This document shows positions 1 through 36,001 of a stretch of 36,001 nucleotides of DNA, one piece after another. Source of the DNA: a virus; UHGV virus genome UHGV-0251319; one strand, 5' to 3'. Every line of letters starts with the position of its first letter. Within the stretch, counting starts at the first letter, position 1. The position numbers and the translations under genes are program-made. The notes beneath the pieces are model-generated. The model had not been told where the DNA came from. It saw only the letters and a program-made list of their open reading frames with translations, and ran no database searches.

Positions 1-36
1 AATGAGATTTAAAATCTTCTAGATTAATTTCCATAA

Positions 37-1368
37 TTATTCACCTGGATTAGGTGCTGGGGTTGTACTTAAGTCTAAGCTATAAACAGGTGTTTCAAAC
101 GGCCCATAAATTAATTGACCATCGTTTAAATGATAAATTTTAAACCCGACTTTATTTTCACACGCAAATAGTTCAGTTAATTTTTCAATTTCCAATGAGC
201 CAATAACATCTTGAATGTGGAAATAAGAGAAATTACCGAAATAGATCACTGGTACTGTTGGATCGAATTTCTTCGTAGTTTCATTGTATTTATCTGCGTA
301 GTCTGTAACTTCTACTGGATAAGTAAATAACTTGTAATCAAAATCATCATTCCCAGCATCTTTAAGAATTGGATTACCAGTGCTATCTAGCATGGATTCC
401 AACAATGTTTGTGCTGCACGATTGATCATAAAGCGAGCGCCTGAACGCATAGCAGTCGGTAAAGCATTTTTTAATTGAACAACTTTTAAATAATCATTGT
501 CACCTTTACCAGTAAAGGCTACGGCTTTTTTAGCTAATGCTCCTTTGTTATCAGGACTTGAAAAATACCAGAATGTTTCTTTACGCAAGTACGCTTTCTT
601 TAGTTCATCTAACACGATAGCTTCAATGTCAAAGTCTGACATATGCGTTAATTTCTTCGTGACTTTAATAATTGCATCAAATTCGATTGGGTTTAAGTAA
701 ACATCATCAAATTCAATGTCAGTAAATGGAATTAAATTATTTTCATCACGTTCACTAGTAACTGTATTTGCTTCGGCTTGTTTTACTTGTACTGGGAAAC
801 CTTGAGTTCCTTTAGTTTGATGAACACTTGCAAATTTACGCAAAGGATTTTCTTCTTGTAGGTAAGAAATAATCTCTTTACTTAATTCTTGTGGCACCAA
901 TACTTTACCGTTGTTAAAACCAACACCAAATGAACGAGCTTGATTAGGTGTAATTCGACCAGCCAAATAGCGTAAGAACGCGCTACGTCGAGTTAATTTT
1001 TTCACTTTTTCTTCTCCCCGACTTGAAATACCTTTCCCGATAATATCTAAAACACGGCTGCGTTCTTTATCGTCAGCTGGTTCTAAATCATCTTCTTCAG
1101 TGCCTTTTCCGTCTACTTCTTCAACAATTTCATCAGTTGCTGCGCCTAAATCATCTACGACATCGCCTAATTCTGTCACATCTTCTTCAGGCAATTCTGC
1201 GATAGCATCGTTGATTTCGTCTAATTCTGCTGTGACTTCCTCCACTTGTGATTCAATATCACTTAATTCATCACGTGTTAAAGTTTCACTTTTTGCACGT
1301 TCTTCCATTGAAGCTAATTTTGCTTTTAATTTAGCAGCTCGTTTTTCTAAAATTTTACGCATTTTCAT
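37..1368 (-). CDS. Major capsid protein, HK97 fold, with an acidic coiled-coil N-terminal scaffold-like (delta) domain. No separate scaffold gene lies between the protease and the capsid gene.
   Basis: 443 aa ORF directly downstream of the prohead protease. The N-terminal 110 aa are highly charged (EE/DD-rich). The C-terminal part has capsid-like composition. Its position follows portal and protease. Confidence 0.8.
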   Translation of the reverse strand: MKMRKILEKRAAKLKAKLASMEERAKSETLTRDELSDIESQVEEVTAELDEINDAIAELPEEDVTELGDVVDDLGAATDEIVEEVDGKGTEEDDLEPADDKERSRVLDIIGKGISSRGEEKVKKLTRRSAFLRYLAGRITPNQARSFGVGFNNGKVLVPQELSKEIISYLQEENPLRKFASVHQTKGTQGFPVQVKQAEANTVTSERDENNLIPFTDIEFDDVYLNPIEFDAIIKVTKKLTHMSDFDIEAIVLDELKKAYLRKETFWYFSSPDNKGALAKKAVAFTGKGDNDYLKVVQLKNALPTAMRSGARFMINRAAQTLLESMLDSTGNPILKDAGNDDFDYKLFTYPVEVTDYADKYNETTKKFDPTVPVIYFGNFSYFHIQDVIGSLEIEKLTELFACENKVGFKIYHLNDGQLIYGPFETPVYSLDLSTTPAPNPGE

Positions 1369-1952
1369 TATTTATATTCTCCAATCGTTTTTAAAATTTT
1401 ATTTCTTAATTTAATTGTTTCAATGTTTTTTTCTTGGAACTTACTTCTTAATGAAGCTTCAGTATCTTCGTATGCAGGCAAAGGTACAATTGAGACTTCC
1501 CACAAATCAACATTGGTAATTCTAATAAGTGGAACATCACCAGAATAGTCCTCTTCTTGTGCAGTTACCCAGAAACCAAAACTACATTGATTAATATCAC
1601 CACGCGACATTGATTCTTTTAAATCATTCGCAAATGTGGTGTTCGGCAATGTAACCTCAAAATGCAACCCTCTTGAATCTTCTTCAATAATTAATGTATT
1701 AGCACTTTTACGGCCTAACACGTAATTCCAATCATGATTGAATAAGCAGCGAACATCTTTGTTTTTTGCTAGTGATTCGGAAAATGCACCAGGTGCAATC
1801 TCTTCATCATACCAACCATCTATGTTCGTACGTGAGTTAAAAACAGACGCGTACCCCTCAACTACAGTTGATTCACTGCCATCATCTAGGGAACGCGTCG
1901 TCATGTTTTTAATATCAAAACTTCTAATTTCCAACTTATCCAGTTGAATCAC
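1368..1952 (-). CDS. Prohead maturation protease (HK97 / S78 family)
   Basis: 194 aa ORF between the portal and capsid genes. The size and synteny are typical. Its start overlaps the capsid gene. Confidence 0.75.
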   Translation of the reverse strand: MIQLDKLEIRSFDIKNMTTRSLDDGSESTVVEGYASVFNSRTNIDGWYDEEIAPGAFSESLAKNKDVRCLFNHDWNYVLGRKSANTLIIEEDSRGLHFEVTLPNTTFANDLKESMSRGDINQCSFGFWVTAQEEDYSGDVPLIRITNVDLWEVSIVPLPAYEDTEASLRSKFQEKNIETIKLRNKILKTIGEYK

Positions 1953-3105
1953 CTTCTTCCATTTTAGACTTGTTAAGCTCGGTTAGTTCATCTAGCCCAA
2001 TCAAATCTTTCGATGCATAGAGCTTGGTTGATTCTTCTGTATTTAATCGTTCGGCACCTAAATCCACGCGTGCATCATCAGGTGTATAAACCATAGTACG
2101 AACTAAACCTTGCGTATTTGTGATTTTTTGTGACATTGTTAAATACTTTTTAATATCAATTGTTAAAGAAATACGATTTGTTGATTCTGGTCCAAAATAT
2201 AGTTCCGTTAAATGTTCACAGACATTCTGAACAATCGGATCAACAACGAATGCTTTTAAATAAATCGCTGCTTTCTCTAAATCAACTTTTAATAATTGAT
2301 TGTATGCGTCAGGATCAAAACCTAAAAACTTTGCAAGTTCTGGTTTATAGACATTTAAATACGAAAGAATTTTATCGTCTTGAACAGGACTTTCGAATCC
2401 TTCGATGGCGTAACCTTTAGACAACGGAATAATGACAGTCTTTCCTTCGTCTGGAATTTCTTCTAGTTGTCCTTGAATGGCATCAAGCATTGCGTTTTGC
2501 ATTGCGTTTTTTGGTGACAAATGAGTATCTAATTTCAGTAAGTACGCCAACAAGCCGCCTTTTTTATATTTTTCTGTCAAAGCTTTTTCTGCATTCATGA
2601 CCCCTTCTAAAGTATCTCTAGCTAAATCAATCAGTCCATTGCCATAATTATTCGATAATCCAATATTTTTAATTTGGCGAACTTCATTTTGATAAAGCGT
2701 ATGGCCGTCATATTTAAATTGTTTGATACCTTCTTCTGATATTTCTGGTGTAATTCCCTTCATGATGTGAAGCTGTTTACCGTCTTTCACCACAAATACT
2801 TCTCCTTGTAACAAATAGACATTTACAAGCAAACGTTTGAATTCAAAGTCGGTTAAATAACCATTTGGATGTTTCAAACTCTGCAGTTCTTTGGCTCCCT
2901 TAATGTCTTTTCCATCTTCTTTTTCGATTGTCCACGATCCACAAGCAAACATATTGGAAATTGCTAAAAGATAGTGATAAACGTCGCTAGAAGATAAAAT
3001 ATTTTCGTCACCCAAGACAAATTGATTCGCAAGTATTGAACTACCTAATACTTTTTTCTTACTCGACATACGAAATCTTTGATTGAACCATGATCTAATT
3101 CCCAA
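1936..3105 (-). CDS. Portal protein (HK97-family portal)
   Basis: 389 aa ORF immediately downstream of the large terminase. Size and position fit a portal. Confidence 0.8.
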   Translation of the reverse strand: MGIRSWFNQRFRMSSKKKVLGSSILANQFVLGDENILSSSDVYHYLLAISNMFACGSWTIEKEDGKDIKGAKELQSLKHPNGYLTDFEFKRLLVNVYLLQGEVFVVKDGKQLHIMKGITPEISEEGIKQFKYDGHTLYQNEVRQIKNIGLSNNYGNGLIDLARDTLEGVMNAEKALTEKYKKGGLLAYLLKLDTHLSPKNAMQNAMLDAIQGQLEEIPDEGKTVIIPLSKGYAIEGFESPVQDDKILSYLNVYKPELAKFLGFDPDAYNQLLKVDLEKAAIYLKAFVVDPIVQNVCEHLTELYFGPESTNRISLTIDIKKYLTMSQKITNTQGLVRTMVYTPDDARVDLGAERLNTEESTKLYASKDLIGLDELTELNKSKMEEGDSTG

Positions 3106-3123
3106 ATTCCCACCTCCTTTCAG

Positions 3124-4857
3124 TTATTTTCTGTTGTAAAGCTGTTTAATATAATCCTCATATTCTTCTTCGCTTCCAACTTCCACCATTAAATCCATTG
3201 AATCTTTATGACCAATTAAAAAAGCCACAAAACCATCAATATGTTCTGGTGACTTTCTTTTGCTGGGCGCTTTTTGACTTTGTATATTCGTTACAACTGT
3301 TGTATTGTTGGTACAAAAAATAAATAACGGATTGTCAGTTTGAACTCGTCCGTTATCTACTAGTATTTCAAAATCATCTAGCATTTCATTCATTACTGAT
3401 GGATATTGACCTACTTCGGCCGTATTGAATCCTTCCATTTCAAAACGTTCCACTAACTTTTCAGACATAGCTGGATCATAATTGATTTGAATAATGTCTA
3501 ATTCGTATTTGTTGTACATGTCAATGACATAGTTATAGACAAGATCATAATCAACAGTACGACCCTCACAAAGCGTTACAAAACCTTGTTCTGCATAATA
3601 TTGATAAGGAACATTTCTTAATTTTTCTTTTTCTTCAATATTATGCGTTGGTACAAAATACATTTGTTTTATTTTTATAATGCTTTCACCTTCATCATTA
3701 AAGGTTGGAATATTAATTGATACGCATGTCAAGTCAGTTGTTCTGGATAAATCAATACCGATAGCGACTTGTTCGCCTGTAATATCTCCTAAATCATCTA
3801 CCAAGCAATTATCAATTTGTTCTTTATCAAAATAATTTTCGGCATAATTGACAAAAACATTCAAATGCTTTGATAGAAACTCGGCTTTCCTAAATGGATT
3901 TCGTAAGGCATCTTTAAATTCCCCACGTAAAAAAGTGATATCAAACGAGACATATAAATTCGGATTGACCATTTCCCAAACTTTTTCATCTTCCCAGTTG
4001 TAACCTTTATTTGGTTCATAAATCATAATGAACCAGTCATCGTCATTATCTTCTTCAAGAATATGTTTACTATCTTGATAAATTTGAACACCTAAGGCCC
4101 CACTGTTTTTACCAGCAGTAGAACAAACTAAAAATAATGGTTCTGGTTGTGCAGCTTGTCCTGATTTCAAACCATCATATCTCGACGTGTCCTCCCACTC
4201 GTGAACTTCATCGGCAACAACAATATAAGTATTTTTACCATCGACTTTTTCACGCTTAGATAACACACGCAAATTGTTTTGATATTTGAAATCATCTTCA
4301 AAGAAAGCGTAACTGATAGTCGTTACTTTCTTTTCTTTCCGATAAACACGTGTACCATCAAGTAAATCATTATCGTTTTCAATAACGGTTGCTAAAGGAT
4401 TGGCAACATTTTGCGCTTGGTCAAAATCAGCGGCTAGGCAGTAAAATTGGGCGCCCTTCACACCTTCTCCATACATTCCATATAAAATTGGCGCGCCTTC
4501 CATTAAAGACTTACCGTTTTTCTTTGGCACCTGCAGGTATGATTTACGAATAACACGAACATTTCGTTGCCACTTATCAGACCATTTTTGCCAACCATAA
4601 ATATTTGAGAAATAAAACTTCTGCCAATCTTCTAATTCGAGCGGTTGCCCCGACCATTCACCAGTTGAATGTTTATAAAATGATTCGGTAAAACTTAGCA
4701 TCAAATTTGCTTTTTCCAGATCAAAGAAAATATCTTTCCGTTTCTTCCACTTGTTATATCGTTTAACTGCTAAATAGATTGATTTTGGATACCGTTCTTT
4801 GTGTCTGCGAACCGATTTGGCAAATTTATCAGCATAATTGACAGTCATATCAATCAT
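3124..4857 (-). CDS. terL: Terminase large subunit
   Basis: 577 aa. ATPase-like N-terminal region and nuclease-like C-terminal region. It follows the small subunit with a 4-nt overlap. Confidence 0.9.
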   Translation of the reverse strand: MIDMTVNYADKFAKSVRRHKERYPKSIYLAVKRYNKWKKRKDIFFDLEKANLMLSFTESFYKHSTGEWSGQPLELEDWQKFYFSNIYGWQKWSDKWQRNVRVIRKSYLQVPKKNGKSLMEGAPILYGMYGEGVKGAQFYCLAADFDQAQNVANPLATVIENDNDLLDGTRVYRKEKKVTTISYAFFEDDFKYQNNLRVLSKREKVDGKNTYIVVADEVHEWEDTSRYDGLKSGQAAQPEPLFLVCSTAGKNSGALGVQIYQDSKHILEEDNDDDWFIMIYEPNKGYNWEDEKVWEMVNPNLYVSFDITFLRGEFKDALRNPFRKAEFLSKHLNVFVNYAENYFDKEQIDNCLVDDLGDITGEQVAIGIDLSRTTDLTCVSINIPTFNDEGESIIKIKQMYFVPTHNIEEKEKLRNVPYQYYAEQGFVTLCEGRTVDYDLVYNYVIDMYNKYELDIIQINYDPAMSEKLVERFEMEGFNTAEVGQYPSVMNEMLDDFEILVDNGRVQTDNPLFIFCTNNTTVVTNIQSQKAPSKRKSPEHIDGFVAFLIGHKDSMDLMVEVGSEEEYEDYIKQLYNRK

Positions 4858-5312
4858 GATTGACCACCACGCATCTTTCTAAATTCAACCAAACGATTAT
4901 TTGTTTGTGGTTCATCTTTTTTAGCTTCTTCTTTTTTCTTAGCATTTTCACTTGCTAAAGGATCAACATAATCAAGGCCACCGCTTTTCATATCAAGGCC
5001 TAGTTGGTTTAATAACTTAGTTTTTTTCTCACTCCAAACTTCAACTTGTTGGGCCAAAGGATGCTTAATTTCGTTTCTTGACCCATTTTTGTTTGTGTGA
5101 ACTTTTGTGGATTTAAAACCACTGTCTTTCCACTCTAAATACTTGATATGATAGACTTCACACGCATCCAGATACATTTCAATCAAAGGGTTCAAAGCAG
5201 GCGTGAACTTTCCTAATGATTTTAATATTTCTATGATACGCATTCGCTCAAATTCCTTATGTTGCAAGGCTTCATCAAGGATTTTTTGTTTTTTACTTTT
5301 ACGTCCAGCCAT
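4854..5312 (-). CDS. terS: Terminase small subunit (P27-like)
   Basis: 152 aa basic protein (MAGRKSKKQK...). It lies directly upstream of terL and downstream of an HNH gene, which is the classic cos-phage arrangement. Confidence 0.7.
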   Translation of the reverse strand: MAGRKSKKQKILDEALQHKEFERMRIIEILKSLGKFTPALNPLIEMYLDACEVYHIKYLEWKDSGFKSTKVHTNKNGSRNEIKHPLAQQVEVWSEKKTKLLNQLGLDMKSGGLDYVDPLASENAKKKEEAKKDEPQTNNRLVEFRKMRGGQS

Positions 5313-5415
5313 TTTTACCCCCCTTTCTTTTTTTGAAAATGCTCTGGAGGTGTCTAAAGAGGTCCCCCTACCCTATCCCCATGAAAAAAAATTTAAATTA
5401 ATTTCAGAGGGGGGC
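5313..5415. other. Putative cos (cohesive-end) region
   Basis: HNH-terS intergenic region. It has G/C tracts that are unusual in this AT-rich genome (ACCCCCCT ... CCCCCTACCCTATCCCC ... AGGGGGGC) and a 7-bp inverted repeat CCCCCCT/AGGGGGG about 75 nt apart. Confidence 0.35.
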
Positions 5416-5799
5416 TTAAAAATAATCTGCGGGATTATAATTTTTTTTCATTTCAATTTCTTTTTGCGTTTGTGGACGATATTCAACTTTTGGATGACAC
5501 GTTGCACAAACCAAACGTAAGTTGTTCATGTCTAATCTTATATTTGGATTCAACCAAATTGGCTTGATATGATCCACTTGACTATCACGACCAAACACAG
5601 GTTTATGACAAATTGTACATTTATACTTATCACGAAAGCGGACAGCATCAGCAACGCTTTTCCAGTCATCTGATTTGTAGAATGATTTGTTTTTAGAATA
5701 GTAACGTTTGATCACTCGCTTCTTTCGCTTATGCTCGTCGCAGTAGCTACCCTTTTCTAATAGAGTACGGCAACCTTCTTGGCGGCAATACTTAGGCAT
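5416..5799 (-). CDS. HNH endonuclease (terminase-associated)
   Basis: 127 aa. CxxC...CxxC zinc motif plus an H-N-H motif (DHIKPIW...N...CATCH). It sits next to terS. Confidence 0.85.
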   Translation of the reverse strand: MPKYCRQEGCRTLLEKGSYCDEHKRKKRVIKRYYSKNKSFYKSDDWKSVADAVRFRDKYKCTICHKPVFGRDSQVDHIKPIWLNPNIRLDMNNLRLVCATCHPKVEYRPQTQKEIEMKKNYNPADYF

Positions 5800-6079
5800 C
5801 TTTCAACACGGTGCGCTTTTCGATAGGATCCCACACCTCAACCCCAAATGGTGTTTGGCGTTCAATTGTTTGTGGTGCTTCATCATTAGTAGATTCGTAT
5901 TTAATACCTTCATTACTAATTGTTAGGTCACCAACTTTAATAGTCCCTGTTGTAATTTCATTAGCTTCAACAGGTTCTTCAGTTACTTCCACATTGTCAG
6001 GTTGCTCAACTTCTTTAACTGCTGGTTTCTTTTTAGCAGTCTTTGTTTCCTGCACTTCTTCTTTCTTTGCTTTTGCCAT
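5792..6079 (-). CDS. Hypothetical phage protein (Lys/Glu-rich N-terminus)
   Basis: 95 aa ORF whose start lies 4 nt inside the upstream HNH ORF. Plausible RBS GAAAGGGGA. Confidence 0.4.
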   Translation of the reverse strand: MAKAKKEEVQETKTAKKKPAVKEVEQPDNVEVTEEPVEANEITTGTIKVGDLTISNEGIKYESTNDEAPQTIERQTPFGVEVWDPIEKRTVLKDA

Positions 6080-6114
6080 TTGACATTTCCCCTTTCAAAA
6101 TGAAAACCCTACTA

Positions 6115-6151
6115 CAATTAAAACAAAAAGGACTGCATATAAATGCAGTCC
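6115..6151 (-). terminator. Rho-independent terminator downstream of tRNA-Trp
   Basis: Perfect 10-bp stem AGGACTGCAT/ATGCAGTCCT with loop ATAA (6128..6151). On the minus strand it is followed by TTTTTGTTTTAATT. Confidence 0.6.
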
Positions 6152-6231
6152 TAGTGAAAGGTAGTAGCGCCAATTTGTTTGTCCGAACATTCATTGACGA
6201 TCTATATTATTTAAGTAGCTTATGCCACTTA

Positions 6232-6303
6232 CTGGAACAATAGGACTCGAACCTATACTAACGGTTTTGGAGACCGCTGCTCTACCGATTAAGCTATGCT
6301 CCA
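6232..6303 (-). tRNA. trnW: tRNA-Trp (anticodon CCA), phage-encoded
   Basis: Manual cloverleaf fold. Acceptor stem UGGAGCA/UGUUCCA (one G-U pair), D-stem GCUU/GAGC, anticodon stem GCGGU/ACCGU, loop CU-CCA-AA, variable loop UAGU, T-stem AUAGG/CCUAU with loop UUCGAGU, discriminator G. The CCA tail is not encoded. Confidence 0.85.
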
Positions 6304-6603
6304 TTAACTCTCGCAAACCTGTAGAAAAAAGAGAGAGGAAATCCACCTCACTTCTTTAGTTTTATAATTTGCAGTTTGCGAGAGAATCTAAATGAGATCA
6401 CAAGTGACTAAACGAAGAAAGTAGATTTTTTTACTTCCTTGTAATCTCAAATCAAAAAAATAAGTAGGCAATCGTTCCGTTAATGTATTTGTGTAAGTGT
6501 GTCGCATTTCTTATTTTTTTGACACTATCATAATAACCCGTTTCAAAGGTATATGAAGTGTAGATAAAGTGTATAAAAGAGGTATAAAAAGTGTAATAAA
6601 TGG

Positions 6604-7122
6604 CTACTTAAAAGCAACCAGTTCCAGTGCCGAAGCAAATTGAACAATAATCATATTAGATTCTTGTTTCACTGATTCTTCGCTGATGCAATTCCGTTGC
6701 GCTGCTAGATAGATCGGATTGCCGTTGATATAACGGTCATAGAAGATTCTTTTTCTTCGCTCGGTAACATCTGGTTTGTGCGGATGCTGAATCGCAGAAT
6801 AACCTCTAACAAAAAGCTTATGAAGGTAATCAAACTCTTCTTGGGCTTCTTCTTTCTGGATTAACATTTGCTCGGCTTCGAAAACGTTATTGGCCGTTGA
6901 TGGTGGAACCAAAGAGAATGAAGCTGTTACTTTTGGTTCCCTCGGCTGGCCAACACGACATCTAGCAGCAAGATAGGCAGATAGGAACACACTGACATTA
7001 TGTTTTGTTTGTTCCATATCTACGTCCTTTGCATCTGGTGTTTCATATTTCTTTACGTCAAAAAGTACCATCCTTTGATTCCCCCGTTTATGGTATAATA
7101 TTCGTGTCGAGAATATTACCAA
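6604..7122 (-). CDS. arpU: ArpU-family late-gene transcriptional regulator. The ORF call begins at a TTG; the likely true start is the ATG at 7071.
   Basis: 155-172 aa. Its position, just upstream of the packaging module, is typical for ArpU/late activators in Enterococcus, Listeria and Lactococcus phages. Composition resembles the ArpU family. Confidence 0.6.
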   Translation of the reverse strand: MVIFSTRILYHKRGNQRMVLFDVKKYETPDAKDVDMEQTKHNVSVFLSAYLAARCRVGQPREPKVTASFSLVPPSTANNVFEAEQMLIQKEEAQEEFDYLHKLFVRGYSAIQHPHKPDVTERRKRIFYDRYINGNPIYLAAQRNCISEESVKQESNMIIVQFASALELVAFK

Positions 7123-7460
7123 CAGCCGGAGGAATCCGGCTTTTTATTTTTCTACTAAATATACTTTTTACAATACGTACTATGAGATAGTATTTTCAAA
7201 TACATTTACTCATGATATAATCATATTAACTTTCTTGGGGATTTTATTTCTGAAATAAATTTCTCCTTTTCTATGATAACTGGCGGAAAACAGTTATCGA
7301 TAGTTCCTGTCTCCACCAGAGACACAATGTCAACCTTATTTGTTGGCACTATTAGCACTTTACTTGGGAAAAGTGCTAACTACCACATTAGTCAGCCATT
7401 GGTCGGCTGGCTTTTTGTTTGCAAAAAATCGGCTAGTTATTGTAAAAAAGTTGCAATAAG

Positions 7461-7709
7461 TTAAAACTCCAATGTAATTGGCCTCCCGTATTTTAAAATT
7501 CTCCATTCGCCATCTTTTGTATTGGTTTTATTCATATGATTTCTTTCATCACGAGCTATCGTATAATCGAAAAATAAATCGGCTTTCTCTGCTCCATGTA
7601 AGTACTCAACATACACTCCATCAACTTGCCTTCCTAAGATAAAAACTTCTGGATAACTCATACGCTGGAACCCCCTAAATATAGCCCTAATCCCAAAATA
7701 AACGAGCAT
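7461..7709 (-). CDS. Hypothetical phage protein. The probable start is the internal M at 7661, which gives an ATGA overlap with the upstream ORF.
   Basis: The 82 aa ORF track entry; reading from the internal M (about 7661) gives MSYPEVFILGRQ.... Confidence 0.4.
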   Translation of the reverse strand: MLVYFGIRAIFRGFQRMSYPEVFILGRQVDGVYVEYLHGAEKADLFFDYTIARDERNHMNKTNTKDGEWRILKYGRPITLEF

Positions 7710-7843
7710 GAAAGGAAATAAACAAGGTCACTGCTTGTTATGTCATTGCCATACACGAAATAGCTCACGGTTGCTTTGGCTACAAGAATCATTATTGCAA
7801 TGCCACTAACTTTATTTATTACTCTTTTCCAGTTGCGTTTCAT
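7658..7843 (-). CDS. Small 2-TM membrane protein
   Basis: 61 aa with two hydrophobic helices. It abuts the upstream DUF1642 gene stop. Confidence 0.35.
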   Translation of the reverse strand: MKRNWKRVINKVSGIAIMILVAKATVSYFVYGNDITSSDLVYFLSCSFILGLGLYLGGSSV

Positions 7844-8575
7844 TTATTCACCATCCACTTTCACAGCAAACAGCCAGTAACGTTCATCAATTGCTTTGAT
7901 TTCTTGTTCTGTATGTTTCAGTCTTCCGATGCATAACCCTTTATTGCCTTGTGTATATACAGCTCCATCGGTATCAGTCCAAAGATAACAAAACTCTGTG
8001 TCACCGATTTTTGGTAAAGCAACATAAAATAGAGGTTCTTCATTTTCATTCCTTAACTCTTCAATTGATATGCATTCTGAGCAATCGATACTATTCATTT
8101 TTTTAACTTCTGTATTTATACCAATGAGATTAGCAACTTCCAACGCTTCTTCTTCCTTTTTAAAAACAATAATTTTCTCGTCGCATCTAAAATAATCTGT
8201 AACACCTCTGACCGCCCAATACAACTGCTCTTTCTCGACTTCATATCCCTCTAACCACGCACGAGCATACGTCTCTTCATTGTCCTTTATCCAACTATTA
8301 ACCTTACCGTATTCAGCGCCATATAGGTCCCACGGTTTGAATGAAGCGCTTAGACTATCACCTTTCTTTTTGGCATACTCAATCCATTCCGCAACAAACT
8401 TCGGCACCACGACTTTTTTCGGTTCGTCTAGCTGTTTTGCTAAGCTAATTGCTCTTTCGTTGGCATAGTCAGCACCTCTCAAATAATCAAGGCTGTCTGT
8501 AGAAACTTCTATGCATTCTAACTCTTCAATCAATTCTTGTTTATTCATCGCTGTTTCCCTCCTATGGATATGCAT
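7844..8575 (-). CDS. DUF1642-like phage protein
   Basis: The MNKQELIEELE ... VVVPKFVAEWIEYAKK N-terminus resembles the DUF1642 family that is common in Firmicutes phages. The true start is probably the second Met, around 8548. Confidence 0.5.
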   Translation of the reverse strand: MHIHRRETAMNKQELIEELECIEVSTDSLDYLRGADYANERAISLAKQLDEPKKVVVPKFVAEWIEYAKKKGDSLSASFKPWDLYGAEYGKVNSWIKDNEETYARAWLEGYEVEKEQLYWAVRGVTDYFRCDEKIIVFKKEEEALEVANLIGINTEVKKMNSIDCSECISIEELRNENEEPLFYVALPKIGDTEFCYLWTDTDGAVYTQGNKGLCIGRLKHTEQEIKAIDERYWLFAVKVDGE

Positions 8576-8747
8576 TTATTGCTTTGCCATAACAAGTAGA
8601 ATCACATGCTTGATAAGTTAATTGCCACTTATCATTCATATCAATTTTTTTACCGCATTCTACACACCTGACATTCCCATCTTCGCTATATCCGTTTTTA
8701 ATTAGCCACTTTTTGAATTGCTTATTTTTTTGGCGTTTATTCAACAA
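8562..8747 (-). CDS. Small zinc-finger protein (CxxC...CxxC)
   Basis: 61 aa with CVECGK....CDSTCYGK. Confidence 0.35.
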   Translation of the reverse strand: MLNKRQKNKQFKKWLIKNGYSEDGNVRCVECGKKIDMNDKWQLTYQACDSTCYGKAINAYP

Positions 8748-8959
8748 GATTCCTCCACTTCGTTAAATCCGCAAACTAATGAGTTCATGTTCCAAATGCC
8801 GCCGCCTTCAAGAGCAACTTTTCTTTTGTCTTTCTCAGGAAATTCAAGAATCAACCCATTCACTAATACTGTTTTTACTACTAAAAATTTGTCTGTGTAT
8901 TGTGGAACTCCTTCACCGATATACTTTACTTTGTCTCCTGGTTGAATACTCATACTCAT
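8741..8959 (-). CDS. Hypothetical phage protein
   Basis: 72 aa ORF in the early operon, overlapping the downstream gene by a few nt. Confidence 0.35.
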   Translation of the reverse strand: MSMSIQPGDKVKYIGEGVPQYTDKFLVVKTVLVNGLILEFPEKDKRKVALEGGGIWNMNSLVCGFNEVEESC

Positions 8960-8970
8960 TCCGATACCTC

Positions 8971-9249
8971 CTAAAGCAAACCGCTGTCAATCAGCAATAC
9001 TTCGCCTTTTTCTTCAAGATTTTCTAACTGATTGAAAGCTTCTTCTGCGCCAGTCTTGTCACCCTCTTCTGTATGACTTTTAGCAAGCATTTTGAACGCT
9101 TCGTATTTATCAATTGTTTTGATTTCCTCGAAAAACTCTTTTTCGTCCTCTACGTCGCAAACAATATCCTTGTAAAGTTTTAAACATTGTTTTTCATCTT
9201 CAGCAGCGATTAATGCAAAATAAGGTTCTTTCATTTCATAAAATTTCAT
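8971..9249 (-). CDS. Hypothetical acidic phage protein
   Basis: 92 aa ORF in the operon. Confidence 0.35.
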   Translation of the reverse strand: MKFYEMKEPYFALIAAEDEKQCLKLYKDIVCDVEDEKEFFEEIKTIDKYEAFKMLAKSHTEEGDKTGAEEAFNQLENLEEKGEVLLIDSGLL

Positions 9250-9609
9250 TTATTTTTCCTCCTGTTCCCAAACCCACTGGCTAAATGACTGTAATACTTG
9301 AGCTAATTCATCATCATTTAAATCACCATATGCATAAGCTACTTGCTTATACTTCATTTTTCCACCAGTAGTTGATAAAAATCCCATAATTTCGATAACT
9401 TCACGTAATCCGTTTAATTTGCATGATTCTTTCAACCAATCCAGCACAACCTGCTGATTTTCGCTGAATTCTGGTTTTGCCATTCTGACTAGCTCTTCCC
9501 CGATGTTACATACCGTTCCCCATTCTGGATACGTATCTTCAAATATTGGGTGTGTAAAATTCAAAGCTGTTTCCATAAGAATATTACCCATCTTTTCTAG
9601 CTCGCTCAT
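9250..9609 (-). CDS. Hypothetical phage protein
   Basis: 119 aa, with a 4-nt overlap to the upstream YopX gene. Confidence 0.4.
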   Translation of the reverse strand: MSELEKMGNILMETALNFTHPIFEDTYPEWGTVCNIGEELVRMAKPEFSENQQVVLDWLKESCKLNGLREVIEIMGFLSTTGGKMKYKQVAYAYGDLNDDELAQVLQSFSQWVWEQEEK

Positions 9610-10019
9610 TCTGTTCCCTCCAATAATTCTGGATTTTCGTAGACATTTCCGATGACTTCTTTATTTTCATATCCAGAATATTTGATAGTTTCTGAGTAAT
9701 AAAAGCCGTCATTAAAACAAAATCTGCAGTCTTCATAAACAACTTTATCGATTTGTTCAAATCGTTCACCAGTCCCATAATTATTCACCGTGACCTTAAC
9801 AATATCTCCCTCAAAAATTTCAACGCCGTTCAGGTCTTTCAACCCTGTTGATTGCATGAGGACTAAATTTCGTACATGATATGATTTCAATTCGGAAGGT
9901 GTCTTCCAATATTCGATACTGTTGACCTTACCACCTTTAGTAAAATGTAAGACAGCTACATCTCTCATTGTGTTTTCTCGCTTATCCCACGCTCTAAACT
10001 TTGGAATCATCTTCTTCAC
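9606..10019 (-). CDS. YopX-family phage protein
   Basis: The N-terminus M..IPKFRAWDK... and the 137-aa size are typical of YopX. Confidence 0.6.
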   Translation of the reverse strand: MKKMIPKFRAWDKRENTMRDVAVLHFTKGGKVNSIEYWKTPSELKSYHVRNLVLMQSTGLKDLNGVEIFEGDIVKVTVNNYGTGERFEQIDKVVYEDCRFCFNDGFYYSETIKYSGYENKEVIGNVYENPELLEGTE

Positions 10020-10032
10020 TCGCTTTCTTAAA

Positions 10033-10473
10033 TTACAACATCAAATCACCAAGAAAAGCTTTTTTCATTTCCTTATAGATGGTTAGTTCATTTTCTGCCG
10101 TCGCTATTTCATCCGTGATATGATCCATCATCCGAACAAAGGCTTTTTGGGTTTCTCGATTGAATAACTCTATTGGAAAATTACCAATTTCCTTTTCTTG
10201 TATATTGATACCTGTTGCATACTTTGCAATAAATTTGTCTACATTTCTTTGTAGAATTAAATTAAAATACTTAGGCTCAATTCCATTTTGAGGAATGATC
10301 ACAACTTCCTTTGTTGGTACTTCCCTAGGATATTCTAGAAAGTCTATTTGGCCTTTCGTAGCCGATATTTGAATGGTTGATGTTCCAGCAGGATAAATGT
10401 ATCCCGCTTTTGCCCTTCCAAATTCTGCCACATCTTCTAATTTGACACATTCAAAGTTATCAAAATCAATCAT
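10033..10473 (-). CDS. hsdS: Half-size Type I restriction-modification specificity subunit (single TRD plus a C-terminal coiled-coil/conserved region)
   Basis: 146 aa. VKLEDVAEF...G start typical of an HsdS target-recognition domain. Conserved C-terminal helix (TAENELTIYKEMKKAFLGDL). Start overlaps the MTase stop (ATGA). Confidence 0.6.
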   Translation of the reverse strand: MIDFDNFECVKLEDVAEFGRAKAGYIYPAGTSTIQISATKGQIDFLEYPREVPTKEVVIIPQNGIEPKYFNLILQRNVDKFIAKYATGINIQEKEIGNFPIELFNRETQKAFVRMMDHITDEIATAENELTIYKEMKKAFLGDLML

Positions 10474-11786
10474 AATAGGCTCAATTGCTCCCCTTCCGCC
10501 GGTTCTGCTCTCTTTATTGGTCGTTTTGGCTTTTTACTGTCCTTATACCCAACGTGTTCCGAAAAGAATGAAGCAAACTCTTTTATTTGTCTATCAGCTT
10601 CTGGCGTAGTTCCGACTAAATCATTCATCATTTTGGCTAGCTCGATATTATTTTTTGCAATCTCTTGCTCTGTTTGTTTCATTTCTGCCATTATTTCAGA
10701 TAATGGCTTTACAGGTTCTGGTTCAAAAGTATCAATATAACGTGGTATGTTTAGATTAAAGTCATTTTCTTTCAATTCTTCGATAGTAACTACACTGCTA
10801 AACTTATCAACTGCTTTTCTTGATTGGAACACTTCTAAAATTTTAGCAACATGTTCGTCTTCTAAAACATTCCAAGCCTTTTCCTTTTTAAATTCCTTGC
10901 TGGCATCAATGAATAAAATATTTTTATTCAATCGGTTCTTTCTTAAAACTAGAAGAACCGTTGGAATATCAGTATTCATAAATGCTTTTGCAGGTAGTCC
11001 AATAACTGCATCTAGCAGATTCTTTTCAATAAGTTTCTTGCGAATCTTTTCTTCTGCAGCACCTCGAAACAAAACGCCGTGCGGTAAAATAATAGACATC
11101 ACACCATTTTCTTTTAGTTGATGGATACCTTGTAATAAAAAGGCGTAGTCTGCTTTTGATTTTGGTGCTAATACATCAAAATCCGAAAAACGCTCTTGCT
11201 CTAAATACTCTTTTAATGGATTCCAAGGGAGCGAGTAAGGTGGATTCATGATGACCGTTTCCGATTTAGTCGCTGATACTTCATCAACAATTTCAATAGA
11301 GCTAAACTCAGTTGATTTTGTTAATTTGTATATTGCTTTAAACTCACGACTTAATGAATCACCATGTAGAACTACGGCATTTATATTTCTGATTGCTAAA
11401 TTAAACAAGAGAAATGGCAATGCACGATCTGAAAACTCCTCACAATAAAACTGTGCATCAGGATTTTCTGCATATCGTTTAATTGTTAAACCGCCAGTTC
11501 CTGCACAGATGTCTGCATTGGAACGAGTCGCCCCAAGAACTCCACTGGCAACCCGAATGATTCCGTCTGGTGTAAAATCTTGTTTCTTTCCTTTTCGATC
11601 TGAATGTTCCGCTTGAAAATATTCTGTGAACCAATCAAATGATAGGTCTTGTTCTTCTTTAAAAAAGTTGGTAAATAGTAGTTCTCGTTCGCTTGGACTA
11701 CTTAATATTTCAATCAATTTATAGGAAGCATGAAAGCTTTCATCAACACCTAGCAGTTCATTTATTTTTTCTGTTGTTAATTTCAT
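10470..11786 (-). CDS. hsdM: N6-adenine DNA methyltransferase, Type I HsdM-like (no cognate HsdR in this genome)
   Basis: 438 aa. NPPY motif (VIMNPPYSLPWNP). SAM-binding region (CAGTGGL). Coupled to the half-HsdS gene. Confidence 0.75.
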   Translation of the reverse strand: MKLTTEKINELLGVDESFHASYKLIEILSSPSERELLFTNFFKEEQDLSFDWFTEYFQAEHSDRKGKKQDFTPDGIIRVASGVLGATRSNADICAGTGGLTIKRYAENPDAQFYCEEFSDRALPFLLFNLAIRNINAVVLHGDSLSREFKAIYKLTKSTEFSSIEIVDEVSATKSETVIMNPPYSLPWNPLKEYLEQERFSDFDVLAPKSKADYAFLLQGIHQLKENGVMSIILPHGVLFRGAAEEKIRKKLIEKNLLDAVIGLPAKAFMNTDIPTVLLVLRKNRLNKNILFIDASKEFKKEKAWNVLEDEHVAKILEVFQSRKAVDKFSSVVTIEELKENDFNLNIPRYIDTFEPEPVKPLSEIMAEMKQTEQEIAKNNIELAKMMNDLVGTTPEADRQIKEFASFFSEHVGYKDSKKPKRPIKRAEPAEGEQLSLL

Positions 11787-11839
11787 AATTCCAAAGGAGC
11801 AAAAAGCTTTTTATGCGGCCGCAAATCTCCCACTCCTTT
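11787..11839 (-). promoter_or_regulatory. Leader L1 upstream of hsdM. It holds the SD AAAGGAG, a 13-codon uORF (TTG..TGA, peptide MRPHKKLFAPLEL) whose stop overlaps the hsdM ATG (TTATGA), and the palindromes TGCGGCCGCA and AAAAAGCTTTTT.
   Basis: Read directly from the minus strand. It is paralogous to leader L2 (12584..12638). Confidence 0.55.
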
Positions 11840-12583
11840 CTATTTATTTTTCTCTAAAACTTTTTTAAATATGTCATCGACTAATTTTTCTGGAATATTT
11901 GATCGTTCATTATAGCTTTTGGAAAAATTGCCCCAGGCAATTTCTTGTTTAATAACTTTATTTTTCAATCCCAAATGAATATTACTGGCAAATTTCGTGG
12001 GCTTCTGTAATGGATAATCATAATTGTTATACCTGGTTAAATTTTTAAATGGTAGTTTAAAATTCAAGACATCTTCAATATATTCCCAAATTTTACCATT
12101 AGCCGGGTTCTCAATAATGAAATATCTGGGTTGGTACTTTTTTATAATTTTTATAGTATTAAAAACCGTTAACTCACCATTCACTCTTTTTAAAAATTGT
12201 CGTTCATAAACATAATTAGTATCTTCGTAATCTTTTGTGGTTCTTATAGTAAACGGGCTTGGTAATATCTGTGGTGCAAATAAATTATCTGTTACATCTT
12301 CTCTTTTCCAACAAGCATTACCATTTTTCATTGCACTAGCTACTGACCAGCTTTCGCACGGTGGGCTTGCAATGATTAAATCTGGCTTAGGTAATTTGTC
12401 TAAAACTTTGAATAATTTATTATCATTAAACATATAAGAATAGTCCGCTAAATTCAGATGAATAAAATGGTCATTCTTGTTTTCAATATCCAAACCTATG
12501 CTGTATATTTCTATATCTTCAAACTTTTGTGCAGAACGTTTATAACACCCGTTCCCACTATCAAATAATGCCCATACTATCAT
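11840..12583 (-). CDS. Short DNA C5-cytosine methyltransferase-like protein (247 aa, no obvious TRD)
   Basis: Motif I-like LFDSGNGC. Motif IV-like PDLIIASPPCESWS (compare PCQxFS). An ENV-like IIENPANG. A C-terminal NERSNIP resembling motif X. Confidence 0.55.
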   Translation of the reverse strand: MIVWALFDSGNGCYKRSAQKFEDIEIYSIGLDIENKNDHFIHLNLADYSYMFNDNKLFKVLDKLPKPDLIIASPPCESWSVASAMKNGNACWKREDVTDNLFAPQILPSPFTIRTTKDYEDTNYVYERQFLKRVNGELTVFNTIKIIKKYQPRYFIIENPANGKIWEYIEDVLNFKLPFKNLTRYNNYDYPLQKPTKFASNIHLGLKNKVIKQEIAWGNFSKSYNERSNIPEKLVDDIFKKVLEKNK

Positions 12584-12638
12584 AATTTCAAAGGAGTAAA
12601 GAATTCTTTGTGGTCGACCAAACCTCCACTCCTTTCGC
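12584..12638 (-). promoter_or_regulatory. Leader L2 upstream of the C5-MTase. It holds the SD AAAGGAG, a 13-codon uORF (TTG..TGA, peptide MVDHKEFFTPLKL) whose stop overlaps the MTase ATG, and the palindromes TGGTCGACCA and AAAGAATTCTTT.
   Basis: Read directly from the minus strand. Same architecture and spacing as L1. Confidence 0.55.
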
Positions 12639-12809
12639 TTATTTCTTCTTTATTTCAGCTAACTTTTTCGCAACACTTTGCCCACTTTTGTTGCATAGCG
12701 GACAAGAAGTTGCTTTTGAATGGCCGAATCTATCTTTTTCCCAGACAATCATCTGTCCCTTGCATTTTGGACATGTCATCGCTTTTCCCTCGCTTACTGT
12801 ATGTGCCAT
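12639..12809 (-). CDS. Small zinc-ribbon protein (56 aa; CPKC...CPLC)
   Basis: Hand-translated: MAHTVSEGKAMTCPKCKGQMIVWEKDRFGHSKATSCPLCNKSGQSVAKKLAEIKKK. It lies between the 253-aa gene and leader L2. It is below the size cut-off of the ORF track. Confidence 0.4.
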   Translation of the reverse strand: MAHTVSEGKAMTCPKCKGQMIVWEKDRFGHSKATSCPLCNKSGQSVAKKLAEIKKK

Positions 12810-12865
12810 TTGTAATAGCTTTTTCTTTTAATCTACGTTTTTTCTTTTTGATTTTAGATTTAGTT

Positions 12866-13627
12866 TTACCCATTCACTTTGACCGCCTTTGTCAAATCAA
12901 ATCCTAAAGCATTTGGATATCCTTCCACTTCTTCTGGTTTTACATGGTAAACATCTGTTTCAATGTTAAAGCCTCCAACTTCGGCAGCTTTTTTTAACAC
13001 ATGACCATTCCAGCTTTTTCGATAGCCTGTTTTTTTATTCACTTTAGGACTTACACAACTTCTAGCGCCTTCTTCAGTGGCTTCGCACGGTAAAACAAAT
13101 AACGCTTTGTTCTGTTCGTCTAAATACAGTTGGACCCATTCTGGTTTGTTCAATCGTTGAACTACTGGACCACTTAAAGCCAGACCGCTTTTTGAGATCG
13201 TTAAACATTCCTCTGCTTTTACTCCAAAATTTCCTGAAATAAGTAACGTTGCTGTATTTAAATTAAATTTCATGTGTTTTGTCTCCTCTACTTTGTTATT
13301 TTCTTTTCGCTTAATTATGTTTTCTATGCCATTTGCCTTTCGCCAGTTTTGAAATGTGGTTGTTCCAAGTCCGAGAGCTTTCTTAATATCGTTTACTTGA
13401 TAACCTAAGTCTAATAAGTGCTGATATTCTTCTTTCGTCAGCTTGTCAGGCTCTAATTTTGGTAATGGTCGCTTATCGTTTATAAGGTTAGAATTCAGTC
13501 GTTTTGATAATCTCTGGACCTCTTCCACGATTTCTGGATTATTCATCCATGATTCATCATCACCAGTCAAAAAAAGAATTCTCTGACGAATGGCTCTTTT
13601 TGTTTCTCTGAGTTTGTTTTTCGTCAT
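12866..13627 (-). CDS. Hypothetical phage protein, possibly DNA-binding
   Basis: 253 aa ORF overlapping the rusA stop (ATGA). Confidence 0.4.
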   Translation of the reverse strand: MTKNKLRETKRAIRQRILFLTGDDESWMNNPEIVEEVQRLSKRLNSNLINDKRPLPKLEPDKLTKEEYQHLLDLGYQVNDIKKALGLGTTTFQNWRKANGIENIIKRKENNKVEETKHMKFNLNTATLLISGNFGVKAEECLTISKSGLALSGPVVQRLNKPEWVQLYLDEQNKALFVLPCEATEEGARSCVSPKVNKKTGYRKSWNGHVLKKAAEVGGFNIETDVYHVKPEEVEGYPNALGFDLTKAVKVNG

Positions 13628-14052
13628 TCCTTTTCCTCCAAACTCATAATTTCAATTTCTGTTCGTGGTCGCATGCTGTACAACTTTTGGCAAACCATCA
13701 CAGCAATTTGACCATCGTTTTTATATAAAATGCCTTCGGCAGCATCAGTGACTGCTTTGAAATAATTATCCAAGTCAGGTTTCTTATCGCAATATTTACG
13801 CTCTAATTCCACTTCTAAGCGTTTCTTTTTAGAACTTAATAGAGATTTAGGGGCAGCGATGTAAAACGTAATATGCGTAAAAATAGCCCCTTTTTCAATC
13901 AATTCTGGTTTTGTCTTTCGTAGATACGCTTTTACCTTTTGTTTATAGGCTCTCATAGCGTTATCTTCATAAGTTTGGACATAATTCCCACGCCTTGCAA
14001 ACCTCGGGCGACTTTGTGGCTTTGGTTCAATTGGTAGGATAATCCGCATCAT
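13624..14052 (-). CDS. rusA: RusA-family Holliday-junction resolvase
   Basis: 142 aa. PKPQSRPRF and KPDLDN motifs typical of RusA. Confidence 0.75.
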   Translation of the reverse strand: MMRIILPIEPKPQSRPRFARRGNYVQTYEDNAMRAYKQKVKAYLRKTKPELIEKGAIFTHITFYIAAPKSLLSSKKKRLEVELERKYCDKKPDLDNYFKAVTDAAEGILYKNDGQIAVMVCQKLYSMRPRTEIEIMSLEEKE

Positions 14053-15011
14053 TTTCCCTCCAAGTATTCTTTTATTTGTCTATCAAGTTCAGCTTGTTCT
14101 TCTGGCGATAGCTTTTCTTCTTCACCGTTCGCTTGATTCATCCATTCAGGCACCTTTTCTTGCCGAACAGGTTTATTTTGATATTGCTTATTTTGTGTTT
14201 TTTTATCTGCTCGTTCTCTCTCGTTATTTAGATAATCAGCATATGTTTTTACACCATTTGCTCGCCAATTTTTCAAAATACCAGCAAAATAGCTATATCT
14301 TCGTTCATTATTTCTAGCACAGATATTAACAGCCTCTTTCAATAACTCGAGATCTCCGTCAAAATCAGCAAGATCATATTGTAAATCAGTGATATTAACA
14401 GGAGTAGCAGGACTTACATTCTGTGAATAATAGCGGATTAACTCCGTTAGTTTTTCTTCACCTAACGGCTCTTCAAAGAATGCTTTCTCAACCGACGTTT
14501 CAGGTGACGACGGATTGATGCTACTTTCTGTTTCTTTTTTGTTTACTTTACTTTTATTTACTTTACTTTCCTTTACTTTACTTTGTGTATTAATGTCAGC
14601 ATTAACTGTTTCACTTTGAGAGTTACTGTTAACATTAACTATATATTTAGTTGGTTTTGGTGTTTTCCGTCTTTTTGTCGCTTCGAAAAATGTCGCTTGG
14701 ATATTCTCACTCGTAAGCACCTTGACCGAGTCAAACAGTTCTTTATCAAAAAATCCCCATAAGACTAAGCGGTTCACTATTTGATTGAGCATTTCCTTAC
14801 TTACTCCAGGCAGGCGTTTTAAAAGAGTTGCTTGCGATAAATCATCCCACAAAATGAAATATCCTTTTTTGTATATCGCACAAAGCAGTTTGATTACCGC
14901 AAGTTCTCCTTTAATACCAAATTCCCCAGCAATAGCTTCTATTTTTTCGTCTTCAAAAATTCCAACATCAAGAGGAAAATAATCCAAACCTTCTTTTGCA
15001 GGTCTTGCCAT
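14049..15011 (-). CDS. Phage replisome organiser: Lin1244/DUF4373-like N-terminal domain plus DnaD-like C-terminal domain
   Basis: N-terminus MARPAKEGLDYFPLDVGIFEDEKIEAIAGEFG.... The C-terminus is DnaD-like. The central linker is encoded by the TTTACTTTAC iterons. Confidence 0.7.
   Translation of the reverse strand: MARPAKEGLDYFPLDVGIFEDEKIEAIAGEFGIKGELAVIKLLCAIYKKGYFILWDDLSQATLLKRLPGVSKEMLNQIVNRLVLWGFFDKELFDSVKVLTSENIQATFFEATKRRKTPKPTKYIVNVNSNSQSETVNADINTQSKVKESKVNKSKVNKKETESSINPSSPETSVEKAFFEEPLGEEKLTELIRYYSQNVSPATPVNITDLQYDLADFDGDLELLKEAVNICARNNERRYSYFAGILKNWRANGVKTYADYLNNERERADKKTQNKQYQNKPVRQEKVPEWMNQANGEEEKLSPEEQAELDRQIKEYLEGK
14540..14660. repeat. Putative origin of replication (iterons inside the replisome-organiser gene)
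   Basis: Three perfect TTTACTTTAC direct repeats at 14542, 14557 and 14572 with 15-bp periodicity, followed by an AT-rich segment with GTTAAC-containing short inverted repeats. Confidence 0.45.
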
Positions 15012-15024
15012 TACATCTCCTTCT

Positions 15025-15966
15025 TTACTCTAATGGTGGATTTTTAGTATCAAATAAATCTGTTTGATTCAATGAATCTGAATCAGCTTCATTAATTATT
15101 TCTGCTGTTTTCATCGTAGTATTTTCTTCTACTTCCGTTTCAGAAATAATATTTCCATCTTCTTGCATTTGTTGAACTTTTTCATCTGAAGTTGTCGCTT
15201 CTTGCATTTCGATAGATAAAATTCCCCATTTTGATAACATATTTCTTAATACTGTTTTACGAGCCATCGCATTATAATCTGTAGCCCAGACACCGCTCAA
15301 TTTTGTTTTTTCTTTGTCTTTGCTATTTGCGATTCGATGAGCTTCAATTTCTTGTTTGGTCCAATAAACAGTTTTCTTGAATCCATTTAATAGTTCAAAA
15401 TATCCAACATATCCGATTACATCATCTGATTGTCTACCGTTTGGATCAAATTCAAATTCTTCCGTTAACCTGTTCCAACTCAGTAACTCTCCTTCGTAAA
15501 CTTCAATAACATTTAATGCTTTATATTTACCTGACCGTTGAGCCAATTGAATATACCCTTTATATCCTAAAATAAATTGGGCTTTCCTCTCCCATTTGCC
15601 AGTCTGCTTATTTTTAGTATTAAATGGTACGAGATAGGCATAACCTAGATTTTTATCTAATCCTAAATTTAATGTAGCAGCTGTTAAAGCCCCGCTTAAG
15701 ATAGACATTGGCTCGCTTTCTGCCAAGTAGCTATCATTAGAAACTAAGGTCATGACATTTGACATAAAAGCATTAGCATTTTCATGAAGAACTTCCTCAA
15801 ATTTCCGCTTCATAGTAGGAGTATTCATTAATCCTTTTAAACCTAATTGATTCGCAGGAACTTGTTTTTGATTTTGTTGTGATAATTGATTTTTTAAGGT
15901 TTCGTTTGTTGCCATTATTATTTTTCCTCCTTCAATTTCAAACCACAAATGGAACAATACTTCCAA
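15025..15966 (-). CDS. recT: RecT-family single-strand annealing protein. The likely true start is 15915 (MATNETLKNQ), which has a GGAGGA RBS.
   Basis: RecT-like core (LGLDKNLGYAYLVPF...). It is paired with the YqaJ exonuclease. Confidence 0.8.
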   Translation of the reverse strand: MEVLFHLWFEIEGGKIIMATNETLKNQLSQQNQKQVPANQLGLKGLMNTPTMKRKFEEVLHENANAFMSNVMTLVSNDSYLAESEPMSILSGALTAATLNLGLDKNLGYAYLVPFNTKNKQTGKWERKAQFILGYKGYIQLAQRSGKYKALNVIEVYEGELLSWNRLTEEFEFDPNGRQSDDVIGYVGYFELLNGFKKTVYWTKQEIEAHRIANSKDKEKTKLSGVWATDYNAMARKTVLRNMLSKWGILSIEMQEATTSDEKVQQMQEDGNIISETEVEENTTMKTAEIINEADSDSLNQTDLFDTKNPPLE

Positions 15967-16013
15967 TTTTTATCTCTTACTTTACTTTTGCATCTTGGGC
16001 ATACTTTACACAT
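15918..16013 (-). CDS. 31-aa zinc-ribbon mini-protein (CxxC..CxxC) between yqaJ and recT
   Basis: Hand-translated MCKVCPRCKSKVRDKNWKYCSICGLKLKEEK. Its ATG abuts the yqaJ TAA. Confidence 0.3.
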   Translation of the reverse strand: MCKVCPRCKSKVRDKNWKYCSICGLKLKEEK

Positions 16014-16955
16014 TTACTCAATCTCCTTTTCTATTAATCTTCGTGGCGTAGTAACCATATATATTTCTTCATCTTCTGCAATTTGAGGATATTTTTCAGC
16101 AAACTTTTTACTGTTCAATCTTTTAGTAGGTATTTCCTTCCACTCAACAATATGTTTTTTGGTAATACCAATACTTGCATTTCTTTTTCCCAATTCACTT
16201 TTTATTTCATTTTCAATTTTTCTAATAGCTACATCCAACTCTTTTTTGGTTTTCTTCATTTCATTTTTTTGATCTATCAATTCGTCAAACGAAGCAGGTA
16301 AAGTAGTTTGCGTTTCTTCTATGTCGCTATACTTATCCTTTAAAAAGTCAGCTGTTGCCTTACTTCCGTCAATAATAGGTTCAACGCCTTTGATTACGTT
16401 ATTTTCCCAAAAATCAACTAATTGCTCGGTCAGTACATCGATTAATTCCTGATCACGTTCTACTCGTTTCCAAATAAATTTCTGACCACCAATTAAAACT
16501 GCAATATAACAATAGTCTTTATTCAAAACATTCATATAATGCTGAACTTGGCAAAGATAACTCAATGGCACTTCGTCTCCTGCCCATTCTTTCGCTAAAA
16601 ATTGATTTGCAGTTTTGCATTCTAGAATGGCATTTTCTCTAACCACTTCTCTATCAATATTTGCTCTTAAAAAAGGATGGAGCGAATGTTCGAAGACTTG
16701 ATTTCTACGACGAACTTTTTTTCCTGTTCTTTCTTGGAACTCTTTCGCAACAACTTCTTCTAAAACATTCCCCCAATAGGCTGGCTCGCTTTCTGTATCT
16801 TTCAGCTCAACTTGACCTGTTTTCTCTAGCCATAATTGATAAGCTGATTTATATTGATTCAAGCCTAAGATTGTTGCAACGTCTGATCCTCCAATTCCTT
16901 TACGCCTATCCTCAAGCCATTCTTGGTGGCTCATGGATAAAGTAGATTGAATCAT
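16014..16955 (-). CDS. YqaJ-like viral recombination exonuclease (lambda Exo fold)
   Basis: 313 aa. N-terminal EWLEDRRKGIGGSDVATILGLNQYKS is typical of YqaJ. Confidence 0.8.
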   Translation of the reverse strand: MIQSTLSMSHQEWLEDRRKGIGGSDVATILGLNQYKSAYQLWLEKTGQVELKDTESEPAYWGNVLEEVVAKEFQERTGKKVRRRNQVFEHSLHPFLRANIDREVVRENAILECKTANQFLAKEWAGDEVPLSYLCQVQHYMNVLNKDYCYIAVLIGGQKFIWKRVERDQELIDVLTEQLVDFWENNVIKGVEPIIDGSKATADFLKDKYSDIEETQTTLPASFDELIDQKNEMKKTKKELDVAIRKIENEIKSELGKRNASIGITKKHIVEWKEIPTKRLNSKKFAEKYPQIAEDEEIYMVTTPRRLIEKEIE

Positions 16956-17053
16956 CTTTCGTCTTCCTCCTCATCGTATTCCCACATCGGCTCTAATACT
17001 TCTTTTTCTTCGGGTGGCTCTTGTCTTGCCCCTAGCGAATCAAATTCAGGCAT
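16952..17053 (-). CDS. 33-aa acidic peptide (MPEFDSLGARQEPPEEKEVLEPMWEYDEEEDER), translationally coupled (AGATGA) to yqaJ
   Basis: Hand-translated. TAATG overlap with the upstream ORF and ATGA overlap with the downstream one. Confidence 0.25.
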   Translation of the reverse strand: MPEFDSLGARQEPPEEKEVLEPMWEYDEEEDER

Positions 17054-17280
17054 TACAATCCCTCCCAAAATAGTTTTATTTTTTCATCTTCCAATTCGAT
17101 ATAATCGACACCTTGCATTTGTAATTGATCTAAAAATGGTTTTGTAGCTCCTTTACTGCTTACCACACAACTTGTATTGCCATAAGATGCAGATGTCCGA
17201 ACAGATTGAATAATGTTATTCTGTGCGTTTGCTAACATTAATTCGTAAATGTCGTTACCCAAACCTCTTACTTCAATCAT
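17053..17280 (-). CDS. Hypothetical phage protein
   Basis: 75 aa ORF. Confidence 0.35.
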   Translation of the reverse strand: MIEVRGLGNDIYELMLANAQNNIIQSVRTSASYGNTSCVVSSKGATKPFLDQLQMQGVDYIELEDEKIKLFWEGL

Positions 17281-17615
17281 TACAACTCACCTCGAGAAAT
17301 TTTCGATAATATATCTATCAAATCGTTTGGATCATCTGTTACAAAAGTATGTTTATTTTTAGCTGTAGTTTCTGTTTCAATACCGTACATTTCTTTCAAG
17401 TGACGATGCATTGGACAATCACAATCTAATTCAGCTAGTTCTTCTTTTACTACTGTATATTGGCTATGTGCAGCAATAGCTACCATCGCATCTTCTCCAA
17501 CTTGAGCCATTGCCAATTCTCCTTCTGAATCGATAGTGGCCAAAGATAAACCTATATCCTCTTTCTGGCATTCTTTTGCTAGTTTCTTAATCATTTTTTG
17601 AATTTTATCGTTCAT
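17280..17615 (-). CDS. Hypothetical phage protein
   Basis: 111 aa ORF. Confidence 0.4.
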   Translation of the reverse strand: MNDKIQKMIKKLAKECQKEDIGLSLATIDSEGELAMAQVGEDAMVAIAAHSQYTVVKEELAELDCDCPMHRHLKEMYGIETETTAKNKHTFVTDDPNDLIDILSKISRGEL

Positions 17616-17659
17616 TTTGGTATACTCTCCTTAGTTAGTCATTTTTTTAATTTTTTGGT

Positions 17660-17845
17660 TCAATATTTGCCCTGTTCGTTTGCAGACGTTCGGGGCTCTT
17701 TTTCTACTATGCTTAATCTCTCTGGATAAACATTTTTATCAGCTGAAACATACGGATATTCTTCAAACAACTTTCGCATGACTTCCGCTTGTGTTTCTCC
17801 AATCACATATGTTTCTCTACTAGCTTCACCTACAGCTACATACAT
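17660..17845 (-). CDS. Hypothetical phage protein
   Basis: 61 aa ORF. Confidence 0.3.
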   Translation of the reverse strand: MYVAVGEASRETYVIGETQAEVMRKLFEEYPYVSADKNVYPERLSIVEKEPRTSANEQGKY

Positions 17846-18030
17846 TTTTTATCGCCTCCTTTTTTAGAGTATTGATACTTCGCTTCATCCCAGTTAAAAA
17901 ACCAATGGATAAAGAAAGGTGAACTTAGCGTTGCTAGTATTGGCATTGAAAAGTGATTTTTCAATAACACACCTAGCGCAATCATCACTAAAAATGCTCC
18001 TATCAGTCGAGCTTCACGTATCGCTTTCAT
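17836..18030 (-). CDS. Small 2-TM membrane protein
   Basis: 64 aa, strong RBS AGGAGG, two hydrophobic helices. Confidence 0.4.
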   Translation of the reverse strand: MKAIREARLIGAFLVMIALGVLLKNHFSMPILATLSSPFFIHWFFNWDEAKYQYSKKGGDKKCM

Positions 18031-18045
18031 GGTTAACCTCCTATG

Positions 18046-18123
18046 CTATTGTTTGCTTTTATAATTCTTTGCTATAATTAACTATCAGAAACTCCCTAAT
18101 AAAATAATTAATGAGGTGATTTT
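18046..18123 (+). promoter_or_regulatory. Promoter and RBS of the plus-strand moron
   Basis: TTGTTT -35 element, an 18-nt spacer, then an extended -10 TGCTATAAT. The RBS GAGGTGA lies 6 nt before the ATG. Confidence 0.45.
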
Positions 18124-18606
18124 ATGAAAAAATGTTTTTTTGTAACTCCAATTGGAGAGAAAAATTCTGACATTCGTAAACAATCTGACGAATTACTAGA
18201 TCAAATTCAATTTTGTTTTTCTGAAAATAAATTGGAATTCGAAATTATTCGTGCTGACTTAGAATTTCATAATCAACAGAACATAGAACGAATTCATTTT
18301 TGTATCAAAGAAGCAGATTTAATCCTTGCAGATCTATCTGGCAACAATCCGAACGTATACTATGAATTAGGGTATGCACGTGCTCTCTGTAAAGAAGTCA
18401 TTCAAATTAGAGACAGTAATACAGCTAAACTTCCTTTTGATGTTTCTGGCTACAACACCCCAACGTATGACTTATCAACAGCTGAATCTAGAAAAAACTT
18501 TAGAATTCTTCTGAAAAAAACAATTGAAAACATAAGTTTTGATACATCTACTATCCATATTGGCGGTGGTATTACTTTTGAAAAAGTAGACCCTACTGAT
18601 AATTAG
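18124..18606 (+). CDS. Nucleoside 2-deoxyribosyltransferase / DNPH1-like Rossmann-fold protein (moron)
   Basis: 160 aa. Motifs ADLILADLSG and NPNVYYELGYARALCKEVIQI match the NDT-family ADxxxAxLDG and D.GT.FE.GYA(Q)GKPVI motifs, including the catalytic Glu. Opposite orientation to all neighbouring genes. Confidence 0.55.
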   Translation: MKKCFFVTPIGEKNSDIRKQSDELLDQIQFCFSENKLEFEIIRADLEFHNQQNIERIHFCIKEADLILADLSGNNPNVYYELGYARALCKEVIQIRDSNTAKLPFDVSGYNTPTYDLSTAESRKNFRILLKKTIENISFDTSTIHIGGGITFEKVDPTDN

Positions 18607-18796
18607 AACCATCAAATAATCCTTTCCAGTAATACGTGCTAGCTAAAAATGTATAAATGTCTACATTTTTAGGTAAATCTTTAACGCCTAGATCTTCATA
18701 ATATTCAATTACATCATGAATCAAATCCAAACATTCGCTTGGTGAAACATTGTCTTCTTTCAATAATTGGATGATGTTTCTTTTTTTGTAATTCAT
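18593..18796 (-). CDS. Hypothetical phage protein
   Basis: 67 aa ORF whose 3' end converges on the NDT-like gene. Confidence 0.35.
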   Translation of the reverse strand: MNYKKRNIIQLLKEDNVSPSECLDLIHDVIEYYEDLGVKDLPKNVDIYTFLASTYYWKGLFDGSNYQ

Positions 18797-18807
18797 ATTT
18801 ATTCCTC

Positions 18808-18993
18808 CTATGCATGAATTCTATTTTGAATTTCTAAACCTCTTAAAAATTCAAGCTCTATTTCGATTTGAGCTGCTTTATTTTCCGTTAATTGTTCAGA
18901 TTGTCTGAGTGCTGCTCTATCATCTTGAAGCTGTTTACGTTCTTTTTTGATTCGATTAAGTATCCAAGCTTCTTGATCAATCGTATAAGCCAT
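18808..18993 (-). CDS. Hypothetical coiled-coil protein
   Basis: 61 aa ORF. Confidence 0.35.
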   Translation of the reverse strand: MAYTIDQEAWILNRIKKERKQLQDDRAALRQSEQLTENKAAQIEIELEFLRGLEIQNRIHA

Positions 18994-19003
18994 AATATTC
19001 TCC

Positions 19004-19729
19004 TTATATTACGTCGTTTAAGTCAAAACTCATTTGTCTTACAACTGTTTTTGTGGCTGTAGACGGCTCCCAGTCATTGATATACTCAATTACCATTGGA
19101 TAATGTTTTTCTCTTAATTGTGAGCGGGTACCCACACCTGTGATTTGCTTAATACCTGAATTAATATCTTTGTATAGCTTGCTACGCTGTTCCTTTGTGA
19201 TTTTTCCAAATCCTCTTGCCACTTCCGCTACTCGTTGATGAACTCGACGTGATAAGTAGCCATAATCATCTGCACCGATTTTTTGATTGTCTTTTAAGTC
19301 GGCTACTTCTTTTTCAATTACATCTACACGCTCATTTGTTTCTTCATTTGCTGATAAAGCAAGCATCGCCAATTCTCTTTGAGAGGTTGGAAGTTTAGGC
19401 TGTTGAATTTCTTTTTCCATTTGATTAAAAGCTTCAATATATTTCAATTTAAATTGCAAAGCTTTTTGACCTGTGAATCCCATTGCTAGTAGTGTGAATC
19501 CGTCACGGTTCATAATTACTTGGCGATAAGATTGTTTGTTTTGTGGATGAATGTAGGTGTCTTCGTAAAATAGGTCTGCCGAATTTTCGGCTACCCCTTG
19601 CTTCAATTCATCAATAGCTTCCAAAACATGCTTATGTTGTTTTTCAAATACTTCTGCAACTTGCAGACTACTTGTTACTGCTTGCTGATTTTTCATTATT
19701 ACTAAATTGTTCATTTTGTTTTTCGCCAT
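19004..19729 (-). CDS. Phage antirepressor (Rha/ORF6N N-terminal domain plus KilAC-like C-terminal domain)
   Basis: 241 aa. The N-terminus NLVIMKNQQAVTSSLQVAEVFEKQHKHVLEAIDEL is typical of the antirepressor ORF6N domain. Confidence 0.65.
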   Translation of the reverse strand: MAKNKMNNLVIMKNQQAVTSSLQVAEVFEKQHKHVLEAIDELKQGVAENSADLFYEDTYIHPQNKQSYRQVIMNRDGFTLLAMGFTGQKALQFKLKYIEAFNQMEKEIQQPKLPTSQRELAMLALSANEETNERVDVIEKEVADLKDNQKIGADDYGYLSRRVHQRVAEVARGFGKITKEQRSKLYKDINSGIKQITGVGTRSQLREKHYPMVIEYINDWEPSTATKTVVRQMSFDLNDVI

Positions 19730-19839
19730 CCTTTCCTTTAATAGTGTACGTATGTTTAATACCTGTTTTGCGTGTCATAACGTTACAATATGCTTGACCT
19801 AATAAATCAATATTTACTTGATCTGCCATTTTATTCACC

Positions 19840-20016
19840 TCACTTGATATTTAAGATTTTTTTGATTTTCTGAACTTGCTCTTCTGAACGTCTACGACCA
19901 TGAAGAATATCTGACAAGTAAGGGCTTGAAATCCCTAATTGTTTTGCTAACCAAGATTGGTTTTTGCCTGCACGAATTAGAGCTGCTCTTACGTCAATTG
20001 CTAAGTCTTGTGACAT
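19840..20016 (-). CDS. cro: Cro-like XRE-family HTH repressor (58 aa)
   Basis: Hand-translated MSQDLAIDVRAALIRAGKNQSWLAKQLGISSPYLSDILHGRRRSEEQVQKIKKILNIK. It is divergent from the CI-like gene. Confidence 0.6.
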   Translation of the reverse strand: MSQDLAIDVRAALIRAGKNQSWLAKQLGISSPYLSDILHGRRRSEEQVQKIKKILNIK

Positions 20017-20327
20017 ATTTATTACTCACTCCCTTTTATTTTTAATTTGTAAGCTAAAAAATTAGCTAATTCAATAAATTTTATTGACTTACTCTACAAT
20101 ATTTTGTAGAATAAGTGCATAGCTAAATAAGACTTTTTTAAGCCTAGTAAAACAACACTTTTTACCGTTCCCCAACGATTTTTTAGTTTGTTTCTCGGTT
20201 TTATTTGCGAACTTATTAGCTAATATTTTAGCTTACGGACATAGTATATTAAAAAGTTTTGTAGATGTCAACTGATTTTCTACGTTTTTTTATAGAAATA
20301 TCCGAAGCTTATGGAGGAAAGCTTGAT
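20017..20327. promoter_or_regulatory. Genetic-switch region: divergent promoters and operator repeats with core TTAGCTAA
   Basis: AGCTAAAAAATTAGCTAAT (20046..20066), ATAGCTAAAT (20119..), ATTAGCTAATATTTTAGCTTAC (20218..20239). Candidate -35 TTGACT, 17-nt spacer, -10 TAGAAT at about 20086..20115. Confidence 0.5.
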
Positions 20328-20651
20328 ATGACTGTATTTGATAGAGTTAAAAAATTAGCAGATAGTCAAAAAATATCTATTGTGGAACTTGAAGAAAAGT
20401 TAAATTTTAGTCGAAATTCATTGTATGCTTGGAAAAAAAGCAAGCCTTCTATCGATAAATTAGAAGCTGTCGCAAATTATTTTGGAGTTTCAACGGATTA
20501 TTTATTGGGTCGTGAAATCTCTAATAAACCAAAGCAATCTGATGACTTGGATGAAATTTTAGACAATGTGATGAGTTTTGATGGTGAGCCTTTGGATGAT
20601 CATGATCGGGAAGTTATTCGTGCTTACTTAAAAGGAAGATTCGGAAAATAA
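20265..20651 (+). CDS. CI-like XRE-family repressor. The probable true start is 20328 (MTVFDRVKKL...), which has a GGAGGAAAG RBS.
   Basis: HTH VFDRVKKLADSQKISIVELEEKLNFSRNSLYAWKK. First gene of the plus-strand lysogeny operon. Confidence 0.7.
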   Translation: MSTDFLRFFIEISEAYGGKLDMTVFDRVKKLADSQKISIVELEEKLNFSRNSLYAWKKSKPSIDKLEAVANYFGVSTDYLLGREISNKPKQSDDLDEILDNVMSFDGEPLDDHDREVIRAYLKGRFGK

Positions 20652-20659
20652 TTTAAAGG

Positions 20660-21013
20660 TTGTGCTATATGAAAAGTATCAAAGAGTTGGTGGAAGAATA
20701 TAATGTGGAGTTAGTTTTTGCTCCAATAAATAAGCGCGCGTGTTACGAGTCGGTCAAAAGGATAATTTTCGTAAACCAAAATTTATCTATCGAAGAACAA
20801 GAAGAAGCTATATTCCATGAGTTTAAACATGTGGTTTCCCATTCGGATTACATGGAGTTATATAAAATCCCTTCTTTTAGAAATAAAATGGAAGCTGAGG
20901 CAGATCATCATATGTTTAAATGCCTTATTGAAAAAAATGATGGACAGTTTAATTATTCTAATGTAATTACACACTACAATTTAAAGATGGGACAGGAAAA
21001 TTATTTAAAATAA
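20660..21013 (+). CDS. immA: ImmA/IrrE-family metallopeptidase (HEXXH). The ORF call begins at a TTG; the probable true start is the ATG at 20669.
   Basis: [12 protein letters not shown]xxH motif. It lies directly downstream of the repressor, as in the ImmR/ImmA pair. Confidence 0.55.
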
Positions 21014-21047
21014 AAAAGCTTGCTATTTAGAGAGTGAGAGAATTTCA

Positions 21048-21776
21048 TTGAAGATAAATCAAAAAATCTATAATTACTCTATTGTTGTTTTAGCATTAAT
21101 TTCAATCGCTTTAGTTATTTTTGATTTTTCAAATGTCATTAATATTAGTAATCCACCGTTTAACATTATTGATAATTTTATCTTAATCACATTTACAATT
21201 GACTACATTGTTAGATTCATTATTTCAAAAAATAAAATCAAATTTTTTAAAGAAAATATTTTTGATCTGATTGCGATAATTCCTTTTGATGCTATTTTTT
21301 CTTTCTTTAGAGTCGCTAGGTTGTTTCGTATAGCTAAAATAGCTAGACTTGCAAAGCTAACAAGAGCGATAGGTGTGGTTGGGAAATTAACAAGAAACAC
21401 TAAATCATTTTTAAATACTAATGGATTTTTAAACGTAATTTATTTAAGTTCAGTTCTTATTGTTATTTCAGCAATGATTTACTCATATGCAGAAAACGTC
21501 CCGTACATTGATGCATTTTGGTGGGCTTTAGTCACCACAACAACTGTTGGTTATGGCGATATTTCACCAACTACGCCATTAGGTAGAGTTGCAGCAATCA
21601 TTTTAATGATTTTAGGAATTGGATTTATTGGTATGCTTACTTCGACTATTACAGAATATTTTAATAAAAGTAAGAATGAAGAAAATGAATCAGATGATAA
21701 AATTGAATTACTTATTAATAAAATTGATCAATTAGAAAGTACGATTGAACAACTAAAAGAGGAAATAAAAAAATAA
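21048..21776 (+). CDS. Voltage-gated K+ channel, 6TM (Kv-like), 242 aa
   Basis: S4 helix [19 protein letters not shown] with a positive charge at every third position. Selectivity filter [10 protein letters not shown]3-like [11 protein letters not shown]-terminal coiled coil. Confidence 0.8.
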
Positions 21777-21870
21777 CGCACCCTCCGACCAAGAAGTTGT
21801 GCGTTAAAAATAGAACCAAAATAGGCTTATTTTGTTACGCCTATTTTACCAAAAATAATGAGGTGAAACA

Positions 21871-23238
21871 ATGGCAAATGAAATAAAACAAGTAGCGTTA
21901 TACATACGTGTGTCTACAGATCAACAAGCTAAACATGGTGATAGTTTGGATGAACAACAACACACTTTAAATGAATACGTAAGACAACAAGGAAACATGA
22001 GAGTATTCAAAACTTATATAGATGATGGCATTTCAGGTCAGAAACTATATCGTGATGAATTCCAAAAATTATTAGATGATGTTAAAAAAGGAAGAATCGA
22101 TACGATCTTATTTACAAAATTAGATAGATGGTTTAGAAATTTACGTCATTATTTAAATATTCAAGAAATACTAGACAAAAACAATGTTACTTGGTTAGCC
22201 GTTACACAACCTTTCTTTAACACCGAAACAGCAATGGGCCGTTCATTTGTAAATCAATCAATGGGTTTTGCTGAGCTTGAAGCACAGATGACTTCCGAAA
22301 GAATTCGTGCCGTTTTCGATAATAAAATACGAAAAGGTGAAGTTGTTAGTGGAAAAGTACCGCTTGGCTACGATATCAAAGACAAACATCTTGTTCCGAA
22401 TGAAAAAGCTGAAATAGTAAAAGAAATTTTCCAATACTATTTAGAAACTGGCAGCATGCGTGCCACCGTTAGACATTTAGAAAATCATTTCAGCATGACA
22501 AGAGATTATCAAAGTGTTCGGCAAATGCTTACTAATAGAAAATATATTGGTGAATTACGAGATAATAAAAATTTTTGTGAACCTATTGTTGATCGTGACG
22601 TATTCGAAAGAGTACAATTGCAACTTTCAAAAAATATTCGTATGAATAAAAAACGCGACTATATGTTTACTGGATTGTTAGTTTGTAGTGAATGTGGTTG
22701 TAATTATTCCGCCACGGCGGTTATTAGCCGATATGTACGCAAAGACGGTACGACAAACCCGAATGAAAGACATTTATATAGATGCACCAAAAACCGTAAT
22801 AACGTAAAAAAATGTAGTAATAAAAAAGGCATATATGAAACTACACTAGAAAATTTCCTTCTGGAAAATATTGAAAAACAAGCAGAAGAATTGTCTGTAA
22901 GAATGCAAAAAGAACCCGCAGTAAAAAAAACTAAGAATATTAACGATAAAATAAAAAAGAAAATAGATCGACTAAAAAAAGCTTATCTAAATGATGTTAT
23001 AACATTAGAGGAATATAAAGAAGATAGAGAAGAATTAGAAGCACTTTTAATTCCTGAACAAGATAATAAAATTGCTAAAATTGATTTGAGTTCACTGCAT
23101 AACTACTCTACTGCTGAATTTAGAGAAGGATATAAACAGCTAACTATTTCGGAAAAAAGTTCTTTATGGCGGCAAGTGATTAAAAATATTGTAGTTTATC
23201 CAGATGGAAATTTGAAAATAAATTTTTTAGGATATTGA
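21871..23238 (+). CDS. int: Large serine recombinase (integrase)
   Basis: Resolvase-type catalytic region YIRVSTDQQ. Zinc-ribbon and coiled-coil C-terminal half (CSECGC...YRCTK). 455 aa. Confidence 0.85.
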   Translation: MANEIKQVALYIRVSTDQQAKHGDSLDEQQHTLNEYVRQQGNMRVFKTYIDDGISGQKLYRDEFQKLLDDVKKGRIDTILFTKLDRWFRNLRHYLNIQEILDKNNVTWLAVTQPFFNTETAMGRSFVNQSMGFAELEAQMTSERIRAVFDNKIRKGEVVSGKVPLGYDIKDKHLVPNEKAEIVKEIFQYYLETGSMRATVRHLENHFSMTRDYQSVRQMLTNRKYIGELRDNKNFCEPIVDRDVFERVQLQLSKNIRMNKKRDYMFTGLLVCSECGCNYSATAVISRYVRKDGTTNPNERHLYRCTKNRNNVKKCSNKKGIYETTLENFLLENIEKQAEELSVRMQKEPAVKKTKNINDKIKKKIDRLKKAYLNDVITLEEYKEDREELEALLIPEQDNKIAKIDLSSLHNYSTAEFREGYKQLTISEKSSLWRQVIKNIVVYPDGNLKINFLGY

Positions 23239-23240
23239 TT

Positions 23241-23295
23241 TTATTTGCACTAACAAATACTAACCAGATGGATGATGTATTTTAGTGCAAATAAA
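23241..23295. other. Candidate attP core (imperfect inverted repeat immediately 3' of the integrase gene)
   Basis: TTATTTGCACTAA ... TTAGTGCAAATAA, 13-bp perfect arms extended by AAATAC/GTATTT, flanking an about 17-nt centre TAACCAGATGGATGATG. Confidence 0.45.
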
Positions 23296-23296
23296 A

Positions 23297-23335
23297 AAAG
23301 CTCTACTCCCCATGATTGAGAAGTAGAGCTTTTAC
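23297..23335 (-). terminator. Rho-independent terminator after the endolysin gene
   Basis: Stem AGCTCTAC/GTAGAGCT with a U-run on the minus strand. Confidence 0.55.
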
Positions 23336-23343
23336 ATTTTTAA

Positions 23344-24585
23344 TTAATAATTTAAGCTTTGACCAGGATAAATCAAGTTAGGATTAGTTAATCCGTTCCG
23401 TTGTGCTAAAGCTTGGTATGTCGTGCCAAGTTTAGCCGCAATGCTAGATAAATTATCACCGTATTGAACTGTGTAAACATTACTTGTTGCCGATCCATTT
23501 ACCTTCAAAACTTGACCAGGATAGATTAGATTTGGATTGGCCAATCCATTTAATGCCGCTAACGTTTGATAGTCTGTGCCATGTTGGTAAGCAATACTTG
23601 ATAATGTTTCGCCATGTTGAACTACGTGTGTTGTTTCTGGTTGCTTATCAGGGACAACTGTTGCATCTGGTAATAGTTCAATATCACCTTTGCTAATCCA
23701 TGACAAAATGCCTTCTAGCAACACTCTGCTTCCAGTTACTTCTTGTACTTTATAGCTGTTTCCTTTTACCCAATCTGGAATAGCTTCGCCAGTTGCCCAA
23801 GCATCTACATTAAATTTTACTTTGACGATATCACCAACTTTTACTGCAGAAGTAGGTGTTTTTTCAACTTCTTTACCTTCTTCAATAGCTGGTGTGTTTG
23901 TTTCTGGTTGGTTATTTTTTGTATAACCATTATCGGTAATACCTGTTAAATCAACGTTACCATCTAGCCCTCCTGCAACGTAGGTTGACGTGAACTGAAA
24001 AATACCGATATTTTCAAATGAAGGAAAATAATTGTAATTTGGATAAGGTGTCACTACATAATCTGGATATTCTGCCATCCATAATTGATACTTCTTTGCA
24101 ATTCGTGATAGATCATAAGCTGAAGTAAGATACCCTTTGTATCCGTAAAGCATCGGTGTATATCCAGCCTCTTTGATATAGTCTAACGCCCATAGCGTTA
24201 CATCCGTCGATTGAACGCCATCTTCCGCATCTAAGGCGACAATTGATCCCTTTGGTGTTTGTACTTTAGGTAAAAAGTAATCTAATACTTGCTTTGCATT
24301 TTCGTAGGTAAGGACATTTTGCCACCATACATACGTATGCGCGCGTTTACCTTGAGCAATCGTACTAGCTACTTGACTAGAATAAGTAACTTGATCATAA
24401 ATTCCATAGTTATTTTGCCCACCAATTTGTGAAATTGAGAATTTATCATGTGAATAACCAAATGTTGCTTGATATCCATTCCAAATAGACAAATCAACGC
24501 CTTGGTCTCCTTTTGCAGCAAATGTACTAACTGGCGCTAAAAAAAACAGGCCTACCAATAATGTTACTAATAGTTTCTTTTTCAT
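23344..24585 (-). CDS. Endolysin: N-terminal signal peptide, GH25 muramidase, SH3-like domain, two LysM domains
   Basis: MKKKLLVTLLVGLFFLAPVSTFA signal-like N-terminus. The region around GVDLSIWNG resembles the GH25 N-terminal region. Two C-terminal LysM repeats (YTVQYGDNLSSIAAKLG...LIYPGQ). Confidence 0.8.
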   Translation of the reverse strand: MKKKLLVTLLVGLFFLAPVSTFAAKGDQGVDLSIWNGYQATFGYSHDKFSISQIGGQNNYGIYDQVTYSSQVASTIAQGKRAHTYVWWQNVLTYENAKQVLDYFLPKVQTPKGSIVALDAEDGVQSTDVTLWALDYIKEAGYTPMLYGYKGYLTSAYDLSRIAKKYQLWMAEYPDYVVTPYPNYNYFPSFENIGIFQFTSTYVAGGLDGNVDLTGITDNGYTKNNQPETNTPAIEEGKEVEKTPTSAVKVGDIVKVKFNVDAWATGEAIPDWVKGNSYKVQEVTGSRVLLEGILSWISKGDIELLPDATVVPDKQPETTHVVQHGETLSSIAYQHGTDYQTLAALNGLANPNLIYPGQVLKVNGSATSNVYTVQYGDNLSSIAAKLGTTYQALAQRNGLTNPNLIYPGQSLNY

Positions 24586-24819
24586 CTATTTGTCTCCTTT
24601 TCTATCTGATAATCCAGGTGTTGTATGGTCTGTCACAATTCCTAAAATAGTTAATACAACAAACACTGCATTGATAACATCTAGCAATTGCTGATTAATC
24701 ACATCAATTTGAAATTTATACCCAAAAGGAACTGCAACTACTTGAATAAGTAACAAAACTGCAGGAATAAGAGACAACCAGAATTGTTTATTTTTTATTC
24801 TTGACTTCCAATCAATCAT
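24586..24819 (-). CDS. Holin (phi-LC3-family-like, 2 TM). The start is taken at the internal Met MIDWKSRIKNKQFWLSL.
   Basis: N-terminus typical of phi LC3-type holins. Two TM segments. It lies immediately upstream of the lysin. Confidence 0.65.
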   Translation of the reverse strand: MIDWKSRIKNKQFWLSLIPAVLLLIQVVAVPFGYKFQIDVINQQLLDVINAVFVVLTILGIVTDHTTPGLSDRKGDK

Positions 24820-25033
24820 TTTTATTTCCTCCAATTCCTCGAAAGAGGGTTTTATTTTGTTCTTCCAATCGACTAATGCGCACCTCATGGTTATTTAATC
24901 GGTCAACAGCTTGTTTTAGTTCTTTCATGCTATCCTCTAATTGAGAGAAGACATGATAGAATTTCATTAATGCGAAGATAATTCCGCCTAAAAATGTAAT
25001 CAGCGCTAACCATTGTTCTAGTGTTAAGTTCAT
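24812..25033 (-). CDS. XhlA-like membrane/coiled-coil lysis-associated protein
   Basis: 73 aa with one TM plus a coiled coil. Its position between XkdX and the holin mirrors the PBSX xkdX-xhlA-xhlB-xlyA order. Confidence 0.45.
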   Translation of the reverse strand: MNLTLEQWLALITFLGGIIFALMKFYHVFSQLEDSMKELKQAVDRLNNHEVRISRLEEQNKTLFRGIGGNKND

Positions 25034-25067
25034 CCTGCACCTACTTTCTACTTACAAATAAAACCGC

Positions 25068-25205
25068 CTAGCTTTCGCTAAACGGTTTTCCTATCATTTT
25101 AGTAAATTCCTCTTCTGTAATACAACTAGGTACAAATTCTGCGACCTGTTCAGGAGTAAACAGCCCCCAGTCAAACATTAACTTAATGTCATCGTATGAA
25201 TACAT
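25068..25205 (-). CDS. XkdX-family small phage protein (45 aa)
   Basis: Hand-translated MYSYDDIKLMFDWGLFTPEQVAEFVPSCITEEEFTKMIGKPFSES. It fits the XkdX consensus, and the synteny fits. Confidence 0.55.
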   Translation of the reverse strand: MYSYDDIKLMFDWGLFTPEQVAEFVPSCITEEEFTKMIGKPFSES

Positions 25206-25579
25206 TATTTTGCACCTCCGATTTGTTCTTTAATCGCATCAATTTCTTTAGTATTTTGAAGCGAAGTAAGCATGGTCTTTGAATTGATTTGAGCTAACGA
25301 TTCTGCTTTAGCAGCTAGTTTTTCATTTGCTTGTTTTAAAACAGCGTTATCCGCTTCTAATACTGCTGAAAGGTTTTCTAACAGATTTAATTTCTTCGAA
25401 TAATCTTGTGTGACTGCTTCTTCCCATTTTTGTTCTGAAAAATTAAAGAATTGTGATTGTTCATTGTCCAAAGCTTCAAGCGGTTTAATCTCAACAAAAG
25501 GTAAAGATGTTGGAAAATTATCCTCTACTTCGTTTTTTTCAAAACCCATTGGGTACAATACTTTGTATACTACTTTCAT
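25205..25579 (-). CDS. XkdW-like / hypothetical tail-associated protein
   Basis: 124 aa ORF upstream of XkdX. Confidence 0.35.
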   Translation of the reverse strand: MKVVYKVLYPMGFEKNEVEDNFPTSLPFVEIKPLEALDNEQSQFFNFSEQKWEEAVTQDYSKKLNLLENLSAVLEADNAVLKQANEKLAAKAESLAQINSKTMLTSLQNTKEIDAIKEQIGGAK

Positions 25580-25593
25580 TTTATTTTCCTCCT

Positions 25594-26106
25594 TTAATAT
25601 GGATTTTTAGCCATCCAACAACTTGAAATAGTAATCCATGCTCCTTTTGCGACACTATCTTTACATACAATATTTGAGTTATCTGCTGTGTTCATGTATA
25701 ACAAGCACATTTTGTCATCGCTGGTTTTGCCATACATTCGAACCGCTTCAATCGGATATGCCCATGTTGGAATGTTGAACCACACCGCCTGGTTATCTTT
25801 TAAAGCAGATAATTGGAATGATCCTGTGAGATATACCAGATCTCCCCGTCGGTATAATTTTAGAGAACCACCTGACATCACAGAAGCGTTGTTATCTTTA
25901 TCTACCATTGCATAATCTGCTTTAGCATTTGTAAGGACTGGCTCTTTTCCTTTTACTTGAATTCCATCTTGAAAATTTTTAGTACCTAGAATAGTTTCAT
26001 TTCCAACAGCCTTTACTAATTTTCCCTCAATACCATCAATAGCATCTGCGTGTGTTTTCATGTACTTATTGACACCATTTTCTTTTAGCTGAACAATATC
26101 AGGCAT
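25594..26106 (-). CDS. Tail fibre / receptor-binding protein candidate
   Basis: 170 aa. Its N-terminus MPDIVQLKENGV is shared with the neighbouring fibre paralog MPDLYVVKKDGV. Confidence 0.45.
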   Translation of the reverse strand: MPDIVQLKENGVNKYMKTHADAIDGIEGKLVKAVGNETILGTKNFQDGIQVKGKEPVLTNAKADYAMVDKDNNASVMSGGSLKLYRRGDLVYLTGSFQLSALKDNQAVWFNIPTWAYPIEAVRMYGKTSDDKMCLLYMNTADNSNIVCKDSVAKGAWITISSCWMAKNPY

Positions 26107-26423
26107 TACGCTTCACCTACCTTTTCAAATGTAAAAACTGGTAATGCATCCAATTTTTCTTTATCCGATTTAGACATTAAACCGTCTTTTTCAGAAGTGG
26201 CATTGCCAGGAAGTGTTGGAATAATAGTTGTGTCTGGCAGTGCTTTTACATCAGAAGCAGTTAAAACAACTTCACCTGTATGACCATTTACAGACGAGAC
26301 AGTGCCTGCTTCAGCACCACTAATTTTTCCATCAACAAATTCATTTAATCCAACAACACCAGCTGTACTAGTTTGTACATCAATAGCTACGCCGTCTTTT
26401 TTCACTACATATAAATCAGGCAT
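26106..26423 (-). CDS. Tail fibre repeat protein (SVNGxTGxV motif)
   Basis: 105 aa with VSSVNGHTGEVVLTASDV. Confidence 0.45.
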   Translation of the reverse strand: MPDLYVVKKDGVAIDVQTSTAGVVGLNEFVDGKISGAEAGTVSSVNGHTGEVVLTASDVKALPDTTIIPTLPGNATSEKDGLMSKSDKEKLDALPVFTFEKVGEA

Positions 26424-26733
26424 TTATTTCTTCATCTCCTTTTACTTTTTCAAACTCAACACCAGAACCACCTAGTTTTCCAGCTTCATAATCGGCTATA
26501 ATTTTTAACATTTTGTCATACTCTTGTTGTGATATCATAATGCCATCGCTTGGCAGATCTAAGTCTGCACGTGTAATAATCACTGCTCCAGTTTTTCCGT
26601 TTACAGATAAAACTTTTGCCTGTCCGTTCATTATCTCTGATAAACCAAGGATAGCTGAAAAATGTGTAATAGGAAAAAACTGACGTTTAATACCATTTTC
26701 ATCAGTTTCCATCATTCTCTTAGCATCAACCAT
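26416..26733 (-). CDS. Tail fibre repeat protein, tandem paralog
   Basis: 105 aa with VLSVNGKTGAVIITRADL. Confidence 0.45.
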   Translation of the reverse strand: MVDAKRMMETDENGIKRQFFPITHFSAILGLSEIMNGQAKVLSVNGKTGAVIITRADLDLPSDGIMISQQEYDKMLKIIADYEAGKLGGSGVEFEKVKGDEEINA

Positions 26734-27634
26734 TGTTTACACCTTCAATCGTAAAAACATTTTGTTTTGGATCATCAACTGTCGCTATGATTAATGCCCC
26801 TTCCTCAATTGGGAAATTGACTGTACCCACCAGTTCAACTTCATGATTATTAGAAAATGAATCATCCTCTAAAATTTCTAACGTGTTTACATTGCCGTAT
26901 TTAATGGTGTATAGCCGTTCCTCTAGCCGATGATATAAATATTCCATATCTGCCAATAAACGTTCAGAAATTGAATTATGGCGCACTCCTTGAATGTCTA
27001 CACGTGCATCCATTAATTCGGCTAGCATTGTTCCGCCTGGATCAACAGTTTTTAAAATATCTTTGATTGATTCGAACCATTTTAGATAATCTGTTTCTTG
27101 GCTGTTCCGCCAAGCTTCAAATGTATCTTGTTGATTTTTGCGCCACTTTTCAAACTCTTCTTTTCTAGCATTCATCCAAGCTGTAAAATCGCCTTTATTT
27201 TCATTGATAAAAGCGGTCATGTCTGCAATTAAATCTTCTATTGATTGCCAATAAGAACCCATTTCACCTTCTGTTTTAGAAGCGGCATTGACAACAAAGT
27301 AAGAAAAGTTCTGCGTTGATCCAATTAGATTGTCGCCTTTATGAATACTGAAATATGCTTCCTGTCTGTGCAATGACTGCATAGAATATTCATCAAAGGT
27401 ATACTGGATAACCCCTTTTTTGGCATTCACAATTTTTGCTGCTCGTTGAATCGGATACTTTTTATCAATAACTGATTCAAAAAATACTTCGCAACCTGTT
27501 AAATCAAGTGGCAAAGCATTTTCAACTAGTATGGCTTCTAAGACTTCTGTGTTTCGATTTCCTTGTCGTACATTCTGAATCCCAATGTAATTGTAAGGTT
27601 CAGTTGTACTTAGCGTTGCTTGCCATTTAACCAT
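26726..27634 (-). CDS. BppU-family baseplate upper protein
   Basis: The N-terminus ...NVRQGNRNTEV...LDLTG... matches the BppU N-terminal domain pattern. Confidence 0.55.
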   Translation of the reverse strand: MVKWQATLSTTEPYNYIGIQNVRQGNRNTEVLEAILVENALPLDLTGCEVFFESVIDKKYPIQRAAKIVNAKKGVIQYTFDEYSMQSLHRQEAYFSIHKGDNLIGSTQNFSYFVVNAASKTEGEMGSYWQSIEDLIADMTAFINENKGDFTAWMNARKEEFEKWRKNQQDTFEAWRNSQETDYLKWFESIKDILKTVDPGGTMLAELMDARVDIQGVRHNSISERLLADMEYLYHRLEERLYTIKYGNVNTLEILEDDSFSNNHEVELVGTVNFPIEEGALIIATVDDPKQNVFTIEGVNNG

Positions 27635-27652
27635 TGAAAAATCCTCCTTTCG

Positions 27653-30490
27653 TTATTTTGGTGGAATAACAATCGATTGAATAGAATTAGCAAAATATAA
27701 TCGGTCATATTTTGCGACAATTTGCCCTTGCTCGGCGTTCTGTTCTATGGTTTGGATACGTCCGTTATTTAAGCCGTAAATCACGCCCGTGTGACCATAT
27801 GTTGGGTCTACTGTCCAACCTGTTCCCCATTGGCCACCTCGTCTAATATTGACGATTGCTCCTACCACTAAATCTTGATACGTTGGATTTTGGATTACTC
27901 GCCAACCTACCGCATTCCAATCATATGCTTCACCAATATCTGCAGCAGATGATGTATCACCAATTACATGTGAAAAGCCATAAATTGTTCCTGCACCTAA
28001 ACCACAGCCGCCCATAAAACCAGAATATTCGGCTGGAACGGCATAACATTGCCCATTACCAAGCCATTTGCCCATTAAGGTCTCCAAATGTTCTATGCCA
28101 GCTTTTCCTGTTGCAGTAGAAGCTTTCAAATCTTTGAATTTGTCATACCATACTTGTGCATAGGTTTGTCTTTCTGGATGTGCTGCAGCTGGACGTTCAA
28201 AGTTTAATTCAAACGCATAAGCAGCTGTTTTAGGCGAGCTGACAACTTTAAATTCATCAACTGTTAATGGACTTACTTGTCCTAACCATTGCCCATTGAA
28301 CATACACCAATTAATTAATTGAGCTTGAGCTAATGACGTCCTATAGTCTTGTTTGATACCTGCAGCTGCGATTAAGCGTTGTACATATTCTCGACCATTC
28401 CAAGTTGGGGCGCCTACCAATGGATACGCTGAACCATCCCATTGAACCCATCCGTAAGCTGGACCGCCTATTTGCTCGGTATCTGGGTTCATACTTGAGC
28501 CAACTTCACCTTGAACATTTCCGAGAATACCTGCAGCAGCTGCTTTGCTGTATCCGTTAGCTAAAAGGTAACTCCATAAGTCCCAAGCAAATTTATCTGC
28601 ATCACTTGTAACTTCGGATGGATAACCGCCTGTACCAGCTCCAGAACCGCCACCGCCATTTTGGCCAGGGATGACTTCCTTACCGCCGATGTAGACCTTA
28701 TCAAATTTAGCGATAGTTCCTGTTAAAATACCGCTAATATCCATTTCACTTTTGAGTGTAGTTTTTCCAGAAACACTGAACTTACCATCATGCGTCCAGG
28801 ATGCGTAACTGTTTACTTTCCTATTATCTGGATGAGCATCTGCCGGTATTTGAATAATTGGAACTGATTGTACATCATTATTTTTGCTAATCGTATTGAT
28901 TGAAAAAATGTAACCAGGTTTTTGTCTAACAGCGAATCCATTTGCATTTTTTCCGCTTCCATCATAAGTGGCCTTAATGTCACCAAACAATTCGCCATGA
29001 ACATCATTTAGTCCAGTACTTACTCTCTTTCTCTCGAAAGAAACCTTGCCACCTTCCATAACAACTTGGAAATCTTTATCATCTAATGTTTTTAAAGCCA
29101 CACCCTGCACTAAAATCCCTGTTAGAATACCTGCAGTAATAAAATTCGCAACAATTGAGCCATCTTGAGTAATAGCTGTTTCAAACGGGCCATTTACTCC
29201 ATTGTTCGAATAGCCGAGACCTCCTAGATTCCAACGCCATACTTTTTTTGCATCATTTGCATTTGGTCTATCCATAATTAAAATTTCTTCTGGAGCATCT
29301 TTAGGGCGAAAACGAACATAGCCACCTTTTGTTCCTGTTATCCATTGGGTAGCATTCACTATTGCATTTTGCAAATCTTCGCTTTTAACTTCCAGTTTTT
29401 TAGTTATTTGATTAACTGCGGTATTTACTGAATCTGTGTAAGATTTTATTTCGTTTCCTAACACGATATTTTTATACTTACCTAAAGTAGGAAGCCACGT
29501 ACATTCTGTTACTCGTTCTTTAACCCCAGTTATACCGTTATATTCAATATCACAATAAACAGTATCTCCGAAATTCAACTTCATCATCTTGCCGTAAAGT
29601 TTTTGGTACTCAATCGTATTTTCCAAAGTAACCATATTAATTTCATGAGTGACTTTTGGTTCATGTATTCGCTCTTTATCAAAGAGTGATTGACCCCACT
29701 TCTTCAATTCCTCTATAGTTTTACATTCACTATTTGTTCTACTGGTAATACGTCTATTTTCATCGTTTACTCCCTTTGTTTCCAAAAAGGCAAATGTTAC
29801 TGGCTCTTGATCTTCGTTATAGTTAACATCATCAGGTGTCCCGCCAATTAAATAGAGACTGTTGAAAACATTTAAGTCATCAACAGTCTCTTTTATTGAT
29901 TCTAAATTAACACCTAAGTCTATCCTAAAACCGTTATCCTCACCAATTCTATCTTTTAACATTAGTCTGTAATTATCCATATCTAACTCGCCAGAAGTAA
30001 CTCCTGTTAGATTCTCATTGCCGTTATTTTGCCCAATAATTGCAGATATTGGATTTACTTCTTTTGCAGTAAACTGATGCCGCGTATTGATATTACTTTC
30101 ATAGATAAATGGTTGTTTAAACGCTAAATTGGATTTTAGATTTTCCATAATCTGCTTACCAGTGCCGTTTGCCGTATATGCCATTTGGATAAAATTTCGG
30201 TTGGCTTCATAACCAATGTGTAGAGCCTTAATAGAAATAGAATGTAGATTCTTATCAACTGATTTGATTCTAAAATATTGCCATGATCCGTCCGATACCA
30301 TCGCTTTCAAATAATATCCTTTTTTTATTTGGTTATTATTTTTCCCTACTAACGAATAATTTCCGTAAAACGAATATTCGCTATTTAATGAACGAGTAAT
30401 TTCTGGAGCATCTGCCCAATCTAAAAGAGAAACCCCATTTTCGGATAAGTCAATTGGCACTTTTTCATAAATATAAATTGGATTGATCAA
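27653..30490 (-). CDS. Tail-associated lysin (Tal): conserved N-terminal Tal domain, lysozyme-like domain, C-terminal CHAP peptidase
   Basis: 945 aa. N-terminus MINPIYIYEKVPIDL... is Tal-like. A Gly-rich linker GGGGSGAGTGG. GILGNVQGEVGSSMNPD...YGWVQW resembles a tail-lysozyme domain. The C-terminus carries Cys (GQCYAVP) and His (YGHTGVIYG), as in CHAP. Confidence 0.8.
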   Translation of the reverse strand: MINPIYIYEKVPIDLSENGVSLLDWADAPEITRSLNSEYSFYGNYSLVGKNNNQIKKGYYLKAMVSDGSWQYFRIKSVDKNLHSISIKALHIGYEANRNFIQMAYTANGTGKQIMENLKSNLAFKQPFIYESNINTRHQFTAKEVNPISAIIGQNNGNENLTGVTSGELDMDNYRLMLKDRIGEDNGFRIDLGVNLESIKETVDDLNVFNSLYLIGGTPDDVNYNEDQEPVTFAFLETKGVNDENRRITSRTNSECKTIEELKKWGQSLFDKERIHEPKVTHEINMVTLENTIEYQKLYGKMMKLNFGDTVYCDIEYNGITGVKERVTECTWLPTLGKYKNIVLGNEIKSYTDSVNTAVNQITKKLEVKSEDLQNAIVNATQWITGTKGGYVRFRPKDAPEEILIMDRPNANDAKKVWRWNLGGLGYSNNGVNGPFETAITQDGSIVANFITAGILTGILVQGVALKTLDDKDFQVVMEGGKVSFERKRVSTGLNDVHGELFGDIKATYDGSGKNANGFAVRQKPGYIFSINTISKNNDVQSVPIIQIPADAHPDNRKVNSYASWTHDGKFSVSGKTTLKSEMDISGILTGTIAKFDKVYIGGKEVIPGQNGGGGSGAGTGGYPSEVTSDADKFAWDLWSYLLANGYSKAAAAGILGNVQGEVGSSMNPDTEQIGGPAYGWVQWDGSAYPLVGAPTWNGREYVQRLIAAAGIKQDYRTSLAQAQLINWCMFNGQWLGQVSPLTVDEFKVVSSPKTAAYAFELNFERPAAAHPERQTYAQVWYDKFKDLKASTATGKAGIEHLETLMGKWLGNGQCYAVPAEYSGFMGGCGLGAGTIYGFSHVIGDTSSAADIGEAYDWNAVGWRVIQNPTYQDLVVGAIVNIRRGGQWGTGWTVDPTYGHTGVIYGLNNGRIQTIEQNAEQGQIVAKYDRLYFANSIQSIVIPPK

Positions 30491-31191
30491 AAAAATACAC
30501 TCCTTATCTTCATTCTTATACTAGCGATATTTCCTGTTACCATTATTTTATTTTTACCTGGTAGCATTTTTATCCAACTGCCTTTCGTTCGCTGAATACG
30601 TCCATCTTGCGTACAAACAGCCATTTCGTTGTCTAATGACAGCAAACCAGCATTTGTATCTAATATGGTTAACGTGTTCTTACCACAATTAATTTCAATA
30701 TCGCCACCATTGGAATGGATTTCAATTAACGGTTGAGAAACCTCATCGCCATGGTTTATTACAGTATTTTCACCCTTATTTAGATTTATGAAAGGTTCGT
30801 TTACTTTTCTTTTTAGAGGTTCGCAACGAAAAGTTATTTCAAATGAATAAAAAGTTCCCCATTCGTTGACATATTCAACTTCATTGTTAATATTACATAC
30901 TGCATTAACATACACATTCACATTGTTATGAGTGATTAATTCAGATTGTCCACTAAGCCATCGTTTCACTTCTGGCAAACGTTCATAACTAACGCTGACA
31001 TCTTTAATTTTTAAATCAAATGGTTCATAATCACCAAACCATTCGTTCAGCACTCTGTTACTGCCAATAACAGTGATTTCGTTATATCTTGGTTTAGCGA
31101 CAATTTCAGGTAATTCAGACTCAATAGTTAAGCCGTAATCTAAAAGAGCATTTGCTCCTTTCCATACAAAATTAGGCGTATATCTATCCAT
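30487..31191 (-). CDS. Distal tail protein (Dit)
   Basis: 234 aa ORF between the tape measure and Tal, overlapping both. Confidence 0.7.
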   Translation of the reverse strand: MDRYTPNFVWKGANALLDYGLTIESELPEIVAKPRYNEITVIGSNRVLNEWFGDYEPFDLKIKDVSVSYERLPEVKRWLSGQSELITHNNVNVYVNAVCNINNEVEYVNEWGTFYSFEITFRCEPLKRKVNEPFINLNKGENTVINHGDEVSQPLIEIHSNGGDIEINCGKNTLTILDTNAGLLSLDNEMAVCTQDGRIQRTKGSWIKMLPGKNKIMVTGNIASIRMKIRSVFF

Positions 31192-31193
31192 TT

Positions 31194-33491
31194 TTACACA
31201 TCTCCTGTCGCTAAATTATTCCAGACATTCGCTTGAAACATTTTTCTGTTCAAACGGTTGATTTCGCTCGGATTATTTGCATCTACTTGACCGATTGTCA
31301 CATAGTTATTAACAGTAGAATTGCCTTTTAACGCACCACCAATTCCACGCGCTTTTTCGTCTTGTGAAAGTGGTGTGACTGTAGTCTTGCCATTTTTGGC
31401 GGTTAATAATTCAGGACCAGCTTCACCAACGATTGCTTGTCCATTGATCATATGACCGCCTTCAGCAAGATATGGAATTTTCGCAATGCTAAATCCTTTG
31501 CCACCAACGCCAGGTACCCATTTTGGTATTTTGATATTGTTTAAACCACCTAAAAAACCATTAATTAGAGTAATCATAGCGTTAATTGGTGCTTTGGCTA
31601 CTGCAGTAATTCCTTCAAAAATACCGCCGAAAATATCAACAATACCTTGCCACGCTCTTGACCAATCACCTGTAAACACTCCTGTAACGAAATCTATGAT
31701 GCCGCCAAAAATTCTTGTAATCGCGTTGACGTAATCACTAATGATTTTTACAGCACCATCCATAGCGCCGCCAATAAAGCCTGTGATGAAATCAAAAGTA
31801 GATTTTGTCGTATCTGCTAAAACTTTGAATACACCAACCACTATATCTTTGATCACATTAAAGGATGTATTGATAAAATCTCTAAACCAGCCTACTTTGT
31901 TGTAAGCAATCACAATTCCAGCAACAAAAGCTGCTAGTGCAGCAATTACAATTCCAATAGGTGAAGCAATAAAGGCAATTACTGGAATCAGACTACTAAT
32001 GGAACTAGCAAGTGTTCCTAAAACCACCAAGACTGGTCCAATAGCCGCGACTACACCTGCAATGGTAATGATTGTTTGCTTTTGATTGTCGGTCAGTCCG
32101 TTAAACCATTCAGAAACTTTCTTAATGGCATTCGTTGCCGCTTCAAAAGCAGGAAGAAGTGCAATTTGTACTTGTTCTCCGAGTTCTCCCATTGCAACCT
32201 TAAATTGATTTTGTGCAATTTTCGCTTGGTTTATTGGGTCTTGTATAGTATTGAATGTCTCATCTACTGCTCCTTTAGCATTTTTAGCTGAATCGGCAAA
32301 ACCGTCCATTGACAACGCACCACTGTCAATAGCTTCAACCATTTTAGGCGCGGCTTTAGTACCAAAAACTTCGCTAGCAATGTTTATTTTTTCTTGTTCC
32401 GTTGTGGCACTTTGAATGGCTGCTATTGTTCCGCTCAAGCCATCTTGCATAGTTTTATTGTCTTTTGCATAAGCTACACTAGCTTTCCCTAGATAGCTAA
32501 GTGTGCTTGCTGAATCTATACCAGATTTTTCCATTTGGCCAATTAATGTCGTTGCTTCCGAGAACTCAAAGCCCATCGCTTTTAGTTGGGGCGCTCCTCT
32601 ATTTACTGCATCAAATAATTGATCAACGCCAACCCCAGTATCTTGACTAGTTTTTGTAATGCTATCAAGAACCATAGGTATATCCTCTGCAGATAATCTA
32701 AACAAGTCTATTGACTTTTTGGCATTTATTGTTGATTGAGATACATCTGCACCATTAATTTCAGCAAATTTAAGCATTCGTTCAGTAGTATCTTCTAATT
32801 GCTTATCCATAAATCCAAATTGAGTGTTTACCTCTCCAATACCTGTTGATATGTCTTGCATATCTGCTGGTATCTGACCAGTAACTGTTTTAAAACTACC
32901 TTGCAATGATTCCAATTGATCACCAGTTGCTCCTGTTGCTGTAGCAATACTGTCTAAATTTTCATCTAATTCTTTAAACGCAGCAATAGAAGCGGCGCCA
33001 ATTCCCATGATCGGTGCTGTTAAACCAACAGTCATCTTCTTACCGACAGATTTCATTTTGTCCCCAGCTTTTTCAATTTTAGCTAACTTCTCGGCAGTCT
33101 TAACAGACAAGTCACCTTGTTCTTTCAAGGCTTCGTTGGTACTTTCTAATGCAGATCGTAATTTATTTTCACCTGTTTCTGATTCCAACAAGCGTTTGTA
33201 AAGCTTTTGTGATTGCTCTGAATACTCCCCAGTTTCTTTAACTGATTTTTCGTATTCCTCACGTAATAATTTGGTTCTTTGTTCAGCTAAAGATAATTGC
33301 TTTTCAAGCTTTTTCTTAGTTGCCGTTAATTTTTCTGTTTGTGTTGCATCTTTATCCATAGCGGATACCTGGTTTTTGTACTCGGTAGCCGCTAAGTTCA
33401 TTTCTTTGTTGATATCTTTGATTGTTCGAGAATAATTGACTTCTCCGTTTGTCTTAAAATTTAAGACAACATCAGATTCTTTCTTTGACAC
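31194..33491 (-). CDS. Tape measure protein (GTG start)
   Basis: 765 aa. Coiled-coil N-terminus. Hydrophobic central repeats. RBS AGGAAAGGAG before the GTG. Confidence 0.85.
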   Translation of the reverse strand: MSKKESDVVLNFKTNGEVNYSRTIKDINKEMNLAATEYKNQVSAMDKDATQTEKLTATKKKLEKQLSLAEQRTKLLREEYEKSVKETGEYSEQSQKLYKRLLESETGENKLRSALESTNEALKEQGDLSVKTAEKLAKIEKAGDKMKSVGKKMTVGLTAPIMGIGAASIAAFKELDENLDSIATATGATGDQLESLQGSFKTVTGQIPADMQDISTGIGEVNTQFGFMDKQLEDTTERMLKFAEINGADVSQSTINAKKSIDLFRLSAEDIPMVLDSITKTSQDTGVGVDQLFDAVNRGAPQLKAMGFEFSEATTLIGQMEKSGIDSASTLSYLGKASVAYAKDNKTMQDGLSGTIAAIQSATTEQEKINIASEVFGTKAAPKMVEAIDSGALSMDGFADSAKNAKGAVDETFNTIQDPINQAKIAQNQFKVAMGELGEQVQIALLPAFEAATNAIKKVSEWFNGLTDNQKQTIITIAGVVAAIGPVLVVLGTLASSISSLIPVIAFIASPIGIVIAALAAFVAGIVIAYNKVGWFRDFINTSFNVIKDIVVGVFKVLADTTKSTFDFITGFIGGAMDGAVKIISDYVNAITRIFGGIIDFVTGVFTGDWSRAWQGIVDIFGGIFEGITAVAKAPINAMITLINGFLGGLNNIKIPKWVPGVGGKGFSIAKIPYLAEGGHMINGQAIVGEAGPELLTAKNGKTTVTPLSQDEKARGIGGALKGNSTVNNYVTIGQVDANNPSEINRLNRKMFQANVWNNLATGDV

Positions 33492-33506
33492 GTTAGCGCT
33501 CCTTTC

Positions 33507-33682
33507 CTACCACCAAGGACTTTTATCCATAGTCACACTTGCAGGTGGTTCAAACTCCGTATTACTCGTTAACCACTGTATGTATGACTTAAGCCACAAG
33601 TTCGGTGTTGATTTCAAAAAGAAACCCTCACTCCATCCTAAAAGAGTAAGGGCTACATACAGATAAAACGCCCATGGCGTTC
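33507..33682 (-). CDS. Candidate -1 frameshift extension producing a G-T tail-chaperone fusion
   Basis: The -1 frame stays open for 70 codons from the A-rich end of the G gene (CAAAAAGAAAAAACACAAA) to a TAG 13 nt before the tape-measure GTG. Confidence 0.45.
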
Positions 33683-34138
33683 CTACTTCCGTTTGTGTTT
33701 TTTCTTTTTGTTTTTCTTTTGTTGCGGAGTTTGATAATCTTGTGGCTTCTTGGATTTTTTTACATCAACATCTTGAAAATTCTGTGCTGCGAATACCTCC
33801 ATGCAGGCCCCATAAACTTCAACAACCGTAGAATTCATTCCTAAGAATTTAAAAATTGTTTCTGGTGTTTCGTCTAATCCGCCAGTTTTTAACATGCCAT
33901 AAATTAAAGCACGCATGATCTTTAAATCCGAAGCAGATAATTCTTTTGAAGAGATACGTCCACCACTCTTATTTAGCATTGCGTTCATATCTTCTTCAAA
34001 TTTTGAATAGTCGTCATCATAAATATCCGCAATATGCTCCATGGTTTCCATGGTTAACAAGATTGGGAACTGATGACCTTTAATTGTGACAGTTGGTGTA
34101 TCTGAAACGACAATCCCATAATCAGCTAACTTTGCCAT
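33683..34138 (-). CDS. Tail assembly chaperone (G)
   Basis: 151 aa ORF between the major tail protein and the tape measure. Lys-rich C-terminus. Confidence 0.65.
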   Translation of the reverse strand: MAKLADYGIVVSDTPTVTIKGHQFPILLTMETMEHIADIYDDDYSKFEEDMNAMLNKSGGRISSKELSASDLKIMRALIYGMLKTGGLDETPETIFKFLGMNSTVVEVYGACMEVFAAQNFQDVDVKKSKKPQDYQTPQQKKNKKKKHKRK

Positions 34139-34794
34139 TATTCACCTCCACCCCCAGGTGTTGATGGAGTTACTAATTTTTTCCATTGTTCTTCATCGTA
34201 AATAGGTTGTGCAATGAATTTTTCAAAGTCCCCTGATTTTGCACTTGATCGGTTAGAATCAAAGCTTGAATACATAACATTGTTATGCTTCAAACCGACT
34301 GAAACAAAATTAGCAGTTACATCATCAATTTTTGTTTCGTCTTCTGCAGTAGTATATTCTTCATCAATGACATTTGATAATTGTGTTTTAGGGTACCAAA
34401 CTACTTTCTTCCCCCCATCTTCAATGTTTCCAATAAATCCAAAGGCGAAATAAGGAAATTCACGCGCCGTATTTTTTCCAAAAGTAACACCAGCCTGGGC
34501 AATTAAGCCTTTTAGCTCATCCATCACTTCGATAGGAATTCCCACGTGATCCAATCCAATTTCATGTTTTGTTTCACGGCTCACACGACGAAACATTTTA
34601 CTTGAAGCCCATTTTTCTAAAGCTGTTCCATTTCCCTTAATACCTAACTTTGTAGCGATTGGTAATCTAATTACTTCACTATAAGTTGGTGCCACCCCAA
34701 CTTCATCAGGCGTTGCCATCATGGCAATTAAGATGTCATCTAATCCTTCAAAATAATACACATCTTGTTTTCCCAAATTACTCATCCTTCCCAT
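34138..34794 (-). CDS. Major tail protein
   Basis: 218 aa ORF positioned directly before the chaperone and tape measure. Confidence 0.7.
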   Translation of the reverse strand: MGRMSNLGKQDVYYFEGLDDILIAMMATPDEVGVAPTYSEVIRLPIATKLGIKGNGTALEKWASSKMFRRVSRETKHEIGLDHVGIPIEVMDELKGLIAQAGVTFGKNTAREFPYFAFGFIGNIEDGGKKVVWYPKTQLSNVIDEEYTTAEDETKIDDVTANFVSVGLKHNNVMYSSFDSNRSSAKSGDFEKFIAQPIYDEEQWKKLVTPSTPGGGGE

Positions 34795-35144
34795 AAATCT
34801 AATATTTGTTGTGTCATGATTTTTTCAATCTGATCTTTATTTTGTTCAAACGTACCACTAGCAAAATGCTGGGCTTTTTGATTCTTTGTTCCATTTTCAG
34901 CAAATCGCCAGTAAAAGGCAGTTCCTTCAAACGCAACTTGTACTTGGTCATCTTCAATAATGACTTTTACCTGATCAGCCATATGTTTTTTCTTTAATAG
35001 TGATTTAGGTATTTTGGGCAGCAACTGCTCTCTATAAAAATTGGCAGCACTCGTTAATGATTCCAACGACAATTTTGTTGGGTCTACTTGTGCAAGAGTA
35101 CCCAAATAGTCTCCCATATCCGCAAATCCATTATTATTGGCCAT
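34782..35144 (-). CDS. Tail-completion / head-tail joining protein (HK97 gp10-like or DUF3168-like)
   Basis: 120 aa ORF in the connector block. Confidence 0.5.
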   Translation of the reverse strand: MANNNGFADMGDYLGTLAQVDPTKLSLESLTSAANFYREQLLPKIPKSLLKKKHMADQVKVIIEDDQVQVAFEGTAFYWRFAENGTKNQKAQHFASGTFEQNKDQIEKIMTQQILDLWEG

Positions 35145-35472
35145 TTTCTATACACCTCACATACGTATAAAAATTTGTCACTGTATCATCGTTTTCATCA
35201 CCCTGAATACCTACAAAATCAGCATAAGAAATACCAGCGTTTTCCAACGCATTTTCTAAATCAGTCAAATCTTTTTCTGTACCTGTTGTAAAGAAAGAAA
35301 TTTGATAATATGGCAATCGCCTATGAACTTTAGAGGAAGCCATCTTTTTACCTTTGCTAACATTGGAATACACGATATATGGATAGTCCGTTCCTTTTTC
35401 CGCTTTGTCACGTGTCACAGGTACACCTACTGTTTTTAGCGTTGCCCTTAATTTCTCAAAACTAATCGACAT
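35134..35472 (-). CDS. Head-tail joining protein
   Basis: 112 aa ORF in the connector block. Confidence 0.5.
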   Translation of the reverse strand: MSISFEKLRATLKTVGVPVTRDKAEKGTDYPYIVYSNVSKGKKMASSKVHRRLPYYQISFFTTGTEKDLTDLENALENAGISYADFVGIQGDENDDTVTNFYTYVRCIENGQ

Positions 35473-35791
35473 AAGCCAAACTCAACTCCATTTCTCGTTT
35501 ATCCATATCTGTATAAATACGAGTGATTTTATAGGTCACAGAATCGATTCTAAGCGTGTTTTTTGTTTCTGTGATAGATTTATCGAAACGAACTCTGATT
35601 CTTCTCACAACATCAATTTTGGCTTGTTTTGATAAATATTTTTCTTGTGAGGTAATACCTAACTCAACATAAAAAATATCTCGAATTTTCTCATGTATAA
35701 TCGCTGGTCTGTCATTGTCATCTAAACCAGGAACTTGTTTACAAAGTTCAGCTTTCCATTTCATTCTGTTTAGCGTTACTTTTGGCATCAT
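35462..35791 (-). CDS. Head-closure / head-tail adaptor protein
   Basis: 109 aa ORF in the connector block. Confidence 0.5.
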   Translation of the reverse strand: MMPKVTLNRMKWKAELCKQVPGLDDNDRPAIIHEKIRDIFYVELGITSQEKYLSKQAKIDVVRRIRVRFDKSITETKNTLRIDSVTYKITRIYTDMDKREMELSLAYVD

Positions 35792-35984
35792 CTACCACCA
35801 GCCCTTCACTTAAAATCAATGGCGTTAAAGCATTAAAGGCATTCTCCATTTCAGCTTCTGGCACTTTATACAGCCAAAAAATGGATGCAATATAATAGGC
35901 AACTGACGAATTTTCATCATCAGTTGCCCTTTTTGCATATTTCTTACCCATATCCAAATAAAATTCAAGCATGGCATCATCCAT
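35748..35984 (-). CDS. gp6-like head-tail connector. The ORF is open to the window end and continues in frame into bases 36..1 when the ends are joined (MEINLEDFKSHLQFEEGMDDAMLEFYL...).
   Basis: Joining 36001 to 1 gives TAATTATG GAA ATT AAT CTA GAA GAT TTT AAA TCT CAT TTA CAA TTT GAG GAA GGC ATG GAT GAT... in frame, starting right after the capsid TAA. The LEDFKSHLQF start is typical of gp6-like connectors. Confidence 0.55.
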   Translation of the reverse strand: MDDAMLEFYLDMGKKYAKRATDDENSSVAYYIASIFWLYKVPEAEMENAFNALTPLILSEGLVVDDAKSNAKQNEMES

Positions 35985-36001
35985 GCCTTCCTCAAATTGT
36001 A

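Follow-up and report, generated by a model that had tools for sequence, protein, structure and literature searches.

Much of the structural biology of voltage sensing has centred on prokaryotic voltage-gated K+ (Kv) channels, among them KvAP and KvLm, whose physiological roles in bacteria are, to our knowledge, largely unknown. The viral K+ channels of which we are aware are pore-only proteins, among them the Kcv-type channels of Chlorella viruses which act during entry. Phages of lactic acid bacteria carry superinfection exclusion genes of the Sie2009/Ltp type in the slot between the repressor and the integrase, and the membrane-associated products of these genes are expressed in the lysogen. 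In the exclusion systems RexAB of lambda and gp30/gp31 of Sbash, the prophage expresses membrane proteins, together with the repressor or from genes close to it, which have been proposed to be ion channels that abort infection (PMC6426596). Both RexB and gp31 have four transmembrane (TM) helices, require a cytoplasmic sensor partner (RexA or gp30, DUF4747) and are proposed to depolarise the membrane. One protein of the Hailong defence system has an IRK-type K+-channel domain (PMC13586616) and K+-channel-like pores therefore serve as antiviral effectors. KvLm itself (Lmo2059 of Listeria monocytogenes, PDB 4h33/4h37) is K+-selective and activated by depolarisation, with a V1/2 of +154 mV (PMC2151562).

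We analysed a 36,001 nt stretch of the virus genome UHGV-0251319 (the window), which by sequence is a phiFL1A-like (Phifelvirus) temperate phage of Enterococcus faecalis, with approximately 92% nucleotide identity to phiFL1A over the early and lysogeny regions. The integrase directly adjoins the endolysin gene (23344-24585, minus strand) and host flank is absent from the window, which indicates an attP arrangement, as in circular or virion DNA, so that the term 'prophage' used in the original prediction does not apply to the window. The lysogeny module opens with a gene for a CI-like HTH (XRE) repressor (20265-20651, plus strand; Pfam HTH_3 5e-8, phrog_8 4e-25), followed by genes for an ImmA/IrrE-type metalloprotease of the Peptidase_M78 family (20660-21013, plus strand; PF06114 1.3e-5, phrog_87 8e-20), a predicted voltage-gated K+ channel subunit (21048-21776, plus strand) and a large serine integrase (21871-23238, plus strand; Resolvase 1e-32, Recombinase and Zn_ribbon_recom, with 97% nucleotide identity to phiFL1A gp01). 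The position of the channel gene between CI/ImmA and the serine integrase, with all genes on the same strand, is thus as originally described.

The gaps between these genes are short, with 8 nt between CI and ImmA, 34 nt between ImmA and the channel and 94 nt between the channel and the integrase, and there is no terminator-like site between the CI, ImmA and channel genes. A promoter-like site (20084-20112, plus strand; TTGACT-17-TAGAAT, 10/12), a consensus match only, precedes the repressor gene and faces a divergent promoter-like site for the cro-like gene (20271-20243, minus strand). The number of sites returned by a promoter scan of the lysogeny region was not above that in shuffled sequences, thus no internal promoter can be claimed for the channel gene. 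The channel-integrase spacer contains two conserved hairpins (21774-21806 and 21820-21845, plus strand), a possible operon terminator and module junction, and the spacer as a whole (21777-21870) has a predicted RNA fold of -21.7 kcal/mol (z=-4.05). The same hairpin spacer is conserved directly after ImmA in phiFL1A, and it is found also in E. faecalis prophages with a tyrosine integrase. In the Limosilactobacillus fermentum phage JNU_P5 the channel start overlaps the gene before it.

Comparison with phiFL1A, in which CI, ImmA and integrase follow one another with no gene in between, delimits the channel gene as a separate inserted segment, placed before the conserved hairpins with which the immunity operon would end. 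Homology to phiFL1A in blastn stops at 21017 and restarts at 21763, leaving a 745 bp segment (21018-21762, plus strand) that is absent from phiFL1A and holds the channel gene and its ribosome-binding region. In an alignment with phiFL1A and a further related locus (L004), the insertion junction carries the left copy (21008-21017, plus strand) of a 10-nt direct repeat, AAATAAAAAA, of which the right copy (21763-21772, plus strand) falls within the last codons of the channel gene. The repeat is short and A-rich. The channel gene is therefore, like a lysogeny-module moron, an insertion missing in a close relative, on the lysogeny strand and with the immunity genes on one side and the integrase on the other. 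As the insertion precedes the point at which immunity transcription is presumed to end, there are good grounds to infer that the channel is co-transcribed with the repressor; the gap sizes, the lack of a terminator-like site between CI, ImmA and channel and the downstream hairpins are all in keeping with the shared operon that had been suggested for these genes.

The channel ORF has a TTG start and a TAA stop and encodes 242 aa, predicted to form six TM helices, a P-loop and a C-terminal coiled coil. Seven of eight phage homologs compared, all seven from E. faecalis, have the same TTG start and N-terminus, and other homologs start within a few residues of the same position. The product matches Pfam Ion_trans (PF00520, a 241-position model) over residues 6-211 with an E-value of 4.2e-23 and, in its pore, Ion_trans_2 (PF07885) over residues 136-205 with an E-value of 3.6e-19; both predicted domain matches are far above chance. 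A full-length match was obtained to the PHROG 7872 (phrog_7872) profile (E=9e-107; residues 2-242 against positions 9-253 of 254), a family annotated in PHROGs as 'unknown function'. Hydropathy analysis gave five merged hydrophobic regions, on S1, S2, S3, S5 and S6, and none on the charged S4.

A compact 6TM Kv-type channel with a basic residue at every third position of S4, a TVGYGD selectivity filter and a C-terminal coiled coil had been proposed from the DNA letters, and each of these features was recovered. The predicted S4 voltage-sensor helix (21300-21371, plus strand; aa 85-108) carries seven R/K with a strict period of three (R88, R91, R94, K97, R100, K103 and R106, read directly from the translation), these positions being R/K in nearly all of 70 phage copies of the channel, and further basic residues follow in the S4-S5 linker (K113, R116 and K119). 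The K+ selectivity filter TTVGYGD (21540-21560, plus strand) occupies T165-D171 and is intact in 69 of 70 distinct phage channel sequences. A gating-charge transfer centre is represented by F49 and D52 in S2 and D73 in S3, all invariant in a 45-sequence alignment, and the F49/D52 stretch of S2 and the S3 stretch align with the corresponding segments of Kv1.2 (S3 of Kv1.2: NIIDIVAIIP). At the C-terminus a putative tetramerisation helix (21687-21770, plus strand; aa 214-241) has heptad a/d positions filled by I219, L222, I226, L229, I233, L236 and I240, of which L229 is nearly invariant, and this repeat would be compatible with a four-helix bundle. All of the sequence hallmarks of a Kv channel are therefore intact in the ORF.

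Structure prediction and profile searches agree with this assignment. A single-sequence AF2 model was discarded (pLDDT 48) and we utilized instead a monomer model built on the 45-sequence alignment (pLDDT 74), which contains six TM helices, a P helix and a long C-terminal helix. The predicted helices span residues 2-27, 38-59, 63-85, 90-119, 126-149, 153-164 (the P helix), 177-210 and 214-241, the last as one helix coincident with the heptad repeat. The top Foldseek matches of the model in the PDB were Kv1.2, Kv1.3, Shaker and Kv2.1, all with probability 1.0, with low TM-scores (0.3-0.56) because the placement of sensor relative to pore is unreliable in the monomer model, and these matches are consequently taken as evidence of fold class only. 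Among solved structures the strongest sequence match was to the KvLm pore module 4h33, covering the S4-S5 linker, the pore and the C-terminus with an E-value of 9e-26; Kv1.2, Kv1.3, Shaker and KvAP came next. The NCBIfam model 'hyperpolarization-activated K channel' was rejected, its score of 49 bits being below the cutoff of 300, and no function was assigned to the protein from NCBIfam. In PADLOC-DB v2, in a release that does not include Hailong, there was no significant model match for the channel, the best being PDC-S05 with an E-value of 0.008. The ORF product is very probably a Kv-type K+ channel; it would be a voltage-gated, K+-selective channel of the KvLm/KvAP type, presumably a tetramer held together through its pore and C-terminal coiled coil.

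The phage protein resembles KvLm, the nearest relative that has been characterised, in length (both approximately 250 aa), in its 6TM layout and in the TTVGYGD filter, and the chromosomal KvLm gene is 38-42% identical to it over 84-95% of the query in tblastn. KvLm differs in being encoded on the chromosome, between ctaA, copper-resistance genes and mscL, and in its S4, where the positions equivalent to R91, R94, K97, R100, K103 and R106 are S, H, gap, gap, gap and S, whereas the phage channel keeps all seven charges; it also falls into a different clade in a neighbour-joining (NJ) tree. Matches labelled 'Listeria phage' raised the possibility that KvLm is itself phage-borne, which was rejected as the contig is Listeria chromosome with ctaA, mscL, bsh and groEL. 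The similarity of the phage protein to KvAP and Kv1.2/Shaker-type channels (sequence matches of 1e-20 to 3e-16) extends to the Ion_trans architecture, to a long S4-S5 linker and to the charge-transfer centre, with F-x-x-D/E in S2 and D in S3. Unlike the eukaryotic Kv channels and KvAP, it has no T1 or other cytoplasmic domain and is minimal, with a short C-terminal coiled coil, and its S4 holds more charges than is usual. At 242 aa, with seven S4 charges and a coiled coil, it is a compact candidate for biophysics.

The resemblance to channels already described in viruses is restricted to the pore. Kcv/Kesv-type channels and the 2TM K+ channels of lytic phages (phrog_14690 and phrog_15627) have the same pore fold and were the only structural matches in BFVD, while matches in lytic Aeromonas, Acinetobacter and Pseudomonas phages were exclusively to pore-only K+ channels. 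These proteins are approximately 85-150 aa in length, lack a voltage sensor and match residues ~124-183 only, whereas the protein described here has a complete S1-S4 domain, is encoded on the lysogeny strand of a temperate tailed phage and is thus not of the Kcv type.

We identified 2276 homologs of the channel in a protein search at E<=1e-10. Loci from IMG/VR contigs and species-representative genomes were scored using home-made HMMs for the repressor, ImmA and integrases. A repressor (with or without ImmA), channel and integrase on one strand were found in 72 of 80 IMG/VR contigs examined, the channel being present in at least 148 IMG/VR contigs, and about 15 of 80 species-representative genomes have the same arrangement, including members of the Lachnospiraceae, Oscillospiraceae, Anaerovoracaceae and Synergistaceae. 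Channels placed in this slot span several Lactobacillales genera and Clostridia. These include 44-46% identical genes in the GenBank phages PLE2 (Lacticaseibacillus casei) and JNU_P5, both annotated 'ion transporter' and located directly 3′ of the repressor/protease genes and before the integrase, genes in Lactobacillus plantarum prophages located 3′ of an HTH and M78 pair or of an S24-type CI, and lysogeny-module channels in Carnobacterium, in E. hulanensis and in one small integrative island. In E. faecalis the same lysogeny-module placement was seen for a 456-member cluster of channel proteins, associated with a tyrosine integrase and with several different flanking host contexts. The channel is almost always the first gene after the repressor or ImmA. 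Among E. faecalis phages, channels of 86-99% identity occur alongside three different integrases, three variants of ImmA and at least five of CI, and the channel tracks ImmA more closely than it does CI or the integrase. The dN/dS values of the phage copies (0.07-0.27) show that they are under purifying selection. The channel therefore recurs in the repressor-integrase slot across many phage lineages, which is the outcome that the original prediction had proposed to look for.

The same slot in channel-bearing prophages carries other genes, including three AbiD/Abi_2 genes, Abi_alpha, PD-Lambda-1, a ThsA-like SIR2/STALD protein, TIR_2, SLATT_1 and PemK-like toxins. Also present are GIY-YIG/T5orf172 proteins, an NS_2-type DNA/RNA endonuclease, a Lipoprotein_Ltp homolog and several predicted lipoproteins. 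The repressor-integrase slot is thus a hotspot for exclusion and abortive infection, and the view of it as a defence or moron site is upheld by the known defence and exclusion genes found there. Although Sie2009/Ltp-type genes occupy this same slot, and a Lipoprotein_Ltp homolog shares it in related prophages, their products, small lipoproteins or membrane proteins, act by blocking the injection of DNA and have no sequence or fold relation to the channel.

Other homologs of the channel lie outside phages. Lapidilactobacillus, Latilactobacillus sakei and Enterococcus mediterraneensis each have a 50-55% identical homolog that stands alone on the chromosome, and many further homologs are likewise plain chromosomal genes with housekeeping neighbours. 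The commonest of 128 immediate neighbours of chromosomal copies were pyridine-nucleotide oxidoreductases, LtaS-type sulfatases and peptidases, and matches to defence genes were rare. A reservation attached to the original prediction, that homologs might be found only as ordinary chromosomal genes, does not hold in that form as prophage copies recur, but it is correct to the extent that many of the 50-55% identical homologs are chromosomal. In NJ trees of the family, which carry no support values and from which a count of host-phage transfers is not derivable, the clade containing the window comprises sequences from E. faecalis, Carnobacterium, other enterococci and Pseudolactococcus, and is prophage-borne, the one exception being a 6.6-kb contig from Lachnospiraceae (L026) on which the neighbours are of metabolic type. 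In the adjacent clades of Lactobacillaceae and Clostridia, prophage and chromosomal copies occur together, and only chromosomal copies make up the KvLm clade and one large clade of Lactobacillaceae. We considered whether the seven-charge S4 is a phage-specific trait and abandoned this idea, since chromosomal members of the same subfamily carry 5-9 charges; no phage-specific sequence change was detected between phage and chromosomal copies. The phage channel gene derives from, or exchanges with, host chromosomal Kv genes, and the simplest reading of the sequences would be that temperate phages repeatedly exchanged the gene with host chromosomes, the channel itself remaining without detectable change. 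Among the best 120 matches the only E. faecalis proteins are of the phage type, with at least 93% identity, while L. plantarum has a chromosomal homolog (L072) besides its prophage copy.

As to what the channel does for a lysogen, we tentatively favour a role as a phage exclusion or abortive-infection device that acts by voltage-triggered K+ release. Temperate Firmicutes phages would carry the channel as a moron at the 3′ end of the CI/ImmA operon and, given this place in the immunity operon, it would be made in the lysogen and sit in its membrane. By homology to KvLm, and with its long S4-S5 linker, the channel would be shut at the normal resting potential and would open on depolarisation, such that depolarisation of the membrane caused by an infecting phage would be sensed directly by S4. 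The open channel would let cytoplasmic K+ out for as long as the leak caused by the invader lasts, and the loss of K+ would either starve translation and replication, resulting in abortive infection, or upset the ionic conditions of genome entry, resulting in exclusion. The benefit would be protection of the lysogen and its prophage against other phages.

A K+-selective conductance pulls the membrane toward E_K and hence repolarises or hyperpolarises it instead of depolarising it. A channel of this kind could release K+ while another leak keeps the cell depolarised, or could clamp the potential near E_K. As a K+-selective pore drives the potential to E_K, the RexB-like depolarising role put forward in the original prediction is unlikely; nor is it favoured by the retention of the K+ filter in all but one of the phage copies compared, by the absence of a RexA-like or other partner gene or by the lack of a meaningful PADLOC match. 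In contrast to RexAB and the Sbash pair, to which it has no homology, the phage channel combines a voltage sensor and a K+-selective filter in the product of one gene, which has CI, ImmA and the integrase as its direct neighbours and no RexA-like (DUF4747) gene beside it. Hailong, compared here by its description, is a two-gene system that pairs a channel-like effector with a nucleotidyltransferase; the channel protein carries pentapeptide repeats and lacks an S1-S4 sensor. No nucleotidyltransferase adjoins the phage channel.

What argues for voltage-triggered K+ release in defence is the company of the channel in its slot, where AbiD, Abi_alpha, PD-Lambda-1, ThsA-like, TIR_2, SLATT_1, PemK and Lipoprotein_Ltp co-residents occur, together with the precedents for channels as effectors in RexB, Sbash gp31 and the Hailong protein with its IRK K+-channel domain. 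Several observations weigh against it. PADLOC returned no match, and a K+-selective pore alone cannot collapse the membrane potential and would amplify K+ loss only if another leak exists. Close chromosomal homologs, at 50-55% identity, are stand-alone genes in housekeeping surroundings with almost no defence genes near them, they interleave with phage copies in the tree, and the charged S4 is common to chromosomal members, so that an unchanged housekeeping function fits at least as well. In addition gating polarity is not readable from sequence, and the V1/2 of KvLm illustrates that thresholds in vitro can be far from physiological. It is rather unlikely, in our estimation, that the channel constitutes a one-gene antiviral system in the full sense, in which, with no separate sensor protein, its own S4 would read the depolarisation due to an incoming or maturing phage and its pore would dump K+ to abort or exclude the infection, and in which phages of several Firmicutes classes would repeatedly have recruited host Kv genes into the repressor operon.

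Lysogenic conversion offers another possible, though not a probable, account of the channel. Here the phage copy would act as its chromosomal relatives do. Voltage-controlled K+ flux would buffer the membrane potential, as a K+ battery in energy downshift, or electrogenic K+ movement would serve pH and osmotic homeostasis; in both cases the fitness of the host, and with it that of the prophage, would rise, with no phage involved in the mechanism. Such a function is consistent with the interleaving of phage and chromosomal copies, with functional residues that are all common to both, including an S4 of 6-9 charges, with the stand-alone housekeeping setting of the chromosomal copies and with strong purifying selection and retention of the K+ filter. 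In enterococci and lactic acid bacteria the control of pH depends centrally on K+ uptake, and as the E. faecalis proteins among the best 120 matches are all of the phage type, the phage may be the sole source of this type of channel in that species. However, L. plantarum carries a chromosomal homolog as well as a prophage copy, which shows that a phage-borne channel may duplicate one of the host. Defence and exclusion genes predominate in the slot, and prokaryotic Kv channels supply no established physiological role for such a function to follow.

A part in the life cycle of the phage itself is improbable. Channel protein built up during lysogeny might set the membrane potential that the holin of the phage meets after induction, and with it lysis timing and burst size, or couple host energetics to the maintenance or induction of lysogeny. 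Holin triggering depends on membrane energisation, and the channel is physically linked to the immunity genes, almost always lies directly after the repressor or ImmA and in E. faecalis phages co-varies most with ImmA. Against this, close relatives such as phiFL1A complete both cycles without a channel, the location of the gene on the lysogeny strand puts it outside the lytic programme, and the channel also follows S24-type repressors without ImmA, which excludes a specific coupling to ImmA. Carriage as a neutral passenger, a host gene acquired by illegitimate recombination and kept without function, would be in line with the short repeat bracketing the insertion and with the existence of chromosomal relatives in the hosts, but it is strongly disfavoured and highly improbable in view of the low dN/dS, the intact functional motifs, the TTG start kept in seven E. 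faecalis phage copies with the same N-terminus, the number of IMG/VR contigs and size of the E. faecalis cluster given above, and the constancy of its position among unrelated phages and in different bacterial classes.

The protein class and family to which the channel belongs are already known (Kv/Ion_trans, PHROG 7872). Our literature search found no study of a prophage-encoded 6TM K+ channel, the paper on PLE2 does not mention the channel gene and one metagenomic paper names viral 'potassium channels' in passing as auxiliary genes. What appears undescribed is a voltage-sensor-bearing K+ channel as widespread and conserved cargo of the repressor operon in temperate Firmicutes phages. A K+ channel complete with voltage sensor is a common, conserved and apparently lysogen-expressed cargo of temperate phages that infect Enterococcus, Clostridia and several further genera of Lactobacillales. 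It provides a tractable system in which to ask if conflict between phages, or the fitness of lysogens in the gut and in fermentations, depends on membrane voltage and K+ flux. Should the channel confer resistance it would have a bearing on phage therapy against E. faecalis, and if a one-gene antiviral function proved true, membrane voltage would be a directly sensed signal of infection and this would be the first demonstrated physiological role of a prokaryotic Kv channel.

The endolysin gene of the phage directly adjoins the serine integrase gene (window 21871-24585) and no host DNA lies within the window, and we therefore take the sequence to be the phage genome in its attP form, either circular or as found in the virion, these same two features ruling out an integrated prophage. 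A further ORF of 160 amino acids (window 18124-18606), encoded on the + strand in opposite orientation to the surrounding early genes, is missing from the close relative phiFL1A, which has a gap between gp11 and gp10 at this position. Its product matched a TIR-effector model of PADLOC (2e-9), showed a weak match to the Pfam nucleoside 2-deoxyribosyltransferase family and matched phrog_3634, annotated as of unknown function, while comparison with PDB sequences returned no relative. The ORF is probably a second moron expressed in the lysogen, and a defence candidate.

In some Lactobacillaceae prophages a small protein of ~80 amino acids with two predicted transmembrane segments is encoded immediately 3′ of the K+ channel gene. 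The gene for this protein, which is not found in the window, also adjoins a chromosomal channel copy in Fructobacillus (the loci with this gene being L013:6738-6980, L153:8701-8952 and L031:8693-8947), and its product may represent an accessory subunit captured along with the channel. Several prophages carry genes inserted between ImmA and the channel for predicted lipoproteins whose signal peptides have a cysteine lipobox at their end (L110:6919-7833, L131:7585-7983, L169:7479-7991, L171:7391-7927), reminiscent of the Ltp-type superinfection-exclusion lipoproteins.

Several Lactobacillaceae species have two chromosomal paralogs of the channel family (the pairs L024/L065, L027/L077 and L025/L051), one member being near the phage type at about 47-49 % identity and the second farther off at 37-40 %, with a shorter S4 bearing fewer charges. 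Phage carriage of KvLm, the chromosomal channel of Listeria monocytogenes, is unsupported by OR848322.1 (L183), titled in GenBank ‘UNVERIFIED_ORG: Listeria phage LM 4-14-1’. The record contains the full-length KvLm gene (837-1589), and the region 1-7911 is Listeria chromosomal DNA, in which ctaA-like and copper-resistance genes are accompanied by mscL, groEL and a bile-salt hydrolase gene.

A channel with 58 % identity, whose annotation reads multispecies Lactobacillales, lies inside a small island (L187 1-6070) that also has an integrase gene, genes for HTH regulators and one for a replication protein (REP_ORF2-G2P). No phage structural genes are present near the channel in this region, and the carrier may be a satellite or a PICI-like element. 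Upstream of the integrase, a spacer with two hairpins (window 21777-21870; L001 4778-4878; L004 6730-6825) is kept between phages whose integrases belong to the unrelated serine and tyrosine families. This spacer resembles a terminator or the sequence of a module junction, and may guide recombination between lysogeny modules.
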